Virus record (IMG/VR): IMGVR_UViG_3300023243_000351
Length of the DNA: 64,000 nt
Source of the DNA: a virus
Direction: 5' to 3' (one strand)
Part shown: one piece after another, positions 1 to 64,000 of the stretch
Position numbering within the stretch: the first letter of the stretch is position 1
Layout: each line of letters opens with the position of its first letter
The notes under the pieces: generated by a model
What the model saw: only the letters and a program-made list of their open reading frames with translations
The model's database searches: none
Told to the model about the DNA's origin: nothing
Program-made: the position numbers and the translations under genes

Positions 1-229
1 TGTCAATACCTTGGTCTGGTTTGCTTTCGCTGTAGTCTTTGTTCAGGAACTGTACCCAAAAACTGTGTGGTCCTTTGTCAAAGTCATGGTTAAGAGACAG
101 CATGCAAGGGGTTCTTAGATCTATGGTGTTGATTGTTGTGTTGTCGAACCCGTAACTGATGCGTGGCACAGTCTTGTGTATTATGGGGTTAACACAAACC
201 TCAATGTTTACGTTATACAGAGTATCCAT
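1..229 (-). CDS. Hypothetical protein, runs off the left window edge
   Basis: ATG at 229 overlaps the upstream gene's end; frame MDTLYNVNIEVCVNP... stays open to position 1. Confidence 0.6.
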   Translation of the reverse strand, partial: MDTLYNVNIEVCVNPIIHKTVPRISYGFDNTTINTIDLRTPCMLSLNHDFDKGPHSFWVQFLNKDYSESKPDQGID

Positions 230-1517
230 AACTTTTCAAAAAATCTTTGTACTGTGGGTAAAGTGCAATAGCGTTATAGTTGTATTTTTTGTCCCAACGC
301 TGTAGCCATTGAATCAGCTCTACTCTTAGTTCTTCTACGTTATGGGGTGCTTCACTATCTAACATTGTGATCACTCCGCGGCATTCTCTGGCTAACTTTT
401 GTGAAAGCCTAGATGTATCCCTTCCTACTGCTAAAGTTTCGAAACTTGTTTGATCTACATTTGTTTGCAATTTATCTAGTAGCTGTTGATACTTAGGTTT
501 TAGTTGTTGTCTGATATCCCAAGGTAGCACATTCACTGCCATGTATGAAGGGTAAGTTAGTGGCACACTATCAACAGCAAGCCCTAGACTATATGCTTTA
601 TCTAAATACTGATAATAATCATTCACACTAAGCAACTGTGGCGCTGATCTAAGTACTACCTGAAACTTGTCTGATTGCAACTCAACAAGTTCGTGTATAG
701 TTTTCCACAGTCCAACGTAATCGCAACCTTGACGAATGTAATCATTTGTTTGGTTAATACTTTCTGCGCTTATTTCTAAATGTGCTAATCTAAACTGTTT
801 AAGTTTTTCTACTAGCTCTAAATTTACATTAGTGCCGTTGGTCACTGTGCTTATACTAATATGGTGATAATTATTTTCCAGTAACCAGTCTATAAGTTGA
901 TGGAATCTTTTGTTTATCAAAGGCTCGCCACCAATGACATGCACTCTGTTAAGGCGATCTTTAACAGTGTCTAAGTTAGTTAGCAACTGTTCCCAACTTT
1001 GTTTATCTATAACCCAGTTCGGTTTCTTATTGTACTCGATATCCCAGGATCTATATGCACTTGCTATTTTACTACTAGCCTCTGGAATGCACATCTTACA
1101 TGCAAAGTTGCATTCGTTTCCCAAGTCTATATGCCAGTCTATAGGTAACACATCAGTAGTTCCGTCCGCATGAAACTTTTCGCGCCATGTACTTTGTTCA
1201 AAACTTTGTTGGAATGCATTACTGGTATGTTCTGTAAATATGCCCAGTTTGTAGTTCTCTTTGATCCTACGACTTTGGTAACCTTGTGCTTCTTCTTTAT
1301 AACATACACTGCATTCTTCTAACGGTTGATCCGACAATACTCTGCGTCTAAAGTCTTGCATAGTATCGCTGTCATACCATTGTACTAAACTTGTGTTGTT
1401 TAAACTTTCGCCTTTGTTGGGCCGCTTACTTTCGCTACTACATACACCGTAGGAACCATCCCAGTAGAAGTGATGATTGCTCCAAGGTACACTGCAAAAT
1501 ACTTTTTGATTGGCCAC
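213..1517 (-). CDS. Radical SAM protein with N-terminal SPASM/Twitch-like Cys cluster
   Basis: CNFACKMC (CxxxCxxC), GGEP, TNGT; N-terminal CSVPW...C...CSVC. Confidence 0.9.
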   Translation of the reverse strand: MANQKVFCSVPWSNHHFYWDGSYGVCSSESKRPNKGESLNNTSLVQWYDSDTMQDFRRRVLSDQPLEECSVCYKEEAQGYQSRRIKENYKLGIFTEHTSNAFQQSFEQSTWREKFHADGTTDVLPIDWHIDLGNECNFACKMCIPEASSKIASAYRSWDIEYNKKPNWVIDKQSWEQLLTNLDTVKDRLNRVHVIGGEPLINKRFHQLIDWLLENNYHHISISTVTNGTNVNLELVEKLKQFRLAHLEISAESINQTNDYIRQGCDYVGLWKTIHELVELQSDKFQVVLRSAPQLLSVNDYYQYLDKAYSLGLAVDSVPLTYPSYMAVNVLPWDIRQQLKPKYQQLLDKLQTNVDQTSFETLAVGRDTSRLSQKLARECRGVITMLDSEAPHNVEELRVELIQWLQRWDKKYNYNAIALYPQYKDFLKSYGYSV

Positions 1518-2773
1518 TAGTCAATTATGCCAAAGTTTGCCCAGTTGGCTAACCCTAAACAGATCCATCCCATTGGTCCGCCAAGACTAGGGTTGTTGTT
1601 CCAGACTACATGTCCTTTTGTACTGGCATAGTTTGGCGCTCGATTGCCTTCTGTAAATCGCATGGCTTGCCCTATGCGTAAATCGTCAACTTTTGTACTT
1701 CCGTCTGTGTTTAACACAATATTGTTTTTGTTGTTTGCACTAAGCACCAACGACTGTTTCCTAGGAGTTCCTATGCGTCCTATGTCTGTTTCCTTCTTAC
1801 CTGTAGTAATTTCAATTTCTTGGTCCCATACTGCTAACGCCGCACTTGGTTCAAACGTGTTAACGCCTACGCGACCCTTAACAGTATACAATGATCCACT
1901 CAAAAATGCTTCGCCGGACACTTGCAATTCTTTGAGCATACCCAGTTCTTGTAAATTACTATTGGTTATGTTGGATCCTAGTGCATTACCAATAACAACA
2001 TCTTTGCCGTTTATGGTTATTTTGTTTAGGTCAAGTCCTTTGTCTTTAATTGTATTAAACACAGTTTTACTAAATCCATCAAATAAGGTTTTGTTAAGTT
2101 TACTAACAGTGTTGGTTGATGTAGTATCAATCAGTTCTTGATAAAAACTACAATCCTTGTCCAGTGTTCCATTTATGGTTACGTTACCTTGTACAGTTAA
2201 ATCTTTTGTAAGCAAATTGTTTTCAACAACTGTTACATCATCTAATATAGTAACTGCAATGTTGGTAGCACGATCGTCGATACCAGTACTGCTGAATTCT
2301 GTGATTATACCACCGTGTATGTTGTCTCCACTAAACTTAAATGTAGACAAATCTAACGATTCAGGTTTAATACTTGAATCAGGAAATATAACTTCATTCA
2401 ATTGATCTTTGACTACTATACTAGTTGCGTTAACTACTGCTTTACCAAAGTCTATTTCTTGGATACGTTGAGCCACTGTTTCTTTAACAGTTTGATCTGT
2501 TTGTTTTTGTACTTCCGTAATAGTCTCGTTGATCCGGTCAAAAATACGTGTTTCAAGTTTTTTGCTATCAACATTATACTCGGAGGCTTTTCTATCCAGT
2601 GCTTCTGTGGCCGCTTTTTGGATTGCATCAGTAAAGTTAAAGGTAGATAAGCGAGCTTTAATTGAATCAGCTATTAACTGATCAACTTTTTTTGCTACAC
2701 CTGCTTCTACTTGTTTTACTATTCCGTCTACTATATCAGTTATTTGTGTATTAAGATCCATGCTCACCGTCAA
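1517..2773 (-). CDS. Hypothetical phage protein, possibly structural (helical N-terminus, beta-rich C-terminus)
   Basis: 418-aa ORF coupled to neighbours; C-terminal GWIC..W..FG ending resembles tail/fibre proteins. Confidence 0.5.
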   Translation of the reverse strand: MTVSMDLNTQITDIVDGIVKQVEAGVAKKVDQLIADSIKARLSTFNFTDAIQKAATEALDRKASEYNVDSKKLETRIFDRINETITEVQKQTDQTVKETVAQRIQEIDFGKAVVNATSIVVKDQLNEVIFPDSSIKPESLDLSTFKFSGDNIHGGIITEFSSTGIDDRATNIAVTILDDVTVVENNLLTKDLTVQGNVTINGTLDKDCSFYQELIDTTSTNTVSKLNKTLFDGFSKTVFNTIKDKGLDLNKITINGKDVVIGNALGSNITNSNLQELGMLKELQVSGEAFLSGSLYTVKGRVGVNTFEPSAALAVWDQEIEITTGKKETDIGRIGTPRKQSLVLSANNKNNIVLNTDGSTKVDDLRIGQAMRFTEGNRAPNYASTKGHVVWNNNPSLGGPMGWICLGLANWANFGIID

Positions 2774-3494
2774 ATTGAATTGAAATTACATGTTCGTAAT
2801 TTTTCTTGATTAAACTCTTGTACATTAAATTCTTATGTACTGTGAAATTAGTTGCTCCTGCATCATAAGCAAACTTTGCCAATTGCTTAAAAAACATTGC
2901 ACGTCGTGCAAATGGTCCTGCAACATTTATATCACTACCAAGTATCTCATGTACTGTGGTTTTCCAACTGTTTCTATCTTGTAAATCATAATCGTGTAAC
3001 TCTAAGAATATTTGGTTCTTGCCACTGTTTCTAATCAGTGCAGGAACACTAAACTCACGATCCTTGAAACTTTGATTCTTGTAATCCTTACATGTAGTTA
3101 TCAAGTATTCCGTGGCTAGGTTACAAATCTCAGCCACTGATAGTTTCTGTCCCTCGTCTGACTCAGCAAACGTAAAGTACTCATCTAGTGCTACTACAAC
3201 TTGGAAATTGTTTTTGTAGTCGACTAACTGGTCTTCTGGTATATGTATAAACGGAACTTTTCGTTCTGTTAAAAAATTTAAAACCTGTTCGTTTACGTGT
3301 GTAACGTAAATCTGTCCCGCTTGCTGAACTAAAATAGCAGGACTAAATCCAATGTATAAAATAGTGTCAGGTACTATGTTGTAGAACTCTCCTACGCCCG
3401 ACAGTATTTCCTGTTTACGCTTTACTACATCTGCTTGCCTAACATGGTGCTCATATGCATTCAATAAACACCCAGTATATGATTCAAATTTCAT
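2751..3494 (-). CDS. Hypothetical protein, possibly a degenerate SAM-dependent methyltransferase fold
   Basis: ILYIGF and FQVVVALDEYF resemble methyltransferase motifs but the glycine-rich loop is absent. Confidence 0.4.
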   Translation of the reverse strand: MKFESYTGCLLNAYEHHVRQADVVKRKQEILSGVGEFYNIVPDTILYIGFSPAILVQQAGQIYVTHVNEQVLNFLTERKVPFIHIPEDQLVDYKNNFQVVVALDEYFTFAESDEGQKLSVAEICNLATEYLITTCKDYKNQSFKDREFSVPALIRNSGKNQIFLELHDYDLQDRNSWKTTVHEILGSDINVAGPFARRAMFFKQLAKFAYDAGATNFTVHKNLMYKSLIKKNYEHVISIQFDGEHGS

Positions 3495-3544
3495 TCTGCC
3501 ACCTGGTTCGCTTTGGTCTACTTCTTTTTTAGTTATTATGTATA

Positions 3545-4471
3545 TTAACTATTTATTAGCAATGTGCGATTTATATCCAGTGTAACACAGTGGAATCCGC
3601 CCCCTAGCGTTCTTGAATGTCTCAACTGCATGGGAATTACAATCATTTTATATTTGTTTTCAAGTAACTCTATTAGTTCAGTTTGCGCCCGATCCACAAT
3701 GACCGTACCAGGTTGTACTACTAACATGTTCATTGCGATCCATTTACTTGCGTATGGGTATTGATAAAAACTTTGAGGAACAACTTCGTTAACAAAGATA
3801 ACTTCCCAGTCTTTAAATACACTTGGTAGGTTATCCTTGTTAACTCTGTTGCCGTTGACTATGACTATGCCTTCTTGCAGTGGGGTAATGGTGCTGTCTA
3901 TATGCACTCCGCTGTAAAAATTGCATGTTTGTATAATAGCATCAGGCAACTGTTTTGCCAACCAGGAAATTGCTCTTTTATTTCCGCTTTCACTTTCCAA
4001 CACCAACAGTGTATCACCAAGGCGACAAACATTGGCAGCGTCAAGTACCATGCCTTGATCGCGTGGCATGCGAATAACTTCGTGTCCTTCAGTGACCATG
4101 CCCAGTGCTTCTATTTCCATATCCCTACAGGGATACATCATAGCACAATCAATAATCTTATCACCGTACACCAACAGTCTGTCCCTGGGACAGTAGTTGT
4201 ACATACCACCAAGTTTTTGGAAGTTCATGTCAGTGGGTCTATGTACAGTAACTCCCCACTGTGTTAGAAATCCAGCGAGGTTATCCAGATCCGCATTGGC
4301 CTCATCAATAACCCACTGTGGTACTGGGCCTGTGGGCACTGGGGTTTCTTTCCACAGTGTCTTTTCGCTTTCTTTAGCAAACACAGGATCATCTGTGGGC
4401 CAGTTAGCACAATCTGCACGACCAACTACTATTTCCTGTAGTTTGTCCCATTCGTTATAGGTGTGTATCAT
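3545..4471 (-). CDS. Amidinotransferase (glycine/inosamine-phosphate amidinotransferase family)
   Basis: NEWDKLQEIVVG, CPRD, DAAN, HID and C-terminal GGGFHC catalytic Cys motif. Confidence 0.9.
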   Translation of the reverse strand: MIHTYNEWDKLQEIVVGRADCANWPTDDPVFAKESEKTLWKETPVPTGPVPQWVIDEANADLDNLAGFLTQWGVTVHRPTDMNFQKLGGMYNYCPRDRLLVYGDKIIDCAMMYPCRDMEIEALGMVTEGHEVIRMPRDQGMVLDAANVCRLGDTLLVLESESGNKRAISWLAKQLPDAIIQTCNFYSGVHIDSTITPLQEGIVIVNGNRVNKDNLPSVFKDWEVIFVNEVVPQSFYQYPYASKWIAMNMLVVQPGTVIVDRAQTELIELLENKYKMIVIPMQLRHSRTLGGGFHCVTLDINRTLLINS

Positions 4472-4992
4472 GTATGTCCTGTTACCTGTAGTGTATAACG
4501 CGGCGTCATGCCCAAGTTAGCCGCAATATGTGGTGTGTTGTACTGCCAAGTTATCACAGATCCTTTACTCCAGCCTGTGTGCGGGACGTTATCTATTTCA
4601 AGATAATGTCCACTTTGCCAGTCTTCCAAAAACACTATGGATCTCCAAATTGACTGCTCTTGTCCTTTTAGATTAAAGATTTCTATATACTTTTTGTACG
4701 TGTCTTGGTGCTTAGGCAAACTTGAGCCTGGCCACATTTTATAGTAACTGGTACAAACATCTTTCCAGTTAAACAGTTTCTCAAATGTGTTAACTATTTG
4801 GTTGTTCCAGGTTGGTTGTGGGGAACGCATATCACATAATTGCCCACCGATAGTCCCATTGTACCCCATATTGCGCCAATGTTCTAGTGTTGCACTATCA
4901 TTGAACTTTTCAATGACGTAATCTAAGTTTTTGTACTCATCATCAATGATATTGCTATCAATATTAAACTGTTTTAAATCTAGTGTTTCCAT
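4468..4992 (-). CDS. 2OG-Fe(II) oxygenase-like protein
   Basis: HQD ... H ... RYTLQVT facial-triad and 2OG-binding pattern. Confidence 0.75.
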   Translation of the reverse strand: METLDLKQFNIDSNIIDDEYKNLDYVIEKFNDSATLEHWRNMGYNGTIGGQLCDMRSPQPTWNNQIVNTFEKLFNWKDVCTSYYKMWPGSSLPKHQDTYKKYIEIFNLKGQEQSIWRSIVFLEDWQSGHYLEIDNVPHTGWSKGSVITWQYNTPHIAANLGMTPRYTLQVTGHT

Positions 4993-6199
4993 AATGTATT
5001 ACTTTATAGTTGTTGTCTATTTTCGGATATGTTCTCCATGGATCAACTATGATGCTTCCTGTAGCAACATCACAATAGAATTCTTGTCGCTTTTTATTTC
5101 CAGTATATCCATATGTGACTTGTCTGTTGTGCGCCAGGAATGCTATAACAGGTTGGTCGGTATCGGTTGCTATATCGTTAGTAAGCGGATCAACATAAGC
5201 AAAGTCTGTACCTTGTTTTTCCAGGTAATACCCAATCAACAAACTATAACTGCCATCCAGTATATCAACGTCGGGCTTGTATGCTTTGCCCATGATGCGT
5301 ACCGGCATGTTGTTTTTCTTTTGCAGTGCTGTTAGGTAACTGGCAACATTTTCTGCTTGTTTTTCCCTAGCATGCATCACAGTGTCAAATATATCGTATC
5401 CGAGATCTAATCTTTCTGCTAACCAACGCAGTGCAATGTTGTCTCTTGGGTGGCAAGGTCCTGCATCTCCCATGCCTGCTTTCATGTACTTGGGACTTAC
5501 AATACGCAGTGTGCTACCTGCTAATGCTTCTGTAACCACATCAACATCAATGTTACCGTTCTTCACTGCAACATCCTGTATCATGTTTACCAGGCCAATT
5601 TTTGTGCTGATGAATGTGTTGTAAAATATCTTTATGCTTTCTGCTTCATCCCATGTGCCAACATTATACTTGGGATCATTTTCCATTAACGGCTTATAAA
5701 AGTTAATAAGTTCTTTTGCGTCACCTGTTTCTGATCCATCTTCTGTACCAATAATAACCATTTCAGGATTAACCATATCCCATGCAACGCTACCCATAGC
5801 AATAAGGTAGGGGTTGTAAACAAAACGTGCTTCTGACACACAATCACGCAACTGTGTCCTTGTAGTGCCGGGTAATACTGTGCTGATTAGCACTACTAGT
5901 GTTTCCTGTCCAACATGTTGGTTTATGTCTGTTAAAACTTGTTTAACTATAGTATAGTCAAAGTCTTTGTTTGCTAAATGTGTAATAGGTCGACTTCCGT
6001 CGTACACAGGATCGTGTGGAGTTTGCACTGCTACGAATACAATGTCTTTGCCTTTAACTGCACCTTCCAGTGAGGGTGATATTTTTATGGTGTCACTTGT
6101 TTTGTTGTAAATATCGTAGCCAGTCACAGAATACTGTGTGGCCATTGCTTCAGCACATGGAAGCCCTAATTTACCTAACCCTATAAAACCTATTTGCAT
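4964..6199 (-). CDS. UDP-glucose/GDP-mannose dehydrogenase family protein
   Basis: GLGKLG Rossmann motif, VQTP, STVLPGTT, AESIKIFYN, GPCHPRD, AYKPD. Confidence 0.9.
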   Translation of the reverse strand: MQIGFIGLGKLGLPCAEAMATQYSVTGYDIYNKTSDTIKISPSLEGAVKGKDIVFVAVQTPHDPVYDGSRPITHLANKDFDYTIVKQVLTDINQHVGQETLVVLISTVLPGTTRTQLRDCVSEARFVYNPYLIAMGSVAWDMVNPEMVIIGTEDGSETGDAKELINFYKPLMENDPKYNVGTWDEAESIKIFYNTFISTKIGLVNMIQDVAVKNGNIDVDVVTEALAGSTLRIVSPKYMKAGMGDAGPCHPRDNIALRWLAERLDLGYDIFDTVMHAREKQAENVASYLTALQKKNNMPVRIMGKAYKPDVDILDGSYSLLIGYYLEKQGTDFAYVDPLTNDIATDTDQPVIAFLAHNRQVTYGYTGNKKRQEFYCDVATGSIIVDPWRTYPKIDNNYKVIHYGNTRFKTV

Positions 6200-6201
6200 T
6201 A

Positions 6202-7428
6202 ATGATCTCCGTTGATAAGTTTAGTTTATTTTTATATGAACAGTTATTAAAACCACTGTCGTTGTACGACGCTGGGTTCTTTCCAAGTTTCAGTACTAAC
6301 ATCGAACATTTTATGTACTCCCAGCATTGCGAAGACTTTTACGGTTCAACTGTTGGACGTTGTATTTGGTGGCATGAAGAACCACTAAGTTACAATGACT
6401 TAGATCAAGTTCGTTACTTTGATGCGTACCATACGCATACCATTGATCCCGGTCACCCAACTGAAAACTATATATGGCCGTCAAGTCCGTCACACCCTTC
6501 AGTTAATATGATGATATCTGATGTTAACTTTCATGTATTAGCTAACTCTGAAGTCAGTCAACAAAAACGAAAGTACCTTAGGGAATGGGGTGTAGCAGAT
6601 TGGTATTTCTTTTTTCATGGATTTGCGGCTCTTGATTGGTTTAGGAACTATAAGTATCTTGACTATTCATACGTAAAACCTACAAAACTATTTATTTGTT
6701 TAAATCACTTGTTGACTAATAATCGTAACTACAGATTATACTTGCTTTCGCAGATAAGTCAAAGAGGCTTAACAGATCTTGGACACATTTCAGCCCCTCT
6801 GTTAACAAGTGATTTAGTTAAGAATGAACTGTTCAACACCAACAGTAGATTACCAGTTGACGCCAAGAAGCACATATTTAAACACCTGGCTAAACAAGCA
6901 ACTCCTAGTGTGCTTGATACTGTTGACTACAACAATGCTAGTGCTGATTTAACATCTTACGGATATGATGCACTGTGGCACGTGGTAACAGAAACTGTAT
7001 ACTATGGTGATAGTTTACACCTTACTGAAAAAATATTCAAACCAATTGTAAGCAAGCGTCCTTTCATACTTGTGGGCGCACCTGGTAACTTGGCATACTT
7101 GAAACGTTATGGCTTTCGTACATTCGATCAATGGATAGATGAAAGTTACGACCAAGAACAAGATCCAACATTGCGTATCAACATGATTGTAGAGCAATTG
7201 TCTAAACTTAAAAACAAAGACATTGCACAACAGCAGGAACAAATGCAAGAAGTGTTGGAATATAATCATCAACACTTTTACGGAAAGTTCAAAGAAATAA
7301 TCGTAGATGAACTGTTAGGTAACTTCAAGAAACAGGTCAATTGGTATAACCATGATCGCATAGAACGACATCGCTTACCAAGTGACGTAATTAACTATGA
7401 GCAAGTACGAAACTTAATGCTCAGTTAG
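6202..7428 (+). CDS. Glycosyltransferase-like protein (ET..TEK..KP family), paralog 1
   Basis: VVTET...LTEKIFKPI...PFILVG...GFRTF...IDESYD, shared with 59911-61083 and 63073-63969. Confidence 0.6.
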   Translation: MISVDKFSLFLYEQLLKPLSLYDAGFFPSFSTNIEHFMYSQHCEDFYGSTVGRCIWWHEEPLSYNDLDQVRYFDAYHTHTIDPGHPTENYIWPSSPSHPSVNMMISDVNFHVLANSEVSQQKRKYLREWGVADWYFFFHGFAALDWFRNYKYLDYSYVKPTKLFICLNHLLTNNRNYRLYLLSQISQRGLTDLGHISAPLLTSDLVKNELFNTNSRLPVDAKKHIFKHLAKQATPSVLDTVDYNNASADLTSYGYDALWHVVTETVYYGDSLHLTEKIFKPIVSKRPFILVGAPGNLAYLKRYGFRTFDQWIDESYDQEQDPTLRINMIVEQLSKLKNKDIAQQQEQMQEVLEYNHQHFYGKFKEIIVDELLGNFKKQVNWYNHDRIERHRLPSDVINYEQVRNLMLS

Positions 7429-7429
7429 T

Positions 7430-9520
7430 CTACTTGGTTGTAGCCACAAATATTCCGTCCCAGGCAGCAGGTAGATCTTGTGTTAGCATATATTCACAGC
7501 GTTCAATCCACATATCATAATACCCATCTATTTGTCCATCAAATGAGCCTTTTAGTTTGTTGCATAAAGTGATTGCTTTGTTAAAACTCTGCTCTCTATA
7601 ATATTGATGCATTTCGATGTGTAACTGTTTGCTTGCTTGCCATGCAGTTGTTTGTTCTTTTTCACCTAGTACAGTGTAGATGCGTATGCCCACAGTTTTA
7701 CCTTTTACTGCAAGTTCGTCTACCTTTAAGTAAAAGAAATCATTCTTGGTTGCATCGTATGTGGTTTCGCCTACAAGTAACAAACATCCATATTCTTTAC
7801 ACTTGCTCTCAATACGTGCCGCAGTACTAACAGCATCGCCTAACACATCATAACTGTGTCTTGACGTACTACCCATTTCACCCAAGTAACCTAGTCCGCT
7901 ATTAATGCCAGCACCCATGCCAATCGGTGGTCTTCCTTCTGCTACAATTTTATCATTGAACTTTTCCACTGCTGTAAGCATGTCCAATCCTGTTTTAACT
8001 GCTGAGTGATGGTGGCGTGGATCATCGTTGGGTGCATTGTGTACATGCATTGACGCATCACCAATGTACTTTATGATCATTCCGTCACGATCCAGTACTG
8101 GTTGCGTAATAGCATCCATGTAGCCGTTCATCAAGTTGGTAAGTCCTTTTACATCATCGCCAAAACTTTCACCTAGTGGAGTAAAGCCACGTAGGTCACT
8201 AAAACAAATACTGATTTCACGCTTCATGCCATCCTTGATTAGACCTGGATTCTCTTGAAGCATACGTACCACTGTAGGACTTGCATAGCCTGCAAACTGT
8301 TTTTTGATTTCTTGCTTTTGTCTAAACTCATCCATGAAGCGCAGGAATGCCGCTATACTCCATGTGAGGAACACTGCAAATATTGGGAAACTCCAATCCA
8401 GCAAATAGCCATCGTTCAAGTATGCTGTCCTACTACCGTAGAATATGCCACCTAATGATACCACAATGCCACCAACACCAAAGTACCAGTTTAGTTTAAG
8501 TACCAGTATCATTACTACCAAACTTATTGCCAGTGCTGTTGCCAGTTCACCAAGGTCTGACCACCATGGGCGACTTATGTTGATACCATTAACTATTGTG
8601 TAAACACTTGCGGCAATTAAATCATGATCATAACTTCTGCCAACTGGAGTTGCAATGGTGTTGTCCAACCCCGACGCTGTTAAACTTAGTATAACAATAC
8701 CGCCATTGAAGTTGGGCAAATTGTCAAATGCAAACTCCTGTACTTTGTATTTGTAGTCTACGTAGATGCTACCGTTTGCGTCTGTCTTAATTGTGCTAAA
8801 CTGTGGGATACGCACTGCTTCCACACCTGCGTCACCCAGCTTCATTTGGTAACTGATGTCACCTGCCAGTACACGCACAATCTCTGTGGGTATGCTGGGA
8901 AATATCTGTGCGCTGTCTGTAGGCTCTTTGCTGGGTATGCGAACAACAAGCGGAAGTTTACGTACAACTCCATCAGCTTCTGTACTGCTCAACATCATAC
9001 CAACGCCCCAAGCACTCTCACCAATTTCTTTTGTTGGACCTATTGCTTGTCCATAACGGAATAGCCAATCTTCCCATGCTTTGCCTGTTGTGCTGTTGTC
9101 CTTAATAGCAATGCCACGTGGTACTGGTACACCCTTGCCTCTCAGCGCAGGAACTTGCCCAACAATAACAGGTGCATTCTGTAACAAATCTATAAATGCA
9201 GGGTCGCCACCAAAGCGATCTTCCTCAGCAAACAGCATGGGCAGTACCACAAGCCCCGCACCATTCTCGTATAGTCGTATAATTTCATTGGCTAGTATGT
9301 CACGAGGCCAAGGCCACTGTCCGTTGCGGTCAATATCATCGTTGTCTATTCTAACCACAGCAATAGGAATGTCGCTGTCTAACTGAATTGTTTCTTGTGG
9401 GACACTACGTTGATGTGTGTCCAGTGCTTTGAGGCGGATAACTTCTACTATCCACGGATCCGTCCACCTAATACTCAATACCGCACCCAGGGCGATCAAC
9501 GCCACTAACCATTTTTTCAT
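7430..9520 (-). CDS. CHASE2-domain class III adenylate cyclase (membrane-bound)
   Basis: N-terminal TM, GQWPWPR and DGVVRKLPL (CHASE2), three TMs, then FSDLRGFT, KYIGD, YDVLGDAVSTAARIES, VKGK. Confidence 0.93.
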   Translation of the reverse strand: MKKWLVALIALGAVLSIRWTDPWIVEVIRLKALDTHQRSVPQETIQLDSDIPIAVVRIDNDDIDRNGQWPWPRDILANEIIRLYENGAGLVVLPMLFAEEDRFGGDPAFIDLLQNAPVIVGQVPALRGKGVPVPRGIAIKDNSTTGKAWEDWLFRYGQAIGPTKEIGESAWGVGMMLSSTEADGVVRKLPLVVRIPSKEPTDSAQIFPSIPTEIVRVLAGDISYQMKLGDAGVEAVRIPQFSTIKTDANGSIYVDYKYKVQEFAFDNLPNFNGGIVILSLTASGLDNTIATPVGRSYDHDLIAASVYTIVNGINISRPWWSDLGELATALAISLVVMILVLKLNWYFGVGGIVVSLGGIFYGSRTAYLNDGYLLDWSFPIFAVFLTWSIAAFLRFMDEFRQKQEIKKQFAGYASPTVVRMLQENPGLIKDGMKREISICFSDLRGFTPLGESFGDDVKGLTNLMNGYMDAITQPVLDRDGMIIKYIGDASMHVHNAPNDDPRHHHSAVKTGLDMLTAVEKFNDKIVAEGRPPIGMGAGINSGLGYLGEMGSTSRHSYDVLGDAVSTAARIESKCKEYGCLLLVGETTYDATKNDFFYLKVDELAVKGKTVGIRIYTVLGEKEQTTAWQASKQLHIEMHQYYREQSFNKAITLCNKLKGSFDGQIDGYYDMWIERCEYMLTQDLPAAWDGIFVATTK

Positions 9521-9541
9521 GTTTTTTCCTTGACTAGGTAT

Positions 9542-10315
9542 TTAGTTTTGGGTAACTGACACAGAACATCCGCCTACTGTCGCACATGATTGCGATAGGC
9601 TATATGTTTGTGCTGTGCTACTGTATTGTGTCAAATCTAAATCTGTTCCGTATGTGCCTGACAGGGAAATTGTTGCTGAATGACTAGCACTTCCACCTTG
9701 TATGATATCTACATCATTGTTGCTGTTTGATATTGTTAGGTCTATAGATTTGTCAAAGTTGTATTCTTGTCTTGCGTAAACGTCATTATAGCTACCATAA
9801 ATGTTAGTAATATTACTATGGTTGTCGCCGCCTGCTCGTTGACTTCCTATGAAACTGTTGTTTGATCCGTGTACATCCAATCTTATATTGTGGCCACCGT
9901 ATTCTACACTGTCAGGTGATTGAAAAGTACCGTCGGCCTGCACATGATATCCCTGCCCTATTTTAATACTGTTGTTGTTACCAGCAACATGGAATTCAAA
10001 CCTGTCGCCTTCGCATGCTAATTGGTTGCATAACTGTTTAATGTCCATATCGTTGGAGTCACCGTCTAGGTCGCCTCCCCATCCAGCACCACTGCCCCAT
10101 GTAGCTGTATACCCAACATAAGCATCATCGCCCTTCTGATCTATAGCCACAGTATTACTGGCACCACCAAAACTGTAATCAATTTCGTTATCACTACCAT
10201 CCACAGTGACCGTTATGCTATTAGAGTTTCCGCTGGTTACTTGGTCAATAGATATTAAGTTATCAGCACTTGCTGTGCTAATAATTAACGATAGTAATAG
10301 TAGCAGTTTATTCAT
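9542..10315 (-). CDS. Curlin-repeat secreted protein (CsgA/CsgB-like) B
   Basis: Start moved to ATG 10315 (MNKLLLLLSLIISTASA signal peptide); repeated x-Q-x-G-x-x-N units; Ser/Gly/Asn/Gln-rich. Confidence 0.75.
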   Translation of the reverse strand: MNKLLLLLSLIISTASADNLISIDQVTSGNSNSITVTVDGSDNEIDYSFGGASNTVAIDQKGDDAYVGYTATWGSGAGWGGDLDGDSNDMDIKQLCNQLACEGDRFEFHVAGNNNSIKIGQGYHVQADGTFQSPDSVEYGGHNIRLDVHGSNNSFIGSQRAGGDNHSNITNIYGSYNDVYARQEYNFDKSIDLTISNSNNDVDIIQGGSASHSATISLSGTYGTDLDLTQYSSTAQTYSLSQSCATVGGCSVSVTQN

Positions 10316-10646
10316 ACTCTGCTGGCCCTTTGTGGAAGTGTCCTTCTGTGCAGTGACGCATTTCGTGCAACCACACACGCATGTCAAGATCTGGCTGCAC
10401 ATAAGGTACAAATACCTCACACCATTTCTTGCCTTCTTCTGTTACACTCCAGCGAGCCCATCCTTTAACCTTTGTGGTTTTTCCAGTATACTGTTCCCAT
10501 GTGGTTTGTATGGTTTCTGGATCCATGATTACAATTTTCATGGTACCATCATAGTATGAGTGTGGTTGATCATAAACATGATGCGGTACACATGCACCTA
10601 ATAGTAAAACTAAACTAATTTTGATTAATAGTAATAACCGTGTCAC
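10308..10646 (-). CDS. Small lipoprotein with HExxH motif
   Basis: Lipobox LLGAC; WLHEMRHC. Confidence 0.6.
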   Translation of the reverse strand: MTRLLLLIKISLVLLLGACVPHHVYDQPHSYYDGTMKIVIMDPETIQTTWEQYTGKTTKVKGWARWSVTEEGKKWCEVFVPYVQPDLDMRVWLHEMRHCTEGHFHKGPAEYE

Positions 10647-11670
10647 TTGCGTTCTCCGTTGTGTGTAATGTTATTGGGCTACCTGCTTGATTCAAGTTCA
10701 TTTGTGTACTGCTGTTTTGGTCAAGTGTAATGCTAAAAATCCTACCGTCAACGTTTCTATATATAAGCCACTCACCATCCAGCACAATCTGTGTGTTACC
10801 TTGTTCATATGCTCCTGGCCTAATAGGATTAGTTGAGAACGAGTCTACCTCTTTAAGCAGTTTTGCATTCATTAAATCTAAAATATTACCCAACATATCA
10901 ACATCAAGTAGGTTAAAGTCTAGTCTTGTGAACACTAACTCGTCTTCATCTAATTCATTGTTGTCAAGAAGATTAACGTCAAGTTCATTAAAATCTAATA
11001 TGGACTGTTCACGTTCAGCCTGAGTCTCGTCCTCTTTTTCTTTTGGCTTTTGTACAATTAACAGGTTGTTAATTTGATTTACATCTAGGTCCAATAGGAC
11101 AGGTGGTGTTGGTACATTTTCTCGTGTGTTGACCATTGTTGCTTGATATGCCTGGTTAAGTATTACCTGCCCTATATCGCTTTCAACAGATATCTCTCCC
11201 ACAGTGCCATCTGCGTTGGGCAACAGTATAACAAGACTCCTGCCTATTTCGTCTACGGTCATGCTGAATGCAGTACCACGCACACCAATACGTGCTGTTG
11301 GTGTTTGTATGTCTACGCTTTGTCTGTTGTTTTTAGCAATCTTACCTGATGCATACTTAACTGTGCCCAAGCCCACTTTCATCTTGAGCTTACTTTTTGT
11401 AGGGTCAGCGGCATCATATATGAAATCATCAATGATTAATTTGCTGTGTTTTTCAATTTGTATTTTGGTATCATCATTGAAGCCAATACCAATAATACCG
11501 TCGGCGGTGCTTATTGTGTCCAGCATCTCTACACCCAGATCTTTTTCTACTGTGATTTTGTCATTATCGCGTGTAAGTTGTGCAGGGCCGGTTTGTTTTT
11601 CAACTGTACCGATCCCTGCATAACACGTACTAATCTGAAACGTTAATAGTAACGCTAGAAGTTGAACCAT
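10615..11670 (-). CDS. FecR-domain periplasmic protein
   Basis: Signal peptide; DTISTADG..I.F.DDT.I...S.L.ID and IQTPTARIGVRGTAF are FecR-domain hallmarks. Confidence 0.85.
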   Translation of the reverse strand: MVQLLALLLTFQISTCYAGIGTVEKQTGPAQLTRDNDKITVEKDLGVEMLDTISTADGIIGIGFNDDTKIQIEKHSKLIIDDFIYDAADPTKSKLKMKVGLGTVKYASGKIAKNNRQSVDIQTPTARIGVRGTAFSMTVDEIGRSLVILLPNADGTVGEISVESDIGQVILNQAYQATMVNTRENVPTPPVLLDLDVNQINNLLIVQKPKEKEDETQAEREQSILDFNELDVNLLDNNELDEDELVFTRLDFNLLDVDMLGNILDLMNAKLLKEVDSFSTNPIRPGAYEQGNTQIVLDGEWLIYRNVDGRIFSITLDQNSSTQMNLNQAGSPITLHTTENASDTVITINQN

Positions 11671-12328
11671 TTGTGTTAACATCTACTGTACTCGCCTCTG
11701 CACCTGATTGAGTAATACTTAGAGTTGAACTGCTGCCGGTATGATTAAGCAGAGTGTCGTGTTGTGAAGCACCACTGTGGGTAACTGTAACGGTGTTGGT
11801 ACTGCCGTCAATGTCAATGTCTGTGGTTTTGTCTAGGATACTAGTTGCTGTGGAATCCTCAGTTACTGTTATAGTATTACTGCCACTGCCGCTGGTTAGG
11901 TCAATGTCTACGTTAACATCGTCAACAAGACTTTGTGTAGCGCCAACGTTTACACCAACAGTGTTTGTGTTGCCTGGATTGGTGATGCTGATTGTAACAT
12001 CATCACTGCCACCGTTGGTGCCTCCTGTAGTACCTACCTGTATGTCAATGTCTGAACTATTGCCATTAGTGGTTGCTGTTACACTGGCGTTGTCGCCGTA
12101 AACATCGTAATCTAATGCATTGCTTGATCCAACTTGGTCAATGTCTAATATGGTGCTGGCGCCATCGCTCTTGCTGTCGTCACCGCTTGCGCCAACGCTG
12201 TTTCCAGAACCGTCTTGATCTATAGTGATTGTGGCTGATGATCCAACCTGATCAATATAGATCAAGTTGTCAGCCCATGCCGGACTGCTTATTAATAAAG
12301 ACATGAATGCTAATGCTATCCTTGTCAT
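11630..12328 (-). CDS. Curlin-repeat secreted protein (CsgA/CsgB-like) A
   Basis: Signal peptide (..PAWA|DN); IDQVGSS/IDQDGSGN repeats of about 22-23 aa; directly downstream of csgG. Confidence 0.75.
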   Translation of the reverse strand: MTRIALAFMSLLISSPAWADNLIYIDQVGSSATITIDQDGSGNSVGASGDDSKSDGASTILDIDQVGSSNALDYDVYGDNASVTATTNGNSSDIDIQVGTTGGTNGGSDDVTISITNPGNTNTVGVNVGATQSLVDDVNVDIDLTSGSGSNTITVTEDSTATSILDKTTDIDIDGSTNTVTVTHSGASQHDTLLNHTGSSSTLSITQSGAEASTVDVNTNGSTSSVTINVSD

Positions 12329-12360
12329 GTGTGTCGCTCCTTTTGGGTGGTCCCCATTAT

Positions 12361-12399
12361 ACGTGCCAATATCTTAGTATTATCGCACGTTAGTATTTA
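12361..12399 (-). promoter_or_regulatory. Late promoter (TAAATA) followed by a 5' leader hairpin upstream of curlin A
   Basis: TAAATA at 12394-12399; ACGTGC...GCACGT inverted repeat 12361-12390; SD AAGGAG near 12337-12342. Confidence 0.6.
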
Positions 12400-12437
12400 A
12401 ATAATAAGTTGCTATCATTAAATATGTATGTTATACG

Positions 12438-13256
12438 CTAGTCTACGTAATTACTCCATCCTGTTGATTTATCATCTAGCATAGTGTAATCCCATAGTTT
12501 TTTACGTTTTCCTTCTTTGGTTAACTCAATTACTGCTTGTTCAACTGCCTGTTTTACTGCATAATTAACTGGTTCATTGGTACTGGTACCTGACTCTACC
12601 TCTAGAACTTGTGTGCCTTGATCGTAGAATTTAAACACGTTTATGCCAAGACTAGTGCTTAAAATCGTCTTTTCGGTGCTCACATTTAGCAATACTTCTC
12701 CCGACAGTACACTTACCGCTCTAAGCCCTATTGTGACTACATCTACACGCCATTCTTGTTGTGCACCAATGCCCATAACCCTGGCACCAATACCACCTGT
12801 AAATTTGTTTGTATCATAACCAATAATGCCGCCTTCGATTATAATACCAGCAAACTTCATTGCACCCAATTTCTGTTTCTCATCAAACTCACTTCGTGCA
12901 TTACGTATAATCTGTCTTTCTTTGATTAGGTTGTCCAGGCCATTGCGCTCTACAACATCAAAAAACTCACCATCTGCTAGTGCCATTAGTGCATCTATTA
13001 AGTATACTTCTGCACCTTGTGTTACTGCTGTACTGATGTTGGCAATGTTATCTGCTGGTTTACGTTGTCCAGTCTTATCTTGGAAACTGTATATTGCAAC
13101 TGTCACAGGCTGTCCGCCTTTAATTGCAGGGAAATTAATTAAATGTTTCTTGACTGGGGTTTCAGCAAGCTCAGCTGGTCTGCCAAGTTTTGGATTAGTC
13201 GAGGCGCAACCAACTAACAAAAAAACCAATAACGCCACACATATTCTACCTAGCAT
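12438..13256 (-). CDS. csgG: Curli secretion channel lipoprotein CsgG
   Basis: Lipobox LLVGC; AIYSFQDKTGQRKP, STAVTQG, VVERNGLDNLIKERQIIR, EGGIIGYD, NEPV. Confidence 0.93.
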   Translation of the reverse strand: MLGRICVALLVFLLVGCASTNPKLGRPAELAETPVKKHLINFPAIKGGQPVTVAIYSFQDKTGQRKPADNIANISTAVTQGAEVYLIDALMALADGEFFDVVERNGLDNLIKERQIIRNARSEFDEKQKLGAMKFAGIIIEGGIIGYDTNKFTGGIGARVMGIGAQQEWRVDVVTIGLRAVSVLSGEVLLNVSTEKTILSTSLGINVFKFYDQGTQVLEVESGTSTNEPVNYAVKQAVEQAVIELTKEGKRKKLWDYTMLDDKSTGWSNYVD

Positions 13257-13265
13257 GCATCTCCT

Positions 13266-13808
13266 TTAAAAGGCAAAACTGGCAACAGGAATTTCAACCT
13301 TCGTAACTGATCCATCTGTTTGCGTTACGTTTAATGTTACTAGGTCGTCGGTCATTTCATAAGCCACTGTATTGCCTAGTAGATCAATAGTACCACTACT
13401 TTGTGGATTTTCCCCAAACAGTTTGTCTGAAATTTGCTTACTAAGTTCAGCATAGATTCTACTTTCTAAATTAGCCAAGAACTTATTAACATTAGAGTTT
13501 TCTTTTTCACGCTCAATTTCTCTTGCCGCGGACTCTAACTTAGATTTGATTTCTGCTCTTCTAGTGTGTGTTAGGTTTTCAATGGTCAACACATGACTAC
13601 TGTAGCCTATACCGTTAAAACTAGGGTTATTAAACTTATAAGTTAAGTCGCCTGCTGTTGCCGCACTGATAAAAAACATGCCCACAAGGAATCCCATAAT
13701 AAAACTCCAAAAGCCAAAACTCAACACTGTTGATATAGTATAGGTTACTGGGTTGGACTTTTTAAACTTCTGCCAGGCTGCCTTTTCATAACTACTTTGA
13801 TGATTCAT
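13266..13808 (-). CDS. csgF: Curli assembly protein CsgF-like
   Basis: After the hydrophobic segment: LTYKFNNPSFNG; F..NLESRIYAELS; C-terminal DGSVTKVEIP; adjacent to csgG. Confidence 0.82.
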   Translation of the reverse strand: MNHQSSYEKAAWQKFKKSNPVTYTISTVLSFGFWSFIMGFLVGMFFISAATAGDLTYKFNNPSFNGIGYSSHVLTIENLTHTRRAEIKSKLESAAREIEREKENSNVNKFLANLESRIYAELSKQISDKLFGENPQSSGTIDLLGNTVAYEMTDDLVTLNVTQTDGSVTKVEIPVASFAF

Positions 13809-14121
13809 TTTTTGTTTTAGCTCCTTGGTCCTTGACCTGTTTTAGTTTTAGTTCTAATTCTTGTGCTTTTTGTAAATTTGCTCTAGCTTTTGCATCTAGT
13901 TCAAGAATCATGTTTAACTTTTGGTTCAGTCTAATTAAATCGTTATCAAGCATACGAATTCTGTCAATCAACGCAATCAGCGTCATTTGTGCTTCGCTTA
14001 GTACAGGATCAATTTCTTTTGTTGCCCAGGTCCATATGTAATATACAAAGTACCCTAACCCACACGCGGCTATAATCGGAAAACCATATTGGTTTATTGC
14101 GCCGGCTACATCAATGTCCAT
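13792..14121 (-). CDS. Small single-TM/coiled-coil protein (paralog of 14138-14419)
   Basis: GFPIIAACGLGYFV; LIDRIRMLDNDLIRL. Confidence 0.7.
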   Translation of the reverse strand: MDIDVAGAINQYGFPIIAACGLGYFVYYIWTWATKEIDPVLSEAQMTLIALIDRIRMLDNDLIRLNQKLNMILELDAKARANLQKAQELELKLKQVKDQGAKTKNESSK

Positions 14122-14137
14122 TTAGTAGCCTCTCATT

Positions 14138-14419
14138 CTAGTCGCGACGAGCATCGTTCTTGCCGTCTGCTCTAGCAATACGGTTCAAGTCTGGTGTTAC
14201 CCCAAATGCATTGCTCATGAGTGTGTCAATACGAATCACGTCATGGTTCATGGTCTTAACACGATTGTCCAATGCGTTAATTATTCCTGTAAGTCCTTTT
14301 ACACTGCCCATTACACCGTCAAGGATAAAGCGCATAGTAAGGAATACAAAGTACCCGCCGGCCAGTGCCGCGGCGATAGGAAAACCAACTTCGGCAATCA
14401 ATTGAAGTATTTCTGTCAT
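14138..14419 (-). CDS. Small single-TM/coiled-coil protein, first gene of the curli operon
   Basis: GFPIAAALAGGYFV; LDNRVKTMNHDVIRI; SD AAGGAG and TAAATA (14443-14448) upstream. Confidence 0.7.
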   Translation of the reverse strand: MTEILQLIAEVGFPIAAALAGGYFVFLTMRFILDGVMGSVKGLTGIINALDNRVKTMNHDVIRIDTLMSNAFGVTPDLNRIARADGKNDARRD

Positions 14420-14489
14420 TTTGAATAGCTCCTTCTTTAGTGTATTTACCCAAATTTTTACAGTTTACTCATGGGCTATAAATAATTAC

Positions 14490-14855
14490 ATGAGAAAACT
14501 ACTACTATTACTGCTGTTAGTGCCATTTATAGCACAAGCAGAATACGCAGACTGGGACAAATACGATAAAGAATTATTCTGGATGTCAACCACAGCTATT
14601 GCAGTTGACCACTTGACCACAAGAGATATGGCTAGTAGATATGATGAAGGATATCGGGAACGCAATCCAGTGCTGGGAGAGCACCCAGACAAGGATACAG
14701 TGGATTTGTTTTTTCTAGTAAACTATGTTACACACTACTACCTGACAGATTATTTTCAAGGGGAACACAGACCTGTGTACTTGATGACTAGGCTAGTAGT
14801 TAATGGAGCGGCTTCTATTAATAACGTTAAGATTGGTCTTGGAGTACGATTTTAG
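14490..14855 (+). CDS. Secreted/membrane hypothetical protein
   Basis: ATG 14490 lies 5 nt after TATAAATA (14477-14484); signal peptide MRKLLLLLLLVPFIAQA; ends in RF. Confidence 0.65.
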   Translation: MRKLLLLLLLVPFIAQAEYADWDKYDKELFWMSTTAIAVDHLTTRDMASRYDEGYRERNPVLGEHPDKDTVDLFFLVNYVTHYYLTDYFQGEHRPVYLMTRLVVNGAASINNVKIGLGVRF

Positions 14856-15159
14856 TGGACTGATTGTAACGTTTACAAATTTCTTCATAGAACGTATCCA
14901 ACTCTCCACCAAACTTACCAGTCAAGTGTTCTGCTAGGTCATTACATAGTTTAGCATCACCGTCTTTGTTTGCTTGCACGAAATCGCCATGTAATTTCTT
15001 CCAATGATCCAACATTACAACTTCTGCTAGTGGTACCTTGGTTGCTTCTACTACACACCATGTGTCTAATAGATTACCATCAATCACATTTGGCTCTAAT
15101 TCTAAGATGAGATACTTTTCAAACATCTCGTCTGTGGGTTGTTCCCATACAATATTCAT
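14827..15159 (-). CDS. Hypothetical protein similar to the C-terminal tail of the adenylate cyclase
   Basis: LH...L...L.G.F.G..D..Y.....R pattern shared with the 7430-9520 C-terminus. Confidence 0.6.
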   Translation of the reverse strand: MNIVWEQPTDEMFEKYLILELEPNVIDGNLLDTWCVVEATKVPLAEVVMLDHWKKLHGDFVQANKDGDAKLCNDLAEHLTGKFGGELDTFYEEICKRYNQSTKIVLQDQS

Positions 15160-15689
15160 CGTTTCTTCAATCCTTGTTGTTTATAAATTTGTTGAACTGC
15201 TGTTGCTTGATAATAACAATCTATTAAAGCATTGTGTGCACCTTTAGCGTCCTTATCTCTAGGATCTCCAAAAGTTTTAAACAATGTACGACTATCTCTT
15301 ATCTGCCAAAAGTTCCACGGCATGGGCGTATCCATGTCACGATACAAATCTTCAAGAATAACTGCATCAAATGCAGGCCCTTGGCACCATATGTTATCAG
15401 TCCCTACTAGGAACTTATTAAGTTTTCCTAAAAAAGATGATACACTGTCACGTTCGTGATCACCGAGGGCTTCTTCTCGAACATCTTCTGCTTGCTTGCC
15501 CCACCAATCAATTACATCCTGGTGTACATGTCTGCCTAGTGCTATTTGTTCGTCTACATCTATCCTAACATACAATCCGTCGTCTGTATTCACATCCGAT
15601 GCGTATGGGTCAAACTTAACAGCACCCACAGTCAACACGACACTCTGCGGACGAGTACCTAACGTCTCAATATCTAACATTATATCCAT
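15156..15689 (-). CDS. DEDDh 3'-5' exonuclease (RNase AS-like/phage exonuclease)
   Basis: MLDIETLG, FDAVIL, RDSRT, HNALIDC. Confidence 0.85.
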   Translation of the reverse strand: MDIMLDIETLGTRPQSVVLTVGAVKFDPYASDVNTDDGLYVRIDVDEQIALGRHVHQDVIDWWGKQAEDVREEALGDHERDSVSSFLGKLNKFLVGTDNIWCQGPAFDAVILEDLYRDMDTPMPWNFWQIRDSRTLFKTFGDPRDKDAKGAHNALIDCYYQATAVQQIYKQQGLKKR

Positions 15690-15697
15690 AATATTTT

Positions 15698-16003
15698 TTA
15701 TGCTGGCTGTAGTTTAACTTCGAGGGGGAATCCGTTGTTACGAGCAAGCATTGTTACTTCTACACCTTTTTGCTCAGCAACTTCATATGTAAGTGTTTTT
15801 ACTACGCTACTACCGTCGTTATGAATCTTAACAGTTAATTCTTTTGCTATTTCTTCACTATGATGGAAAATTACTTTCAGACTCTCTACAACAAACTCTA
15901 CTGTGGTCTTATTGTCATTGAGGTAGATTACATTGTAAAGATTAGGTGGTTTGATACTTGTTTTAGATTTTGTAGATTGTTTTACTTCAGTTTTTTCACT
16001 CAT
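15698..16003 (-). CDS. clpS: ATP-dependent Clp protease adaptor ClpS
   Basis: PNLYNVIYLNDNKTTVEFVV, IHNDG, YEVAEQK, GFPL. Confidence 0.9.
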   Translation of the reverse strand: MSEKTEVKQSTKSKTSIKPPNLYNVIYLNDNKTTVEFVVESLKVIFHHSEEIAKELTVKIHNDGSSVVKTLTYEVAEQKGVEVTMLARNNGFPLEVKLQPA

Positions 16004-16034
16004 AGCTTACACTCTCGGTCATCTAGTTAGTAAG

Positions 16035-16055
16035 TGGGGGGAGTTGCCTCCCCCC
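16035..16055 (-). terminator. GC-rich hairpin downstream of hsp20, probable terminator
   Basis: GGGGGGAG-TTGC-CTCCCCCC inverted repeat; U-tract is weak. Confidence 0.5.
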
Positions 16056-16076
16056 GGCGTTTATAACTATATTATA

Positions 16077-16535
16077 TTACTTAGTAAAGGTAATTGCAAT
16101 CTTTTTAGGCTTTTGTTCGTCCGGAACAACATGCTCTAAGCTGACTGCCAGGATGCCATTTACTACTGTTGCACCTTTGATCTCAACATTCTCGTTGAGA
16201 GTAAATGTGCGAGTGAATGTGCGAGCACTAATACCTTTGTGCAGGTATTCGTGTTCTTCTGCTTCTGCTTCCTGCTTCTCCCCGGTGATAGTCAACACAT
16301 TGCTTTTGAATTCAATGTTCAACTCATCTTCACCAAACCCTGCAACTGCAACCTGGATCGCCCAGTTGTGTTCGTCAATTTTGATGATGTTGTATGGAGG
16401 ATAATTATCTGCTTTTGAATTGCCCAAGTGTGTTCGGGTCAGTTCATTAAACAAGTTGTCAAAGCCGATGGCATGACGATTAAGTGAAGCAGTAAATCCG
16501 GGAAGGTTGGTCGTACTAAGTTTGTATGATGTCAT
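16077..16535 (-). CDS. Small heat-shock protein Hsp20 (IbpA-like)
   Basis: IGFDNLF, NYPPYNI, AVAGF, YLHKGISARTFTRTF, NGILAVSL; start moved to ATG 16535 after SD AAGGAG. Confidence 0.93.
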   Translation of the reverse strand: MTSYKLSTTNLPGFTASLNRHAIGFDNLFNELTRTHLGNSKADNYPPYNIIKIDEHNWAIQVAVAGFGEDELNIEFKSNVLTITGEKQEAEAEEHEYLHKGISARTFTRTFTLNENVEIKGATVVNGILAVSLEHVVPDEQKPKKIAITFTK

Positions 16536-16612
16536 AGTTTTCTCCTTTATGTTAAGCAAGTTATGACTTGTGATGTTGTAGCCCGATAATCGGCACTACA
16601 AGTATATTTATA
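16536..16612 (-). promoter_or_regulatory. Late promoter plus structured 5' UTR with ROSE-like thermometer motif
   Basis: TATAAATA 16605-16612; hairpin TGTAG-GCCGATTATCGGG-CTACA; CUUGCUU can pair with the AAGGAG SD. Confidence 0.6.
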
Positions 16613-16631
16613 CAGGATACAAGACTAGATG

Positions 16632-16874
16632 TCAATCTCTTATTAGTTCATACGATTCACTTCGGGAGTGTTCTGGATTAAATGATACTAAAAAATCCAC
16701 ATAGTCTTGTTCTGTAGACAAACACAATTGAACACACCAGTTCTTAATACCAATGTGTTTGATATCTATATCGTGTTTTTCAGCCCAAGTCCTAACATCG
16801 TATTCTATTTCAGTGCGAGCCCATCCCACTGCATGTATTCCATTTGCACGTGGAAGGACCCACTGGATATGCAT
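16632..16874 (-). CDS. Hypothetical protein
   Basis: 80-aa ORF abutting rpsU. Confidence 0.55.
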   Translation of the reverse strand: MHIQWVLPRANGIHAVGWARTEIEYDVRTWAEKHDIDIKHIGIKNWCVQLCLSTEQDYVDFLVSFNPEHSRSESYELIRD

Positions 16875-17123
16875 TTAGTACATCTTTTTAGGCAACTGCT
16901 CTTCTAGTAGTTGCTTTTTCCATCTGCGAACTGCGGCGGCATGTTTCCGCTTGCGTCTTGTAGTGGGTTTTTCAAAAGATTCTTTTGAGCGTAAAGTTTG
17001 TAGTACTCCGCTTTCGCTAACTTTTTTCTTTAGTTTACGCATAGCTTTTTCTACATTGTCGTACTGGACTATTACCTTATTGCCAAAAGGTCTGCCTGGT
17101 TTTTTTTCAAAGTTGGTTGCCAT
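16875..17123 (-). CDS. rpsU: Ribosomal protein bS21
   Basis: NVEKAMRKLKKKV..SG.L...R..E.FEKPTTRRKRK.AAAVRR. Confidence 0.9.
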   Translation of the reverse strand: MATNFEKKPGRPFGNKVIVQYDNVEKAMRKLKKKVSESGVLQTLRSKESFEKPTTRRKRKHAAAVRRWKKQLLEEQLPKKMY

Positions 17124-17129
17124 AGTTTT

Positions 17130-17489
17130 TTATTTAGTTTGTTGTTTTTCGAGCTGTGCAAAATAGTCAAATGGTGTGTCGACTTTAGTTGCATCAGTAA
17201 TGTAAGTCTTTGGTCCGTAGTAATAAACGTTGCTGTTTTTGCAAAGATCCTCGTTGTCGTAAGGTTCCGCGGTATTAACAATCACGGCGTCACTTTTTTC
17301 AATTGCTTTAGCCAACCAATCAGTATCATCCATGCCCTGATGGTACAAATATACATTGTATGCATTGTTTGTACCTTTGGCTATTTGGCCTAATAGTTCA
17401 ACATCCTTAGGAGACGCATCAACTACTGTTACTGTGTGAAAATCGTCTTCTACAAAATCTGGTGGTGTTATAAAATTACTGTAATCCAT
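17130..17489 (-). CDS. Hypothetical protein
   Basis: 119-aa ORF coupled to neighbours (FITPPDF motif). Confidence 0.6.
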   Translation of the reverse strand: MDYSNFITPPDFVEDDFHTVTVVDASPKDVELLGQIAKGTNNAYNVYLYHQGMDDTDWLAKAIEKSDAVIVNTAEPYDNEDLCKNSNVYYYGPKTYITDATKVDTPFDYFAQLEKQQTK

Positions 17490-18084
17490 CTTTCCCCACT
17501 ATCTGTTGTATTTGTTCTAGTTCGGCGTCACTTAAATCATCTGCGGTATATTCTCCCGACTGCAATTTATCAATCAAATGCTGTATGTACGCCTCATTGT
17601 AAGTATAACTGTCTGTCGTTGATTTGTCAAGCTCTATCCACTTCTTATTGTTCCATTTATACAATTTATTTGGTAAGAAATCTGTCCTAATATACATATC
17701 ACCTTTGTTTGGCCTAATCGGAAACTGGTTTCCAAATCCACACTCGGCTGTGTTCACCACAGTATCGTTATCAGCTCTTACCTTAACACTGTAAATAGGA
17801 AGTAATGGATGCAATGCTTTGAATGCTTCTATGTTGTAGTTCTTTTTTTGATACTTGACTACATCATCCAAGCCACGCTTTATAGCGATATTAGGATCTG
17901 TTGCTTCTTCTTCACCTATAACAAAATCGTCTATTGACACTTCTGCTGGACTGGGCTTTGGCTCCGCAACGATTTGATTGGGCTTTTGCTTGTCTAATTG
18001 ATCAAGTGCCCAATCAAGTCTTTGTAGTGCTAATCTATATTTGTCCCAGAGTTGGTTTACTGACTCCTGGTAGTCGTTAGGCAT
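17476..18084 (-). CDS. Hypothetical protein
   Basis: GFGNQFP..P.KGD..IRTD..PNKLYKW C-terminal domain. Confidence 0.6.
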   Translation of the reverse strand: MPNDYQESVNQLWDKYRLALQRLDWALDQLDKQKPNQIVAEPKPSPAEVSIDDFVIGEEEATDPNIAIKRGLDDVVKYQKKNYNIEAFKALHPLLPIYSVKVRADNDTVVNTAECGFGNQFPIRPNKGDMYIRTDFLPNKLYKWNNKKWIELDKSTTDSYTYNEAYIQHLIDKLQSGEYTADDLSDAELEQIQQIVGKDGLQ

Positions 18085-18262
18085 TAGTTCCTAGTCGTGC
18101 TTCAACTTTTGCCTCAAGCTCAGCAATATCTGCTGGCATTGTAAAGTCAAGATCAAGTTCACTTTGCAGTGCTTCATTCTCGTCCAAAGCCTCGTTGAGT
18201 TGTGATAGGGCATTCTTGTACTTTGCCCAAATTTCATCAATTTCCTGTTGTGGTTTAGCCAT
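18077..18262 (-). CDS. Small coiled-coil protein sharing motifs with both neighbours
   Basis: 8-nt overlaps on both sides; WAKYKNAL and PADIAELE motifs. Confidence 0.55.
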   Translation of the reverse strand: MAKPQQEIDEIWAKYKNALSQLNEALDENEALQSELDLDFTMPADIAELEAKVEARLGTNA

Positions 18263-19616
18263 TCTTTTTCCTTAGTTTGTCGTCTACGTTACGCTCTAGT
18301 TCTGCTATATCGTCAGGTGCGCCTGTTTTTAGATTCTGTTCTACATATACTTCTTTAACTATTACAGTGTCAGCACCGTGTGTTTTTTTATTGCGAGCCC
18401 ATTCAAACTGTTTGGTACTAGCAAGTATAAGTGTAAGTGCTAGTGGATCAAACACAACAACCAACAACACTATGACCCAGCGTACTGCTTTTTCCAGTAG
18501 GTTTTGATCTGGACTTTGGTCGTATATAAATGCGGCAATGTATTTTATTGGTCCTACTTCTGCTTCTAGTTTCCTGTATTCTTTTTCGAACACAAAAACT
18601 TCTTCACGTATTTGATCAATCTCCGTTTGTTCTTTGTCAACAAAATTCTCAAGTTCTTCTACCCTACCGTCAATATCTACAGTTTTAGTGTTTGACTGGT
18701 CACGTAGTTTTTGTATTCTATTATTAACTGATTGTAATTCTGATCCGTACTTGGCATCAATACTGCTAAGTGTTTCTGTTAACTTGGCGTTGATACTTTT
18801 GATCTCACGCTGTGCCGCACTGGCAACTGAAAGCTCATTTGCTTTGGCCTGCTGTGTTGCTTCTAACTCAATCTTCTTGGCTTGCTCTGTTGCTTCTAAC
18901 TCAATCTTCTTGGCATTGGCTACTGCTTCATCTAGGCCTTTTTTACTAAAGGAGTTTTCATATCGAGCCTGGGCGGCGCCAATGTCTGCTGTCTTACGGG
19001 CTTGTGCTGTGGCGATGTTTGCTGTCTTACGTTCTTGTGCGGCGGCTATGTCTGCTGACTTGCGCTCTGCGGCTTGTACTAATCTATCATTCTGTAACTG
19101 TATTTGCTTTTCTGCATCAGCACGAGCATTGGTTTTTTCTTTGTTAACTTGCACACGGATTTCTTTTAGTGCATCGTTGTCACGATCAACTAGGTTGTCC
19201 ACACGTACATCTTCACCTTTAGATAACCGGGTAAGCTCGTCGGTCCAACGAACTATCTTGGCTTCCGAACGAGTCATTTTACTCTCAAGCGATTTGATCT
19301 GTGCTACCTGTTCTTCACTTAGTGAAGTCTGTTCAATGTGTGCTTTACTCAGGAAGCCAAAAATACCCATTGAGGTGATAAACATCAACACAGTAATTGC
19401 CGGGATCAAGTACCATTTAAACAGTCTTGGTGCACGATGCCAATTTTGGTGTAACCAAACTGTAGCAACAATCTTACCAGTTTCTAGTGCGCCACCCATG
19501 ATAATCACAGGCATGACTGCGGCACTGAACACTGCAATCAAGCCAGCAATACTGTACCAAGCCGCAATGAACGAAATGGATATTGCTGTAACGAATGTAA
19601 GTATGGCTAATAGCAT
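18255..19616 (-). CDS. Membrane-anchored long coiled-coil protein
   Basis: Three N-terminal TMs, long coiled coil, C-terminal TM (VVVFDPLA). Confidence 0.75.
   Translation of the reverse strand: MLLAILTFVTAISISFIAAWYSIAGLIAVFSAAVMPVIIMGGALETGKIVATVWLHQNWHRAPRLFKWYLIPAITVLMFITSMGIFGFLSKAHIEQTSLSEEQVAQIKSLESKMTRSEAKIVRWTDELTRLSKGEDVRVDNLVDRDNDALKEIRVQVNKEKTNARADAEKQIQLQNDRLVQAAERKSADIAAAQERKTANIATAQARKTADIGAAQARYENSFSKKGLDEAVANAKKIELEATEQAKKIELEATQQAKANELSVASAAQREIKSINAKLTETLSSIDAKYGSELQSVNNRIQKLRDQSNTKTVDIDGRVEELENFVDKEQTEIDQIREEVFVFEKEYRKLEAEVGPIKYIAAFIYDQSPDQNLLEKAVRWVIVLLVVVFDPLALTLILASTKQFEWARNKKTHGADTVIVKEVYVEQNLKTGAPDDIAELERNVDDKLRKKNG
18844..19078 (-). repeat. 33-bp (11-aa) tandem repeats within the coiled coil
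   Basis: AKKIELEAT(E/Q)Q x2 near-perfect at DNA level; degenerate (E/A)RK(S/T)A(D/N)I..AQ x3. Confidence 0.8.
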
Positions 19617-19688
19617 AGTGTATATTTATTGGGTAGTTGACTAATTATATAAGGAACAGGGCAGTTAGTCAACTGAATTTTTTGCCAA

Positions 19689-20414
19689 TTAAACCTGCGT
19701 TAGGTTATGCAACACACCTTCGCCAAACACTGCGATTTCGTGTGAGCCGCTTGCGGTGGCCGCTTGGAACTGTATATCAGACTTCTCGTCGTACTTGAAA
19801 GGCATCTGACGTTGGATGTGCATGTTGTCAGCAAAAGTAGTTCGTGCTACGTTCAATACTCTACCTGCCGCATTGCTAACATAATTTCTAAAGATAGCAG
19901 GTTTACCAGCAGTACTATCAGCACTGAATGCGTCGATGCGATACAACAAGAAACAATGATTTCTCGGTACTGTGTAAAAACTTTCTTGGCATCTACCATT
20001 TCCTGGCAGTATGGTTTTGTAGAATGTAGCAGAGCCCCCAAGGTCGTTACCTATGTCTATGGTTCCTGCATTTGATCCTGTGAGAATAATTGCGGTGTTG
20101 ATTCTAAAAAAACTTGCTGTGGTTGTTTGCACTGCTGTGCCTGCCAGTGTAACTGTGTCTTGGATGGCATCATAGTTAGCATCAAGACCGATAAGTAGAA
20201 CCTGCATAGTGTCGGCGCTTTGGGTGCTTTTGATCTGCATCTGTTGTACGGCAGGAGGAAAAACGTATGTTGCGGTTTTGCCCCATAGTGCTCTAAAGGC
20301 TGTGGTTGCGGCTGTCTGGTAGCCAAAAATATTCTGTACTGAGTTGCCACCAGTATCGTCAAGTGCTATTGCGGCGCTAAAGTCAAAGTACTTTCTATTT
20401 GCCATATTGGCCAT
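19689..20414 (-). CDS. Hypothetical protein, probably virion-associated, beta-rich
   Basis: 241-aa Thr/Ala/Gly-rich ORF in a late-promoter operon. Confidence 0.55.
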   Translation of the reverse strand: MANMANRKYFDFSAAIALDDTGGNSVQNIFGYQTAATTAFRALWGKTATYVFPPAVQQMQIKSTQSADTMQVLLIGLDANYDAIQDTVTLAGTAVQTTTASFFRINTAIILTGSNAGTIDIGNDLGGSATFYKTILPGNGRCQESFYTVPRNHCFLLYRIDAFSADSTAGKPAIFRNYVSNAAGRVLNVARTTFADNMHIQRQMPFKYDEKSDIQFQAATASGSHEIAVFGEGVLHNLTQV

Positions 20415-20417
20415 TGG

Positions 20418-20855
20418 TTACTCTGCCCAAGGTCGGCCTAACAACAATCCACCTGAGTTGGCATTGTCGACCACGTTGTTGCCAACATATCTTGTAGGTA
20501 ACTCAGTTCTGTCGTATGTAGCAGGGTCACCTAAGAATTCTCGTTTGGCTGATGCAATTTCTAGTTTCTGTATTTGGCGAGCTTCCAGTGTACCGTCTGC
20601 TTTGGCCTTGCATATCAAGAACGTACCAGTACCAAACCCAAGAGTTGCTAATGTATCAGTACCATTGTTGGTAATGTTTATGAGTGGGTTGGTGTTTAGA
20701 AAGATATCACCGTACATGGCGTCAGTTAAACTTGCACTTTCTTCTTCCTGTGCTCTGATCAGTGCTGGGACGTCGTCAAGCTGTAACCCGTCGTCTAGTG
20801 TTATAGGTATTTGTCTACCTGTGAGACCTTTGACTGTGATGGTAATGTTGGCCAT
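20418..20855 (-). CDS. Protein with N-terminal ubiquitin-like (beta-grasp) domain
   Basis: ITITVKGLTGRQIPITL...V.A.I...E aligns without gaps to the ubiquitin N-terminal half. Confidence 0.55.
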   Translation of the reverse strand: MANITITVKGLTGRQIPITLDDGLQLDDVPALIRAQEEESASLTDAMYGDIFLNTNPLINITNNGTDTLATLGFGTGTFLICKAKADGTLEARQIQKLEIASAKREFLGDPATYDRTELPTRYVGNNVVDNANSGGLLLGRPWAE

Positions 20856-20858
20856 GTG

Positions 20859-21206
20859 TTATTTCCTTGCTTGGTAATCTGGATACATGCTGGTTGCATC
20901 AGTTCTAATGTCTGCAGGGTTCTTAGCCTTGTGTACATCGTCACCTGAAGGAAATGCGGCTTGCATAGGAGCGATAATTTCCTTAGGCTCGTTGGCATAT
21001 CCTGCATTGTCGCAACCACATGGATCACGTCCGCAGACATCACATGCGCCATCATCGCCTACTTTTAATATGCCAGCTAGTGTTTGCATGTCCATGGTCT
21101 CTTGGTCTGGCTCACTGACAGCGATAGCAATCATAGGTTCCTGTGCTGGCTGTTCTGCTTGGTCAACTATGTCTAGCACAGTGCGTATAATGTCTGTTAT
21201 TCTCAT
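20859..21206 (-). CDS. Hypothetical acidic late protein (CxxC..xPCxC motif)
   Basis: TAAATA 5 nt upstream of the ATG; CDVCGRDPCGC. Confidence 0.6.
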   Translation of the reverse strand: MRITDIIRTVLDIVDQAEQPAQEPMIAIAVSEPDQETMDMQTLAGILKVGDDGACDVCGRDPCGCDNAGYANEPKEIIAPMQAAFPSGDDVHKAKNPADIRTDATSMYPDYQARK

Positions 21207-21223
21207 ACTAATATTTAGTCAAA

Positions 21224-21249
21224 AATAAACCCGCTCCAGCGGGTTTATT
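21224..21249. terminator. Intrinsic terminator
   Basis: AATAAACCCGC-TCCA-GCGGGTTTATT with a T-run on the minus strand. Confidence 0.8.
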
Positions 21250-21276
21250 GATTAACTTGAAAAATTTAAAAAGCGA

Positions 21277-21510
21277 TTACTTAGCTTTCCAAACGGTATA
21301 CAAGACCCAAACAGCTAACAAGCCTACTAGACCTTGACCACCCAATGTGTTAACAACATCTGTCACGTTACCGATAACACTTGGGGTTGGCAAGAACGGA
21401 ATTGCTGAGTTGCCCATTAATAGTTCTAAAACAATACTTAATGCTAGGACTGAAACAACTACTTCAGCTAATTCACCTGCCCACGTTTTGATTGTGGCTA
21501 ATATTTCCAT
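21277..21510 (-). CDS. Small two-TM membrane protein, monocistronic
   Basis: Own TAAATA promoter (21559-21564), leader hairpin, SD and terminator. Confidence 0.7.
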   Translation of the reverse strand: MEILATIKTWAGELAEVVVSVLALSIVLELLMGNSAIPFLPTPSVIGNVTDVVNTLGGQGLVGLLAVWVLYTVWKAK

Positions 21511-21616
21511 TTTTTATATCTCCATTTAATGAGCCGCGATTAAATTGCGGCTACAGGATATTTAAAGGAATAAGAGAGTAGTTATGTGACAGTTTAACTG
21601 ATTTTGGTATATTTAG

Positions 21617-21928
21617 TTAATGCACTATAAAACTGCCCAATTCAAAGTAAAAATTGCCTCTTTGTATACTTCCTCGTATAGAGTCTATAAACTTTTCATT
21701 ATCTTCCGCTTCAATCCTGTTATCAATAACATGTCCGAGCAGGTCAAACAACTGGAGTAACTGCTGCTTAATCTCGTCATAGTCAGGATCATCCAACTCC
21801 TCAGCTCGCTCGTGAATGTAGTCCATCAACTCCTCTAGTTCGTCCTCTTGGAGCCGGTTAACGTCAGTTTTTCCTGTAGCAATTTTATCCAGCAATTGCT
21901 CTAGTTCTTTTTTGTATAATATCTGCAT
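21617..21928 (-). CDS. Hypothetical acidic protein
   Basis: 103-aa ORF. Confidence 0.55.
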   Translation of the reverse strand: MQILYKKELEQLLDKIATGKTDVNRLQEDELEELMDYIHERAEELDDPDYDEIKQQLLQLFDLLGHVIDNRIEAEDNEKFIDSIRGSIQRGNFYFELGSFIVH

Positions 21929-22029
21929 AATAATACTTAGTAAGGTTAATAATTTTTAGTCTAGGTATTTAAGTGCTTCTCGATTGCCCTAGCTTCTCCT
22001 GGTCTTAAATTGTATTGAGCACCAGACCG

Positions 22030-22308
22030 CTATCTATCCGCAGTCATGGCTTGGTATACACCCAATTTTGCACACGCTAAAGCGGATGGGCACACCGTCA
22101 CCTCGTTGCGCTTGACCTTGCTCGGTACGGGTAGAGTTTTATTCGCCTCAACGTAAAAAGATAACCCAGCCTCTAAAGCATCAACGGCATTGAGTAACGC
22201 CTCTTCTTTATCAGCACCAAAAGTAATGGCTTCTGGAACATCCCGAAATGTCGCCAAGATGGTGTCGCCATCTTTCGTTAAAGTGACTGGATATTTAAAC
22301 ATATTCAT
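22030..22308 (-). CDS. hicB: HicB-family antitoxin, C-terminally truncated (no DNA-binding domain)
   Basis: YPVTL..DG..ILATFRDVPEAITFG...EEAL.NA.DAL...L..Y......LP.PS; ends at QAMTADR; no hicA nearby. Confidence 0.8.
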   Translation of the reverse strand: MNMFKYPVTLTKDGDTILATFRDVPEAITFGADKEEALLNAVDALEAGLSFYVEANKTLPVPSKVKRNEVTVCPSALACAKLGVYQAMTADR

Positions 22309-22332
22309 TTTTTCCTCATTGTTTTGTGTATC

Positions 22333-22449
22333 TCATATAAATTCACCGGGCATTCCTTTTAAAGATTGTTTAGCCGTGGCATGACCTTGCTCTGCTTCTT
22401 TCTTTGTTTCTTCGATGTTCATGTTTTCAAAGTTCATATCTTTGTTCAT
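22333..22449 (-). pseudogene. Sel1-repeat-like remnant mini-ORF
   Basis: MNKDMNFENMNIEETKKEAEQGHATAKQSL..., SD AAGGAG. Confidence 0.4.
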
Positions 22450-22531
22450 GTTGTTTTCTCCTTTTAAAGATATATTTGATACAAGCTGTCTTGAGTACTT
22501 TGCTCTGCGGCTTTTAGTATTTCTTTAAAGC

Positions 22532-22729
22532 TCATGTTGTTTCCCTGTAAGTCATTTTGAGTGCTTCTTGATTGCCCCAGGCATTATAATCATCAGCTAC
22601 TGAGTTGTATGTATCAATGAGTCTATCAATATCTTCTTTGATCATTGCCTGTTCCTGCAAAGTCATGTTGGGGTGAATAGAGTGTTTGATTTTCTTTAAC
22701 TCATATATAAACTCTAAAACGTCAGTCAT
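22532..22729 (-). CDS. Hypothetical protein
   Basis: 65-aa ORF in early operon. Confidence 0.55.
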   Translation of the reverse strand: MTDVLEFIYELKKIKHSIHPNMTLQEQAMIKEDIDRLIDTYNSVADDYNAWGNQEALKMTYRETT

Positions 22730-22908
22730 TATTCAATTACCTCCGATTCGACAGTTAGATTGCGAAGTGCAGTTTCTTCTAACCCATTGTTTAACTGCGT
22801 TATTATAAGTTCACATTGATACTGATTATTAGGAAATGGTTGTGTAATTACCTTACCATCTTCTGCAACATACCAACGTTTTCTTGGTGCCATAGCATAA
22901 TTAGCCAT
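22729..22908 (-). CDS. Hypothetical protein
   Basis: Start moved to ATG 22908 (MANYAMAPRK) after SD AGGAG. Confidence 0.55.
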   Translation of the reverse strand: MANYAMAPRKRWYVAEDGKVITQPFPNNQYQCELIITQLNNGLEETALRNLTVESEVIE

Positions 22909-22921
22909 AATGTTTCTCCTG

Positions 22922-23140
22922 TTATTTAGAATCTTGATTATATTCATCCACTGTATACAAACCTTGTTCGATCTCTCTAATAGCAGTACTGGCTGCCTTT
23001 TCGTCTTGGATTTCCGTAACTCTAGGCTCGGCACCTTGTGCAATCTCGCGAGTCCTTTGTGATGCCATCAGTATCAGTAAATACTGATCGCCGCCGCATA
23101 CTTCGATTGCTTTGTCTGACCTTCCTGCAATTTTGGACAT
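22922..23140 (-). CDS. rpoZ: RNA polymerase omega subunit homolog
   Basis: QYLLILMASQRTREIAQGAEPRV....EK....AIREIEQG matches RpoZ consensus; SD AAGGAG. Confidence 0.8.
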   Translation of the reverse strand: MSKIAGRSDKAIEVCGGDQYLLILMASQRTREIAQGAEPRVTEIQDEKAASTAIREIEQGLYTVDEYNQDSK

Positions 23141-23155
23141 ACTGGTTCTCCTTGT

Positions 23156-23470
23156 TTATAAAATAATTTCGTTCAAACTGTCAAACCCGGCATTAGCAAC
23201 AATGTACTGATTGCCATATGTTTCACTTTCTATCATGTAGCCAATTTCTAATTTGGCTACATGATCGAGCAAGTAGCCTGAAGTGGTGGCCTTGTGCCGC
23301 ACTTCGTTTAAATTATGAGCGTGTATACATGCCACCCTTTTATATTGTCGTTTAGCCATTGCCTGCCTTGCATGATCCTTGTTGAAGAACAGGCTATCTC
23401 TTCCATAAAAACTCTTGTTGTGATACAAGTCACTATCACGTTCCATCTGATAAATTATAAACTTGTACAT
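23156..23470 (-). CDS. Hypothetical protein
   Basis: 104-aa ORF in early operon. Confidence 0.55.
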   Translation of the reverse strand: MYKFIIYQMERDSDLYHNKSFYGRDSLFFNKDHARQAMAKRQYKRVACIHAHNLNEVRHKATTSGYLLDHVAKLEIGYMIESETYGNQYIVANAGFDSLNEIIL

Positions 23471-23479
23471 CTTGCCCTC

Positions 23480-23653
23480 TTAGTAAGACAGTTGTGTATC
23501 GAAGTGATGCTGTTCTAATTGAATTTCACGTTCAAGTTGTTCACGTTTAAAAGTTAATTTCTTACGCAAGTCCATCTTATCTTGTTCTGTACCAGCACAA
23601 ATAAGATCGTACTCAATTGAATTAATAAAGTGTACCATTTCTTTATTGGTCAT
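23480..23653 (-). CDS. Hypothetical 57-aa protein (not in ORF track)
   Basis: MTNKEMVHFINSIEYDLICAG..., TAATG overlap, SD GGAGG. Confidence 0.55.
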   Translation of the reverse strand: MTNKEMVHFINSIEYDLICAGTEQDKMDLRKKLTFKREQLEREIQLEQHHFDTQLSY

Positions 23654-23883
23654 TACGCTACCTCCACTTTGTATTCAAAAGTATAAATTTCACGCATAAT
23701 CTCGTAAACACGTTCACGGTCTACAGTATCACCACCGCCCCAATTTACTTGGTCTGACATGCGACTAAAGTAAATGTCTACTGCATGGGCTATTTCTTTT
23801 TTAGTAAAGGCCATGTCGTATAAGCCACCCATACCGTAAAAGTCGTTGCAGTAATTTACAAACTCTTTAACTGTTAACTGCAT
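23653..23883 (-). CDS. Hypothetical early protein
   Basis: Start ATG 23883 after SD AAGGAG and an early promoter. Confidence 0.65.
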   Translation of the reverse strand: MQLTVKEFVNYCNDFYGMGGLYDMAFTKKEIAHAVDIYFSRMSDQVNWGGGDTVDRERVYEIMREIYTFEYKVEVA

Positions 23884-23946
23884 CTTTAGCTCCTTATTAG
23901 TTAATATACGTAGTATTATAGATGTTTTTGGACAAACCGTCAACCA
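23884..23946 (-). promoter_or_regulatory. Sigma70-type early promoter, repeated leader module
   Basis: TTGACG (23938-23943), 17-bp spacer, TATAAT (23915-23920), SD AAGGAGCTAA. Confidence 0.85.
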
Positions 23947-23971
23947 AAAAAAATCCTTTGTAATCAACAAC

Positions 23972-24115
23972 TTAGATTGTTTTGAAACAACGGAGTAATG
24001 CATCACCTAACCAAACAGTACACGAAAAGCCAGATTTTGTAGCGTTCTCAACCGCTTGCTCTAAGGTGTCAAACTGTTTTGAATAACCAAAGCTGTAAAA
24101 ATCTACTTTATACAT
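23972..24115 (-). CDS. Hypothetical 47-aa early protein (not in ORF track)
   Basis: MYKVDFYSFGYSKQFDTLEQAVENATKSGF..., SD GAGGAG. Confidence 0.6.
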   Translation of the reverse strand: MYKVDFYSFGYSKQFDTLEQAVENATKSGFSCTVWLGDALLRCFKTI

Positions 24116-24184
24116 ATTAGCTCCTCGCTGTTACTAGTTAATATACTTACGTATTATAGAGTCTTTTGGACAAGCCGTCAACCA
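24116..24184 (-). promoter_or_regulatory. Sigma70-type early promoter, repeated leader module
   Basis: TTGACG (24176-24181), 17-bp spacer, TATAAT (24153-24158). Confidence 0.85.
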
Positions 24185-24279
24185 AAACTATACGTCATTG
24201 TATACAAAGACTTTTTTAGAGTGTTTTTAGAGTGGTTTCAGCCCAGGATTGGGCTGTTTGGTGTCACTTTGTTGTGGTT

Positions 24280-24507
24280 TTAGTGCAGGGTAATGTCGTT
24301 ATTAAACTGTTCAAGGTCAGTAACATCCAACAGTTTCATAATTTGTTTGATAATTTTCGGCGGATTATTGTCAAAAATTGCTTCTGGGACAAAGGCATAC
24401 TTCAAGTTGCCGTCTGAATCAAATACAAAGCCATAGTCTTCTGCATCTATGTCTTGCTCTTGTTGCGCTTCGATTACTTCAAAATCATCTGCAATAGGCT
24501 TGCTCAT
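24280..24507 (-). CDS. Hypothetical acidic protein
   Basis: 75-aa ORF with SD. Confidence 0.55.
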   Translation of the reverse strand: MSKPIADDFEVIEAQQEQDIDAEDYGFVFDSDGNLKYAFVPEAIFDNNPPKIIKQIMKLLDVTDLEQFNNDITLH

Positions 24508-24518
24508 TCTACTATCCT

Positions 24519-24950
24519 TTATTCCGGGAAGACCATCTGTTCTTGCACAATGTATGGATCTTTAATTTCACCAGACTCAATTCTGCGTCTTTCTTCTGAC
24601 CGTAAGTAAGTTACAATAGCAACTATATCCATACCGTCAATGGTTGTACCAAATGCACCCATTGTGCCGCCTAAACTCTGATTGGTAATGCCCACACTAA
24701 TGGTTGTGAATATACCCATGTTGGTATTTGAACTGTATGTAAACTTGCCACATGTTAAGCAAGGACCTTTGCCACCTTTGCCTTGGCCACCATGACAGAA
24801 GGAACAACGTCTGTCGTACCACTCTCGACCATTTTGTACTGTGTCTGAGTTCGTAATATCTAGTGCCAGATCATTTTCGTTCATCTGATGAAGATCAGCT
24901 GAGAATAACAATGTGGGAATAAACAATAGAAAAAATAAAATCTTTGACAT
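24519..24950 (-). CDS. Periplasmic mono-haem c-type cytochrome
   Basis: Signal peptide, CSFCH, G.G.GP.L, distal Met (TMGAF). Confidence 0.85.
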   Translation of the reverse strand: MSKILFFLLFIPTLLFSADLHQMNENDLALDITNSDTVQNGREWYDRRCSFCHGGQGKGGKGPCLTCGKFTYSSNTNMGIFTTISVGITNQSLGGTMGAFGTTIDGMDIVAIVTYLRSEERRRIESGEIKDPYIVQEQMVFPE

Positions 24951-24993
24951 ACTAAACCTCCAATAGTATTTATTTGGCTACTATGTTAGCAGT

Positions 24994-25620
24994 TTAGTTT
25001 TGGCTGTTTCTATCACCGTAAAATATGTGTGTGCCTATTTTAGCCAATTTAGGATAACGCCAGACAGGGCTAACATAATCTGCATGATAGAATACTGCTT
25101 GTTTTAAGCCAGGTAATCTTTTGCCTTCAATTAATACCTGTCTGGCTACTTCATAGCAACGGTCAAAGATAGTTTGATTAACTGACGAAATGCGATCTGA
25201 TTTACCATCACAGTACCAACTGAATTGGCAACGATGTTTTACAGGATAATATACACTCTTGTCTTTCCAGGATGCTTTGGTTGGGCCTTGATATACCACA
25301 TCACATATATCATCAGGGAAACTGTTGTGTGCCACTCGGTTAAGAGTGACCTGTGCCACAGCAATCATACCTTCAACTGGCTCACTACGAGCTTCCCAGT
25401 ATATGTTCCTAGCAAGGCAATCCAATTCTCGCCTAACCTGTCTCATGTCAACAGGCGATTGCTTTACTGCTGTGTTAATAATTTCGATAGTTTCTGCGCC
25501 CACTGCTTGGTTTGCTGGCGCTTTAACATTACTAGTGACTGCAATAATTGCATATACTACCAGCCACGTTCCTAGAAAAAATGTTACTAATCTTGACCAT
25601 TTGGTTAGATCTTGCTTCAT
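24994..25620 (-). CDS. Cell-wall hydrolase, SleB/Hydrolase_2 family
   Basis: CLARNIYWEARSE, VAQVTLNRV, CQFSWYCDG, FYHADYV, IGTHIFY; N-terminal TM. Confidence 0.9.
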   Translation of the reverse strand: MKQDLTKWSRLVTFFLGTWLVVYAIIAVTSNVKAPANQAVGAETIEIINTAVKQSPVDMRQVRRELDCLARNIYWEARSEPVEGMIAVAQVTLNRVAHNSFPDDICDVVYQGPTKASWKDKSVYYPVKHRCQFSWYCDGKSDRISSVNQTIFDRCYEVARQVLIEGKRLPGLKQAVFYHADYVSPVWRYPKLAKIGTHIFYGDRNSQN

Positions 25621-25736
25621 GTTTTTCTCCTATCTTACCGCATCCAGTATTTAAAAGCGAGTCGGATGTAAGTTAACAACTGCTATTATACTATAATAGT
25701 GGGGTATAATCAAATTTTTTGGTATAAATACATATT

Positions 25737-26042
25737 ATGCCAGCAATATGTAGAGTAGGTGACACACTAACAACCGGACATGGATGTGATACCACAACAA
25801 CCATTGCTTCGCCAAACAACGACGGCACTGTTCATGCTAACGGTATTGACATTATAGTAGTTGGTGCTCCGACAGTATCTCACCTAATACCCAGTGGAGA
25901 TTCATGCGTACCTCACGTGGCATTTTTAAATGCTGGTTCAGGTAGTGTTTTCCTCAATGGTATTGGAGTAGGTAGAATAGGTGATAGTGCCGACGCCGGT
26001 GCTATGATAAGCGGATCACCTACTGTGTTTGCCGGCGGCTAG
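25737..26042 (+). CDS. PAAR-like spike tip protein (gp5.4-like)
   Basis: MPAICRVGD..TGH, H..C..H, GS.SV..NG....RIGD, GSPTVFAG; TATAAATA 6 nt upstream. Confidence 0.85.
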   Translation: MPAICRVGDTLTTGHGCDTTTTIASPNNDGTVHANGIDIIVVGAPTVSHLIPSGDSCVPHVAFLNAGSGSVFLNGIGVGRIGDSADAGAMISGSPTVFAGG

Positions 26043-26339
26043 TTAAGGCCTAACAATTTCCAACCCAGTTGTGGTCTTGATATAGTGTGTTTTGATTTGA
26101 TCAATGCATTCAGCAATCATAACAACATGATTTTTTTGAATAGACGCACTGGTATGTGGATCTGCTGTGAACAGTGCTTGAATTAATCCAACACCTTGCT
26201 GACCAGGTACTACATTGCATGCCTTCTCGACGTTGTAGTGATCTGCTGTTTCGCTGGTAATCTTTGCAACTATCTCTTCCCCAGTGATTAGTTTTAGTGC
26301 GCAGATCTGTCCTTCCCATTTACTATTTTCTAATAACAT
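26043..26339 (-). CDS. Hypothetical protein, possible Sm-like fold
   Basis: LKLITGEEIVAKI pattern. Confidence 0.55.
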   Translation of the reverse strand: MLLENSKWEGQICALKLITGEEIVAKITSETADHYNVEKACNVVPGQQGVGLIQALFTADPHTSASIQKNHVVMIAECIDQIKTHYIKTTTGLEIVRP

Positions 26340-26340
26340 G

Positions 26341-26586
26341 TTAACTCTCCTTGAGCTTATCGAAAAATTCAGTTGTTTGATCTGCTAACCCATTGTATCC
26401 TCCAGGTAGCAGTTGTTCATTGATATAAATCTGAGGTACTGTACGCAAGCCAGCGTCAACGATGCGTTTCCTTGCATCTGCATCTTGTTCAATGTTTACT
26501 TCGGTGTACTTTATACCTTTGATCTCTAGTAGTGCTTTGGCCTTTGTGCAAAAAGGACAATTGTTTTTTGAATATATTGTAATCAT
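26341..26586 (-). CDS. Glutaredoxin
   Basis: CPFC, TVPQI, GGY. Confidence 0.93.
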   Translation of the reverse strand: MITIYSKNNCPFCTKAKALLEIKGIKYTEVNIEQDADARKRIVDAGLRTVPQIYINEQLLPGGYNGLADQTTEFFDKLKES

Positions 26587-26696
26587 ACGCTTAATTATAC
26601 TTGTTAAAAATTATTTGTCAAACCCCGATTAGTCCTAATTAGTTGATCTGGTACCAAGCTGTAGCCACCTACGTATATTCCTCTGTCTATTTTCAT

Positions 26697-27827
26697 TTAT
26701 GTTCTAGTAGCTGTTAAGTCTTCTAACTTCCAACCTTTAGTTTTGCCTTTTTTTGGAATACCCCATTTCTTTTCAATTTGCATTTTAAGAGTACTCCAAC
26801 TTAAATTATGTGTTTTACAGAAATCAGTAGATTCACCGCCGTATAATATGTGCTCATCCCCTGTTGGAGATGTTAGTCTGTAAGTGTGGCTATTTTTATT
26901 TTTTTTACCGATTCGCAACTTTGCTTTTTTGCTAATTAATGCCTTGGTACTTTCTTTTTGTGTTTTACCGTACATTGGGTTTCCGGCACCAGAATTTAAT
27001 TCACTAAATCGTTTTCGTGTTTCGATGCTGTGTTGCTTAGGGCCATATCCACCTCTCTCTTTCTGAAGGCGTGATCTTAATTCTCGTTGTTGCTTTGCTT
27101 TGTTAACCCCGTATATTTCTTCGTATGTTCTACCTTTCTGATTAGGTGGGCGGGCATCAGGACATATATTGGTTAATATGCCATTCTTGTCATATCCTTT
27201 TCTACCATACTTTTTAATTGCAGTGGCCTCGATATCATACGCTAATTCCTCGTCTAATATGTTTTCAGCAATGTATTCAATTACTGGCTCTGCTCCGGAC
27301 TTTCTTATACTCGCGATTTTATTTTCTTTGTAAACATTTCTAGTGTCGGACACAGTCCGTAAATGTGTTGTTGCTCTGTCACCTGTACCTTTGCCGATAT
27401 AAAATGGTTGGTTATTTCTCGGATCCACTATTTGATATACATAATACATTCGGTCACTCTCCTGTTTTAAATATTTAGCAAGAGACTGAGAGTAACAGTT
27501 AGGTATCGAGTAATCGTTGGATTGGTCTGAACTTAACGCAAAAATAATGTGTTCTCTGTTATCTTTATATGGTGTTACGTCTACTAACGTGTTATCTTGC
27601 CATACACTGTGTCTTATGGCCTGCACAACATTGAACCCCTTTATAAAATAATAGCCAATTACTTTCTTGCCGCCGTATATACTAGAGTGTATTCTAACAT
27701 TGTTATGGCAGTTATTATACTCGTATGCAGACTGTGCGTTAACTTTAACTGCTCCTACCCAATTACAATCGAGAGCTTTTGCCATAGACATAATCTCATT
27801 GTCAATTGTAACTGGGTTACTCCACAT
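26697..27827 (-). mobile_element. GIY-YIG/NUMOD3 homing endonuclease fused in frame to an N-terminal Cys-His-Asp domain
   Basis: YYVY..VDPR...PFYIGKG..R; HS.ETR.. and NPMYGK NUMOD3-like motifs; free-standing between nrdB and glutaredoxin. Confidence 0.8.
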
Positions 27828-28955
27828 TTAAAGAGTAAAGCCACTGAACGTGTTTGAGTCCACGTCTTGTTTGGTTCCACCAATTATATATGATGATATT
27901 TGAGTTTGCTGTGGTGCCACCTGCACTTCTGCCCCAGCAATCCACTTTTGTGTCCACGGCAACGGATTGCTACCTGTTTTAATACCACAACTAAGCCCAA
28001 CTGCTGTCATACGCTTGCAGGTCAACCAATCAATGTACTGACACAATAATACTGTGTTTAGTCCAATCATACTACCGTCTTTGAACAAGTATTGTGCCCA
28101 ATCTCTTTCCTGCTTGGCGGCATTAAGGAACATTGTTTCACATTCCTCTTTAGTTTCTTCGCGGATCTTTGCAAAGTCCTTGTCGTCTGACGGTAATATT
28201 TTAAGTAGTGTTTGTGTACTGCCCAAGTGAACATTTTCATCACGTGCAATCAGTTTAATAATCTTAGCATTGCCTTCCATCTTTTTAAGTTCAGCAAATG
28301 CCCAACTGCATGCAAACGAAACATAAAAACGTATACCTTCTAACGCATTAACATTGTTTAAGCATAACCATAGTTTACGTTTTAACTCGTAACGATCAAC
28401 TATAACTTCCTTGCCGTTAACCTTGTGCTTGCCTACGCCAAGTAGATTATAATACTGCACAGCTTTAATCAAGTCATCATAGTAGTGACTAATGTCTTTG
28501 GCACAATCTGCAATCTCTTTGATATCGTGTAGTCCATCAAACACTGTACTCGGATCGCTGTACACATTACGAATAATATGTGTATAACTACGACTGTGTA
28601 TTGTTTCATTAAATGCCCAAGTTTCTATCCAAGTTTCCAACTCTGGGATGGTAGCGATAGGCAAAAATGCTAGATTAGGTGAGCGTCCTTGTACACTGTC
28701 CAGTAGTATCTGTCTTTTAAGATTACTGGTGAAGATATGCTTTTCATACTCAGTAAGTTCCTTAAAGTCTTTTGCATCACGCAATACATCAACTTCTTCA
28801 GGTCTCCAAAAGAAACCTAACTGCTTGTCTGTCAACTTGTCAAATTGACGATACTTTAGTGTGTCGAATCTCTGTATTGCCGGAGTACCTGCTTCGTCTA
28901 GGAACGCAAGTGACTTGGTATGATCTTTATTATTTTTAATATTGAATACGCTCAT
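27828..28955 (-). CDS. nrdB: Ribonucleotide reductase class Ia beta subunit
   Basis: [40 protein letters not shown]. Confidence 0.97.
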
Positions 28956-28965
28956 GTTTTCTCTC

Positions 28966-31269
28966 TTAAATTACACAACTTTCGCAATCATCTTGATCTT
29001 CGTAGTCTTCAAGCTCTTGCTGTTTTGCTTCACCTAGTGCTTCTACTATGTATTCACCTTGTCCATCATATGTATTAAAGTAGTACAACTGCTTTAATCC
29101 ATACTTGTAACACATCAACAAGTGTTGTAACATTGATGACATTGGAATCTTTTCGTCCTCGTAGTGCTGAGGATTGTAAGATGTGTTTACACTAATACCT
29201 TGATCAATGTACTTTTGAAGTACGCCACACAGTTTAATATATCCCTCCGGGGTAGTCTGATCCCACAGTAGTTCATAACGGTTCTTTAACCGCCTATATT
29301 CAGGCACAACCTGCTTTAATTGGCCGTGCTTTGACCCCTTAACGCTTACAAAACTTCGCGGTGGCTCTATACCATTAGTAGCATTACTGATCTGCGCACT
29401 TGTTTCTGCAGGCATCAATGCCATTAGTGTTGCATTACGCTGACCAGTCCGTTTTATTTGTTCTCGCAGATCATTCCATGGCATACGCTCTTGATGCTTG
29501 ACCAACTCGTCAACATCCTGCTTATACGTATCAATGGGTAAACGACCTTGCGCAGATTTTAAATCGTTCCATCTGGTGCATGCACCTTGTTCTTCCGCTA
29601 AGTCTGCAGAAGCCTTGATCAAATAGTAAGACCAGGCTTCTGCGTACTCATCTACCAGTGGCAACGCCGCTGGGTCACTGTAACTTACATCATTCTTAGC
29701 CAAGAAATAAGCAAAGTTAATGATGCCTATACCTAACGGTCTAAACTCTTCTGTTGCTTTACGTGCGGCTTTAATTGGATAACCTTGGTAACTCAACAGT
29801 GCATCTAGGCCGCGTACTGCCAACTTGCACATTTTCTCAAAGTCATGTGGGCTTTTTACATTGCCCCAATTGATCGCTGATAAAGTACACAGGGCGATCC
29901 TACCATCCTCGTCATTGACATCTTTCAATGGTACAGTTGGTAAATCTATTTCTGCGCAAAGGTTACTCATCTTCACAGGCGCGATCTTTTCATCGAACGG
30001 TGAGTGCGTATTAGCATGATCCACGTTCTGTAAATAAATTCTTCCAGTGTCTTTGCGTTCCTGCATAAACCTACTAAACAGATCTGCTGCCTTGTAGGTC
30101 TTCTTCCTCAGTTTAGTATTGCGTTCTGCTCTCTCGTATAGCTCTTTGAATTTGTCTTGATCATTGAAGAACGCTTCATACATCTCTGGTACATCATGCG
30201 GACTAAACACAGTGATGTCTCCATTTGTGATTAGTCTTTCATACATTAACTTATTAAATTGTACGCCATAGTCCATTTGACGCACACGATTATCCTCTGT
30301 GCCTTTGTTGTTTTTAAGGACCAAGAGGTCTTCGATTTCATAGTGCCATATTGGATAGTAAAGTGTTGCGGCACCATTTCTTACACCTCCCTGACTACAA
30401 CTACGTGTAGCAGATTGGAATAACTTGTAAAAAGGAGTTACGCCTGTGTGAAAAGCATCTCCTTTGCGTATAGGTGCACCTAATGCACGTATACGTCCTG
30501 CACCAATGCCAATGCCTGCTTTTTGTGACACGTACTTAACAATACTTGCGGCTGTTGCATTGATACTGTCTAAACTGTCGTCTGTTTCAATCAGCACACA
30601 ACTGCTGAACTGTTTTTGTGGTGTGCGCACACCTGCCATAACCGGTGTAGGCAAACTTACATCAAAATTACTGATTGCGTCATAGTAATCACGTACCCAT
30701 TTGAGTCTAATATCTTTAGGGTAGTCTTGGAATAGTGTCGCGGCTATTAACATGTAAGCCATTTGTGGAGTCTCAAACATCTCACCAGTAACACGATTTT
30801 GTACAAGATACTTGCCACGCCATTGTTCCATAGCAACATAGGTGAATGTTTCATCACGATCATGTTTAATATAACTATCTAATTTCTCCCACTCATCTGT
30901 ATCGTATGCTTCTAATAGGCCGCGATCGTAAAAACCACTTTCGACATTGTGTTCTACCAGTTTTAACAATGGCCAAGGTGCATAGTCCCCATATACTTGT
31001 TTACGTAGATGATAGTTAATTAGTCTGCCAGCAACATACTGATAGTTTGGAGCTTCTTCTGAAATCAAATCAGCGGCACTTTTAATAAGTGTTTCTTGTA
31101 TGTCTACTGTTTTGATCCCAGTATAAAATTGGATGTGGCTTTTTAGTTCTACTTCACTGGCACTTACACCTGTAATACCTTCAGTTGCCCACATAACAAC
31201 CTTGTGCATTTTTTCTATGTCTAGTTCTTCTTTGATTCCATCTCTCTTGATTACTTGAATCTTTGTCAT
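28966..31269 (-). CDS. nrdA: Ribonucleotide reductase class Ia alpha subunit
   Basis: ATP cone (VIKRDG), [22 protein letters not shown]-terminal CESC. Confidence 0.97.
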
Positions 31270-31285
31270 TCGTGCCCCATCATTA

Positions 31286-31732
31286 TTATTCTAACGTTAG
31301 TTCTGTTGCGTCATAGCAACGTTTCAATGTTAATGTTTCTGCAATATCAGTTTTATTTAATACCTGATTGTCAATCAAATTAAGTACATATTTTCCTTGA
31401 TTCAAATAGGCTACACAATATTGATACCCTGTGTTTGAATCAACATACACATGTACTTCAAGTTCTAAATTCGTTCCGTGCTTGCTATGATATAAAGTAT
31501 ACACTATTCCCAGGACTTTAGCAAGATCACAATAGTAGTTATCTATAATTAAATCCCAGGCATTTGGCCAACTTTCGGGATTGTCTAAATCTAAATAAAA
31601 GGCAGTCCAAGGACAGGGCTGCCAGAAATCTATTGTTTCTTGTAATGCTTCTTCAAAAGGAAGTTGGTTGATCTTGAATCTAAAATTTTTCCAGCACTTC
31701 AATCTAGAAGCACTAGTGCGTAACTTGAACAT
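31286..31732 (-). CDS. Hypothetical protein
   Basis: 148-aa ORF. Confidence 0.6.
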   Translation of the reverse strand: MFKLRTSASRLKCWKNFRFKINQLPFEEALQETIDFWQPCPWTAFYLDLDNPESWPNAWDLIIDNYYCDLAKVLGIVYTLYHSKHGTNLELEVHVYVDSNTGYQYCVAYLNQGKYVLNLIDNQVLNKTDIAETLTLKRCYDATELTLE

Positions 31733-31735
31733 CTT

Positions 31736-33106
31736 TTAACTAATAAATTGATTGATTGCGTATTTAAATGTGCCTGTGCCTGATTCTAATGTGACGGTTA
31801 AACTAGTGGCATTGGCGAATAAGTTTGCTTTAACACCAACTCCATTTTCCACATGTTGATCATGAAACTCTGAACTTGTTCCATCTGTACTGAATTGGTA
31901 TGTACCAAAACGTTTTGCTGAACTGTTACTGATTTGATACTTTATTTCGCCTGCTGTGTTAGCAACGAATGTTGCAATAACCGGCGAAGCAGTACTAATT
32001 GACGCACTACGTGCTACTCCGTATCTTAGATTACCTAGTTGCATACCAGTAGTCAGTGCGCTTCCGTTAGTATGTACTTCACCAAAGGAAACAAAACTAG
32101 TTGCGCCTGCAGTAGTTTTTCTTGTGCCAACAGTTCCGAAGTAGTTGTTAATACTACTAACACTATCAACACTGTTCAATACTATTGCAGTATTGCTGAT
32201 ACCATCAAACTCAGAATTAAGTATGTTAACAAACTTTGTAGTAGATCCCATGTTTACAATACCGTTACCACCACCTAATATTTTGACTTTGTCTAACGTA
32301 ATATTTTGTGTACTGGTGCTGGTACTTAATATTTCAATTACGTTAGGGTAATAAGTTCCTGCTTTGATATTAGACTGAAAAGCTGTGTTTGTTATTCTAA
32401 CATTACTAGCACTATCGATGTTTAGCAAAGGATACTGAACGTCTGCAGATACGTTTTGGAACGTTAATCCGCTTATATCGATTTGATCAGGTAGTACTGC
32501 ACTGCCTGTCCCAATTGTTGCTCCACTTTGGAATGCGCTGTCTGACAAATTTGCTACAGTTAAATTACCATAAGTTAACTTAATTGTACTGCTAGACGGT
32601 CCGTCACCTTGTAAACTTGTGTTAGGCGGAATGCTAATAACATTACTGGTTAAGTATGTTCCTGCAGGAATATAAATTGTTCTTCGTGTGCGAGTATCGA
32701 AATTATTTTCTGATTCTTTATATATCTGTTCGATTGCACGACGGATCGATGCCGTATCATCCGCAACACCGTCACCTACTGCGCCAAAGTCTCTAATATT
32801 AACAAAGTCATCAAATTTCTGTTGGAAACTGCGTACTGTTGGATTAAGGATACTACTGCCAGTTTCGACAGTATACTCTGTAACATTTCCCTTAAAAGTA
32901 TACGAACCAATCAATGCCGCTAAGTCAGTGTATTGTGTTAACACTTCTGTAATACCAGTAGCTGGTGCACCTTCTGCTACGGTACCGTTACCGATATATA
33001 ATTTACGTGTGTCTACACTCCAGCCGAGCTCTGCGCCAGCAAGTTGTGGTAGGTCTTGATTAAGACCTCGTCTATGTTGAATTCTACTTATTTGGGTAAC
33101 AGCCAT
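31736..33106 (-). CDS. Tail fibre/spike-like protein (Mtd-N-like head plus pectate-lyase-like beta-helix)
   Basis: RIQHRRG..LPQL..AELGW..DT..LYIGNG; VNIRDFGAVGDGVADDT..I; YIPAGTY. Confidence 0.8.
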   Translation of the reverse strand: MAVTQISRIQHRRGLNQDLPQLAGAELGWSVDTRKLYIGNGTVAEGAPATGITEVLTQYTDLAALIGSYTFKGNVTEYTVETGSSILNPTVRSFQQKFDDFVNIRDFGAVGDGVADDTASIRRAIEQIYKESENNFDTRTRRTIYIPAGTYLTSNVISIPPNTSLQGDGPSSSTIKLTYGNLTVANLSDSAFQSGATIGTGSAVLPDQIDISGLTFQNVSADVQYPLLNIDSASNVRITNTAFQSNIKAGTYYPNVIEILSTSTSTQNITLDKVKILGGGNGIVNMGSTTKFVNILNSEFDGISNTAIVLNSVDSVSSINNYFGTVGTRKTTAGATSFVSFGEVHTNGSALTTGMQLGNLRYGVARSASISTASPVIATFVANTAGEIKYQISNSSAKRFGTYQFSTDGTSSEFHDQHVENGVGVKANLFANATSLTVTLESGTGTFKYAINQFIS

Positions 33107-33131
33107 CTATTAAATCCTCATTATTTTGTAT

Positions 33132-33830
33132 TTATGCGGTTTCGTAGTATAGCTCAACTCTCTTCATCCACTGCTCGCTCCAGTGATCAAATTCGTCTGC
33201 TTCTAATATAAACTCCTGATATTGCGGAGTATCATCTTTAGACTCGGGCTTTGCGCACATTAAAATAACACCTGTGTTAATATCTGTACCGTGCATTTCG
33301 TTGTGTGCTTGTGCATACGCTGTTAACTGCAAGAAATAATCGCCGATCCACTCACGTTTCTTAGGTTTGTTGGTTTGTTTAAAGTCAATTATAGCAGGCC
33401 TACCGTTCCACACACCAACACAGTCAGTTGTGCCTGCATATAATCCATCGTAGTAAACTGGTACTTCACAACCCCAGTATTCATTCTCACTATCCATTCC
33501 TTTCAACACGACTTGTGCGGCCATAAACCATGCAGTCTGTGCATACGGGTTAGTAGGAAACGCACCCAAGTCGTCTTCTTTTACAAAACGTTCAAGATAA
33601 GCATGCATACGTGTTCCGCGGCTTGCGGCTTCAGTTACAATTTCCTGTGCTTTCTTTTCGCCTACACGCTTCTTCCAATTACGTAGAGCTTGCTTTTGTT
33701 CTTCAGGCTTGGTGCGATCTAGTATTGTGGTTACGCTGGGCAACTTATTGCCTGTGGGTGTTGCATAGTATCTTTTACCACCAACATTAACTCTGTCAAT
33801 GGGTTTGTATTCATATCGTTTAGTTATCAT
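33132..33830 (-). CDS. PD-(D/E)xK exonuclease
   Basis: LPSVTTIL, GTRMH, YAGTTD, IIDFKQ, QLTAYA. Confidence 0.85.
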   Translation of the reverse strand: MITKRYEYKPIDRVNVGGKRYYATPTGNKLPSVTTILDRTKPEEQKQALRNWKKRVGEKKAQEIVTEAASRGTRMHAYLERFVKEDDLGAFPTNPYAQTAWFMAAQVVLKGMDSENEYWGCEVPVYYDGLYAGTTDCVGVWNGRPAIIDFKQTNKPKKREWIGDYFLQLTAYAQAHNEMHGTDINTGVILMCAKPESKDDTPQYQEFILEADEFDHWSEQWMKRVELYYETA

Positions 33831-34440
33831 GTGTTTCGATCCATGCAGATAGTTCATCTGCTATTCGTTGATGACCCTGGTGATCTGGATGATCTCCTTG
33901 AGGAATGTTTGCTCCACTTATTTCATGAAGTGACTTGTTATAAAATAGTTCAGTAGGTAGTAGTTTTATTCCTGTCATTGCAGGGATGCTTTGCAACGGT
34001 ACGGTCCAATTGTAAACAAACAGACATGTTACGCCTAGAGTTTTACACAATCCATATACCATTAGTAGATCCTTAATGGCGTTAGCGTGAGCTAAATCTT
34101 GACTGTAAATATATTTGTAGTATTTCGACCCAATCGCATGATTTGAGTTGGCCGGGTGTAGTTCCATTGGGTATCCGTTTTCCCAATACCAACTCCTGTC
34201 AGGATTAGTAATACAAAATAGTACTATGTCTCCTTTTCTGATCGATTTACGCTCAACTGCTTTAACAAACTGCCAAGTTGCTTGTTCAAGAGATGTGGCT
34301 GCTTGACTTAGATTGTCTAATAGATAATTATTTTCCTGTGCAACAAGATACGGAAATCCTTGTTTCACTACGTCATGTAGGTCCACACCTGCAGGCCAAC
34401 TATCACCAAATACATAAAGGGTTTTGTCTTTAATGCTCAT
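33820..34440 (-). CDS. SGNH/GDSL-like protein
   Basis: VFGDSW ... DHPDHQGHQRIA. Confidence 0.7.
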   Translation of the reverse strand: MSIKDKTLYVFGDSWPAGVDLHDVVKQGFPYLVAQENNYLLDNLSQAATSLEQATWQFVKAVERKSIRKGDIVLFCITNPDRSWYWENGYPMELHPANSNHAIGSKYYKYIYSQDLAHANAIKDLLMVYGLCKTLGVTCLFVYNWTVPLQSIPAMTGIKLLPTELFYNKSLHEISGANIPQGDHPDHQGHQRIADELSAWIETHDN

Positions 34441-36142
34441 GGTGCATCCTTCTATAGATTTGTTTTGCATAATCATTGCGCTTACTGCTGGACGATGCTG
34501 AAATATGTTGTAATGTCCATTTAAGAAACTGTCCGTTAGTGTTCAACTTCGAAGTCATGTCTGACACTGCCATAGAACATGCAGTGATCGGCTTCGCTGT
34601 GGGTGTACGATCCAGTTCAGTTGTAAAATAGAACTTGTTGTGTATTAACCAGTTTTCAGCCAAATTGTCTCTTAGAATCTGATAAAGATCACTTACTAAG
34701 AATAAGTCTACTATCTTATCTGCGTCAAAGCTAATATAGTCCATTAACTTTCCTACTTTGTACACTTTGTAAAAATTTATAGTTGCATGTATTAAACTTA
34801 GCATTGTCATCTCTATAAAGTCGTGTTGAGTGAATGACACACAACTTTGCGTAAAAGGACTACTGAATTCACTTTGTCCGTGGAAGTCCCATCTTAGGGA
34901 GTTACTGTACTCAAACTTCCATTTATTAATATACTCGTTACTTCTGGCTGCCGGACTTGCAGATAGCAGTTCGCTTACATATACAAATGGTATTACATGT
35001 TCGTTGGCCATGTCAGACAAGGTTTGTCTCCAGGAATCAACTGTCTGTCCGGGTAGTCCTTGTATTAACTGTACTGCTGATGGTAGGTGCGGGTATAACT
35101 CTCTAAGTTCTCTTATATGACTAGTGTGTACATCCCACCCGACGTCGGGTCTATCTATGTTCTCAAGTATTGTTGGATTATTATCTTGTACACTTATTAC
35201 GAAATGTCTACACAGATTTGCTTTTGCCATAGTATGGAATATTTTTATGTTGTTATCTTTTCGTAATTTGCTTACTGTGTAATCTAATCTAAAACTTGCA
35301 TTTTCGTTTAGATTCTTATCTGCCATATACTCTATTAGATCAACATCCTCTTGGTACTGACCCAGGTTTGCGTCTGCCATGAATAAACTTTTTACTCCAA
35401 CTGCTTGGAATAAATCAATTTCATCTTTGTAACTGTCTTTCCTGCGTGTTGTTTTGTTTCCGTAACCGCTATTCCAATCACAAAAAGTACATGCGTAAGG
35501 ACATCCCCTAGTCAGTTCGTACGAAATAATTGGTTGCAGTTTTTTCTCGTACATGTCGTCAACCATGGCTTTGAACATTTCTGCATTATGTAAGTATGGA
35601 CTTATTTTAGATTGCGGAACATATTCGTATTCGGCTACAATTGCACCCCTATTAGAATCAGGCCACGCCATGTTTGTAAGTTCTTCTTTTACTAAAGGTT
35701 TGTTAAGCACCATCCTCTCAATGAACTCAGCAAATGCTTTCTCGCCTGGCCCATAAAATGCATAATCAACAAATTTATGTTCTAAGAAGTAATTTGGATT
35801 TATATTAACATCTACACTAGGGCCCCCTGTAACAAACAGTATGCTAGAATCTACTCGAGGTCGGATTCTGTCTAACTGTGCTAGTATTGCTATGTAGTTC
35901 CAGATATAATGAGTAGTGCAGAACATATCTGGTTTTTCTTGTTGGATCAGACTTACTAGCTCATCGTCAGATAACTTAACTTGTTGTGGGATCGCCCATT
36001 CCAACTTCTTGGCTATTTGTGGTTTTTTAATTTCTATATATGTCTTAAGGTAAAGACTAGTTGATTTCACAAAAACGCTGTCATTAGGATGTACAACGTC
36101 ATGGAATAGTTTATCTTCAGAATGGTAGAATAATATTTTCAT
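34430..36142 (-). CDS. B12-binding radical SAM protein
   Basis: GGPS, GPGE, ELTRGCPYACTFCDW, DANLG, GLPGQT. Confidence 0.85.
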   Translation of the reverse strand: MKILFYHSEDKLFHDVVHPNDSVFVKSTSLYLKTYIEIKKPQIAKKLEWAIPQQVKLSDDELVSLIQQEKPDMFCTTHYIWNYIAILAQLDRIRPRVDSSILFVTGGPSVDVNINPNYFLEHKFVDYAFYGPGEKAFAEFIERMVLNKPLVKEELTNMAWPDSNRGAIVAEYEYVPQSKISPYLHNAEMFKAMVDDMYEKKLQPIISYELTRGCPYACTFCDWNSGYGNKTTRRKDSYKDEIDLFQAVGVKSLFMADANLGQYQEDVDLIEYMADKNLNENASFRLDYTVSKLRKDNNIKIFHTMAKANLCRHFVISVQDNNPTILENIDRPDVGWDVHTSHIRELRELYPHLPSAVQLIQGLPGQTVDSWRQTLSDMANEHVIPFVYVSELLSASPAARSNEYINKWKFEYSNSLRWDFHGQSEFSSPFTQSCVSFTQHDFIEMTMLSLIHATINFYKVYKVGKLMDYISFDADKIVDLFLVSDLYQILRDNLAENWLIHNKFYFTTELDRTPTAKPITACSMAVSDMTSKLNTNGQFLKWTLQHISASSSSKRNDYAKQIYRRMHHEH

Positions 36143-36210
36143 AATATACAGTCAAGAGTATTATACTACACTATCATGTGCATACATGTCAAATTTATTT
36201 AAGTACAGTA

Positions 36211-36672
36211 TTATAGATTAGGTCGAGCTTTTGCGGCACGTTTGGCCATCGAATCAACTTTCTTCTCAGGCGCTGTTTTAGGAGCAGTATCTTGTTCTGT
36301 ATCAAGATCCAAATCTTCATCATTTACTGGGTTAATATACACGTACTTTACTAGTTCGCCACCTTGCCCCAATGTAACCTTGTTGTCTTTACTTTTAACT
36401 GTTACGTCCTTGACATCTTTAATTAGGCTTTTAGCATTTTCGTTGTTCTTCGAAATGTTTAGTAGCGTTTGATAATTAAACTGTGGGAAACCAGCGGCCT
36501 GCACAAGATTAATTAAGCTATCAGCACGTATGCGTGGCTGTTTGTGGGTGTCAGCCGCTCTGTTTTGTAGATAAGATAAGATAGTTAATAATGCACCGTT
36601 TTCGTGATCCGTTGCATCATCTTCAAGCATGTCGTCGATGACGTTCTCAACAACAATATCATTGACTTTCAT
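36211..36672 (-). CDS. Hypothetical late protein, possibly head-internal
   Basis: MKVNDIVVE start; acidic C-terminal region. Confidence 0.55.
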   Translation of the reverse strand: MKVNDIVVENVIDDMLEDDATDHENGALLTILSYLQNRAADTHKQPRIRADSLINLVQAAGFPQFNYQTLLNISKNNENAKSLIKDVKDVTVKSKDNKVTLGQGGELVKYVYINPVNDEDLDLDTEQDTAPKTAPEKKVDSMAKRAAKARPNL

Positions 36673-36675
36673 TTA

Positions 36676-37359
36676 CTAGTCTCGCTTTTCGCGACCAACT
36701 TCATCTGCACCCACAGCTGGTTCTGTAGCATCAAACTCATCACCAACTTCAACATCAACTTCGCCGGCATCAACTGGAGGAGCCATGTCTGCTTCTGGAC
36801 TGCCCATTGCCATGTCCATTGGTTGGTCTGTTTGCTCACCTGCCAATGCACGAGCTGCCATATCCATCTGTTCACGTGATGAACTGATTGCGGCTTGAAG
36901 AGTTTCTAGTATACCGCCAACACTGCCTTTGAAGTTTTCTGCTTCAGTCATGCCAATTTGATCACGTATTGTGTCAAGTAGTGCTGGCATCTGCTCGTTA
37001 GCCATTTCGCTAACATCTTCAAGCATGTCTTGTACGCTGTCAACCATATCTTTAGCGGCTAGTATAGCCTGGCTACGACCCATTTCACTTTCTTGAATTA
37101 GTTGTTGTTTGTTCTCAACCATCCATTTGTGAATTCCTTCACGTACCATCAACAAGTGCATGTATTTTGGATTTGTTTCTGCTTTGTGTATACCATGACT
37201 GTTTTTAATCTTGTCAAGGCTTTCTGTCAGAGCATTAGCAAGACCGTATGCCTTACTAAAGTCTAGTTTGCTGTAGTTAATCTTTTTGCCAAAACGGCTT
37301 TCCATAACTTTATTAATCTTAGTTGCTGACGGTTTAGTGTTCATTTCAGATAGTTTCAT
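36676..37359 (-). CDS. Hypothetical protein, possibly prohead core/scaffold-like
   Basis: MKLSEM start, helical, acidic tail; TAAATA at 37383-37388. Confidence 0.55.
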   Translation of the reverse strand: MKLSEMNTKPSATKINKVMESRFGKKINYSKLDFSKAYGLANALTESLDKIKNSHGIHKAETNPKYMHLLMVREGIHKWMVENKQQLIQESEMGRSQAILAAKDMVDSVQDMLEDVSEMANEQMPALLDTIRDQIGMTEAENFKGSVGGILETLQAAISSSREQMDMAARALAGEQTDQPMDMAMGSPEADMAPPVDAGEVDVEVGDEFDATEPAVGADEVGREKRD

Positions 37360-37879
37360 TGTTCATATTCCTAAAGTTATTGTATTTAGCCGAGTTAATT
37401 GTTTTCTGTAAATTGATTATGGCATGTTCCTGCTGTAGTTTGGCGTCAATGTATCTGTTGGTAAACATTTCTTTCTTATCAATGTCTCCCCGACCCTGCT
37501 CTATCTTAATGTGTCTTGCATAATATACCAAATCAGTGGTTAAATTACCCAATCTGCTGTCCCATTTTTTAATTTCACAAGATTGCTGATATTGATCTCG
37601 TGTGCAACCGATACAATACAGCATTGCGTTTAGTTTTGATAAGAAGTTGTGTATATACTGCCCGTCTCTGGTTACTTCCCAACAGTCTTTGTGTATACCT
37701 TTGACTTCGTACGGACCAATAAAAAACCTGTAATTACCAACCGGAATAACTACAGGTTTGTTTTTAAATTTATTAAGCTCTTTGTTTGTGAATCGTTTGA
37801 TGTACGCAACTCCCATGTTGAGTACTATGTCAGTTAATAATGCCTTTTCTTGCTTTGTAGATAATCTTGCCTTCTTCAT
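37346..37879 (-). CDS. Hypothetical protein
   Basis: 177-aa ORF. Confidence 0.55.
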   Translation of the reverse strand: MKKARLSTKQEKALLTDIVLNMGVAYIKRFTNKELNKFKNKPVVIPVGNYRFFIGPYEVKGIHKDCWEVTRDGQYIHNFLSKLNAMLYCIGCTRDQYQQSCEIKKWDSRLGNLTTDLVYYARHIKIEQGRGDIDKKEMFTNRYIDAKLQQEHAIINLQKTINSAKYNNFRNMNNETI

Positions 37880-38051
37880 TTGTTTGTCTTAGTAATATGT
37901 CTTTATTAACAAGTGAGTTTGCTAATTCTTGTTCTCGTTCGTTCAGTTCAGCTTTTCTAATTACAGGCTTTTCCTGAAATTGACCTAGTACATCTGATTC
38001 TTCATTTGTAATAGGCAGGCTAACTTTATTTACTAGTTCTATTATCTTCAT
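37830..38051 (-). CDS. Hypothetical protein
   Basis: 73-aa ORF, MKIIEL start. Confidence 0.55.
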   Translation of the reverse strand: MKIIELVNKVSLPITNEESDVLGQFQEKPVIRKAELNEREQELANSLVNKDILLRQTNEEGKIIYKARKGIIN

Positions 38052-38053
38052 TA

Positions 38054-38347
38054 TTATTTTATGGTTAGTTGAACAACAGTGGCAATTAAACCTGCGAGCA
38101 GTGCCGCACCCACAGCAGTCATTACACCAATCAGTGTTTTATTGGATTCATTGCTTGCTAATTGACCCAGGGATTTGAATTCGGACAATTTTGCCCGTAC
38201 ATATATAATATGCTCTTCGACACCATTGAGTCTTGCTTCAACATTGTCTAGTTTTTTGTGCAACGTTTTGTACCTTTCAGCGCATAAATCAACGTGCGCT
38301 TCAAGGTCTTTTCTTTCACTCTCTGCCATTTCTGTTTCCATTTTCAA
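38054..38347 (-). CDS. Coiled-coil protein with C-terminal TM (holin/XhlA-like architecture)
   Basis: LEAHVDLCAERY, coiled coil, C-terminal hydrophobic helix; start uncertain. Confidence 0.55.
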   Translation of the reverse strand: MKMETEMAESERKDLEAHVDLCAERYKTLHKKLDNVEARLNGVEEHIIYVRAKLSEFKSLGQLASNESNKTLIGVMTAVGAALLAGLIATVVQLTIK

Positions 38348-38426
38348 ATTTGATCGTGCTCTACAATACTACAGGGTTCTGTTACTTGCCGTGAGAGTGT
38401 GCCAATGAATGCCGTTAATATACTAT

Positions 38427-38852
38427 TTATAGTGTTATACGTTGATCAATAAAGTGTATGTTTTTAATAGCACCATGTGGGTAAAATATAGGCAACATAA
38501 ACCTTGCTGTTTCATCTAGTCCTTGTATGATTGGTACTTCTGCAAAGTCATCGTACAACCGCCCAACAGTGTCTTTTCCTTTAGTAAAAACGCTGTGTGC
38601 TTCCACGCCAAAACTAAAATACCAAACAGTGTGCAATCCCCTATACATTTCTCCAAAGATACTATCGCCTGACAGTTCATAACTACTGTCAATCGGACCG
38701 TTGATCTCAAGTGGTTGGGTTCTCAGACTGAGAACTTGGATCAGTGTTTCCCAGTTACGCTGTTGGTTACGCACGTGATCGTTGCCGGTACGACTACGTG
38801 TTACTCCGGTATTAGTTATGTCGACTAGTGTAAATCCCGTATAGTACTGCAT
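38427..38852 (-). CDS. Hypothetical late protein
   Basis: TLVDITNTG, QQRNWETLIQV; TATAAATA 5 nt upstream. Confidence 0.65.
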   Translation of the reverse strand: MQYYTGFTLVDITNTGVTRSRTGNDHVRNQQRNWETLIQVLSLRTQPLEINGPIDSSYELSGDSIFGEMYRGLHTVWYFSFGVEAHSVFTKGKDTVGRLYDDFAEVPIIQGLDETARFMLPIFYPHGAIKNIHFIDQRITL

Positions 38853-38870
38853 ACAGATATTTATAACAGT

Positions 38871-39218
38871 CTAGGATACAGTAAAACTTGTTCCTTCAGT
38901 TACTGTAGTTGTTCCAAGGTTTACCGCACCTTTCGATGTTCCGATGGCCTGTATTTGTTGTTGCAAAGGCACAGCATCCAAGCAACTGTGTGCTTCAACA
39001 CATACATGCACGGTTCCGGTTGCACCAACTGAACTAACTGCTAGTAAACCCGGAATGGCTTGCAGTATTGCTTCATACGCTTCATCAGACCCATCGTCTT
39101 CGAACCGTAGATCAACGCCCGTGTCAATCTTAAAGAAACGTACACTTCCGCCAAAACGGTATAGTGTGTCTGTTGATCCTGCAAATTCGTAGCCCGAACT
39201 TCTTGATATTCCTGCCAT
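38871..39218 (-). CDS. Small structural protein, MAG-family paralog 3
   Basis: MAGISRSSG start with SD; own TAAATA. Confidence 0.65.
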   Translation of the reverse strand: MAGISRSSGYEFAGSTDTLYRFGGSVRFFKIDTGVDLRFEDDGSDEAYEAILQAIPGLLAVSSVGATGTVHVCVEAHSCLDAVPLQQQIQAIGTSKGAVNLGTTTVTEGTSFTVS

Positions 39219-39247
39219 AGTGTATATCTCCACCAATATTTAGCCAC

Positions 39248-39271
39248 AAAAAAAGGTGCCGGAGCACCTTT
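39248..39271 (-). terminator. Intrinsic terminator
   Basis: AAAGGTGC-TCCG-GCACCTTT followed by a T-run on the minus strand. Confidence 0.85.
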
Positions 39272-39294
39272 CTTGTTACTCTTAATTACTATTA

Positions 39295-39639
39295 TTACAA
39301 AGCGATGTAAAAGTCTTTTGCTGTTACAGTTGCTGAAGCTAAGTTAACACTGTCAACAGTACCTAATGCTCTGATTGCCGCTTGTAATGTACCAACTACA
39401 ACTGCGGCACCACCTTCGGTCATGAAAGTCTGTTCTGTGTTTGAGTTACCCAATGTACCAGCGGCAAGAATTGTAGCTGTACCCATGATTGTTTCTAAAA
39501 CTGCTTGTTGTGCGCCTTCTGGTCCAGCTGAACCATTAATTGCGTTAATATAGTCAATTGTAAAAAACTGTGCTTCTTTACCGATTACTTCATATCCTAG
39601 CGTAGTTGCTGTAGGATTTGCTCTTGTTAAACCTGCCAC
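39295..39639 (-). CDS. Small structural protein, MAG-family paralog 2
   Basis: GTG start (MAGLTRANP) after AGGAG; TLQAAIRALGT. Confidence 0.65.
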   Translation of the reverse strand: MAGLTRANPTATTLGYEVIGKEAQFFTIDYINAINGSAGPEGAQQAVLETIMGTATILAAGTLGNSNTEQTFMTEGGAAVVVGTLQAAIRALGTVDSVNLASATVTAKDFYIAL

Positions 39640-39683
39640 TTTAAATCTCCTAAATAGTATATGCAAGTATTTATTAATAAGCC

Positions 39684-39712
39684 AAAAAAAAGCAGACCGA
39701 AGTCTGCTTTTT
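39684..39712. terminator. Intrinsic terminator, possibly bidirectional
   Basis: AAAAAGCAGAC-TTCG-GTCTGCTTTTTTTT on the minus strand (UUCG loop). Confidence 0.9.
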
Positions 39713-39736
39713 GTTTACTGCTGTTAGTTAAGTTAA

Positions 39737-40168
39737 TTAACTAGCTAGTCTAATACCAACTTTACGAACATCCATTGTGGTTGTGGTCATAGGACCGTTA
39801 GCACCAATGTTTGCTGCCAAGTCCGCACGTAATGCAGTCTGCATTGCGAGTGCGCTTTCCCATGAACTACGCTCTAGAACAACACTAACTTGTGAGTTAG
39901 CGACTGTAGCGCCAAGGTCAACCTGATATGCTACCACGGTTGCGTTGTTACTAATTGCGTTCAATACTGTTTCAACAGCACCTGCTGTTCCGTTTGTACC
40001 GCGACGTAATTCGCCTGCGATGTTACCAGCCACAAACTGAATGTTGTATGCGTCAATTGGTGATGCAATACCAGTGTTGATGATTACTGAGTTTGCGTTT
40101 TGAACTAGCGAATCGCCAACGTTAACTACAACTTGACTATCACCGTGTACTTTTGTTAATCCTGCCAT
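39737..40168 (-). CDS. Small structural protein, MAG-family paralog 1
   Basis: MAGLTKVHG; TATAAATA 40209-40216, leader hairpin, SD AGGAG. Confidence 0.7.
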   Translation of the reverse strand: MAGLTKVHGDSQVVVNVGDSLVQNANSVIINTGIASPIDAYNIQFVAGNIAGELRRGTNGTAGAVETVLNAISNNATVVAYQVDLGATVANSQVSVVLERSSWESALAMQTALRADLAANIGANGPMTTTTMDVRKVGIRLAS

Positions 40169-40238
40169 TTTAATTCTCCTAATATTAGTGCGAAATATCG
40201 CATGCTAATATTTATACAGATTTAAAAAAAATTAAGAG

Positions 40239-42086
40239 TTACTTGGCAAAATTTGCGGCGCTGAAGCCGGCGCGATCGACTACTTTAACTAGTCCTTGTG
40301 GGGTGGGGAAAACAAAACCTTCGCCTGCAGGTTTATTGTTTACAAATTGTCCAAATCCTTGGATTTGTGAATCTAACTGATCATGTAGATTTTGTTTGTA
40401 CTGCAATATAGCACTGAATATGGTATTAATTCCGTTGTATCCTGGACTAGCAACGGTCTTACCTTGTGCATCTTTAGCAAATAATAACCCACTATAATCA
40501 TCACCTACTAAATTTTGATATTGTTTGGCACTGGTGTTACTTTCCAACCATGTGTAAAGTGGTTGTTTTGTTTGCCCTGTTACAAATTGATTAAAGTAAC
40601 GTTGTATCTGCTGTATTGTACTTGCAGGTATTTGTGCCAACAATGCATCTACTGCTGTACCATGCTGTTGTATTGTGGCAGTGGCACGTTTAGCTAACTG
40701 TACAGGCTGTTTTAACTCGAAGCGTAGTCCTGCACTTGGTGTTAACACTGCTACACCACCTGGAACATTTTCAAGGCCTTTACCGTCCCATTGAGTACTG
40801 GCACCACCTAGCTCTGAGAACTTTTGATGTACTACTATACCACCTATACTATTACCTACTATTTTTCCTAGATTACTGTTAACCGGTATACGATACTCAA
40901 CGGTATTTGGTTTAAAATTGTATGATCCACCCTGCGGGTCTAACTTACCAGAATATAGCAAGTCTCCCCAATAAAACCCAGGACTCTTCGTAGCCGCATC
41001 CAACCCTGGCCAAATCTGTGCTAGTTTGTCGTATAAGTCACCACGCAACCCGCCCGATGCTTTGGTGCTGTCGTACTGCTTCCACTCATCTACATTCTTG
41101 GCTAGTACGCCTTTGTTCCACATATACTTGTCCATTACTGCAAGTTTACCGTCTGCAGGATCTCTACCAAATATAAGTGCAGGGAACCCGTCCCACTTGA
41201 TAGTTAAATTGTTAGGATTTGCTACTAGTGCATTAAGTCCTGCTAACTGTTGTTTTGCCGCGGCACTGCCTGAGAATATAGCATCCTCTGGATGCGGAGT
41301 ACGACCTTTTGTGTTTTCTGTTAGGCTTTTTACAAAACCAAACTTGCTACTTTCTGCCATGCTGTTGAACCAAGCACCTGTGCCCGGCAGTGGTGCAGAC
41401 TCTGGTAACTGTATATCTGACTTTTCTAATGTTTCTCTTGCTCTGCCAATCAGTTGTTCGTAATTGCTTGACCCTTTAATAGCGGCAACTATATCATCTG
41501 CTGAGCTGAGTTTTGCTACAGGAATGCCAGTTACCTTGCTTAGTGTAGCCGGACTCTTGCCGTTCTCATAAGGTTGGTTGGTATCTCTAAAAACCAATCC
41601 GTTTTTATAACTCCACTTTAGATTAGGCTGTAGTTCAGCAACAATACTGCTTAGTATAATGTGTCTTGCCATACCTGGTAGTACACTGCCTTCACCACTG
41701 CCTGCCATAGCAAAGGATTGCCAGGCTGGGTCATCTGTAAACATCAAATCTGCTTGTGCAAATCCGTTAGCAGAGTTGCCTGCTATAGGTGCTTTAACGT
41801 GTACACTATCACCGGACTTTTTGATGTCTGTTTTAGCAACACCTGCGGCTAATAGTATTTGTACCAGTGTGTCTTTGTCTGTGGTGTTGGCATCTACCTG
41901 TAAGTCAAGGTCACCTGATGTGTCTTTTTTGCCTGTACTTCCCAACCAAGTGTTTGTGGGGAATGGTAGTCCGGAAACTTTTTCAAGCCAGGCTACAGTG
42001 GCAGGAATATCCTCACGTTTGATACGTTGTGTTAAAGGTTGCTTGTCTGCACCTTTAAATATATTTCCGCCTTCGAGTATTATCAT
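40239..42086 (-). CDS. Two-domain protein: Pol-beta-type nucleotidyltransferase plus ligase-like (KxDG) domain
   Basis: LGSTGKKDTSGDLDL (GS..DxD) and QADL; KWDG, GDLL, EGFV, VKVV. Confidence 0.65.
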   Translation of the reverse strand: MIILEGGNIFKGADKQPLTQRIKREDIPATVAWLEKVSGLPFPTNTWLGSTGKKDTSGDLDLQVDANTTDKDTLVQILLAAGVAKTDIKKSGDSVHVKAPIAGNSANGFAQADLMFTDDPAWQSFAMAGSGEGSVLPGMARHIILSSIVAELQPNLKWSYKNGLVFRDTNQPYENGKSPATLSKVTGIPVAKLSSADDIVAAIKGSSNYEQLIGRARETLEKSDIQLPESAPLPGTGAWFNSMAESSKFGFVKSLTENTKGRTPHPEDAIFSGSAAAKQQLAGLNALVANPNNLTIKWDGFPALIFGRDPADGKLAVMDKYMWNKGVLAKNVDEWKQYDSTKASGGLRGDLYDKLAQIWPGLDAATKSPGFYWGDLLYSGKLDPQGGSYNFKPNTVEYRIPVNSNLGKIVGNSIGGIVVHQKFSELGGASTQWDGKGLENVPGGVAVLTPSAGLRFELKQPVQLAKRATATIQQHGTAVDALLAQIPASTIQQIQRYFNQFVTGQTKQPLYTWLESNTSAKQYQNLVGDDYSGLLFAKDAQGKTVASPGYNGINTIFSAILQYKQNLHDQLDSQIQGFGQFVNNKPAGEGFVFPTPQGLVKVVDRAGFSAANFAK

Positions 42087-42718
42087 TTTTGGTAACTGGT
42101 AATTAACTCGTCTAAGCTGCCATTAGGATTGACGTATGCTTTGTAATCGTCACTCCACCATCCTGCAGGTGTAAGGTTAAATCCTACATTCCCTCTGAGT
42201 CCTGTTCCGTCTCGCCCTAGTGCTTCCATCCACTTGGATAACGGCATTGTCACACTGGCACTGTAGTTGCTTACATGTGGCGGAGTTGCTTTGATATAAA
42301 CTTCACTAGGGTCTGTATTAGCAAACTTGTTAGGATCAACATAAACGTCTACGCTATCAATATACTGCCGTTCTGCGTCAGTAATTCTGCCACTTTGTAG
42401 TACACCTTGCTTGACCAAGTAATCAACTTTGCGTTTGATGTTAGCATTAACCTTTTCCATTTCTGTATCAATTGGATCGGATGTTGGGCCAGGTTGCTGT
42501 GTGTCTTGTGGTTGGTCAGGTTGCGGTGTATCTGTGGTTGTATCTGTGGTTGTATCTGTGGTTGTATCTGTGGCTGTATCAGTATCGTCTGCCTCGGGAT
42601 CTGCCGGGGGTGCGATCCCTCTGTAATTGGACCACTTGGTAAAATCCGATCCCGAACCAGCGGCAACTCTATTGCGAATTACGTCCATTATTCCTTCAGT
42701 TATTTCTTTAATCTTCAT
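42083..42718 (-). CDS. Hypothetical protein with low-complexity Asp/Thr linker
   Basis: Start ATG 42718 (MKIKEITE). Confidence 0.6.
   Translation of the reverse strand: MKIKEITEGIMDVIRNRVAAGSGSDFTKWSNYRGIAPPADPEADDTDTATDTTTDTTTDTTTDTPQPDQPQDTQQPGPTSDPIDTEMEKVNANIKRKVDYLVKQGVLQSGRITDAERQYIDSVDVYVDPNKFANTDPSEVYIKATPPHVSNYSASVTMPLSKWMEALGRDGTGLRGNVGFNLTPAGWWSDDYKAYVNPNGSLDELITSYQK
42527..42580. repeat. 12-bp tandem repeat (TGTATCTGTGGT), about 4.5 copies
   Basis: Seen directly; encodes TTDT repeats. Confidence 0.9.
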
Positions 42719-42959
42719 TCTTAAGTCTCCGTATTCCGCGAGTAAACTTACTAGCATCCTGTCCCCGAATACTATTCAATAGTCGGCGTTCTAGTTCCAA
42801 TGCTTTCTCAGGCTCGTAGTTTTCTTTTATATAATTAATTAAATTTATAGCACCTTGTATCACGTGGCCTGCACGACTTTCTATCAAGTTAGCACGATCA
42901 CGTGTAACAGGCATTTCTGCAAGCTCTGACAAGATGCTACGAGTTTTCTTTTGCAACAT
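42708..42959 (-). CDS. Hypothetical protein
   Basis: 83-aa ORF after TAAATA (42977-42982). Confidence 0.6.
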   Translation of the reverse strand: MLQKKTRSILSELAEMPVTRDRANLIESRAGHVIQGAINLINYIKENYEPEKALELERRLLNSIRGQDASKFTRGIRRLKNED

Positions 42960-42999
42960 TTACTCCAAGTTTGTAGTATTTATGTGGGCTACAGTTTAA

Positions 43000-44406
43000 T
43001 TAGCCTGCCTTACTTTTAAGTCCAGCTAACATTTGTTTTAGTTTTGTGCTGTCTACACCAGCATTTATCTTGGCAGATTCTTGTGGCTGACTAATTGTTG
43101 TAACACTGCTGGTGCTTTTTATTTGATCCATGATAGCTGATGGCTTTTGTCCACCAAATCCACCACTTTCACTTTGTCCTTCTTCACCTGGGTCTGTAAT
43201 ACGCAAGCTCTCTAAGTTAAACTCTAGGTCAACTTTTTGTCCTACACCACTACTGCTTCTAGTTTTCATCAACTGTATCTGATACCTACCACGTTCACGC
43301 ATTGCACGACTTGTAAAAATACCAAACACATTATCTGCTGTGTTGATCTTACTGATACCACCCGATATGTGGCTGTGGTCAAATTCAATTTCTTCAACAG
43401 CACTACGATTCAACTGCGATGCTGTAATCATTAATATTTCAAACTCTTTTGCTAGGTTACGCAACTCTTCACTTACATACTTGTCTTTAACAAACAAATC
43501 ACTTGGTGATACTTTAGCACTAACTGGCATAACCAAGTCTAAGTAATCCACCATAATAAAGTCTGCTTTTTTTCCTGTCTGTACTTCTAGTTCTTTTAAG
43601 TATGCTCTAATCTGATTAACATTGCTCTGTGCTGGCATGTACTTGATACGCAAGTTACCTGATTTCTTGCCTACCATACGTATCTTCATTTCGAGTGTGT
43701 CAAGGTCCTTGAATATTTCTTTGGTTGCAACATTAGCAACCATTGCATCCATACGCATAGCACACAGTTCTTCACTAAGTTCCAGTGTTAAAAACACACC
43801 GTTAAGTCCTTGACTTATCCAGTTGATAGCAATGTTCTGCATGAACAAACTTTTACCACTACCACTGCCACCTGCAAAAATGTTTAGCTCGCCTCTGTTC
43901 ATACCACCAAACAAGCGTCTATCCATAGTAGGCCAGCCTGTGCTGACTTGTCCGTTGTTATCCTTGATCTTCATAAGCCTTGCTCTAGGATCTTCGAAGT
44001 AGTCTGTACCCATGTCCTTGGTAAGACTGATCTGCACTGCGTCTTTGATCAGTTTTTCAACTGGATCATACTCGCCATTCTCAATCATGTCCGCGGCTTT
44101 GAGGATAGCACGTTCGAGTTCGTGCCTGCGACTAAAGCCTTCAAACTCTACCATGAACCAATCATAGTGTCCTTCACCAACGTCGGGCACTTCTTTAAGA
44201 TCAACTCCTGTTTGGGCCAGTATCTGTTCCTTTGTGGGCATAGTTTTATATTCACTACTATGCTCCCTTATAAACTTAGCCGCTTCACGCAGACTTCGAT
44301 CAAAGTTCTCTTCATTGAAAATGTTCTGCACACGCACAAATGTTTCTGCGTCCTGCATCATCATTTCTAAAAACAATTTTTGTATTTCTGCTGAATATTC
44401 TTTCAT
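43000..44406 (-). CDS. Replicative helicase, DnaB/T4 gp41-like
   Basis: GGSGSGKS, LELSEE, VDYLDL, TASQLNR, KTR. Confidence 0.93.
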   Translation of the reverse strand: MKEYSAEIQKLFLEMMMQDAETFVRVQNIFNEENFDRSLREAAKFIREHSSEYKTMPTKEQILAQTGVDLKEVPDVGEGHYDWFMVEFEGFSRRHELERAILKAADMIENGEYDPVEKLIKDAVQISLTKDMGTDYFEDPRARLMKIKDNNGQVSTGWPTMDRRLFGGMNRGELNIFAGGSGSGKSLFMQNIAINWISQGLNGVFLTLELSEELCAMRMDAMVANVATKEIFKDLDTLEMKIRMVGKKSGNLRIKYMPAQSNVNQIRAYLKELEVQTGKKADFIMVDYLDLVMPVSAKVSPSDLFVKDKYVSEELRNLAKEFEILMITASQLNRSAVEEIEFDHSHISGGISKINTADNVFGIFTSRAMRERGRYQIQLMKTRSSSGVGQKVDLEFNLESLRITDPGEEGQSESGGFGGQKPSAIMDQIKSTSSVTTISQPQESAKINAGVDSTKLKQMLAGLKSKAG

Positions 44407-44414
44407 ATAGTTAA

Positions 44415-45065
44415 TTATACACTAAAATTTTGAAAATTAATATCTTTATTTCCGTCAAGATAGATTACATTGCTGTTAAGTTCGTTTGTGTCCATACCTA
44501 ATATTGTATCAACGAACACGCCTGTGCTGGTTTGATTTTGGTCAAGTTCCATTGGATTTATTCCGCAAAAACAAGCATCGCCTGTTCTACTAAAGTTCTT
44601 CATTATCAAATAGTTCTGATACTTATTACCAATATAGTCTGCATGGTTAATGTTTGTGTGCTGGTACACAAATGCAGACAACATCCAAGCCACTCTGGAG
44701 TTTTTATTCAATGATACAGTTTTAATTATGTGATATGGTAGTATTACGCTAACAAAATACTGTTGTGTCCAATTCTTTTCTAGTCTCCATGTATCAATTA
44801 CAGGAACTTCTTGATTAAAGTTGTCATAGCTTAATGCTGACCCGTTTTGGTTAAACAGTATAAAGTCGATAGTTGGTAACAATCTCAAGAACTTCTCTAT
44901 AGTGCCTTGATTAACTGTGTTCCAATCGATAATATGTTGATATAGATTATCTTGTTCTGCTAGTTTTGTACTTGATAAACTACACACTGTCCAGCCTTTG
45001 GCTAGTAGTTGCTGTTGTACAGTTAGTCCCCACTTGGACCCACATCCTAATAGTAATGCATTCAT
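44415..45065 (-). CDS. Short-chain dehydrogenase/reductase-like protein
   Basis: GCGSKWG, FNQN, YIGNK. Confidence 0.65.
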   Translation of the reverse strand: MNALLLGCGSKWGLTVQQQLLAKGWTVCSLSSTKLAEQDNLYQHIIDWNTVNQGTIEKFLRLLPTIDFILFNQNGSALSYDNFNQEVPVIDTWRLEKNWTQQYFVSVILPYHIIKTVSLNKNSRVAWMLSAFVYQHTNINHADYIGNKYQNYLIMKNFSRTGDACFCGINPMELDQNQTSTGVFVDTILGMDTNELNSNVIYLDGNKDINFQNFSV

Positions 45066-46192
45066 AGTTCTGTAAAAATATCTCGCCAGTTCGCACTTAT
45101 TTTATCTGCGAACGATTCAAAGAATGGTTCGTAATCTTCTTCTTTTGAATTTTGTAATTCTCCTAAGCAATTATCCAACTGTCCAATTAAGTTTTGATTG
45201 CAAGGAAAATTATTTTTGTGGTTAATTATTTTTTCTGCACACTTGTCTTTAAGATCCTGCGACAAATTACGGCATTGTATGTTTGTGTGTCCCATAGTAA
45301 CCTGATTGATCGTGAAATCAGTTATACCGTATCCGTTATTAAAGAACTGTTGTGTGTCTGTTAAGTAAAGTGCGCTGGCTACAAAAAATACAGAATTGAC
45401 CCTAATGTCGAAATGTGTGCTCTTAAGGAATTGTAGATTGTTTAGGAACTTGTGCCAATTTGCGTCACGCCTGATATATTCAAATCTACTACCTGTTGTG
45501 TCAGCACTTATGGTTATTAACACATTTTTAAACTTTAACAGTTCTGTGATCACAGGATTGTTCTGTTCAAACATCATGTTTGTGTTTACTCTAAAAGTGC
45601 AGTCAATTGACTTGTCCAGTTGTTTCAGCAATCGTACGTTGTGTTTAATAAGTGTAGGCTCGCCACCACTGAGATATATTTCTTTCATGTGATGTTGTCT
45701 ACTTACTATTAAATCAATGATTGTATCAGCCTGTTCATCTGGCGTATGCTGAATTGGTTTACCTTGTTCTTGTGCAATTGCGCTACTTTGTTTAGCCCAA
45801 CATGTAACACACTTCAAGTTGCAAGTACTACTCCAATGCAAATCAATAGCATTCAATTGAAATGCTGTATTGTCAGAATAATCTACATCTACATCTTTAA
45901 ACATAGGATTATATAAGTCACGTAAGAACTTATATCCTGTATCGCTTTCCTGTAGACTACATGTTCTACAGTTATAATTAGGCAATTCTTTATAAGTATT
46001 ATTTCGCACATGCTGTGCAGGCCAATCGTTAACAATGTCTTGGATAGAGTTATTACCTAGACGTCCCAGTTCGTGCTGTCCATTCACACATGTAACAATT
46101 CTGCCATCTACCTCTACCTTAACATGATTCCACGGTACAGCGCAGAAAGTTTTAGATTGCTTAAACAAATAAAATTTCTTTTTGGGATCCAT
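45062..46192 (-). CDS. Radical SAM/SPASM-Twitch protein, paralog of 213-1517
   Basis: FCAVPW, CNLKCVTC, GGEP. Confidence 0.88.
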   Translation of the reverse strand: MDPKKKFYLFKQSKTFCAVPWNHVKVEVDGRIVTCVNGQHELGRLGNNSIQDIVNDWPAQHVRNNTYKELPNYNCRTCSLQESDTGYKFLRDLYNPMFKDVDVDYSDNTAFQLNAIDLHWSSTCNLKCVTCWAKQSSAIAQEQGKPIQHTPDEQADTIIDLIVSRQHHMKEIYLSGGEPTLIKHNVRLLKQLDKSIDCTFRVNTNMMFEQNNPVITELLKFKNVLITISADTTGSRFEYIRRDANWHKFLNNLQFLKSTHFDIRVNSVFFVASALYLTDTQQFFNNGYGITDFTINQVTMGHTNIQCRNLSQDLKDKCAEKIINHKNNFPCNQNLIGQLDNCLGELQNSKEEDYEPFFESFADKISANWRDIFTEL

Positions 46193-47223
46193 TACCTGTA
46201 CAGTCTCTTCTTCTTTAATTCAATTTTCAATCTACTTGTTTCTCTTGCTTCTAGTATGCTTTTTAACACAAACAACTTACCATACTTTACTGTTGCTTCG
46301 TTTAGATCTTTACAAGTCTCTTGCCATACAGGAAAACTCACTGTCCATCCTGCTTCGATTGCACGATCCACTAGCTTTTTTCCTGCACGGTCTGTGTCTG
46401 GTACAACTATTACTTCACGTTGTAGCCTATCAATTAATTCAACTTGTGTGTCACTTGCTTCACTGCCCTGTATGCTAACACCGTTAACGCTCATTGCATC
46501 AAACGGTCCTTCTACCACAACAACAAACTTTGAATCTTTGTATTGCTTGTCTAAATTAAACACATAGTCCGAAGGATGATCACTCCAGTACTTGGGTGTC
46601 ACTGTGTCTTCTAATGCTCTTGCACTGCTTCCTACCAGTTTGCCTTCATGGTAGTACGGTACTATTATTCTACGATTATAATTGTATGCTTTGGTGTCAG
46701 AAAAATAAAACTCATACTTGCTGGTATTGATTGCCCTGTTGGCCAAGTACTGTACGCCTTGTGTAAGATGGGGAGGAATCAAACAGGTATCATCTTCGAT
46801 CATTCTTGTCATCCAGGACGTTAAACTTACTGCGCCAGCGGGCATCTTTCTGGGCTCAAACTTGATTTCTTCTATTTTGGTTTTTTCAAGTTCTTCAGGT
46901 GCTACAAGTTCTTTCAACCTAACAGCACTTATAACCAAATGCCTTATTGTTAAGTCCTCGGCACCCAACCAAGATAACAGTTTTCTAAATTTAAAACCTA
47001 AATGCCAACCTGGTGTGAATCCTGTGGTAAAGCCACAGTTAAAACAATGATAAGATATTCCACCTTTGGAATCGGTTTTGACTCCTCCCCTGCCTTTACG
47101 ATCTGGGGTTTCACCATTGTGTGTACAGCACACTGCGTTAAATGATATCCATCCTGTTTGCTGGCTTTTTCGATTGTCCGCAGGAATTAGTTGCAACAAG
47201 GCTTGCTGAATAGTATCTAACAT
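46192..47223 (-). CDS. DNA primase (T4 gp61/DnaG-like)
   Basis: Zn finger C..H...CFNC; TOPRIM VEGPFD, DTD, KDLNE. Confidence 0.9.
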   Translation of the reverse strand: MLDTIQQALLQLIPADNRKSQQTGWISFNAVCCTHNGETPDRKGRGGVKTDSKGGISYHCFNCGFTTGFTPGWHLGFKFRKLLSWLGAEDLTIRHLVISAVRLKELVAPEELEKTKIEEIKFEPRKMPAGAVSLTSWMTRMIEDDTCLIPPHLTQGVQYLANRAINTSKYEFYFSDTKAYNYNRRIIVPYYHEGKLVGSSARALEDTVTPKYWSDHPSDYVFNLDKQYKDSKFVVVVEGPFDAMSVNGVSIQGSEASDTQVELIDRLQREVIVVPDTDRAGKKLVDRAIEAGWTVSFPVWQETCKDLNEATVKYGKLFVLKSILEARETSRLKIELKKKRLYR

Positions 47224-47240
47224 TCAGTTATTATACAGGA

Positions 47241-47942
47241 TTATCGTACAGTTGCCAAGCCCAATAGGCTAAAAATCTTGATGTACATCCACCCAATATC
47301 AAACTCAAACATTCGTGCGCTAAGTTTAGCACTGGCTGGGTTTTGATGGTGATTGTTGTGTAGCTCTTCGCCGCCAATTAATATACCCCATGGAACAATG
47401 TTGTTGCTTTGATCTTTAGTATCAAAGTTACGATAGCCATAGTAGTGACCTAGTCCATTGATTACACCAGCGGCCCAGAACGGAATCCATATCATTTGGA
47501 TCGCCCATACTGCCAATCCCCATGGTCCAAACAAAGCAAGGTCGATAGCTAGCATCAAAAGAATACCTATACGACTGTGTTTGGTATATACCCTGCGTTC
47601 CACCCAATCGTCAGGTGTGCCTGCGCCATATGCTTCAACCATGGCAAAGTTTTTGCTGGCTTGATGATAGAGTCGCGCACCATCAAACAATACTTTGTGC
47701 AATCCGCATATTACAGGGCTGTGCGGATCGCCTTCTATGTCTGTGTGCCTGTGATGTTTACGGTGTACTGCTACCCACTGCTTAGTGACCATGCCTGTGG
47801 TTAGCCAGAGCCAAAACCGCATCATATGACTTACTACAGGATGAAAGGTTACTGATTTATGTGCTTGACTGCGGTGTAAAAACAAGGTTACGCAGGCAAT
47901 GGTAATATGTGTTACCACAAGTGTAAAGATTAATTCTGTCAT
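47241..47942 (-). CDS. Membrane fatty-acid (delta-9-type) desaturase
   Basis: His boxes HRSQAH, HRKHH, HNNHH; EFDIGW. Confidence 0.92.
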   Translation of the reverse strand: MTELIFTLVVTHITIACVTLFLHRSQAHKSVTFHPVVSHMMRFWLWLTTGMVTKQWVAVHRKHHRHTDIEGDPHSPVICGLHKVLFDGARLYHQASKNFAMVEAYGAGTPDDWVERRVYTKHSRIGILLMLAIDLALFGPWGLAVWAIQMIWIPFWAAGVINGLGHYYGYRNFDTKDQSNNIVPWGILIGGEELHNNHHQNPASAKLSARMFEFDIGWMYIKIFSLLGLATVR

Positions 47943-47947
47943 ATTGT

Positions 47948-48433
47948 TTAGGTAATTCCGGTACCGTTGATGTACCAGGTGTTGGTGTCCACTTTCAACA
48001 CTGTAGCAACACCATAGTTTCCAACTACTCTTGCAACACTTGTGCTATTGCCTGCTAGGAATAACCCAACGTTAGAAGCCATTGGCTCAACTCTAACAAC
48101 TCCGGCAGCGTTTGCAATTATCTGCATCTCTGTGCCAATTGGCAATGCTAGGTTTGCATTAAACGGAATGGTAATACTCCTAACAGTACCGTCAGCATAA
48201 AAATGCTTGCCGCGATCTGCATTGGCCAGTGTCACGTTTGAGGACAATACCGTTTGTGGTACGTCATTGCCTATTAGGAATCCACCTGCTGTGGCTCCGT
48301 CTTGCACCCTTACTGCATTTAGGTCTGTGTCAACAACAAGCTCGCCTACTAGGCCTGTATAAGTTGAGCTTACTGATGTATTGCCTCGCTTGGCCAATAA
48401 GTGTGTAGTTAGTGTTACGTTACTGGTTGTCAT
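47948..48433 (-). CDS. Small virion fibre-like protein (Mtd-N-like)
   Basis: KRG...YTG..GELVVDTD...RVQDG.TAGG; C-terminal TNTWYI.G. Confidence 0.65.
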   Translation of the reverse strand: MTTSNVTLTTHLLAKRGNTSVSSTYTGLVGELVVDTDLNAVRVQDGATAGGFLIGNDVPQTVLSSNVTLANADRGKHFYADGTVRSITIPFNANLALPIGTEMQIIANAAGVVRVEPMASNVGLFLAGNSTSVARVVGNYGVATVLKVDTNTWYINGTGIT

Positions 48434-48927
48434 TATATTTGTCCCGAATCTATCACAGCATTAGCGGCAAAGTTAAGCGGATCGCTTTCGTACCATCCCG
48501 GCAATACTTCCATCTTTAATTGTGCGCCAAAGTTATCATCCACGTACAGAGGTCTGTCAATATTAGTTGTGCTGTTTGTTAGTTTAAGTGTAAGCAGATA
48601 CATTCTCTGCTTTAGTGCTACTGTGGTTGCTTTAGGAATAGTTACACTGCACAAGCCAGTTGCGGCATTATCGATCGTAACAGCCAAACTTTCTACAGCA
48701 CCCTTTTCGAATGGATCTTGGATGTCCAATTGCATGGTGTTGCCGGTTAGATCAACGGCTTTCTGTTGTTGGTTTCTAACAACAATCTGTAGTGGGTTAT
48801 CAATACCCTGGTATACTTTTATTGGCTGGCTGAACACGACATGTTTCCTTGGTGGCAAAAAGATTCCCTGGTCCAGAATTTGGACCCGGATAATATTATC
48901 ATATAAATAACTTTGGATTTCATACAT
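48433..48927 (-). CDS. Virion protein, BppU/Ig-like fold candidate
   Basis: VYQGIDN.LQ....NQQQKAVDLTG; TAAATA 5 nt upstream. Confidence 0.55.
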   Translation of the reverse strand: MYEIQSYLYDNIIRVQILDQGIFLPPRKHVVFSQPIKVYQGIDNPLQIVVRNQQQKAVDLTGNTMQLDIQDPFEKGAVESLAVTIDNAATGLCSVTIPKATTVALKQRMYLLTLKLTNSTTNIDRPLYVDDNFGAQLKMEVLPGWYESDPLNFAANAVIDSGQI

Positions 48928-48948
48928 TAATGTATTTATTGAACTTAT

Positions 48949-49326
48949 ATGGTTGACATAGACTACGAGAAACTATTAACAGATTATCCCTTCCTAACCT
49001 ACTTAATATATGGTAATAACGAATATATAGGGATAATTCAGAATGTAGATGACATAGTCACTACAATATACGATTATGGTGCCTTGAAAAGCGTTGAAGA
49101 AAAGCAAATATTCTTAAAATTAGCTGATACATGGTGGTGGGAAAGTAATCGACTTATCCCTATAAACGTATTTTTAAAAGCAGAATGGCAGCCATTCAGA
49201 GTTGTTGTAAAAACTATGAACAGTAAAGGCGTAGAAATAAAATTTGGTCCGCAGATTAGTTTAAATTCGATATCGGCAAAACGCACAAAACGAAGAAGTA
49301 TTACTCTTGTCCGGAAATTAAGTTAA
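48949..49326 (+). CDS. Hypothetical protein
   Basis: 125-aa ORF, WWWESNR motif. Confidence 0.65.
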   Translation: MVDIDYEKLLTDYPFLTYLIYGNNEYIGIIQNVDDIVTTIYDYGALKSVEEKQIFLKLADTWWWESNRLIPINVFLKAEWQPFRVVVKTMNSKGVEIKFGPQISLNSISAKRTKRRSITLVRKLS

Positions 49327-49879
49327 TATTTACAGCAACCAAGTGCGCATAACTTACTGCGTGTGCTTTCTTAAAGTAATAACTATCATCAGTCGGCTTT
49401 TCCCACACAGTTTTTTCAACTCCAGCCCAGGGCTTGCCTATTAGGTGGCGTTTTGCAGGACGCATAACAGCCAAGAACATTGCCAACTTTTCAATTGCGT
49501 TGATCTTTTCTGGCATCTGCACAAGAGTGCTGTAGTGATTTCCTATGTGTATAAGTTTACTACAAAAATCTGGATCATATAAACTTTCCCAAACTGGTTC
49601 CTGTGCCATCAATCGATCCAAGTGTGCTTCGTTTTTTATCTGTGAATACAATCCTACATTGAGAATGTCTAATTTAATGTACCCACGATCTTCTGCAGAG
49701 TCATGGTCGATTGTAGCAAAGCCCGTAAATGGATCAACTGGAATATCAGTAAAGTATACACCTGTGTTATGTTTAACAAGACCGGTGTTACGCAATATAC
49801 TAGCTGGAGTTTGTTTAAAATACTTCAGAGCTTTTACTCTATCACCTACATCGATATCAATATCACTGGTAAACTTCAT
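49301..49879 (-). CDS. Miniature DnaE (Pol III alpha)-like catalytic core
   Basis: SDIDID, KHNTGVY, GYIKLDIL, LAVMRP, YYFKKAHAVSYA in 192 aa. Confidence 0.75.
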   Translation of the reverse strand: MKFTSDIDIDVGDRVKALKYFKQTPASILRNTGLVKHNTGVYFTDIPVDPFTGFATIDHDSAEDRGYIKLDILNVGLYSQIKNEAHLDRLMAQEPVWESLYDPDFCSKLIHIGNHYSTLVQMPEKINAIEKLAMFLAVMRPAKRHLIGKPWAGVEKTVWEKPTDDSYYFKKAHAVSYAHLVAVNINLISGQE

Positions 49880-50556
49880 AATCCTGCTTCCGCTAACAAG
49901 TGTTTAGTCCACTCTACATCACCCATGTAGTCAATAAACTTTCTATTCCAGTAGTCTGGATCAATCCAGGGGAGGATAACACTAATTTGATCATCCCCAA
50001 GAGTAGATAACCAATCCACACCGGAAACACAATTAAACACAATCCAAGGACTAATGCGCCCGGTACTGATATGATGGCAAATCCTATTAGCATTACCATA
50101 CCGAAAATAGTCTTGGAACCCCGCAAGTCCCGAACCGTTGCTTGCATAATCTTCCATGGTTTTAAGAGCACGTTCAAGAGCATCCTGTACTGCCTCCTTC
50201 TTTAAGTATTCACGCATCCATTCATCATAAAAAACATCTTTTGTCCAGTAGTCTAGTTTCTTGTTATTTTTCAATAACCAAGTTGTGTAATTTTGTATGT
50301 TGAGGCATTTGATGTTAACACAATGCCTGCCAAATTTTACAAATGCCTTGTAGTATGGACTGGTTATAAAGTCTGCATAACTTTTGTTTTTTGCACTGCC
50401 CTGTGTTGTTTCGAAAAACTGCAAGTAAGCTCTAAGTCCAAACTGCACACCTGTTTCTTTTTCCTGTTGCCATCGTCGCTTGGGCTCACAGAGATGTGCC
50501 GCAAGTGTTGATTCCTTGCGATAACTCTTACTACAGTACTTACAGGTGTAACTCAT
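49876..50556 (-). CDS. Protein with N-terminal C2H2-like zinc finger
   Basis: YTCKYCSKSY.....L..HLC. Confidence 0.7.
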   Translation of the reverse strand: MSYTCKYCSKSYRKESTLAAHLCEPKRRWQQEKETGVQFGLRAYLQFFETTQGSAKNKSYADFITSPYYKAFVKFGRHCVNIKCLNIQNYTTWLLKNNKKLDYWTKDVFYDEWMREYLKKEAVQDALERALKTMEDYASNGSGLAGFQDYFRYGNANRICHHISTGRISPWIVFNCVSGVDWLSTLGDDQISVILPWIDPDYWNRKFIDYMGDVEWTKHLLAEAGL

Positions 50557-51268
50557 GTTTCCTTATATGTGTTTCCAAGTAGTTGTTTATCCATTCGTGT
50601 GCGCCTGCCTCACGGTGTCGCATTTCTGCTTCTATGTGTTCTTCGTCGGACATGTATGGCACTCCTGCTCTGTGTTGCTCGCGTACAGCACACCATGTAA
50701 AATCATTTACTATGTTTTTATTACCTTTTAGTAATTTTATTCTATTAGGTGCTTTTATCAATGTATCGGGCCACCAAATGTCTGCTTGTTGATATATTAT
50801 ACAGTTATGTCCTCGATGTGTCAAACTATCGATCATTGCTAACATTTGGTACATTAAATTTTCTACTCTATCTACTAGAGATAGTTTTTCATACCGTTCT
50901 CTAAACAAGATCCACTGTTTGGTTTCCCAGTCGTTCCATTCTGCTACCCATCTATTCTTACCAAAATGTTGATTTTGTGGGTTGGTCCAAGCACCTTCCC
51001 ATACTTCTTGTTTGGTATGTCTATCTGTGTAGTGGCAAATGGGTAGTTCTTCCCTGCTTATAAAAGTAAACCCTATTACATATAGAGTCTTGTGCGGTGT
51101 TTCGTGACTGTGTTTGAGTGTTGTTCTAATGATCCGACTATTAGCACTTCCTGTTATGCTAATGTCATGCGGTGTTAAGTTAAATCTCTTTGCCAGATCA
51201 ATATGACCGTTGCCTTGAGTATATGACGCCATGTAACTGCATCCGTTAGTAACTAGTTCAGTAATCAC
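50540..51268 (-). CDS. SGNH-like protein
   Basis: TNGCSY, GSANSRI, C-terminal H....H. Confidence 0.55.
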   Translation of the reverse strand: MITELVTNGCSYMASYTQGNGHIDLAKRFNLTPHDISITGSANSRIIRTTLKHSHETPHKTLYVIGFTFISREELPICHYTDRHTKQEVWEGAWTNPQNQHFGKNRWVAEWNDWETKQWILFRERYEKLSLVDRVENLMYQMLAMIDSLTHRGHNCIIYQQADIWWPDTLIKAPNRIKLLKGNKNIVNDFTWCAVREQHRAGVPYMSDEEHIEAEMRHREAGAHEWINNYLETHIRKHELHL

Positions 51269-51726
51269 TTGAGTGCGTCTCTGATCTTCTTGTCTTCCCA
51301 GCCGTTCAACTTTGCTAGTTCTTTAAGTTCTTTCTTGTCGCTAATTTCTGCTAGTGTTTGCAAGTCTTCATCTGTGTAGTCTGGATAAAAGTTGCGCAAG
51401 AACTTAACCACCTTGTTGTTGTTAACACGTTTCTTTTGTTTGATCCATTCATGCCTGTGTGTGCCCATACCTGGACTTACAGTTGTTGCCAACAACCATT
51501 GCAGTTCTGGGTACTTGCTTAAATCAAACCAATTTTTGTTTAATCGTTCATTGCAACTCATCAGATAGTATCCCTGCAATTCAGCACTGCCGCCTACTGC
51601 ACTGCCCCAACGGATCATTAAGAAGTTGCTGAACTTTTTGCGTTCCTCATCGGTGAGTTCGCTATAGAATGATCTGTTCTTCTGATCAAACTGTTTCATT
51701 TCATAAAATATGTCTAGTTTATTCAT
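51265..51726 (-). CDS. Clamp-loader small subunit (T4 gp62-like)
   Basis: KKFSNFLMIRWGS, LQWLL, WIK pattern; replication context. Confidence 0.55.
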   Translation of the reverse strand: MNKLDIFYEMKQFDQKNRSFYSELTDEERKKFSNFLMIRWGSAVGGSAELQGYYLMSCNERLNKNWFDLSKYPELQWLLATTVSPGMGTHRHEWIKQKKRVNNNKVVKFLRNFYPDYTDEDLQTLAEISDKKELKELAKLNGWEDKKIRDALK

Positions 51727-52019
51727 ACTGGATGATGCATTGTTGGTCCGTCGTCGTCTTTCTTACTAAGTTCATACAGTACTTTAGCACGTTCTAGTGC
51801 TTCTTGCAAGGCGGGATTGCCCTTTGCGGCAGTTACAATTTTATGCCAATAGTGTGATTCTTGTATCCAGTTGTCAACTGGGTATGTTCCTATTAATACT
51901 CTTTCACTGTGTGATTTGCCAACAGGCCTACCCCAAATATTACCATATGTGTCGTTTTCGTAAATGTACTTGGTGCCTGTTTCTACTGTTTCCCATTCAA
52001 TTTGATCTTTTGGATCCAT
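51723..52019 (-). CDS. Hypothetical protein
   Basis: YIYE..., NPALQEALERAKVLYELSK. Confidence 0.6.
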   Translation of the reverse strand: MDPKDQIEWETVETGTKYIYENDTYGNIWGRPVGKSHSERVLIGTYPVDNWIQESHYWHKIVTAAKGNPALQEALERAKVLYELSKKDDDGPTMHHPV

Positions 52020-52602
52020 CTATGTATTTCCTTGCAGGTTCTGTAACTATGTATCTACCAGTTAGCCTATCCTGGAAGCCCTCAATGACTTCACGATGCA
52101 GGGGTAGATCTTCTAGCCCATAGTCAGGCGATGTACATTCGTAGTTGGTGTTGAACGTACTAGCAAAATAAATTTGCGGTATGTCAATGTCTTTAACACA
52201 CTCATGCACAAACTTGTGGTGTAGGTGTCCATAATCACCATCTTCATTATGTGTCAGTATTAGTCTATAGCCACGTGCCAGGTACTGTATCTTTGCTTTT
52301 GCTTCTTTGCCATCGAATCCCAACTCGCCACGCTCTACATAACTGTAGTCATCACGGTTGCCCAGGAAATACGTATCAATGTTGTGCTTGCGCCAAAATG
52401 ATCTTACTTCCCGTGCTCTGTCATCCTTGTCAAAGTAGGTTAGGTATATTATATCCCATTTGAATTCGGGATGAATATGCAGGAACGGATATCCAAATAT
52501 AATGCAATCATCTGGATGTGCTACCAGCAGTAGTGCTCTACCAGCACTTGGAGTAGTCAACGATTTCACTCTGTCTTGAGATATCTTTAACAAAATATGC
52601 AC
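51997..52602 (-). CDS. PIG-L/LmbE-family deacetylase
   Basis: VAHPDD, R..E, THN..GDYGHLHH; start uncertain. Confidence 0.75.
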   Translation of the reverse strand: MHILLKISQDRVKSLTTPSAGRALLLVAHPDDCIIFGYPFLHIHPEFKWDIIYLTYFDKDDRAREVRSFWRKHNIDTYFLGNRDDYSYVERGELGFDGKEAKAKIQYLARGYRLILTHNEDGDYGHLHHKFVHECVKDIDIPQIYFASTFNTNYECTSPDYGLEDLPLHREVIEGFQDRLTGRYIVTEPARKYIDGSKRSN

Positions 52603-53041
52603 ACCTTGGCTTTTTTACATTAGTATCTAAGGGTATAGCAAGTAATTGTCCCGGACGTAATTTAGGGAAATACCATTTTACATCTTGGTATATGTCAGCT
52701 ATTTCTATAGGAGCAAAACTTGGTCTGTAATCGGTTAACGGATTAAAAATATAAGTGTTGAATCCTCTATCATTAATACTTGTCAACGGAACTACTTCTA
52801 GGTCTCCTACGTCCGCTTCTCCGATCAGTACATGCCAATCCACAGGCATTTTAATCTGGGCGTCACCTATACGCAATACCAGTGCCGGGCTATTAAATGA
52901 TTCAAGGAAGATCAAAGGAATGTAAAAGTAATCAGGATTACGAGGGTCGCTATTGTCTAGCACCGCAAAACGCATATCGTCTACTTCGTCAGGTATCTCA
53001 TTTAGTTCATATGCTACATTATCAAGTGTTAGTATTCTCAT
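52538..53041 (-). CDS. Hypothetical protein, possible degenerate Hint-like fold
   Basis: RILTLDN..ELNEI, LRIG..IKMP.DW pattern. Confidence 0.45.
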   Translation of the reverse strand: MRILTLDNVAYELNEIPDEVDDMRFAVLDNSDPRNPDYFYIPLIFLESFNSPALVLRIGDAQIKMPVDWHVLIGEADVGDLEVVPLTSINDRGFNTYIFNPLTDYRPSFAPIEIADIYQDVKWYFPKLRPGQLLAIPLDTNVKKPRCAYFVKDISRQSEIVDYSKCW

Positions 53042-54036
53042 TAGTAAGTTAATCTCCAGTTCTGAAAGCTATGGTCGTACCATATTTTTATATCGGCGTG
53101 GGGTTGTTTGGGGAAGTTTTTGTTTCTCACCCTAATTAGGACTGTTTTTGCAGGACTGCCCCATATAGTGTCTTCGACACTCATGTAAATATCATCTATC
53201 ATTCTTGCTCGCCATTTTACTATTATAACAAAATTCTCATATTTACAAAAGGATGGTAAGTTTTCCTTTGGTATAGTAAAGGCAACATGATCAACACTGG
53301 TATTGGCATCGTTAAGGTCAACCACAAATGGCTCATGTTGGTATTCACAATCAAACTTTAAATCAATACCATCTGCTTTAAAGTGAGGCAATTGCTGAAA
53401 CAGATTGTTTATCATGTTGAATCTGTATAGTGTACTATCCGCGGGATGTTTTTCCTGGAATGAGTGGTTAATTGTTTTTTCGTATGCGTGGTCGATCTCA
53501 ATGTCAGGTTGAAATTCAAAGGCTTCTGACTCGGCGTAGACTAAAGGTAGTATAGGATGGTTCTTGTAAATCTCTGCTGTTACTTCAATCTTTCCTGGAA
53601 TAAAAGTTCCGCCCCACTGTTTAGCATGCTTGGACAGGTCAACAATATTCTCGTTAAAGATAGGATTGCCAATGGTCTCTGAAATAAAATAATCTATGTC
53701 GTCTGGAATATCCAATCTGTTACAACGTAAGAAGTTTTTGTTAATTACCTGTATGTTTGTAATACCAAGTTTACTGATCATGTCTCTGGCATACTCTGCT
53801 CGACCTGGATCCATTTCGATGCTGTAAACTTTCTTTGCTCCGGCCTTGGCGGCTAGAATACTTAACAGTCCTGTGCCTGTACCTATGTCACACATGACAC
53901 TGCCTGGTGCTACACGTTCTATCGCGGCTTTGTATGCAATATTACGTCCAGTATCATTGATCATTGGCATGTAAATACCGTTGTTTTTGAACCAATCAAA
54001 GTCGTCTGACGATTGTGTCAACGTATTGTCAGTCAT
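53041..54036 (-). CDS. SAM-dependent methyltransferase, PRMT-like
   Basis: MINDTGRNIAY..AI, DIGTGTGLLS..AAKAGAKKVY.IE, ISETIG...NE. Confidence 0.8.
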   Translation of the reverse strand: MTDNTLTQSSDDFDWFKNNGIYMPMINDTGRNIAYKAAIERVAPGSVMCDIGTGTGLLSILAAKAGAKKVYSIEMDPGRAEYARDMISKLGITNIQVINKNFLRCNRLDIPDDIDYFISETIGNPIFNENIVDLSKHAKQWGGTFIPGKIEVTAEIYKNHPILPLVYAESEAFEFQPDIEIDHAYEKTINHSFQEKHPADSTLYRFNMINNLFQQLPHFKADGIDLKFDCEYQHEPFVVDLNDANTSVDHVAFTIPKENLPSFCKYENFVIIVKWRARMIDDIYMSVEDTIWGSPAKTVLIRVRNKNFPKQPHADIKIWYDHSFQNWRLTY

Positions 54037-54844
54037 TTATGGTAAACCTGTTCCTTATAATGTCCGCATACCTATCTGCTAGATATTCTTGACTTTGTTC
54101 TGCACCATGGTATCCTGGGTCTTCACCCGAGAACGGATATTCATTGGTTGCATACGCTGGCGTGTCTTCAAACTTGAGTGTAAAGTGTTGATCTGGTATC
54201 GAAGTAGGAAAGTGATCTCTAACCATGTCACTGGTCCATATATTACATGCCACCAACAAGAAAGGGATCTTGTAATAGTGTAACTGCATGATGCCATCAC
54301 GTATGATCCACCTGTCTTGTTGTAGTTTCCAGTTACTGTCGTACATGAAGTTAATGTATTGTCTTACTGCCTGGTTTGTATTCTTGTCTAACTGCTGACT
54401 ACGGTAATGATGATCATAGTTTTCTGCTAAACTAAAAATAGTTTCTGATATCATTCTGTAGTTGTTGTTACCCCAGTTGATATTGTTAACTCCTGCCGCT
54501 GGATCATAACCTGTGCCGTGATCAGTTTGCAGGTGTTGCTGTAGGTCACTGTTCCACCCTTTGTTTTCATTCTTAGGTGCTACATAAGGGGCGGCACCTC
54601 CTGGTATTTCCATCCTGTCAGCGAACGTGGGTGCTACTATAGCAAAGTCTGGCTTTTGGCGTAGTATCTCATCTACCATTACACGTATGCCGCCATTGCT
54701 CATGCCTTGACGTGCCAGGTGTACCAAATCCCAATCCAGCTTGGCCGCTAGTTTTTCACCCCAGCTGGTTCCTAGTAGTGCAGGGTCTGTACTGGGCGCA
54801 CTGAAACTGCACCCTGTGATCATTAGTTTTTTTCTTATTGCCAT
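54029..54844 (-). CDS. SGNH-like protein
   Basis: ITGCSFS, LARQGMSNGGI, YH...Q. Confidence 0.55.
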   Translation of the reverse strand: MAIRKKLMITGCSFSAPSTDPALLGTSWGEKLAAKLDWDLVHLARQGMSNGGIRVMVDEILRQKPDFAIVAPTFADRMEIPGGAAPYVAPKNENKGWNSDLQQHLQTDHGTGYDPAAGVNNINWGNNNYRMISETIFSLAENYDHHYRSQQLDKNTNQAVRQYINFMYDSNWKLQQDRWIIRDGIMQLHYYKIPFLLVACNIWTSDMVRDHFPTSIPDQHFTLKFEDTPAYATNEYPFSGEDPGYHGAEQSQEYLADRYADIIRNRFTIND

Positions 54845-56289
54845 TCTGTTTTCTCCACGGCAAACGGATAGTTTGCATCTCGATAAAATGCTTTACGTTT
54901 AGTCAGGTGTCTTTTTGCGAACTTGCAGGTACTGGTTATGTCCCAGATCTGTACGAAGTCTTTGTCTTGGGCTTTACGAATACCCCTACCAATTGACTGG
55001 ATAACCCGTACAAAACTTTTACCAGGCTCAATGAGAACCAGATTAAAAATACGGGGAATGTTAATGCCAACACTAGCAACGCCATAGGTGGCGATGATGA
55101 TCTTACCTTCTGCCTCTGCCACTTCGTCATAATGTTCTTTTCGCTCCAATGCTTTGGTTGCACCTGACACAAATACACTACCGGGCAAGCGTGAGTGTAG
55201 TTCTTTGCCTGAGTTTATTCTGTCTACTAGAATAAGTGTATTACCTGTGTCTGTAATTTTACTTATCATTTCTGAAATGTAGTCTAAACGATCGCTGTTC
55301 TCCAGCAGATACTTTAACTCACTTTGGTAGTTGGTGTATTCAGTATGGTCGACTAACTGTACAACATTAACATGGCACATAGCCAGGTGTCCTGCTTCCT
55401 GTAGTTCACGTGCGCTTAGTTGTCCAATAACAGGTCCCAAGTTGCAGAATATACTCATGAATTCAAACTGCTCTTTGGGTATTGTGCCGGTTAGTCCCCA
55501 ACGGATTGGGATACATCCCATAGGTCCACTCAGCAGTGTTTTAAGTGCGTCTGCTTTAGCACCGTGTACTTCATCAACAATAACACCAACAACACCTTCT
55601 AAGAACTCGCCTATAGTAATATCTGCTTCTGCGTTCCTAGTTTGTTTAAGCATGTTGTTGAGGCTTTGCCAAGTACATATTGTGTGCAGCCGACCAAACT
55701 CTTTTCTATCGCCATAGTAAACACCAACGTCCAGGTCCAAGTTAACAAAGTCTTCTTCTGTCTGTGTAACCAAGCTCTTGTTGGGCACGATAATAATAGT
55801 GCGGCCGTACTCACCAACCTTGTCAGCAAGTGCCGCAGTCATAATAGTTTTACCTGCGCCTGTTGCTACTTCTTGTACGCACTGGGGGTTCTTTAAGAAG
55901 CCGTTAATCAATTCAACTTGGTAGTCCCTGAGTTCTATTGGTTCACCAACCTTGGGATGATTCTTGGGCCATACTTTGTGTGAGTAACTTTGTTCATTTA
56001 CTTCTGTAAAGTCAAAGTTAGTTCTGTAGTCTCTGAGGTCTTCTACTTCAAGATCGTAACCTTGTTCATCTAGATACGGAAGTATCTCTGGTAATATATT
56101 AATGTAGGTGCTACCGCCAAGATTAAAGAATGGCACTTTACCATCCCAGCGTCCTAGTCTGACTGCTGGTTGATAACGTGCGCCAGGAACATCAAACTTA
56201 TACTTGCGCACCAATGCCGTCCTGGTACCAAGTTCTAGTCCTTCGATCTTTACATTAACTTCATCTTTAATTATTAACTTGGCTTTCAA
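54835..56289 (-). CDS. uvsW: SF2 DNA helicase, UvsW-like
   Basis: LRDYQ, ATGAGKT, VDEVH, GLTGT, QSIGRGIR; probable TTG start at 56289. Confidence 0.85.
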   Translation of the reverse strand: MKAKLIIKDEVNVKIEGLELGTRTALVRKYKFDVPGARYQPAVRLGRWDGKVPFFNLGGSTYINILPEILPYLDEQGYDLEVEDLRDYRTNFDFTEVNEQSYSHKVWPKNHPKVGEPIELRDYQVELINGFLKNPQCVQEVATGAGKTIMTAALADKVGEYGRTIIIVPNKSLVTQTEEDFVNLDLDVGVYYGDRKEFGRLHTICTWQSLNNMLKQTRNAEADITIGEFLEGVVGVIVDEVHGAKADALKTLLSGPMGCIPIRWGLTGTIPKEQFEFMSIFCNLGPVIGQLSARELQEAGHLAMCHVNVVQLVDHTEYTNYQSELKYLLENSDRLDYISEMISKITDTGNTLILVDRINSGKELHSRLPGSVFVSGATKALERKEHYDEVAEAEGKIIIATYGVASVGINIPRIFNLVLIEPGKSFVRVIQSIGRGIRKAQDKDFVQIWDITSTCKFAKRHLTKRKAFYRDANYPFAVEKTEWQ

Positions 56290-56290
56290 T

Positions 56291-57448
56291 CTATTTTCCT
56301 TTGTATGTATTGTACACTTCTGTAGCAAAGAACACAACCTTTTCTGCACGTTGCAACAATAAAGTTTTTTCTGCACCATGCATCATGCCAGCACTGGTTA
56401 CTAACAAAGGAATATCCTGTGGCCAGTGTGAACGATATTTGGTAAAGTACACAACCTTTTTGTCTGTTGTGTCGATAGGTTCATTGTTACGTGGTGCAAA
56501 TAATACCTCATCTTCGTTAAAATAACCTAACACAAACTTATCGCGTAGTCTGTTACTAAGGTCTGGTTCGTATACATAAACTGGTAATCTTTCTGTAACC
56601 TGTGCATAGACAAATAGTGCATCCAGCACTTCTTTGTTGGCATCTGGGTTGTAGTTTACATGATTACCTTTTAGTAGGTTAAACAAGCGTGTGCTTTCAA
56701 ACTTTTTCAAGAACAAGTCTTCAACTTGCTGACTCACTAAGAAATAGCACACACCAGCCAGATCGATAACTTTTATTAAGTTGTTGATAGTTATGTCTCC
56801 TGCTTTCTTGGTCACAAATTCTAACAGCGATGCAGGGGCATTACGAATAACCAACTGAGTGTCCACAACATCCAACTGTACGTGTTGTGGTTTAGTCTGC
56901 GTTATCTTTTTCTCAATATCAAACAGTTGTGAGTCAATTTCAAAATCATGATGCCTCGCAATAAACATTGTAGCGGCTAAGTTGGGCTCTGTTAGTGCTA
57001 TGCGCCACTGTTTGGTTTCTTCATTATGAAAACGCCAACTACCGCAACTGATCTTAGTAGCATCTCTAACCATGTCAACAATCTTAGGTTCAAAAGAAAA
57101 CTGTAGTACTATTTGGTCTTGCTCTAGCCACATCATTCGTCTGCGATCAATTGTACGCAAAGGCTTTCTGTACTGGGGATTTTCAACAGGAGCAACGTCT
57201 ACTCTTTTTGCCTCCAATTGTCGTTTGTATTTTAAAATCAGTTTGCAAGCCAGTTCGGCCTGCTTGTCTGTTAACCCTTGTCCCCCGCGGACACTTGTGG
57301 CCATGCTGTTAATTACTCTAACATCATACCTAGCCAAACTGATTATGGGCTCTATCTTCCCGAACATACCGTAGTACTTGTTGGTTACCGGATCCCTGTC
57401 ACCATTTATAATTTCTAAGTAATCTTCAACGTAGGTAAATTTTTGCAT
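56291..57448 (-). CDS. Hypothetical protein
   Basis: 385-aa ORF; TTGACT-16-TATACT promoter upstream. Confidence 0.6.
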   Translation of the reverse strand: MQKFTYVEDYLEIINGDRDPVTNKYYGMFGKIEPIISLARYDVRVINSMATSVRGGQGLTDKQAELACKLILKYKRQLEAKRVDVAPVENPQYRKPLRTIDRRRMMWLEQDQIVLQFSFEPKIVDMVRDATKISCGSWRFHNEETKQWRIALTEPNLAATMFIARHHDFEIDSQLFDIEKKITQTKPQHVQLDVVDTQLVIRNAPASLLEFVTKKAGDITINNLIKVIDLAGVCYFLVSQQVEDLFLKKFESTRLFNLLKGNHVNYNPDANKEVLDALFVYAQVTERLPVYVYEPDLSNRLRDKFVLGYFNEDEVLFAPRNNEPIDTTDKKVVYFTKYRSHWPQDIPLLVTSAGMMHGAEKTLLLQRAEKVVFFATEVYNTYKGK

Positions 57449-57484
57449 GTTAGATATAAGTATACACTAGTATTAGAAGAAGTC

Positions 57485-57521
57485 AAAAAAAGACCTACCG
57501 GATTATTACATCCGATAGGCC
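57485..57521 (-). terminator. Intrinsic terminator of the early AAA-ATPase operon
   Basis: GGCCUAUCGGAU-GUAAUA-AUCCGGUAGGUC plus U7; G-U pairs only work on the minus strand. Confidence 0.85.
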
Positions 57522-57571
57522 CAAGGGAACCGACATAAAAGGAGCTAACAAAAATGTCGGTTTACTGCTCG
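57485..57571 (-). ncRNA. Candidate 3'-UTR small RNA with anti-Shine-Dalgarno loop
   Basis: 9-bp stem AACCGACAU/AUGUCGGUU around loop UUUUGUUAGCUCCUUUU, followed by a terminator. Confidence 0.45.
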
Positions 57572-58609
57572 TTAAGCACTCTTCATACAAGTTGACTCTG
57601 TCATTGCTTTCCAGTTACCCGGGAAGCTCTTGTATAATTGTGCAATCTTAATCGCCATACGCAAACTCATTTCACGTAATCTGCTCTTGTTAGTATCCAT
57701 AAACTCAATAATATCATCTTGTCCACATTGTTCAATATCCATCTCAGCAAACAATGCACCACTCTTAGCAATCTGTTTGATACGCAATATTTTATCACGC
57801 ATACTGTCCAGTGTAAGATCCAAGTAGTGACATCGTGACTGCAATGCATCCAAGTGATCACGTAGTTTCTGTGAGCGTACCTTGTCAAACTTCAAATTGG
57901 TGATAAAAATCACACTGCCTTTGAAATAGAACGAGTCGGGTATGCCTTCGCTACGCAATACTCTGGATTCTGCTAACCAACTTATCTTGCGTTTCTTACC
58001 TGAGTCCAACGCACCCTTGAGCAAGTTAAGAGAAACGTCATCCAGTAGGATTGAGTCACAGTCATCAAACACAACCAAACAGTTCTTATCCGAATACTTG
58101 TAAAGTGTTTGGTATAAGCCAATTGGTGTTGCGGCACCTTTAACCACTTCTGCTCGTAGCCTGCGTCCTGCAATCTGATCAAACAGTGTAGCCTTTTCAA
58201 TCTCTTTCTCCACACCGTAACTCTTACCAACTCCTGGAGGGCCGCTAACGATCATTGCTGTAATCTCGTTTTGTGTTGCGGCTTTGGTCATGTCCTCTAG
58301 TATTTGAAAACGCTGAGCAATCTGTTCAATACGTTCTGCGTCACCTACATTAGCATTTGGATCTGCTTCAGCCTGTGTAACCAATTGCTGTACTGCTGTG
58401 TCTGAGTCAGTTGTGAACTCGTAGTCAGCCACACTGCTTAATTTAATACGAAGTTTTTCTGGGCACCCAGGAAACTGGTTACCATTTTCTACTGTTACGA
58501 ATCCACCGTTGGTGCCAGGTTGGAACTGTTTTACTAGTTGGAAGGTCTTTCCACTGACATCCATATTGCGATATGAACCGTTTTTAATTTTTATATACGC
58601 TGTAGACAT
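57572..58609 (-). CDS. AAA+-type ATPase
   Basis: GPPGVGKS, VFDDCD, FITN, ALQSR. Confidence 0.85.
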   Translation of the reverse strand: MSTAYIKIKNGSYRNMDVSGKTFQLVKQFQPGTNGGFVTVENGNQFPGCPEKLRIKLSSVADYEFTTDSDTAVQQLVTQAEADPNANVGDAERIEQIAQRFQILEDMTKAATQNEITAMIVSGPPGVGKSYGVEKEIEKATLFDQIAGRRLRAEVVKGAATPIGLYQTLYKYSDKNCLVVFDDCDSILLDDVSLNLLKGALDSGKKRKISWLAESRVLRSEGIPDSFYFKGSVIFITNLKFDKVRSQKLRDHLDALQSRCHYLDLTLDSMRDKILRIKQIAKSGALFAEMDIEQCGQDDIIEFMDTNKSRLREMSLRMAIKIAQLYKSFPGNWKAMTESTCMKSA

Positions 58610-58663
58610 ATATTGCTCCTTTGAAAATTATAAAATTAACAGTTGTTTTCTTATTATATGTGT

Positions 58664-58692
58664 ATTATAGACTCGTTTGGTCCTTCTGTCAA
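58664..58692 (-). promoter_or_regulatory. Consensus sigma70 early promoter
   Basis: TTGACA (58687-58692), 17-bp spacer, TATAAT (58664-58669). Confidence 0.85.
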
Positions 58693-58697
58693 CCTTT

Positions 58698-58865
58698 TTA
58701 ATGTACCATTTCCCTCACATCCACATCACACTCAACTACCCAATCGTTAAATTGGGTAAACTTATTAACTTCTACACCTAAACCAACTGCTTCATTTACA
58801 AAATGTTGTAGTAGCGAATTATAAAGTTCGTCTGGCATAGATTCTTCATCAAACTTAATTTTCAT
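58698..58865 (-). CDS. Hypothetical protein
   Basis: MKIKFDEES..., SD AGGAG, TAATG overlap. Confidence 0.55.
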   Translation of the reverse strand: MKIKFDEESMPDELYNSLLQHFVNEAVGLGVEVNKFTQFNDWVVECDVDVREMVH

Positions 58866-59158
58866 TATAACGCTCCTGTCCATCTAATTTCAAAATCTTC
58901 TAATATGTTACCACGTGCAAAGTTGGTTGCTGGTGCGGCATAACATGCGGCTTTAAGTATGTCACCCTTGCGAAACTTTACACCGTCCTGCTTAACAATA
59001 AAACTGTGAACACAGCGGTGGCTGGTAACTTTGTAATACTTCTTGCCTTCACGGATCTCAATACCGTCAGCAAACTCTTTCTGCATGTCTACATTATCGC
59101 AACGACTGTTGTAGTCTTGAATCATTTTTTGCTTTAGGATTTCTAATTGTTGTTCCAT
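58865..59158 (-). CDS. Hypothetical early protein
   Basis: GKKYYKV, VHSFI, KGDILKAA.Y.APA..ARGNI; start 59158 after AAGGAG. Confidence 0.7.
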   Translation of the reverse strand: MEQQLEILKQKMIQDYNSRCDNVDMQKEFADGIEIREGKKYYKVTSHRCVHSFIVKQDGVKFRKGDILKAACYAAPATNFARGNILEDFEIRWTGAL

Positions 59159-59171
59159 TTTAATCTCCTTA

Positions 59172-59405
59172 TTATTCACAAAAGTCAAATGCGTATTCGT
59201 CAGTGTCACCGCATCTGTTCATTTCCACGTTGCCGTATACTGCACGTAGTTGGATCAGTACACTTTTCATTGCATCCATTGTCATACCATTAATAAACAT
59301 TGTACCGTTGTACCAGTTTCTCCAGTAGAACTCGTCTTTAACTACTGTATCAAGAACTGTATCAACGTCTTGCTCTACCATAAGTTCGAATGCGTTATCA
59401 GTCAT
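59172..59405 (-). CDS. Hypothetical early protein
   Basis: SD AAGGAG directly behind an early promoter. Confidence 0.65.
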   Translation of the reverse strand: MTDNAFELMVEQDVDTVLDTVVKDEFYWRNWYNGTMFINGMTMDAMKSVLIQLRAVYGNVEMNRCGDTDEYAFDFCE

Positions 59406-59472
59406 TTTGTTTAGCTCCTTACTAGTTAATATACTTACGTATTATAGACGATTTTGGACAACAAGTCAACCA
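59406..59472 (-). promoter_or_regulatory. Sigma70-type early promoter, repeated leader module
   Basis: TTGACT (59464-59469), 17-bp spacer, TATAAT (59441-59446). Confidence 0.85.
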
Positions 59473-59510
59473 AAATTATAAGTTGTTTACAATCAGCTAG
59501 TTACGTGTGC

Positions 59511-59840
59511 TTACTTTTCTTTTTTAATGCTGTATATGATGCCTTGCGGTGTCTTTTGAGTAGTAATACCTTCCGCTTTCCAATGTGCATCAAGTTCAGC
59601 TAACATTTTTTTATCCGCTACCCTAGCGTTTTCTACTTTAATTGCTATTTTAGTTTTACGAAATGTTTTGTGAACTTGCTTGTGATAATAAATTAATTCA
59701 AGTGCAAGACGCATCTGTTCAGCTTTTAATTGTTGTGCTTGTGAATAATTTTGCTTGTGCATATTGCTAGTACCGACTGCGTTCATACGTGCCGCCCAAG
59801 CAAACTGTCCTGCGCTTCTGTTGTTAGTAGTATCGTCCAT
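59511..59840 (-). CDS. Hypothetical early protein
   Basis: Start ATG 59840 after AAGGAGCTAA. Confidence 0.65.
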   Translation of the reverse strand: MDDTTNNRSAGQFAWAARMNAVGTSNMHKQNYSQAQQLKAEQMRLALELIYYHKQVHKTFRKTKIAIKVENARVADKKMLAELDAHWKAEGITTQKTPQGIIYSIKKEK

Positions 59841-59916
59841 TTTTAGCTCCTTATTAGTATTATTAATAACTGTACTACAAGTGCTATTATAGGCTATTTT
59901 GGACAAACCGTCAACC
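59841..59916 (-). promoter_or_regulatory. Sigma70-type early promoter, repeated leader module
   Basis: TTGACG (59909-59914), 17-bp spacer, TATAAT (59886-59891). Confidence 0.85.
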
Positions 59917-61083
59917 GTTTATTTTATTAAGTAAATTCAACAACTTAGCGGACTTATCAGATAGGAAATGCTGTTGATTGTGAAGGAGAATTTTACGCAT
60001 GTCATGCTGATCAACCATGTGTTCCGAGTGGCTCATGCGGCTGATTTGTTCTACAGTATGTAAACATTGTTTTAGACGTTGTTCCGGATCTTCTATGCTG
60101 TCATAACTTTCGTCTATATAATCCCCAAACGTCTTATAGCCCAACTCATGTAGTAATTGTAAACTACCCGATGCTCCAACAATAACAAATGGTTGTAGGT
60201 TTAGTATGGGCTTGAATGTTTTCTCAGTTAAGAACAAGTTATTGATGTGTGTTTCAACAATCACATTATAATATGCCTCCTGAAAGAAACGTGTATCTAT
60301 TAGTTTGTGTGAGTTGTGTTCGTAGTCTTGTAAATCATCACAACGATATGGTGGAGTAAATCTTTCTAATACGGTATGGTCCCAAGTATCCCAATTACCA
60401 GTATCACTGTCCCTTGTTTCGTATTCAACTTGGTACTTGCGGTCTGTGTAACTAAAGTATGCGTCATCAACAAGCCCATGTTCGACTAGTGTTGCGGCAA
60501 ACAATCTTCTAAATGGTTTGTCCACACGGTTAAGACAAGTAAACTTTTTGCTTCTAATATCTGTGTTAACTTGCATCACATAGCCACCATCTGCATGCAA
60601 GTACTTGTAGTAGAGTTCGTCGTCTGGAAAATAAGAATAAAACTCGCCCTCTACTAGGGCATTAGCAATAGTAAACTTGAACTGTTGATACGGTATGTTA
60701 TGTTTTGTTAGTTGCTCACGTATACACCGATCAATATGCCAATCAATGTTGTCGCCTTCGCTGTAATAGAACCATATAGTGCATAAGCCTTGTCGTGCCA
60801 ATTCTTTAGCACGGTCACTTACCAATGCAATATAATCTATACTTGGGTCAAAGTAATTTAGATTTACAGGATATACACACTGTTCGGTTACATCACGTAC
60901 ATGTTCAACACGGTACTTGATATTGTGTTTCCAAAGATATCGCAGGAATCTAAATTCGTAACTGTACGGCGGGGAGATAGCAAGGTCCCACCATTGCTCG
61001 CTTCTAAATTCAATAGTGTTGTCTGTAACTAAGTTTGGTAAGTAGACACCCCCACGTTCGTAGGTGTCAAATACAAATATCAT
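59911..61083 (-). CDS. Glycosyltransferase-like protein (ET..TEK..KP family), paralog 2
   Basis: FTCLNR, VIVET, LTEKTFKPI, GYKTF..YIDESYD. Confidence 0.6.
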   Translation of the reverse strand: MIFVFDTYERGGVYLPNLVTDNTIEFRSEQWWDLAISPPYSYEFRFLRYLWKHNIKYRVEHVRDVTEQCVYPVNLNYFDPSIDYIALVSDRAKELARQGLCTIWFYYSEGDNIDWHIDRCIREQLTKHNIPYQQFKFTIANALVEGEFYSYFPDDELYYKYLHADGGYVMQVNTDIRSKKFTCLNRVDKPFRRLFAATLVEHGLVDDAYFSYTDRKYQVEYETRDSDTGNWDTWDHTVLERFTPPYRCDDLQDYEHNSHKLIDTRFFQEAYYNVIVETHINNLFLTEKTFKPILNLQPFVIVGASGSLQLLHELGYKTFGDYIDESYDSIEDPEQRLKQCLHTVEQISRMSHSEHMVDQHDMRKILLHNQQHFLSDKSAKLLNLLNKING

Positions 61084-61439
61084 TTTTGACTATCACCAGG
61101 GCGAACCCTGTAATTATCCTCTACAGAGTCAGGTGTGCTGACTTCTATTATGGTACCTGCAACATCACAGATAATTTGGTGTGGGAGCAAAGGCACGTTG
61201 CGCCAAGTGTCGCCAGGCTTTAGTTTTATTTCTTTCTCTGAAGCGTCTTTGGTGTCAATATACTTAACGGTATACTCACCGTCCCATACATACCATGTCT
61301 CATCTTTTTCACTATGGAAATGCATACTGAACCTTGCTCCTTGATTAAATTTCATTAGTTTACCACAGTACTTGTCGTTGGTAGCCCATATGAGTTCATG
61401 TCCCCAACCTTTTTGCACAAAGCCTTCTAGTCTAGCCAT
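61080..61439 (-). CDS. Cupin, sugar-isomerase-like
   Basis: KGWGHE, SMHFH..KDETW, PH, IIEVST.D...DNYR. Confidence 0.8.
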   Translation of the reverse strand: MARLEGFVQKGWGHELIWATNDKYCGKLMKFNQGARFSMHFHSEKDETWYVWDGEYTVKYIDTKDASEKEIKLKPGDTWRNVPLLPHQIICDVAGTIIEVSTPDSVEDNYRVRPGDSQK

Positions 61440-61440
61440 A

Positions 61441-62196
61441 TCAAAAGTATGTTATGTTGTTACGTGGAAAAAAGCATTCGTTGTTTTGTAATGGTTTGAT
61501 TTTCATAGTCTCCAACACTGCGGTCTTGCCTAAGCCCATTGCTAAACTGTAAGCTACACTTTGATTGCCCACAAATAGATCAGCACCTTCAATTACAGCG
61601 GCCATCTCTAGCATATCTTTTACTTCGTAGTGCTGTATAGGTCCAACCACGTTAACAAAATCTTCGTGTTCATGTTCGTTGCCTAGAAAAATAGCGTTTT
61701 CTCCCATCTTGCCATCGTGATACATTTTTTGCCACATAGCATCACCACGTTGTAAATCTCTATAACGCATGGTGCGATTGACCACAACAGGTGCTACCTT
61801 GTTGGATGCGGCTGTTAACCAAGTTTTGTCGTAATCCTCTACTTTAAATTCTATCTTGTGTGTGATACACATGGCCTGCACGTAGTTGCCTTCGAACCCT
61901 CTAAACAGCACACCGCGGAACTTGTCTAAATCAACATCGTGAGTACCGTCCCATACTATCACATCATCAATGTACGGCTGTGCCAACAACAACGGTTTCA
62001 GCATGTCAAAATCTGCTTGTGTAAAGCGACCTCGGTGTGCTTCATCTACTTCTTCAGGTTTGTATGCGTAATCACTTACACAGTTTTCTATATTGTTGAG
62101 TGCAATAGCAATAGTGCCTCCACCCATGCGTTCCACAGCAAACAAACTGTAGATCAAATCACCGAATGTTCCCGAATGTTTATATACTTTGCTCAT
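61441..62196 (-). CDS. Glycosyltransferase family 9-like protein
   Basis: HSGTFGDLIY; MAAVIEGADLFVGNQS. Confidence 0.65.
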   Translation of the reverse strand: MSKVYKHSGTFGDLIYSLFAVERMGGGTIAIALNNIENCVSDYAYKPEEVDEAHRGRFTQADFDMLKPLLLAQPYIDDVIVWDGTHDVDLDKFRGVLFRGFEGNYVQAMCITHKIEFKVEDYDKTWLTAASNKVAPVVVNRTMRYRDLQRGDAMWQKMYHDGKMGENAIFLGNEHEHEDFVNVVGPIQHYEVKDMLEMAAVIEGADLFVGNQSVAYSLAMGLGKTAVLETMKIKPLQNNECFFPRNNITYF

Positions 62197-63089
62197 AGAT
62201 ATTCCAATACTGCTTTTGCTATTTTGTCTGCATCAAACAGACGGCTACAACGGAAGTCTTCGGGTCCGTGTATGCAATTGATTTGTCTTACTGGTTTGGG
62301 TTGTAGTTCATTACAACCAACACAATCAATTTCACTTTTGATTGCGGTTACTTCTTTATCCCTGGGTGCTACACGCTCCGGCAGCAAGTGTGTGTGCAGA
62401 CTGACCATTTTGGTTTTACTTGCAGACGCTATGTGATATGGCCCACTGTCAATGCCTACAAAACAATCAGCACCATCCATCAACAGTTTGGTTTGCTGTA
62501 GATTTAGTTTCCCTCTTGCATCCACAAACAATGGGTGATCAACCGTGCCATCCTGCTCACTGCCAACACATACAATTTTAAAGTCTACACGTTCAGTAAA
62601 CAACTTTTCAAATACTGCATACCAAGTTTCCCAAGCCATGTTTTTCATTGCCCAGTGCCACTGTCTTATGTGTATGCAGATGTACTTGTCTAGTTCATTG
62701 TCTGTCACGAACTGCTCAACCACAGTGTGGTCTTTTTGGGTAGGATACAGTTCGGGTTGCATGTTTTCAATGTTGCTTATGTCATTGCCAAATGCACGAT
62801 AGAAGTAACAATCAACGTAGTGCATGTCTTTAGCTAATTCGTATGCATCATCTAGATCAATATACATGTCATACGTACTGGGGTCAGGCATTGCATTGGT
62901 ATGATATAAATGACTTAGATGAGGATTGTTGTTAAACACATCCAAGAACTCTGTGGCCATGTCAACGGTTGAGCGTGGGAAACGTTTACGCAACTCACGT
63001 ATAACACCGGTGGCCATAATAGCATCACCTAGTGCGGCTCTGCGTCTTACCAGTATGCGTGTTTCAGGGTACTCAAGCGGTTTTTTCAT
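62193..63089 (-). CDS. Glycosyltransferase family 9 (heptosyltransferase-like)
   Basis: RRAALGDAIM, FNNNPH, FVGIDSGPYHIA. Confidence 0.85.
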   Translation of the reverse strand: MKKPLEYPETRILVRRRAALGDAIMATGVIRELRKRFPRSTVDMATEFLDVFNNNPHLSHLYHTNAMPDPSTYDMYIDLDDAYELAKDMHYVDCYFYRAFGNDISNIENMQPELYPTQKDHTVVEQFVTDNELDKYICIHIRQWHWAMKNMAWETWYAVFEKLFTERVDFKIVCVGSEQDGTVDHPLFVDARGKLNLQQTKLLMDGADCFVGIDSGPYHIASASKTKMVSLHTHLLPERVAPRDKEVTAIKSEIDCVGCNELQPKPVRQINCIHGPEDFRCSRLFDADKIAKAVLEYL

Positions 63090-63969
63090 TGTTTAAAAAG
63101 TGATCTATAGATTGATGAAGATTTTTGCCGAAGTCGTCGTTCCTATAGAGTTCAAAATTTTGTTCTATAAGTGGTTTGCAATCATTGTAGATTTCAGCAA
63201 TTTCTTCTAGTGGTTTGTTTAAAAATTCTATTAGGCTTCGGCGAGCCGCGAGCAGTCTTTGCCATGGGTGTTCTATGTCATCATAACTGGTGTCGAATAC
63301 ATGATCAAATGTGTTGTATCCTTTATCTCGTAAGTACTTAACAGCGTTATGTCCGCCTACATAAAAGAATATTTGTTTGTATGCGATACTATTAAAAACT
63401 TTCTCGCTAAAGAATATCCCAGGACACTCGTAAAATGTTTCAACGGTTAGTCCAACAAAAGCTCTGAGATAAAATGCGGGATCTGTCTTTTCAACCTGAT
63501 CAGTTGAATCTAGCGGAGGTAACGGTACACGATGTTGCATAAAAACACAGTCGTCAATGATATGCTCTCTATTTTCAACCTTGTGTGCTATGGTTTTTAC
63601 ATTCGTGTATTCATCTAGGTTTTCTTCGTCATTGTACTGTGTAATATCATGAGGTATGGCTGATTCTATGCACTTGTAATTAACAAGACTATCTTCGATA
63701 ATGTTGTTTTTGTACAGACCTGCAAGCATATATCTTCTCCACAGGATGTCTTTGGTGCTGGCCCAATAGAGTTTTTTGTCTCTAGGGTAGTTTATGTCTT
63801 GTGCAACATCTCGCCCAGATTCTATAGACTGCTTGTCGAATATTAGATTCGAGAACTGCGAGAACTGACATATTCTGTACAACCCAAACTTTAGTTCTGG
63901 AATATTGCGAGATACATTACTTAGTTTTCCGTTAATTACTATAATTTTGTTGGGTATGCATTCAGCCAA
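63073..63969 (-). CDS. Glycosyltransferase-like protein (ET..SEK family), paralog 3; N-terminus may lie beyond the window
   Basis: TVET, FSEKVF, GYNTF..VFDTSYD. Confidence 0.55.
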   Translation of the reverse strand: MAECIPNKIIVINGKLSNVSRNIPELKFGLYRICQFSQFSNLIFDKQSIESGRDVAQDINYPRDKKLYWASTKDILWRRYMLAGLYKNNIIEDSLVNYKCIESAIPHDITQYNDEENLDEYTNVKTIAHKVENREHIIDDCVFMQHRVPLPPLDSTDQVEKTDPAFYLRAFVGLTVETFYECPGIFFSEKVFNSIAYKQIFFYVGGHNAVKYLRDKGYNTFDHVFDTSYDDIEHPWQRLLAARRSLIEFLNKPLEEIAEIYNDCKPLIEQNFELYRNDDFGKNLHQSIDHFLNNEKTA

Positions 63970-64000
63970 TGAATTTAACGGGGCTACCCATCCGACGTTT

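Follow-up and report, generated by a model that had tools for sequence, protein, structure and literature searches.

A viral type VIII secretion module of a phage in which curli export genes are linked to a FecR-domain protein and a CHASE2 adenylate cyclase

Curli secretion genes that lie beside a FecR-domain protein and an adenylate cyclase in a phage genome raise the question of whether they belong to one unit and what this unit could do for the infected cell. We analysed such a cluster (positions 7430-14419) in a window of 64,000 nucleotides, IMG/VR record IMGVR_UViG_3300023243_000351. The minus strand encodes the whole set of nine ORFs (Table 1), and strands together with Pfam and PHROG matches confirmed the co-directional order given in the preliminary description; the start of curlin B alone had to be corrected. 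It was moved to an ATG at 10315 that overlaps the stop codon of the lipoprotein gene and yields 257 aa, and genes called independently on three contigs from metagenomes encode the same 257 aa. The start codon of CsgF is uncertain, with an alternative Met at about 13697. The phage is marine, and a comparison at the DNA level matched it to none of the GenBank phages.

Table 1. Genes and TAAATA boxes of the cluster (positions in the window)
Feature	Position	Strand	Description
TM1	14138-14419	-	93 aa; single-pass inner-membrane protein; phrog_18771 1.1e-30
TM2	13792-14121	-	109 aa; TM1 paralog; phrog_18771 3.3e-30
CsgF	13266-13808	-	PF10614 2.2e-18; phrog_35372 6e-40
CsgG	12438-13256	-	PF03783 6.8e-51; LVGC lipobox
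Curlin A	11630-12328	-	232 aa; secreted; Curlin_rpt 16.3 bits; beta-solenoid model
FecR protein	10615-11682	-	PF04773 1.5e-8; signal peptide
HExxH lipoprotein	10308-10646	-	112 aa; GTG start; LGAC lipobox; HEMRH motif
Curlin B	9542-10315	-	257 aa; secreted; Curlin_rpt 22.2 bits
CHASE2 class III adenylate cyclase	7430-9520	-	PF05226 9e-32; PF00211 9e-18
TAAATA box	14443-14448	-	23 nt upstream of TM1; AAGGAG ribosome-binding site follows
TAAATA box	12394-12399	-	110-nt csgG/curlin A gap; 65 nt before curlin A start
TAAATA box	9539-9544	-	18 nt upstream of cyclase start

These genes are a single conserved, co-inherited module. Phage contigs gathered with CsgG as seed carried FecR in 59/59 cases and the cyclase in 40/40, while those gathered with FecR carried the cyclase (54/54), CsgG and CsgF (68/68) and, in 33 of the 34 loci with enough flanking sequence, both TM paralogs. 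The preliminary description had left it to relatives to show whether the cyclase and FecR stay with the csg genes, and this linkage was complete. A search of 50,697 GenBank phage records found TM1 in six of them (four of Melnitz and two of HTVC008M), all of which also have CsgG and a full-length CHASE2 cyclase, and these two cultured phages share the core order of the present cluster.

The module is already known. Wittmers et al. (2022) described in pelagiphages the series "HK, HK, CsgF, CsgG, CsgA/B, FecR, CsgA/B, AC", which is the gene set found here, and took FecR and AC to be putative regulators (PMC9599517); csgF and csgG have indeed, as stated in the preliminary description, been reported in marine myophages (PMC7029224). 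The present cluster represents, in a further phage, the mobile "viral type VIII secretion" module known from pelagiphages (Melnitz gp97-104, MZ577097; HTVC008M, KC465899), with which it has genes and order in common; its proteins are 28-68% identical to those of Melnitz. Both papers named the small proteins histidine kinases and nowhere mentioned CHASE2, and neither point fits the present results: no Pfam kinase domain was found in TM1 or TM2. What we add is the identity of the CHASE2 domain, FecR as its probable partner, the complete linkage, chromosomal counterparts, a TM pair without kinase, the structure of the curlins and a census of cNMP-binding domains. According to Wittmers et al., podophages carry the second curlin and the cyclase "frequently", not always (PMC9599517), so that FecR may act without the cyclase.

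The export half shares with the curli system of E. coli and Salmonella (csgBAC-csgDEFG) a channel lipoprotein (CsgG), CsgF and secreted subunits built of curlin repeats, with a solenoid fold like that of CsgA. CsgG, 46% identical to that of HTVC008M, is predicted to be an outer-membrane lipoprotein and the type VIII secretion channel, and the mature N-terminus of CsgF (DLTYKFNNPSFNG) resembles, by eye, the segment NPxFGG with which E. coli CsgF binds CsgG. Curlin A is under the Curlin_rpt cut-off of 20.7 bits, which curlin B exceeds; its repeats follow IxIDQxGxxN and its AlphaFold2 model is a beta-solenoid (pLDDT 84.7) that is matched best in the PDB by two CsgA structures, 8c50 (Z 19.4) and, from E. 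coli, 8enq (Z 12.6). It therefore models as a CsgA-like beta-solenoid subunit. Curlin B has a signal peptide ending at ASA|DN and a conserved C-terminus (C-x5-C-SVSVTQN). Its homologs bear a PA14 head in HTVC008M and an F5/8 type C (discoidin) head in another phage locus (L071), which suggests a surface ligand-binding part, whereas no lectin-like head domain was found in the curlin B of this phage. Unlike the enterobacterial system, the phage module has longer subunits with divergent repeats, an alphaproteobacterial type of gene layout and a coupling to FecR and the CHASE2 cyclase; as noted in the preliminary description for csgE and csgD, no cluster ORF gave a CsgE or CsgD match in Pfam, and no CsgC was seen in the cluster.

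The cyclase protein begins with a membrane helix, which is followed by CHASE2 in the periplasm (about residues 20-322), three more membrane helices and the cyclase domain (433-609); its C-terminal tail is conserved. Its catalytic residues were read from an alignment to CyaB 3r5g and 6fht, followed by a motif census: 65/65 phage homologs keep the two Asp that bind metal, the Lys-Asp pair for adenine and the Arg, whereas the transition-state Asn is replaced by Ser in the clade of this phage (24/65), a difference from the pelagiphage module that may alter the activity of these cyclases. In the alignment and the AlphaFold2 model of the FecR protein, the signal peptide is followed by a sensor domain like that of PupR (residues 24-195), a conserved acidic Leu/Asp linker (about 200-286) and a small C-terminal beta domain ending in ITINQN; the protein has neither a cytoplasmic anti-sigma part nor a membrane anchor. 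Foldseek matched the model to 4m0n and 6ovk_R with probability 1.0, and the domain thus models like the periplasmic domain of PupR (6ovk_R), which binds an outer-membrane transducer. The HExxH lipoprotein is lineage-specific, as no lineage but that of this phage has its gene inserted between fecR and the curlin B gene: it has the same position in three independent assemblies and homologs in only 3 clusters among 5.8 billion proteins, and it is absent from 82 related loci and from Melnitz and HTVC008M. No Pfam or PDB match was obtained for it.

TM1 (hydrophobic segment at about residues 11-33) is 53% identical in median to its relatives, compared with 44% for FecR, and TM2, which was aligned with TM1, combines an N-terminal membrane helix with a conserved amphipathic helix (LIALIDRIRMLDNDLIRL). 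TM1 matches the holin family phrog_4898 at 1.2e-4, and 8/22 members of the TM pair hit this family, so the pair appears weakly holin-like in sequence.

Counterparts of the module exist in bacterial chromosomes. Clusters with the same five-gene order (csgF-csgG-curlin-fecR-CHASE2 cyclase) occur in metagenome-assembled genomes of Henriciella (L091, L092) and Caulobacteraceae (L086, L087), flanked by ordinary metabolic genes, which indicates that these five genes function together in cells too. Where the cluster is complete (L086, L087, L091), the proteins are 28-50% identical to those of the phage, and the cyclases of the chromosomal clusters group with those of phages in a single clade (support 100/100). 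The cluster is rare: surveys of 401 Alphaproteobacteria and of 201 genomes from the family of the reference genome detected it in that genome itself only. In contrast to the phage module, neither TM1 nor TM2 had a match anywhere in these four genomes; TM1 is a phage-specific module component.

The pairing of FecR and CHASE2 extends beyond curli. As the preliminary description had stated for bacteria, FecR-domain proteins stand beside CHASE2 proteins: a secreted FecR adjoins CHASE2 in 21/68 loci whatever the output domain (20 on the same strand, 7 with cyclase output), and COG4254-type FecR proteins accompany CHASE2 kinases in Burkholderia and Pseudomonas (PMC5192318). The phage pair, like these and like alphaproteobacterial FecR and CHASE2 cyclase pairs, joins a secreted FecR to a same-strand membrane protein with periplasmic CHASE2, but it lies inside a curli operon, whereas the bacterial pairs often come with a LysM domain or with an OmpA-like lipoprotein, the latter often encoded between the two genes in an envelope-spanning layout. 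Because secreted FecR and CHASE2 neighbours are a common bacterial gene pair, the FecR protein is best read as a sensor partner and not as an iron regulator. The other precedent invoked at the outset also holds: the S. meliloti CHASE2 cyclases CyaD1, CyaD2 and CyaK sense an extracellular protein via the outer-membrane protein NsrA (PMC13001267) and signal to Clr. The likeness would be that CHASE2 adenylate cyclases respond, by way of a protein in the outer membrane, to a protein signal from outside the cell (PMC13001267, PMC7529298); however, none of the nine phage genes resembles the beta-barrel receptor NsrA, and the outer-membrane component in the phage would be CsgG.

From gene identities, topology signals, linkage and bacterial counterparts, which were established directly, we infer the protein contacts, the cue and the output of the following model, to which we give an even chance. 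The phage viral type VIII secretion module would be made of a curli export half and an envelope sensor half, always co-inherited, in which FecR reports a cue to CHASE2. The CsgG lipoprotein and CsgF would form an outer-membrane channel through which curlin A and curlin B, Sec-exported CsgA-like beta-solenoids, could pass to the surface of the infected cell. The sensor half would be the secreted FecR-domain protein and the inner-membrane cyclase with its periplasmic CHASE2; FecR would report a periplasmic or outer-membrane cue, the simplest candidates being the status of curlin export via CsgG or a ligand caught by the curlin B fibre, and this cue would raise or lower cytoplasmic cAMP synthesis. 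The TM pair, present only in phage versions, would be the best candidate for a phage-specific link to the output, for example lysis timing. Such a trans-envelope cAMP reading is plausible. The effect of cAMP on host metabolism suggested in the preliminary description fared less well: the cNMP-binding domain PF00027 was found in none of five module-carrying phage genomes and in 10/151 Pelagibacteraceae, which are candidate hosts, so there is no obvious receiver for cAMP, in contrast to Clr in S. meliloti. A class III cyclase occurs in 3/151 Pelagibacteraceae.

Other readings of the module were weighed against this model. In the preliminary description, the surface curlins themselves sense cell contact or superinfecting virions, the signal crosses the periplasm by way of FecR and the cyclase makes cAMP that adjusts lysis timing or host metabolism. 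The variable PA14 and F5/8 type C heads of curlin B homologs are what is expected of a surface ligand binder, the curlin B gene is placed between fecR and the cyclase gene, NsrA-CyaK offers a precedent, the TM pair is weakly holin-like and the conserved acidic linker of FecR (about 85 residues) is estimated to be long enough to span the periplasm. We nevertheless judge this version unlikely, given a curlin B without head in this phage, the negative search for a cAMP receptor in five module phages and the scarcity of such receptors in Pelagibacteraceae, and the lack of any finding that ties cAMP to the TM pair; moreover, amyloid-like fibres are not known to act as signal transmitters. Another unlikely alternative, proposed by Wittmers et al. 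(2022, PMC9599517) and Zaragoza-Solas et al. (2020, PMC7029224), gives the module two jobs together: the fibres make cells aggregate ("sibling capture") or protect them against other phages, and FecR and the cyclase only regulate fibre expression or assembly. Besides being already published, it agrees with the full export set (CsgG, CsgF and two curlins with signal peptides) and with lectin heads that would suit an adhesin in other phages, but Melnitz cultures showed no clumping (Buchholz 2022), transcription control by cAMP needs a CRP-type receptor, which was found in none of the five phages and is present in few Pelagibacteraceae, and no CsgD was seen in the cluster.

The module could also exist chiefly for its CsgG/CsgF pore, which would be gated and would serve lysis timing or nutrient uptake, with the curlins secondary (Buchholz 2022; Zaragoza-Solas 2020, PMC7029224). 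This published idea agrees with a cluster in which no CsgE gate was seen and with the weak holin likeness of the TM pair; it seems quite improbable to us, as both curlins, FecR and the cyclase are kept with the pore in every locus tested and chromosomal copies exist in bacteria, where lysis is not their aim and the TM pair is absent. Finally, the name of its Pfam family and a suggestion in Wittmers et al. (2022, PMC9599517) would make FecR a ferric citrate regulator and the module a device for iron sensing or uptake. We consider this extremely improbable: the protein has a signal peptide and is devoid of anti-sigma part and anchor, no ECF sigma factor or TonB-dependent transducer is among the nine cluster genes, and the gene conserved next to it encodes a CHASE2 protein, an arrangement shared by many bacteria in which the output is a kinase or a cyclase.

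The TAAATA boxes had been described as late-type promoters. The late type is unsupported. The T4 late box TATAAATA is absent from the minus strand within the cluster, and TAAATA is not over-represented over the whole window (52 sites versus 72 expected). The box itself is nevertheless real, since it is strongly positional: 19 of the 33 minus-strand sites fall 0-45 nt upstream of an ORF start, where about 2 are expected and where control hexamers of the same composition give 1-9 sites.

In the module studied here, the FecR protein and the CHASE2 cyclase correspond to a standard bacterial envelope-sensor pair, and the five core genes are also chromosomal in some Alphaproteobacteria. The cluster (7430-14419) comprises nine co-directional genes, all on the minus strand, opened by two small single-pass membrane paralogs (TM1 and TM2). 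The gene list of the preliminary description proved correct according to the ORFs and family matches, with the sole correction of the start of curlin B, one of the two secreted curlin-repeat subunits. Its true start is an ATG at 10315 overlapping the stop of the preceding lipoprotein ORF, and the resulting 257-aa protein corresponds to an identical gene call from three independent metagenome assemblies.

Genes of the cluster, with strand and best family or motif evidence
Gene	Coordinates	Strand	Evidence
TM1	14138-14419	-	phrog_18771
TM2	13792-14121	-	phrog_18771
CsgF	13266-13808	-	PF10614, 2.2e-18
CsgG	12438-13256	-	PF03783, 6.8e-51
curlin A	11630-12328	-	CsgA-like model; Curlin_rpt below cut-off
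FecR protein	10615-11682	-	PF04773, 1.5e-8
HExxH lipoprotein	10308-10646	-	lipobox and HEMRH motif
curlin B	9542-10315	-	Curlin_rpt, 22.2 bits
CHASE2 cyclase	7430-9520	-	PF05226, 9e-32; PF00211, 9e-18

A protein search with the cyclase retrieved two cultured phages carrying the same module, Methylophilales phage Melnitz (53% identity) and Pelagibacter phage HTVC008M (35%). Their core gene order is equal to that of the window, except that the HExxH gene is missing, and the annotation of Melnitz includes CsgF, CsgG, two curlin-repeat proteins, a FecR-domain protein and a cyclase. The csgF/csgG cluster was first reported in pelagimyophages by Zaragoza-Solas et al. 2020 (PMC7029224), in agreement with the earlier statement that these genes are known from marine myophages; a pore for the timing of lysis was then put forward by Buchholz et al. 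2022. Wittmers et al. 2022 (PMC9599517) described the full set in podo- and myo-pelagiphages as "HK, HK, CsgF, CsgG, CsgA/B, FecR, CsgA/B, AC", detected viral curli proteins at every one of the 65 stations in a global ocean virome survey, and suggested FecR and AC as regulators; CHASE2 is nowhere mentioned in their text. The whole cluster gave no DNA-level match by megablast against GenBank phages, and we therefore consider the window as a new genome of a known type. The module is already published, and only its mechanistic reading and the added details are new.

The association of these genes was quantified in two sets of related loci. Among 80 IMG/VR loci collected with FecR as seed, in which linkage was counted only where the flank was sufficient, the cyclase was present in 54/54, CsgG and CsgF in 68/68 and both TM paralogs in 33/34. 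The 78 further loci seeded with a CsgG profile contained FecR (59/59) and the cyclase (40/40). Copies of the cyclase and FecR unlinked to csg genes in relatives, the outcome that the preliminary description had named as speaking against its proposal, were thus not seen. TM1 was detected in six of the 50,697 GenBank phage records, and CsgG and a full-length cyclase accompany it in all six.

The curli export parts are readily recognised. CsgG scores 173 bits with PF03783 (cut-off 20.8) and carries an LVGC lipobox, as a CsgG-family outer-membrane lipoprotein does, and the accessory protein CsgF scores 67 bits with PF10614 (cut-off 25.8) and has a readable N-terminal FNNPSFNG segment. Both curlins have signal peptides; the Curlin_rpt cut-off being 20.7 bits, curlin B lies above it and curlin A (16.3 bits) below. 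The AlphaFold (AF2) model of curlin A is confident (pLDDT 84.7) and its best PDB match in a VIA-align search is Pontibacter CsgA (8c50; Z 19.4, at an elevated rmsd of 8.4 A); E. coli CsgA comes next (8enq, Z 12.6). Foldseek returned nothing at E <= 0.001 for this model against the PDB, CsgA emerging only with the wider VIA-align search. Curlins A and B are secreted curlin-repeat subunits of beta-solenoid type, which may form extracellular amyloid fibres; no clumping was seen in Melnitz cultures (Buchholz 2022). As had been noted from the sequence, neither the periplasmic CsgE gate nor the CsgD regulator, parts of the gammaproteobacterial type only, is visible, no ORF of the cluster having a corresponding Pfam match. 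Both are also absent from alphaproteobacterial curli loci (Wittmers 2022, PMC9599517), so these two proteins do not define the wider curli family.

Curlin B varies at its N-terminus. The HTVC008M homolog (L002:7658-8983) has an N-terminal PA14 match above the Pfam cut-off, the homolog of another phage (L062:9091-10419) a PA14 match below the cut-off, and that of a third phage (L071:9058-10710) an N-terminal F5/8 type C (discoidin) domain; curlin B of the window has neither a PA14 nor an F5/8 type C head. PA14 and F5/8 type C are carbohydrate- or ligand-binding folds. From these sequence comparisons, the head domains appear to have been swapped between phage lineages. Such modularity would suit a binding element displayed at the surface, with a possible role in adhesion or sensing.

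The FecR protein has a cleavable signal peptide, without membrane anchor or membrane segment, and its model is composed of three parts: a confident beta domain (residues 24-195), a conserved and acidic Leu/Asp segment (about 85 residues) predicted with low confidence, and a small C-terminal beta domain. Foldseek places the first part close to periplasmic anti-sigma domains, including that of PupR bound to the outer-membrane transducer with which it works (6ovk_R, probability 1.0). An iron regulator of the FecIRA type was considered and judged very improbable: the protein has no cytoplasmic anti-sigma part or anchor, and there is no ECF sigma factor or TonB-dependent transducer among the nine cluster genes. 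Only the periplasmic domain is shared with FecIRA-type signalling, and the label of iron regulator is unsupported because all the other defining parts are lacking. The C-terminus (..LNQAG.., about 20 residues, ..ITINQN) was aligned by hhalign with the last repeat of curlin A (P = 0.003, with a probability of only 10%), in a region where the AF2 pLDDT is below 50; this is a mere hint that FecR may end in a curlin-like repeat.

The partner of such FecR proteins was examined in 68 bacterial loci, each containing a FecR-domain ORF similar to that of the phage. A CHASE2 ORF lies within 1.5 kb of the FecR-domain ORF in 21 of the 68, on the same strand in 20 of these 21, and the output of the paired CHASE2 protein is a cyclase in 7 loci and another activity in the remainder. 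The same pairing, with a CHASE2 histidine kinase, was described in a Burkholderia study (PMC5192318). From this survey and the Burkholderia pairing, we conclude that FecR and CHASE2 constitute a general envelope-sensor pair, and the cluster shows the same arrangement, with a secreted FecR protein (PF04773 domain and signal peptide) and a neighbouring CHASE2. In several non-alphaproteobacterial loci (L097, L100, L103, L111, L115, L125 and L137), an OmpA-like lipoprotein of about 200 aa with a C-terminal NRRVEV motif is encoded between the FecR-domain and CHASE2 genes, which suggests a three-part envelope sensor made of FecR, this lipoprotein and CHASE2. The CHASE2 cyclases of S. meliloti respond to an extracellular protein by way of the outer-membrane protein NsrA (PMC13001267, PMC7529298); the Sinorhizobium example cited in the preliminary description is therefore sound (PMC13001267) and sets a precedent for a cyclase that receives its signal from the outer membrane. 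A complex prediction between FecR (24-355) and CHASE2 (20-322), both given as alignments, had a score of 0.00, which is no answer and speaks neither for nor against binding.

In the cyclase, PF05226 spans residues 11-337 and hydrophobic segments are found at about 323-396, so that the CHASE2 domain is predicted to be periplasmic, flanked by a membrane helix at the N-terminus and by a bundle of membrane helices. Alignment with CyaB 3r5g and 6fht recovers the class III adenylate cyclase motifs FSD, KYIGD, YDVLG and AAR, and the two metal-binding Asp, the ATP-specifying Lys-Asp pair and the catalytic Arg are kept in 65/65 phage homologs. At the position of the transition-state Asn (GxxVNxAxR), the window reads GDAVSTAAR, with Ser. 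Phage cyclases can indeed be separated into two motif classes: 24 of the 65 have YD(V/I)LGDxVSTAAR (residues 557-572 of the window cyclase), in which the specificity residue is Asp and the catalytic Asn is replaced by Ser, and the other 41 have Y(S/T)xxGDxVNLAxR and retain the canonical Asn. As the Ser is maintained throughout a diverged clade, this variant looks like a putative working cyclase.

A FecR-profile scan of one genome per prokaryote species found chromosomal csgF-csgG-curlin-fecR-CHASE2 cyclase clusters. In a Henriciella MAG, the cluster (L091:6466-12489) is located on a contig of 397 kb, flanked by TonB-dependent receptors and metabolic genes; in Caulobacteraceae MAGs (among them L086:7086-13106), it adjoins acyl-CoA dehydrogenase and methylmalonyl-CoA mutase genes. 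These clusters differ from the statement of Wittmers 2022 (PMC9599517) that FecR, HK and AC do not occur within bacterial type VIII secretion operons. Such copies are rare: with the FecR profile applied at a strict threshold, 401 Alphaproteobacteria and 201 genomes of the Henriciella family yielded only the Henriciella reference genome itself. In the cyclase tree, the copies from phages and bacteria group together (100/100) to the exclusion of other alphaproteobacterial FecR-linked CHASE2 cyclases; within this group, the four from bacteria make up a single clade whose sister, L093, is a contig with phage-like gene content. Deep branches are unstable, the HTVC008M clade shifting between the quick and the careful tree, and transfer between phages and bacteria may have run in either direction. 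TM1 and TM2 had no match anywhere in the bacterial genomes with the chromosomal cluster. Whatever the direction, the five core genes also function together in cells as a single unit, to which the TM pair is an addition specific to phages.

The TM paralogs were labelled "HK" by Wittmers 2022. A function as histidine kinases was rejected: neither has a Pfam match at E <= 0.1, hence no HisKA or HATPase_c, and with 93 aa (TM1) and 109 aa (TM2) both are, in our judgement, too short to contain these two domains. Both carry a membrane helix at the N-terminus together with a conserved amphipathic one, and their median identity to relatives (53-56%) is the highest among the module parts (44% for FecR). 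The holin family phrog_4898 matches 8/22 TM members weakly (best E-value 1.2e-4), and no endolysin or spanin gene adjoins the pair; a holin function is thus a possible lead and not a finding.

No cNMP-binding domain was found in the five module-carrying phage genomes searched. Among 151 genomes of the Pelagibacteraceae, a candidate host family, only 10 encode a cNMP-binding domain and only 3 a class III cyclase. In SAR11-type hosts, the usual cAMP-CRP route is mostly missing, which weakens readings in which cAMP reprograms host transcription or switches on the curli genes, and points to some other receiver of cAMP. The reading with the best support, to which we give about even chances, is a functional coupling of the curli export machine to a FecR/CHASE2 envelope sensor that sets cAMP synthesis, phage-specific membrane proteins being a possible output link. 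Four points, namely the FecR/CHASE2 sensor pair, the chromosomal unit, the non-kinase TM proteins and the scarcity of host cAMP receptors, replace the vague label of "regulator" by testable steps.

More specific chains have also been proposed. In the preliminary description, the curlins were the contact sensor and lysis timing the output. As a whole, we regard this chain as unlikely. The FecR/CHASE2 coupling can also be extended into a self-contained sensory organ running from a curli stalk through FecR and the CHASE2 cyclase to a phage-encoded receiver. The phage would install the module in a host with almost no cAMP signalling of its own; the stalk would catch a cue from outside with a binding part at its tip, lectin-like or of another kind; FecR would relay this cue through the periplasm to the cyclase; and a non-canonical, phage-encoded receiver would read the resulting cAMP. 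The conserved, holin-like TM pair would be a candidate receiver, timing lysis or blocking superinfection. That all these steps hold jointly seems to us quite improbable.

The HExxH lipoprotein is a lineage-specific gene. It encodes 112 aa with the motif HEMRH, has no Pfam, PHROG function or PDB sequence match, is missing from each of the 82 related loci and, in a collection of 5.8 billion proteins, is represented by no more than three homolog clusters. It nevertheless occupies the same position, between fecR and curlin B, in three independent metagenome assemblies.

The cluster had been described as having late-type TAAATA promoters. TAAATA is not enriched overall across the window. On the minus strand, 19 of its 33 sites lie 0-45 nt upstream of an ORF start (some 2 would be expected at random, and hexamers of equal composition give 1-9), and TAAATA boxes precede three cluster genes (TM1, curlin A and the cyclase). 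TAAATA is a genuine positional upstream signal and is probably a promoter element of this phage, distinct from the T4 late box TATAAATA. The upstream box is real; its assignment to the late class is unsupported. The T4 late promoter is absent from the coding strand within the cluster.

Finally, the window also contains an Hsp20 gene and a gene for ribosomal protein S21, a core gene of pelagimyophages (Zaragoza-Solas, PMC7029224); scans of the window revealed no tRNAs or Rfam families. Divergent from the cluster, an ORF at 14421-14855 (+) specifies a protein of only about 120 aa, which has a signal peptide (MRKLLLLLLLVPFIAQA) and no Pfam or PHROG match. Downstream of the cyclase gene are a 408-aa ORF without family match (6202-7428, +) and a UDP-glucose dehydrogenase gene (4964-6199, -; phrog_9148 at 7e-97). 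Where the window has these two genes (4964-7428), Melnitz and HTVC008M have instead tail and baseplate genes.

Follow-up and report, generated by a model that had tools for sequence, protein, structure and literature searches.

Why would a phage place, between the end of an ATPase gene and the terminator behind it, a hairpin whose loop is complementary to ribosome-binding sites? The question is raised by positions 57485-57571 of the window, by which we mean the whole stretch of 64,000 nucleotides analysed here; it comes from an uncultured T4-like giant phage, with 40% G+C and ORFs nearly all on the minus strand, and a megablast search gave no DNA-level match to it among cultured phages. From the comparisons described below, we consider it probable that the 3' UTR carries an anti-Shine-Dalgarno (anti-SD) element that pairs with the SD sequence of its own transcription unit, and with those of sister early leaders, thereby lowering early translation.

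The hairpin, its terminator and the ATPase transcription unit

The last cistron before the hairpin is an AAA ATPase gene (57572-58609, minus strand; 345 aa; stop codon TAA at 57574-57572), a member of phrog_1250 and a homologue of T4 NrdC.10, with about 30% identity to the T4 protein and 40% to a PA5oct protein. The family has no assigned function, its AAA and DnaC-like similarity is weak, and the protein is distinct from the clamp loader. On the 3' side of the stop codon stands the anti-SD hairpin (57528-57562, minus strand), with a perfect 9-bp stem (57562-57554 with 57536-57528) and a 17-nt loop, UUUUGUUAGCUCCUUUU (57537-57553), the core of which, UUAGCUCCUU (57548-57539), is complementary to AAGGAGCUAA. 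After a gap of 5 nt follows a terminator (57485-57522, minus strand), in which a 13-pair stem (57522-57491) with six G-C pairs runs into seven U (57491-57485), the make-up of an intrinsic terminator; the hairpin is placed behind the last cistron, with a terminator common to the operon and to itself. RNA folding of 57449-57580 (minus strand) returns exactly two hairpins, with a minimum free energy of -37.1 kcal/mol (z = -4.3) that none of 200 shuffles equalled, in agreement with the stem and exposed loop that a preliminary description of this DNA had placed between the ATPase stop and the terminator, and which are present exactly as it claimed. A search of the hairpin region against Rfam gave sub-threshold matches only, the best being SdsR_RyeB (RF00111) at 57485-57571 (minus strand; 22.9 bits against a gathering score of 38, E = 0.078 on 451 nt). 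The element and this family are alike in size and in the layout of a hairpin plus a terminator, but with a score below the threshold we rejected membership.

The ATPase gene has its own early-type promoter (58664-58692, minus strand; 12 of 12 consensus positions) and an SD, AAAGGAGC (58615-58622), that matches the loop over 8 nt with a predicted duplex of -13.0 kcal/mol. Further upstream on the same strand, a 77-aa gene (start 59405) with the SD AAGGAGCUAA at 59411-59420 is the first cistron behind a promoter at 59469-59441, and a 109-aa gene (start 59840) with the same SD at 59843-59852 is the first cistron behind a promoter at 59914-59886. Three strong sigma-70-type minus-strand promoters (59914, 59469 and 58692) are thus followed by one minus-strand terminator behind the hairpin, the sole minus-strand terminator detected within 60100-57000, so that three nested early transcripts are predicted to end in one shared 3' UTR with the hairpin inside it. 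The signals of three promoters and one terminator, with none between, agree with an anti-SD motif and partners on a single transcript, the arrangement that icaR has (see below).

Past the terminator, the next gene (56291-57448, minus strand; 385 aa, without a family match) has a promoter, TTGACT-16-TATACT (57459-57486, minus strand), whose -35 element overlaps the U-run of the terminator, and this terminator-promoter module is conserved in relatives. The ATG of this gene lies 6-10 nt past the -10 element (10 nt in the window, 57448-57486; the same place in L003-L027 of the loci introduced below) and has no SD; the short distance and the missing SD together suggest a leaderless or near-leaderless mRNA.

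Conservation of the hairpin and its co-variation with the SD sequence

A relative of the ATPase is encoded by 598 IMG/VR stretches, of which we examined the best 80 (64-87% identity) plus two closer relatives retrieved via the 77-aa gene, 82 loci in total. In each of these loci the ATPase gene is preceded by a TTGAC-N17-TATAAT promoter of its own with a short leader. The relatives combine this promoter, the SD, the gene, the hairpin and the terminator in one unit, and the ATPase gene points the same way throughout. Just before the terminator that closes this unit, we find about 50 distinct versions of the hairpin across the 82 loci. The loop core (U/G)AGCUCC is retained across the relatives, and both UAGCUCCU and the TAGCTCCT of the loop are invariant in a 22-sequence alignment (A1). 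The stems have no sequence kinship between clades, and their pairing is perfect, for example AACCGACAU/AUGUCGGUU, GCCGAUAU/AUAUCGGC, CCAUAACUC/GAGUUAUGG and CCCGGGG/CCCCGGG. Within the close clade, both sides have changed in 6 of the 9 stem pairs while 91.7% of the cells remain paired, a level reached by none of 500 shuffles and by no slid register; this column-based count concerns the close clade only, as MAFFT misregisters the stems of the other clades, whose loop lengths differ. A covariance model trained on the close clade (R1) detects the element once in each locus and once in the window (58.4 bits); its reach does not extend to the more distant loop classes. Hairpin and terminator remain together both where the ATPase gene ends the unit and where a small hydrophobic ORF or as much as about 3.5 kb of other genes comes after it, and also where a different gene lies beyond the terminator. 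Loop conservation and stem covariation, the two features that the preliminary description had proposed to look for in relatives, are both found, and they support the view that this is a real, conserved element acting at the RNA level in the 3' UTR.

The hairpin was not seen at several loci within the retrieved stretches, and one locus, L075, has lost the anti-SD loop. There the hairpin (approximately 5830-5900) is a short stem without this loop, and the ATPase SD, CGGAGCUAGUAAAU, is the same as in the sister locus L069 (5615-5646); by its sequence, L075 is a natural loss variant of the anti-SD loop. The 3' region of T4 nrdC.10 has no comparable anti-SD hairpin, and the PA5oct homologue has no comparable anti-SD loop, and for this reason no cultured model phage with the element was found.

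In most clades the ATPase gene opens the unit, and its SD is complementary to the loop of the same phage; the two switch together. The co-switching classes, given as SD/loop, are GGAGCUAA/UUAGCUCC, GGAGCUAG/CUAGCUCC, GGAGCCAAC/GUUGGCUCC, AAGGAGCCA/UGGCUCCUU, CGGAGCAA/UUGCUCCG and GGAGCAA/UUGCUCC, and one locus combines GGAGC-C-UAGACAA with UUGUCUAGCUCC, over 12 bp with one bulge. A C follows the GGAG of the ATPase SD in 53 of 57 unique contexts, compared with 78 of 256 other SDs of the same loci. Past the GGAGC/GCUCC core, Watson-Crick pairing extends on average by 2.0 bp when SD and loop come from one phage and by 0.99 bp in cross-phage pairs, the former value being reached by none of 20,000 loop permutations, in counts that ignore phylogeny. 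When the whole site is taken, the ATPase initiation region and the loop of the same phage share a longest Watson-Crick match of 8.4 nt on average (7-11 nt for 51 of the 52 unique relatives), compared with means of 5.0 nt for the other SD-bearing starts of the loci and 7.2 nt for cross-phage pairs; none of 5000 permutations reaches the own value, phylogeny being ignored here as well. An RNAduplex comparison of ATPase initiation regions with 110-nt 3' segments gave a weak excess, with -15.0 kcal/mol for own and -14.3 kcal/mol for cross pairs (103 of 5000 permutations); these segments included terminators and hairpin-less loci, and the comparison was replaced by the anchored and loop-only tests. 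In a quick ATPase tree the A/G-U/C switches recur and the UA-type pairs are nested inside the CCAAC-type clade, and this nesting suggests, as far as a quick tree can tell, that SD and loop switched jointly more than once. At least five classes in which SD and loop co-vary naturally, in counts that ignore phylogeny, support the base pairing by compensatory change, as expected of an icaR-type contact; they are the natural equivalent of the compensatory-mutation experiment that had been proposed together with the claim that the loop is complementary to an extended SD.

The clade of the window itself (L001-L018, L021, L027 and the window) has the loop UUUUUG(U/A)UAGCUCCUUUU, which the ATPase SD matches over (A)AAGGAGC(U) only, that is 7-8 nt, and the SD positions past GGAGC do not track the loop. 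Because the ATPase SD pairs only through GGAGC(U), the conserved UAG in the loop of this clade is not explained by pairing there, and the contigs of five relatives of the clade (15-68 kb) contained no better SD partner. In the window and its two closest relatives with upstream sequence (L087 and L088), small genes stand upstream of the ATPase gene. Both L087 and L088 keep the hairpin and have AAGGAGCUA(A) on the first cistron behind the upstream promoter; since the first cistron carries this sequence in these two and in the window, the rule that the first SD of the unit matches the hairpin at its end still holds there.

Proposed self-regulation, sister leaders and competing readings

Across the family the loop is predicted to pair with the SD that opens its own unit, in most cases that of the ATPase gene, and this points to self-regulation as the core logic of the element rather than primarily to a genome-wide trans regulon. 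As with OppZ and CarZ, the complementarity falls within the own operon, over 10 nt at the 59405 and 59840 genes and 8 nt at the ATPase gene (7-11 nt in relatives), and the element lies at the 3' end with the operon terminator, a position that is the same in relatives. We propose that nested early transcripts would start at the promoters 59914, 59469 and 58692 and all end at the terminator 57522-57485, that the stem would present the loop single-stranded, and that the loop would pair with the SDs of the first cistrons (AAGGAGCUAA for 59405 and for 59840, AAAGGAGC for the ATPase). Such pairing would occlude the ribosome-binding site and lead to less translation of the early genes. It might come about by 5'-3' contact within one mRNA, as in icaR, or through an accumulated hairpin-terminator fragment acting as a 3'-UTR-derived RNA, as for OppZ/CarZ. 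The course of the transcripts from the early promoters to the terminator, the repression by pairing and its mode, in cis or in trans, we infer.

Elsewhere in the window the loop has further potential partners. The window contains five copies of AAGGAGCTAA, where 0.12 would be expected and none of 100 shuffles reaches five. Four of them, all on the minus strand, stand shortly before the starts 13808, 23883, 59405 and 59840; the hairpin loop itself accounts for the fifth (plus strand, 57539-57548), and one-mismatch copies precede the starts 14419 and 24115. The preliminary description had named an exact complement of the loop before 23883, 59405, 59840 and csgF, 9-nt matches before 24115 and 14419, and pairing of 16 of 18 nt across the SD and AUG of the 59405 gene; the five copies confirm the first statement, the one-mismatch copies bear out the second, and the third is correct, with a duplex of -17.7 kcal/mol. 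Its csgF assignment also stands, the ORF downstream of 13817 (13266-13808, minus strand) being CsgF-like (Pfam PF10614, E = 2e-18). Components of curli secretion are unusual in a phage, and the CsgF-like protein here is phage-encoded.

The loop complements AAGGAGCUAA, the SD of four early-promoter cassettes and of two other genes. All four extended GTCCAAAA...TCTATAAT promoters found window-wide (59914, 59469, 24181 and 23943) precede (A/G)AGGAGCUAA, which defines a small set of early leaders with a common SD, and three of the four also have the leader motif UAUAUUAACUA in common. Two members of this set lie outside the ATPase unit, a small early gene (start 23883) with the SD AAGGAGCUAA at 23886-23895 behind the promoter 23943-23915, and another (start 24115) with GAGGAGCUAA at 24117-24126 behind the promoter 24181-24153, both on the minus strand and both candidate trans sites. 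With these sister leaders, some trans action is plausible in the phage of the window, where the hairpin RNA would also reach the leaders at 23883 and 24115. Possible trans sites are also the SD AAGGAGCUAU (14425-14434, minus strand) of a 93-aa gene (start 14419) and, as the weakest case, the SD AAGGAGCUAA (13817-13826, minus strand) of the CsgF-like gene, which has no promoter in front. The six best predicted sense-strand partners of the loop in the window are all ribosome-binding sites with GGAGCUA, from -14.7 to -17.9 kcal/mol, the 59405, 24115, 13808 and 14419 sites at about -17 to -18 kcal/mol and the 59840 and 23883 sites at -14.7 kcal/mol. A window-wide duplex scan at -10.5 kcal/mol gave 139 sites, compared with 47-191 for shuffled loops, and hence no excess; below the top six sites, which alone carry weight, predicted partners of the loop are no more numerous than those of shuffled loops, and CUCC-containing loops in general match strong SDs. 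Without an early promoter, and with the excess of sites vanishing at lower stringency, the CsgF-like and 14419 genes are the weaker candidates.

These sites bear directly on the reading favoured in the preliminary description, a discrete trans-acting sRNA of about 90 nt, made of hairpin and terminator, that silences a AAGGAGCUAA regulon including the curli-like genes as an early shut-off. It would account for the six window starts with GGAGCUA being the top predicted partners and for all four GTCCAAAA-type early promoters preceding that SD, and the layout is like that of 3'-UTR-derived sRNAs, to which the weak, sub-threshold SdsR/RyeB similarity (22.9 bits) may be added. We nevertheless think such a regulon unlikely to be the main role of the element: the partner conserved in the family is the first SD of the own unit and not a dispersed set, the sense-strand AGGAGCUA is absent in four of five relatives' contigs (15-68 kb) and present as a single copy in the fifth, the 13808 and 14419 sites have no early promoter, and neither a separate promoter nor a processing site was identified. 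The SD common to a small early-leader set stands; the dispersed regulon gives way to the first SD of the own unit as the partner in the family.

The conserved UAG in the loop of the window's clade, to which the ATPase SD offers no pairing, would fit a reading of the hairpin instead as a stability or termination element, or a site for an RNA-binding protein of phage or host, with the SD complementarity incidental to a pyrimidine-rich conserved loop. The position directly before the terminator, and a conserved loop on variable stems, typical of protein-binding hairpins, fit this reading equally. A protein site, however, gives no reason for the first-cistron SD to follow the loop through at least five sequence classes, and it leaves the near-universal GGAGC at the ATPase SD (53/57 versus 78/256) unexplained; we hold it to be improbable.

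The repeated early promoter-leader cassettes of the window, and a similarity that there extends to the ATG (16 of 18 nt), could also be read at the DNA level, as a short inverted repeat flanking the ATPase cassette that arose from, or serves, recombination or shuffling of early promoter-leader cassettes, its copies staying alike through gene conversion. The repeats comprise only 7-12 bp without flanking similarity, too short for conversion, the ATPase gene never changes its orientation among the loci, and the 3' copy is always in the loop of a hairpin with a covarying stem, which indicates selection on single-stranded RNA; with repeats this short and a stem that covaries, we rejected this very improbable explanation. 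The other alternative of the preliminary description, a plus-strand ribosome-binding site with a sequestered ATG for a 13-codon ORF running antisense to the ATPase 3' end, has next to no probability left and is refuted, for although the plus-strand AAGGAGCTAACAAAAATG resembles the phage's own initiation regions, the ATG falls in the variable stem and is not conserved, being missing in most relatives (absent in L001 and all other clades, which have ATA, ACC, ACT and others), and the window contains no plus-strand promoter of the phage's type, nor the region any other plus-strand gene.

Relation to known regulators and minor features of the relatives

Post-transcriptional control in virulent phages is known mostly through proteins, for example RegA and RegB, and T4 RegA shuts down early phage mRNAs post-transcriptionally at their initiation regions; RegA is a protein repressor, whereas the candidate repressor of the window would be an RNA. 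To our knowledge, phage-encoded regulatory RNAs are few and mostly without targets, and our limited literature search found no phage description of an element such as this one. The C4 antisense RNA covers the ribosome-binding site of icd, and it is cut out of the 5' portion of its transcript. It is known from the c4-icd-ant operon of phages P1 and P7 (Citron and Schuster 1990, via PMC8198154) and resembles our element in that one phage operon encodes both the antisense RNA and its target. Within a temperate immunity circuit, C4 stands upstream of that target, whereas the window element is 3' in a lytic early unit, and the two have no sequence relation.

The closest parallels are bacterial. In icaR, a 3'-UTR anti-SD motif faces a complementary SD within its own transcription unit (PMC3868564, 2013), and the two cases share this complementarity, with blocked initiation as the expected result. 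Unlike icaR, the window element is phage-borne, carries its motif on a dedicated hairpin loop beside the terminator, is conserved in a family with a co-varying SD and belongs to a polycistronic unit with nested promoters; no sequence relation connects the two. OppZ and CarZ of Vibrio cholerae are autoregulatory sRNAs that arise by processing of the 3' UTR of the operon encoding them (Hoyos et al. 2020, PMC7398697), and the likeness comprises a regulator at the 3' end of the operon, a shared terminator, complementarity to an initiation region of the own operon and negative feedback. They involve RNase E processing, Hfq dependence and Rho-dependent termination; the window element differs in being viral and in targeting the SD core itself, usually that of the first cistron. 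The element would act like known bacterial 3'-UTR regulators without being related to them in sequence.

If this is confirmed, the principle of bacterial 3'-UTR autoregulation seen in icaR and OppZ/CarZ would extend to viruses, short and naturally diversified SD/anti-SD pairs would become available that are directly testable in reporters, and the NrdC.10-like ATPase, widespread and of unknown function, would be marked as dose-sensitive. Here comparative analysis by itself has pointed out a conserved RNA element in phages and a likely target for it, with natural compensatory changes supporting the pairing, and the element, which is not in Rfam, is spread over hundreds of uncultured giant-phage contigs, considering the 598 ATPase relatives and the 82 loci examined. 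A bolder possibility, which we offer tentatively and regard as rather doubtful, is an early shut-off made of RNA only, in which lineage-private SD extensions (GGAGCUAA, GGAGCCAAC, GGAGCAA and others) and the matching 3' anti-SD hairpin would time the early-to-middle switch. With early transcripts building up, or decaying to stable 3' ends, the hairpin would then titrate exactly these leaders. Such a system, if true, would do with RNA what RegA does in T4, and its specificity, co-evolving in each lineage, would in principle be orthogonal.

Several minor features accompany the hairpin in relatives. A recurrent (A)AGUUU(U)AC stands 5-15 nt upstream of the hairpin (for example in L006, L007, L050, L054, L063, L073 and L078; the window is without it); it resembles the RNase E preference, RN|WUU, and could be a processing site that frees the hairpin-terminator fragment. 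In L044 and L045 (5032-5075) the anti-SD tract lies either in the loop of a 6-bp hairpin or single-stranded beside a mutually exclusive alternative 8-bp hairpin, and these alternatives may form a structural switch. In L090 (Pseudomonas phage PA5oct), a small hairpin 3' of the gene (1865-1890) has a 3' arm, UGCUACUU, complementary to AGUAGCA, the 7 nt between the SD and the AUG of the gene (685-700), a complementarity that may be due to chance.

Two further features are absent from the window. One, seen directly past the ATPase stop in L006-L008, L019, L020, L023, L049, L050, L073, L078 and L079, encodes a hydrophobic peptide of about 30 aa (M-x-W-L...G-H-P...L-L); this tiny ORF overlaps or abuts that stop and precedes the hairpin. 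The other is a second conserved hairpin just past the ATPase stop (L002:5029-5090, L013:5023-5120, L019 at about 5400-5480, L022:5029-5080, L040:3160-3200, L041 and L077:5020-5080), with a near-invariant loop, GCAAUGUCAAUAAGUCC, and flanking arms that covary as AGG/CCU, GGGG/CCCC and AAGG/CCUU.
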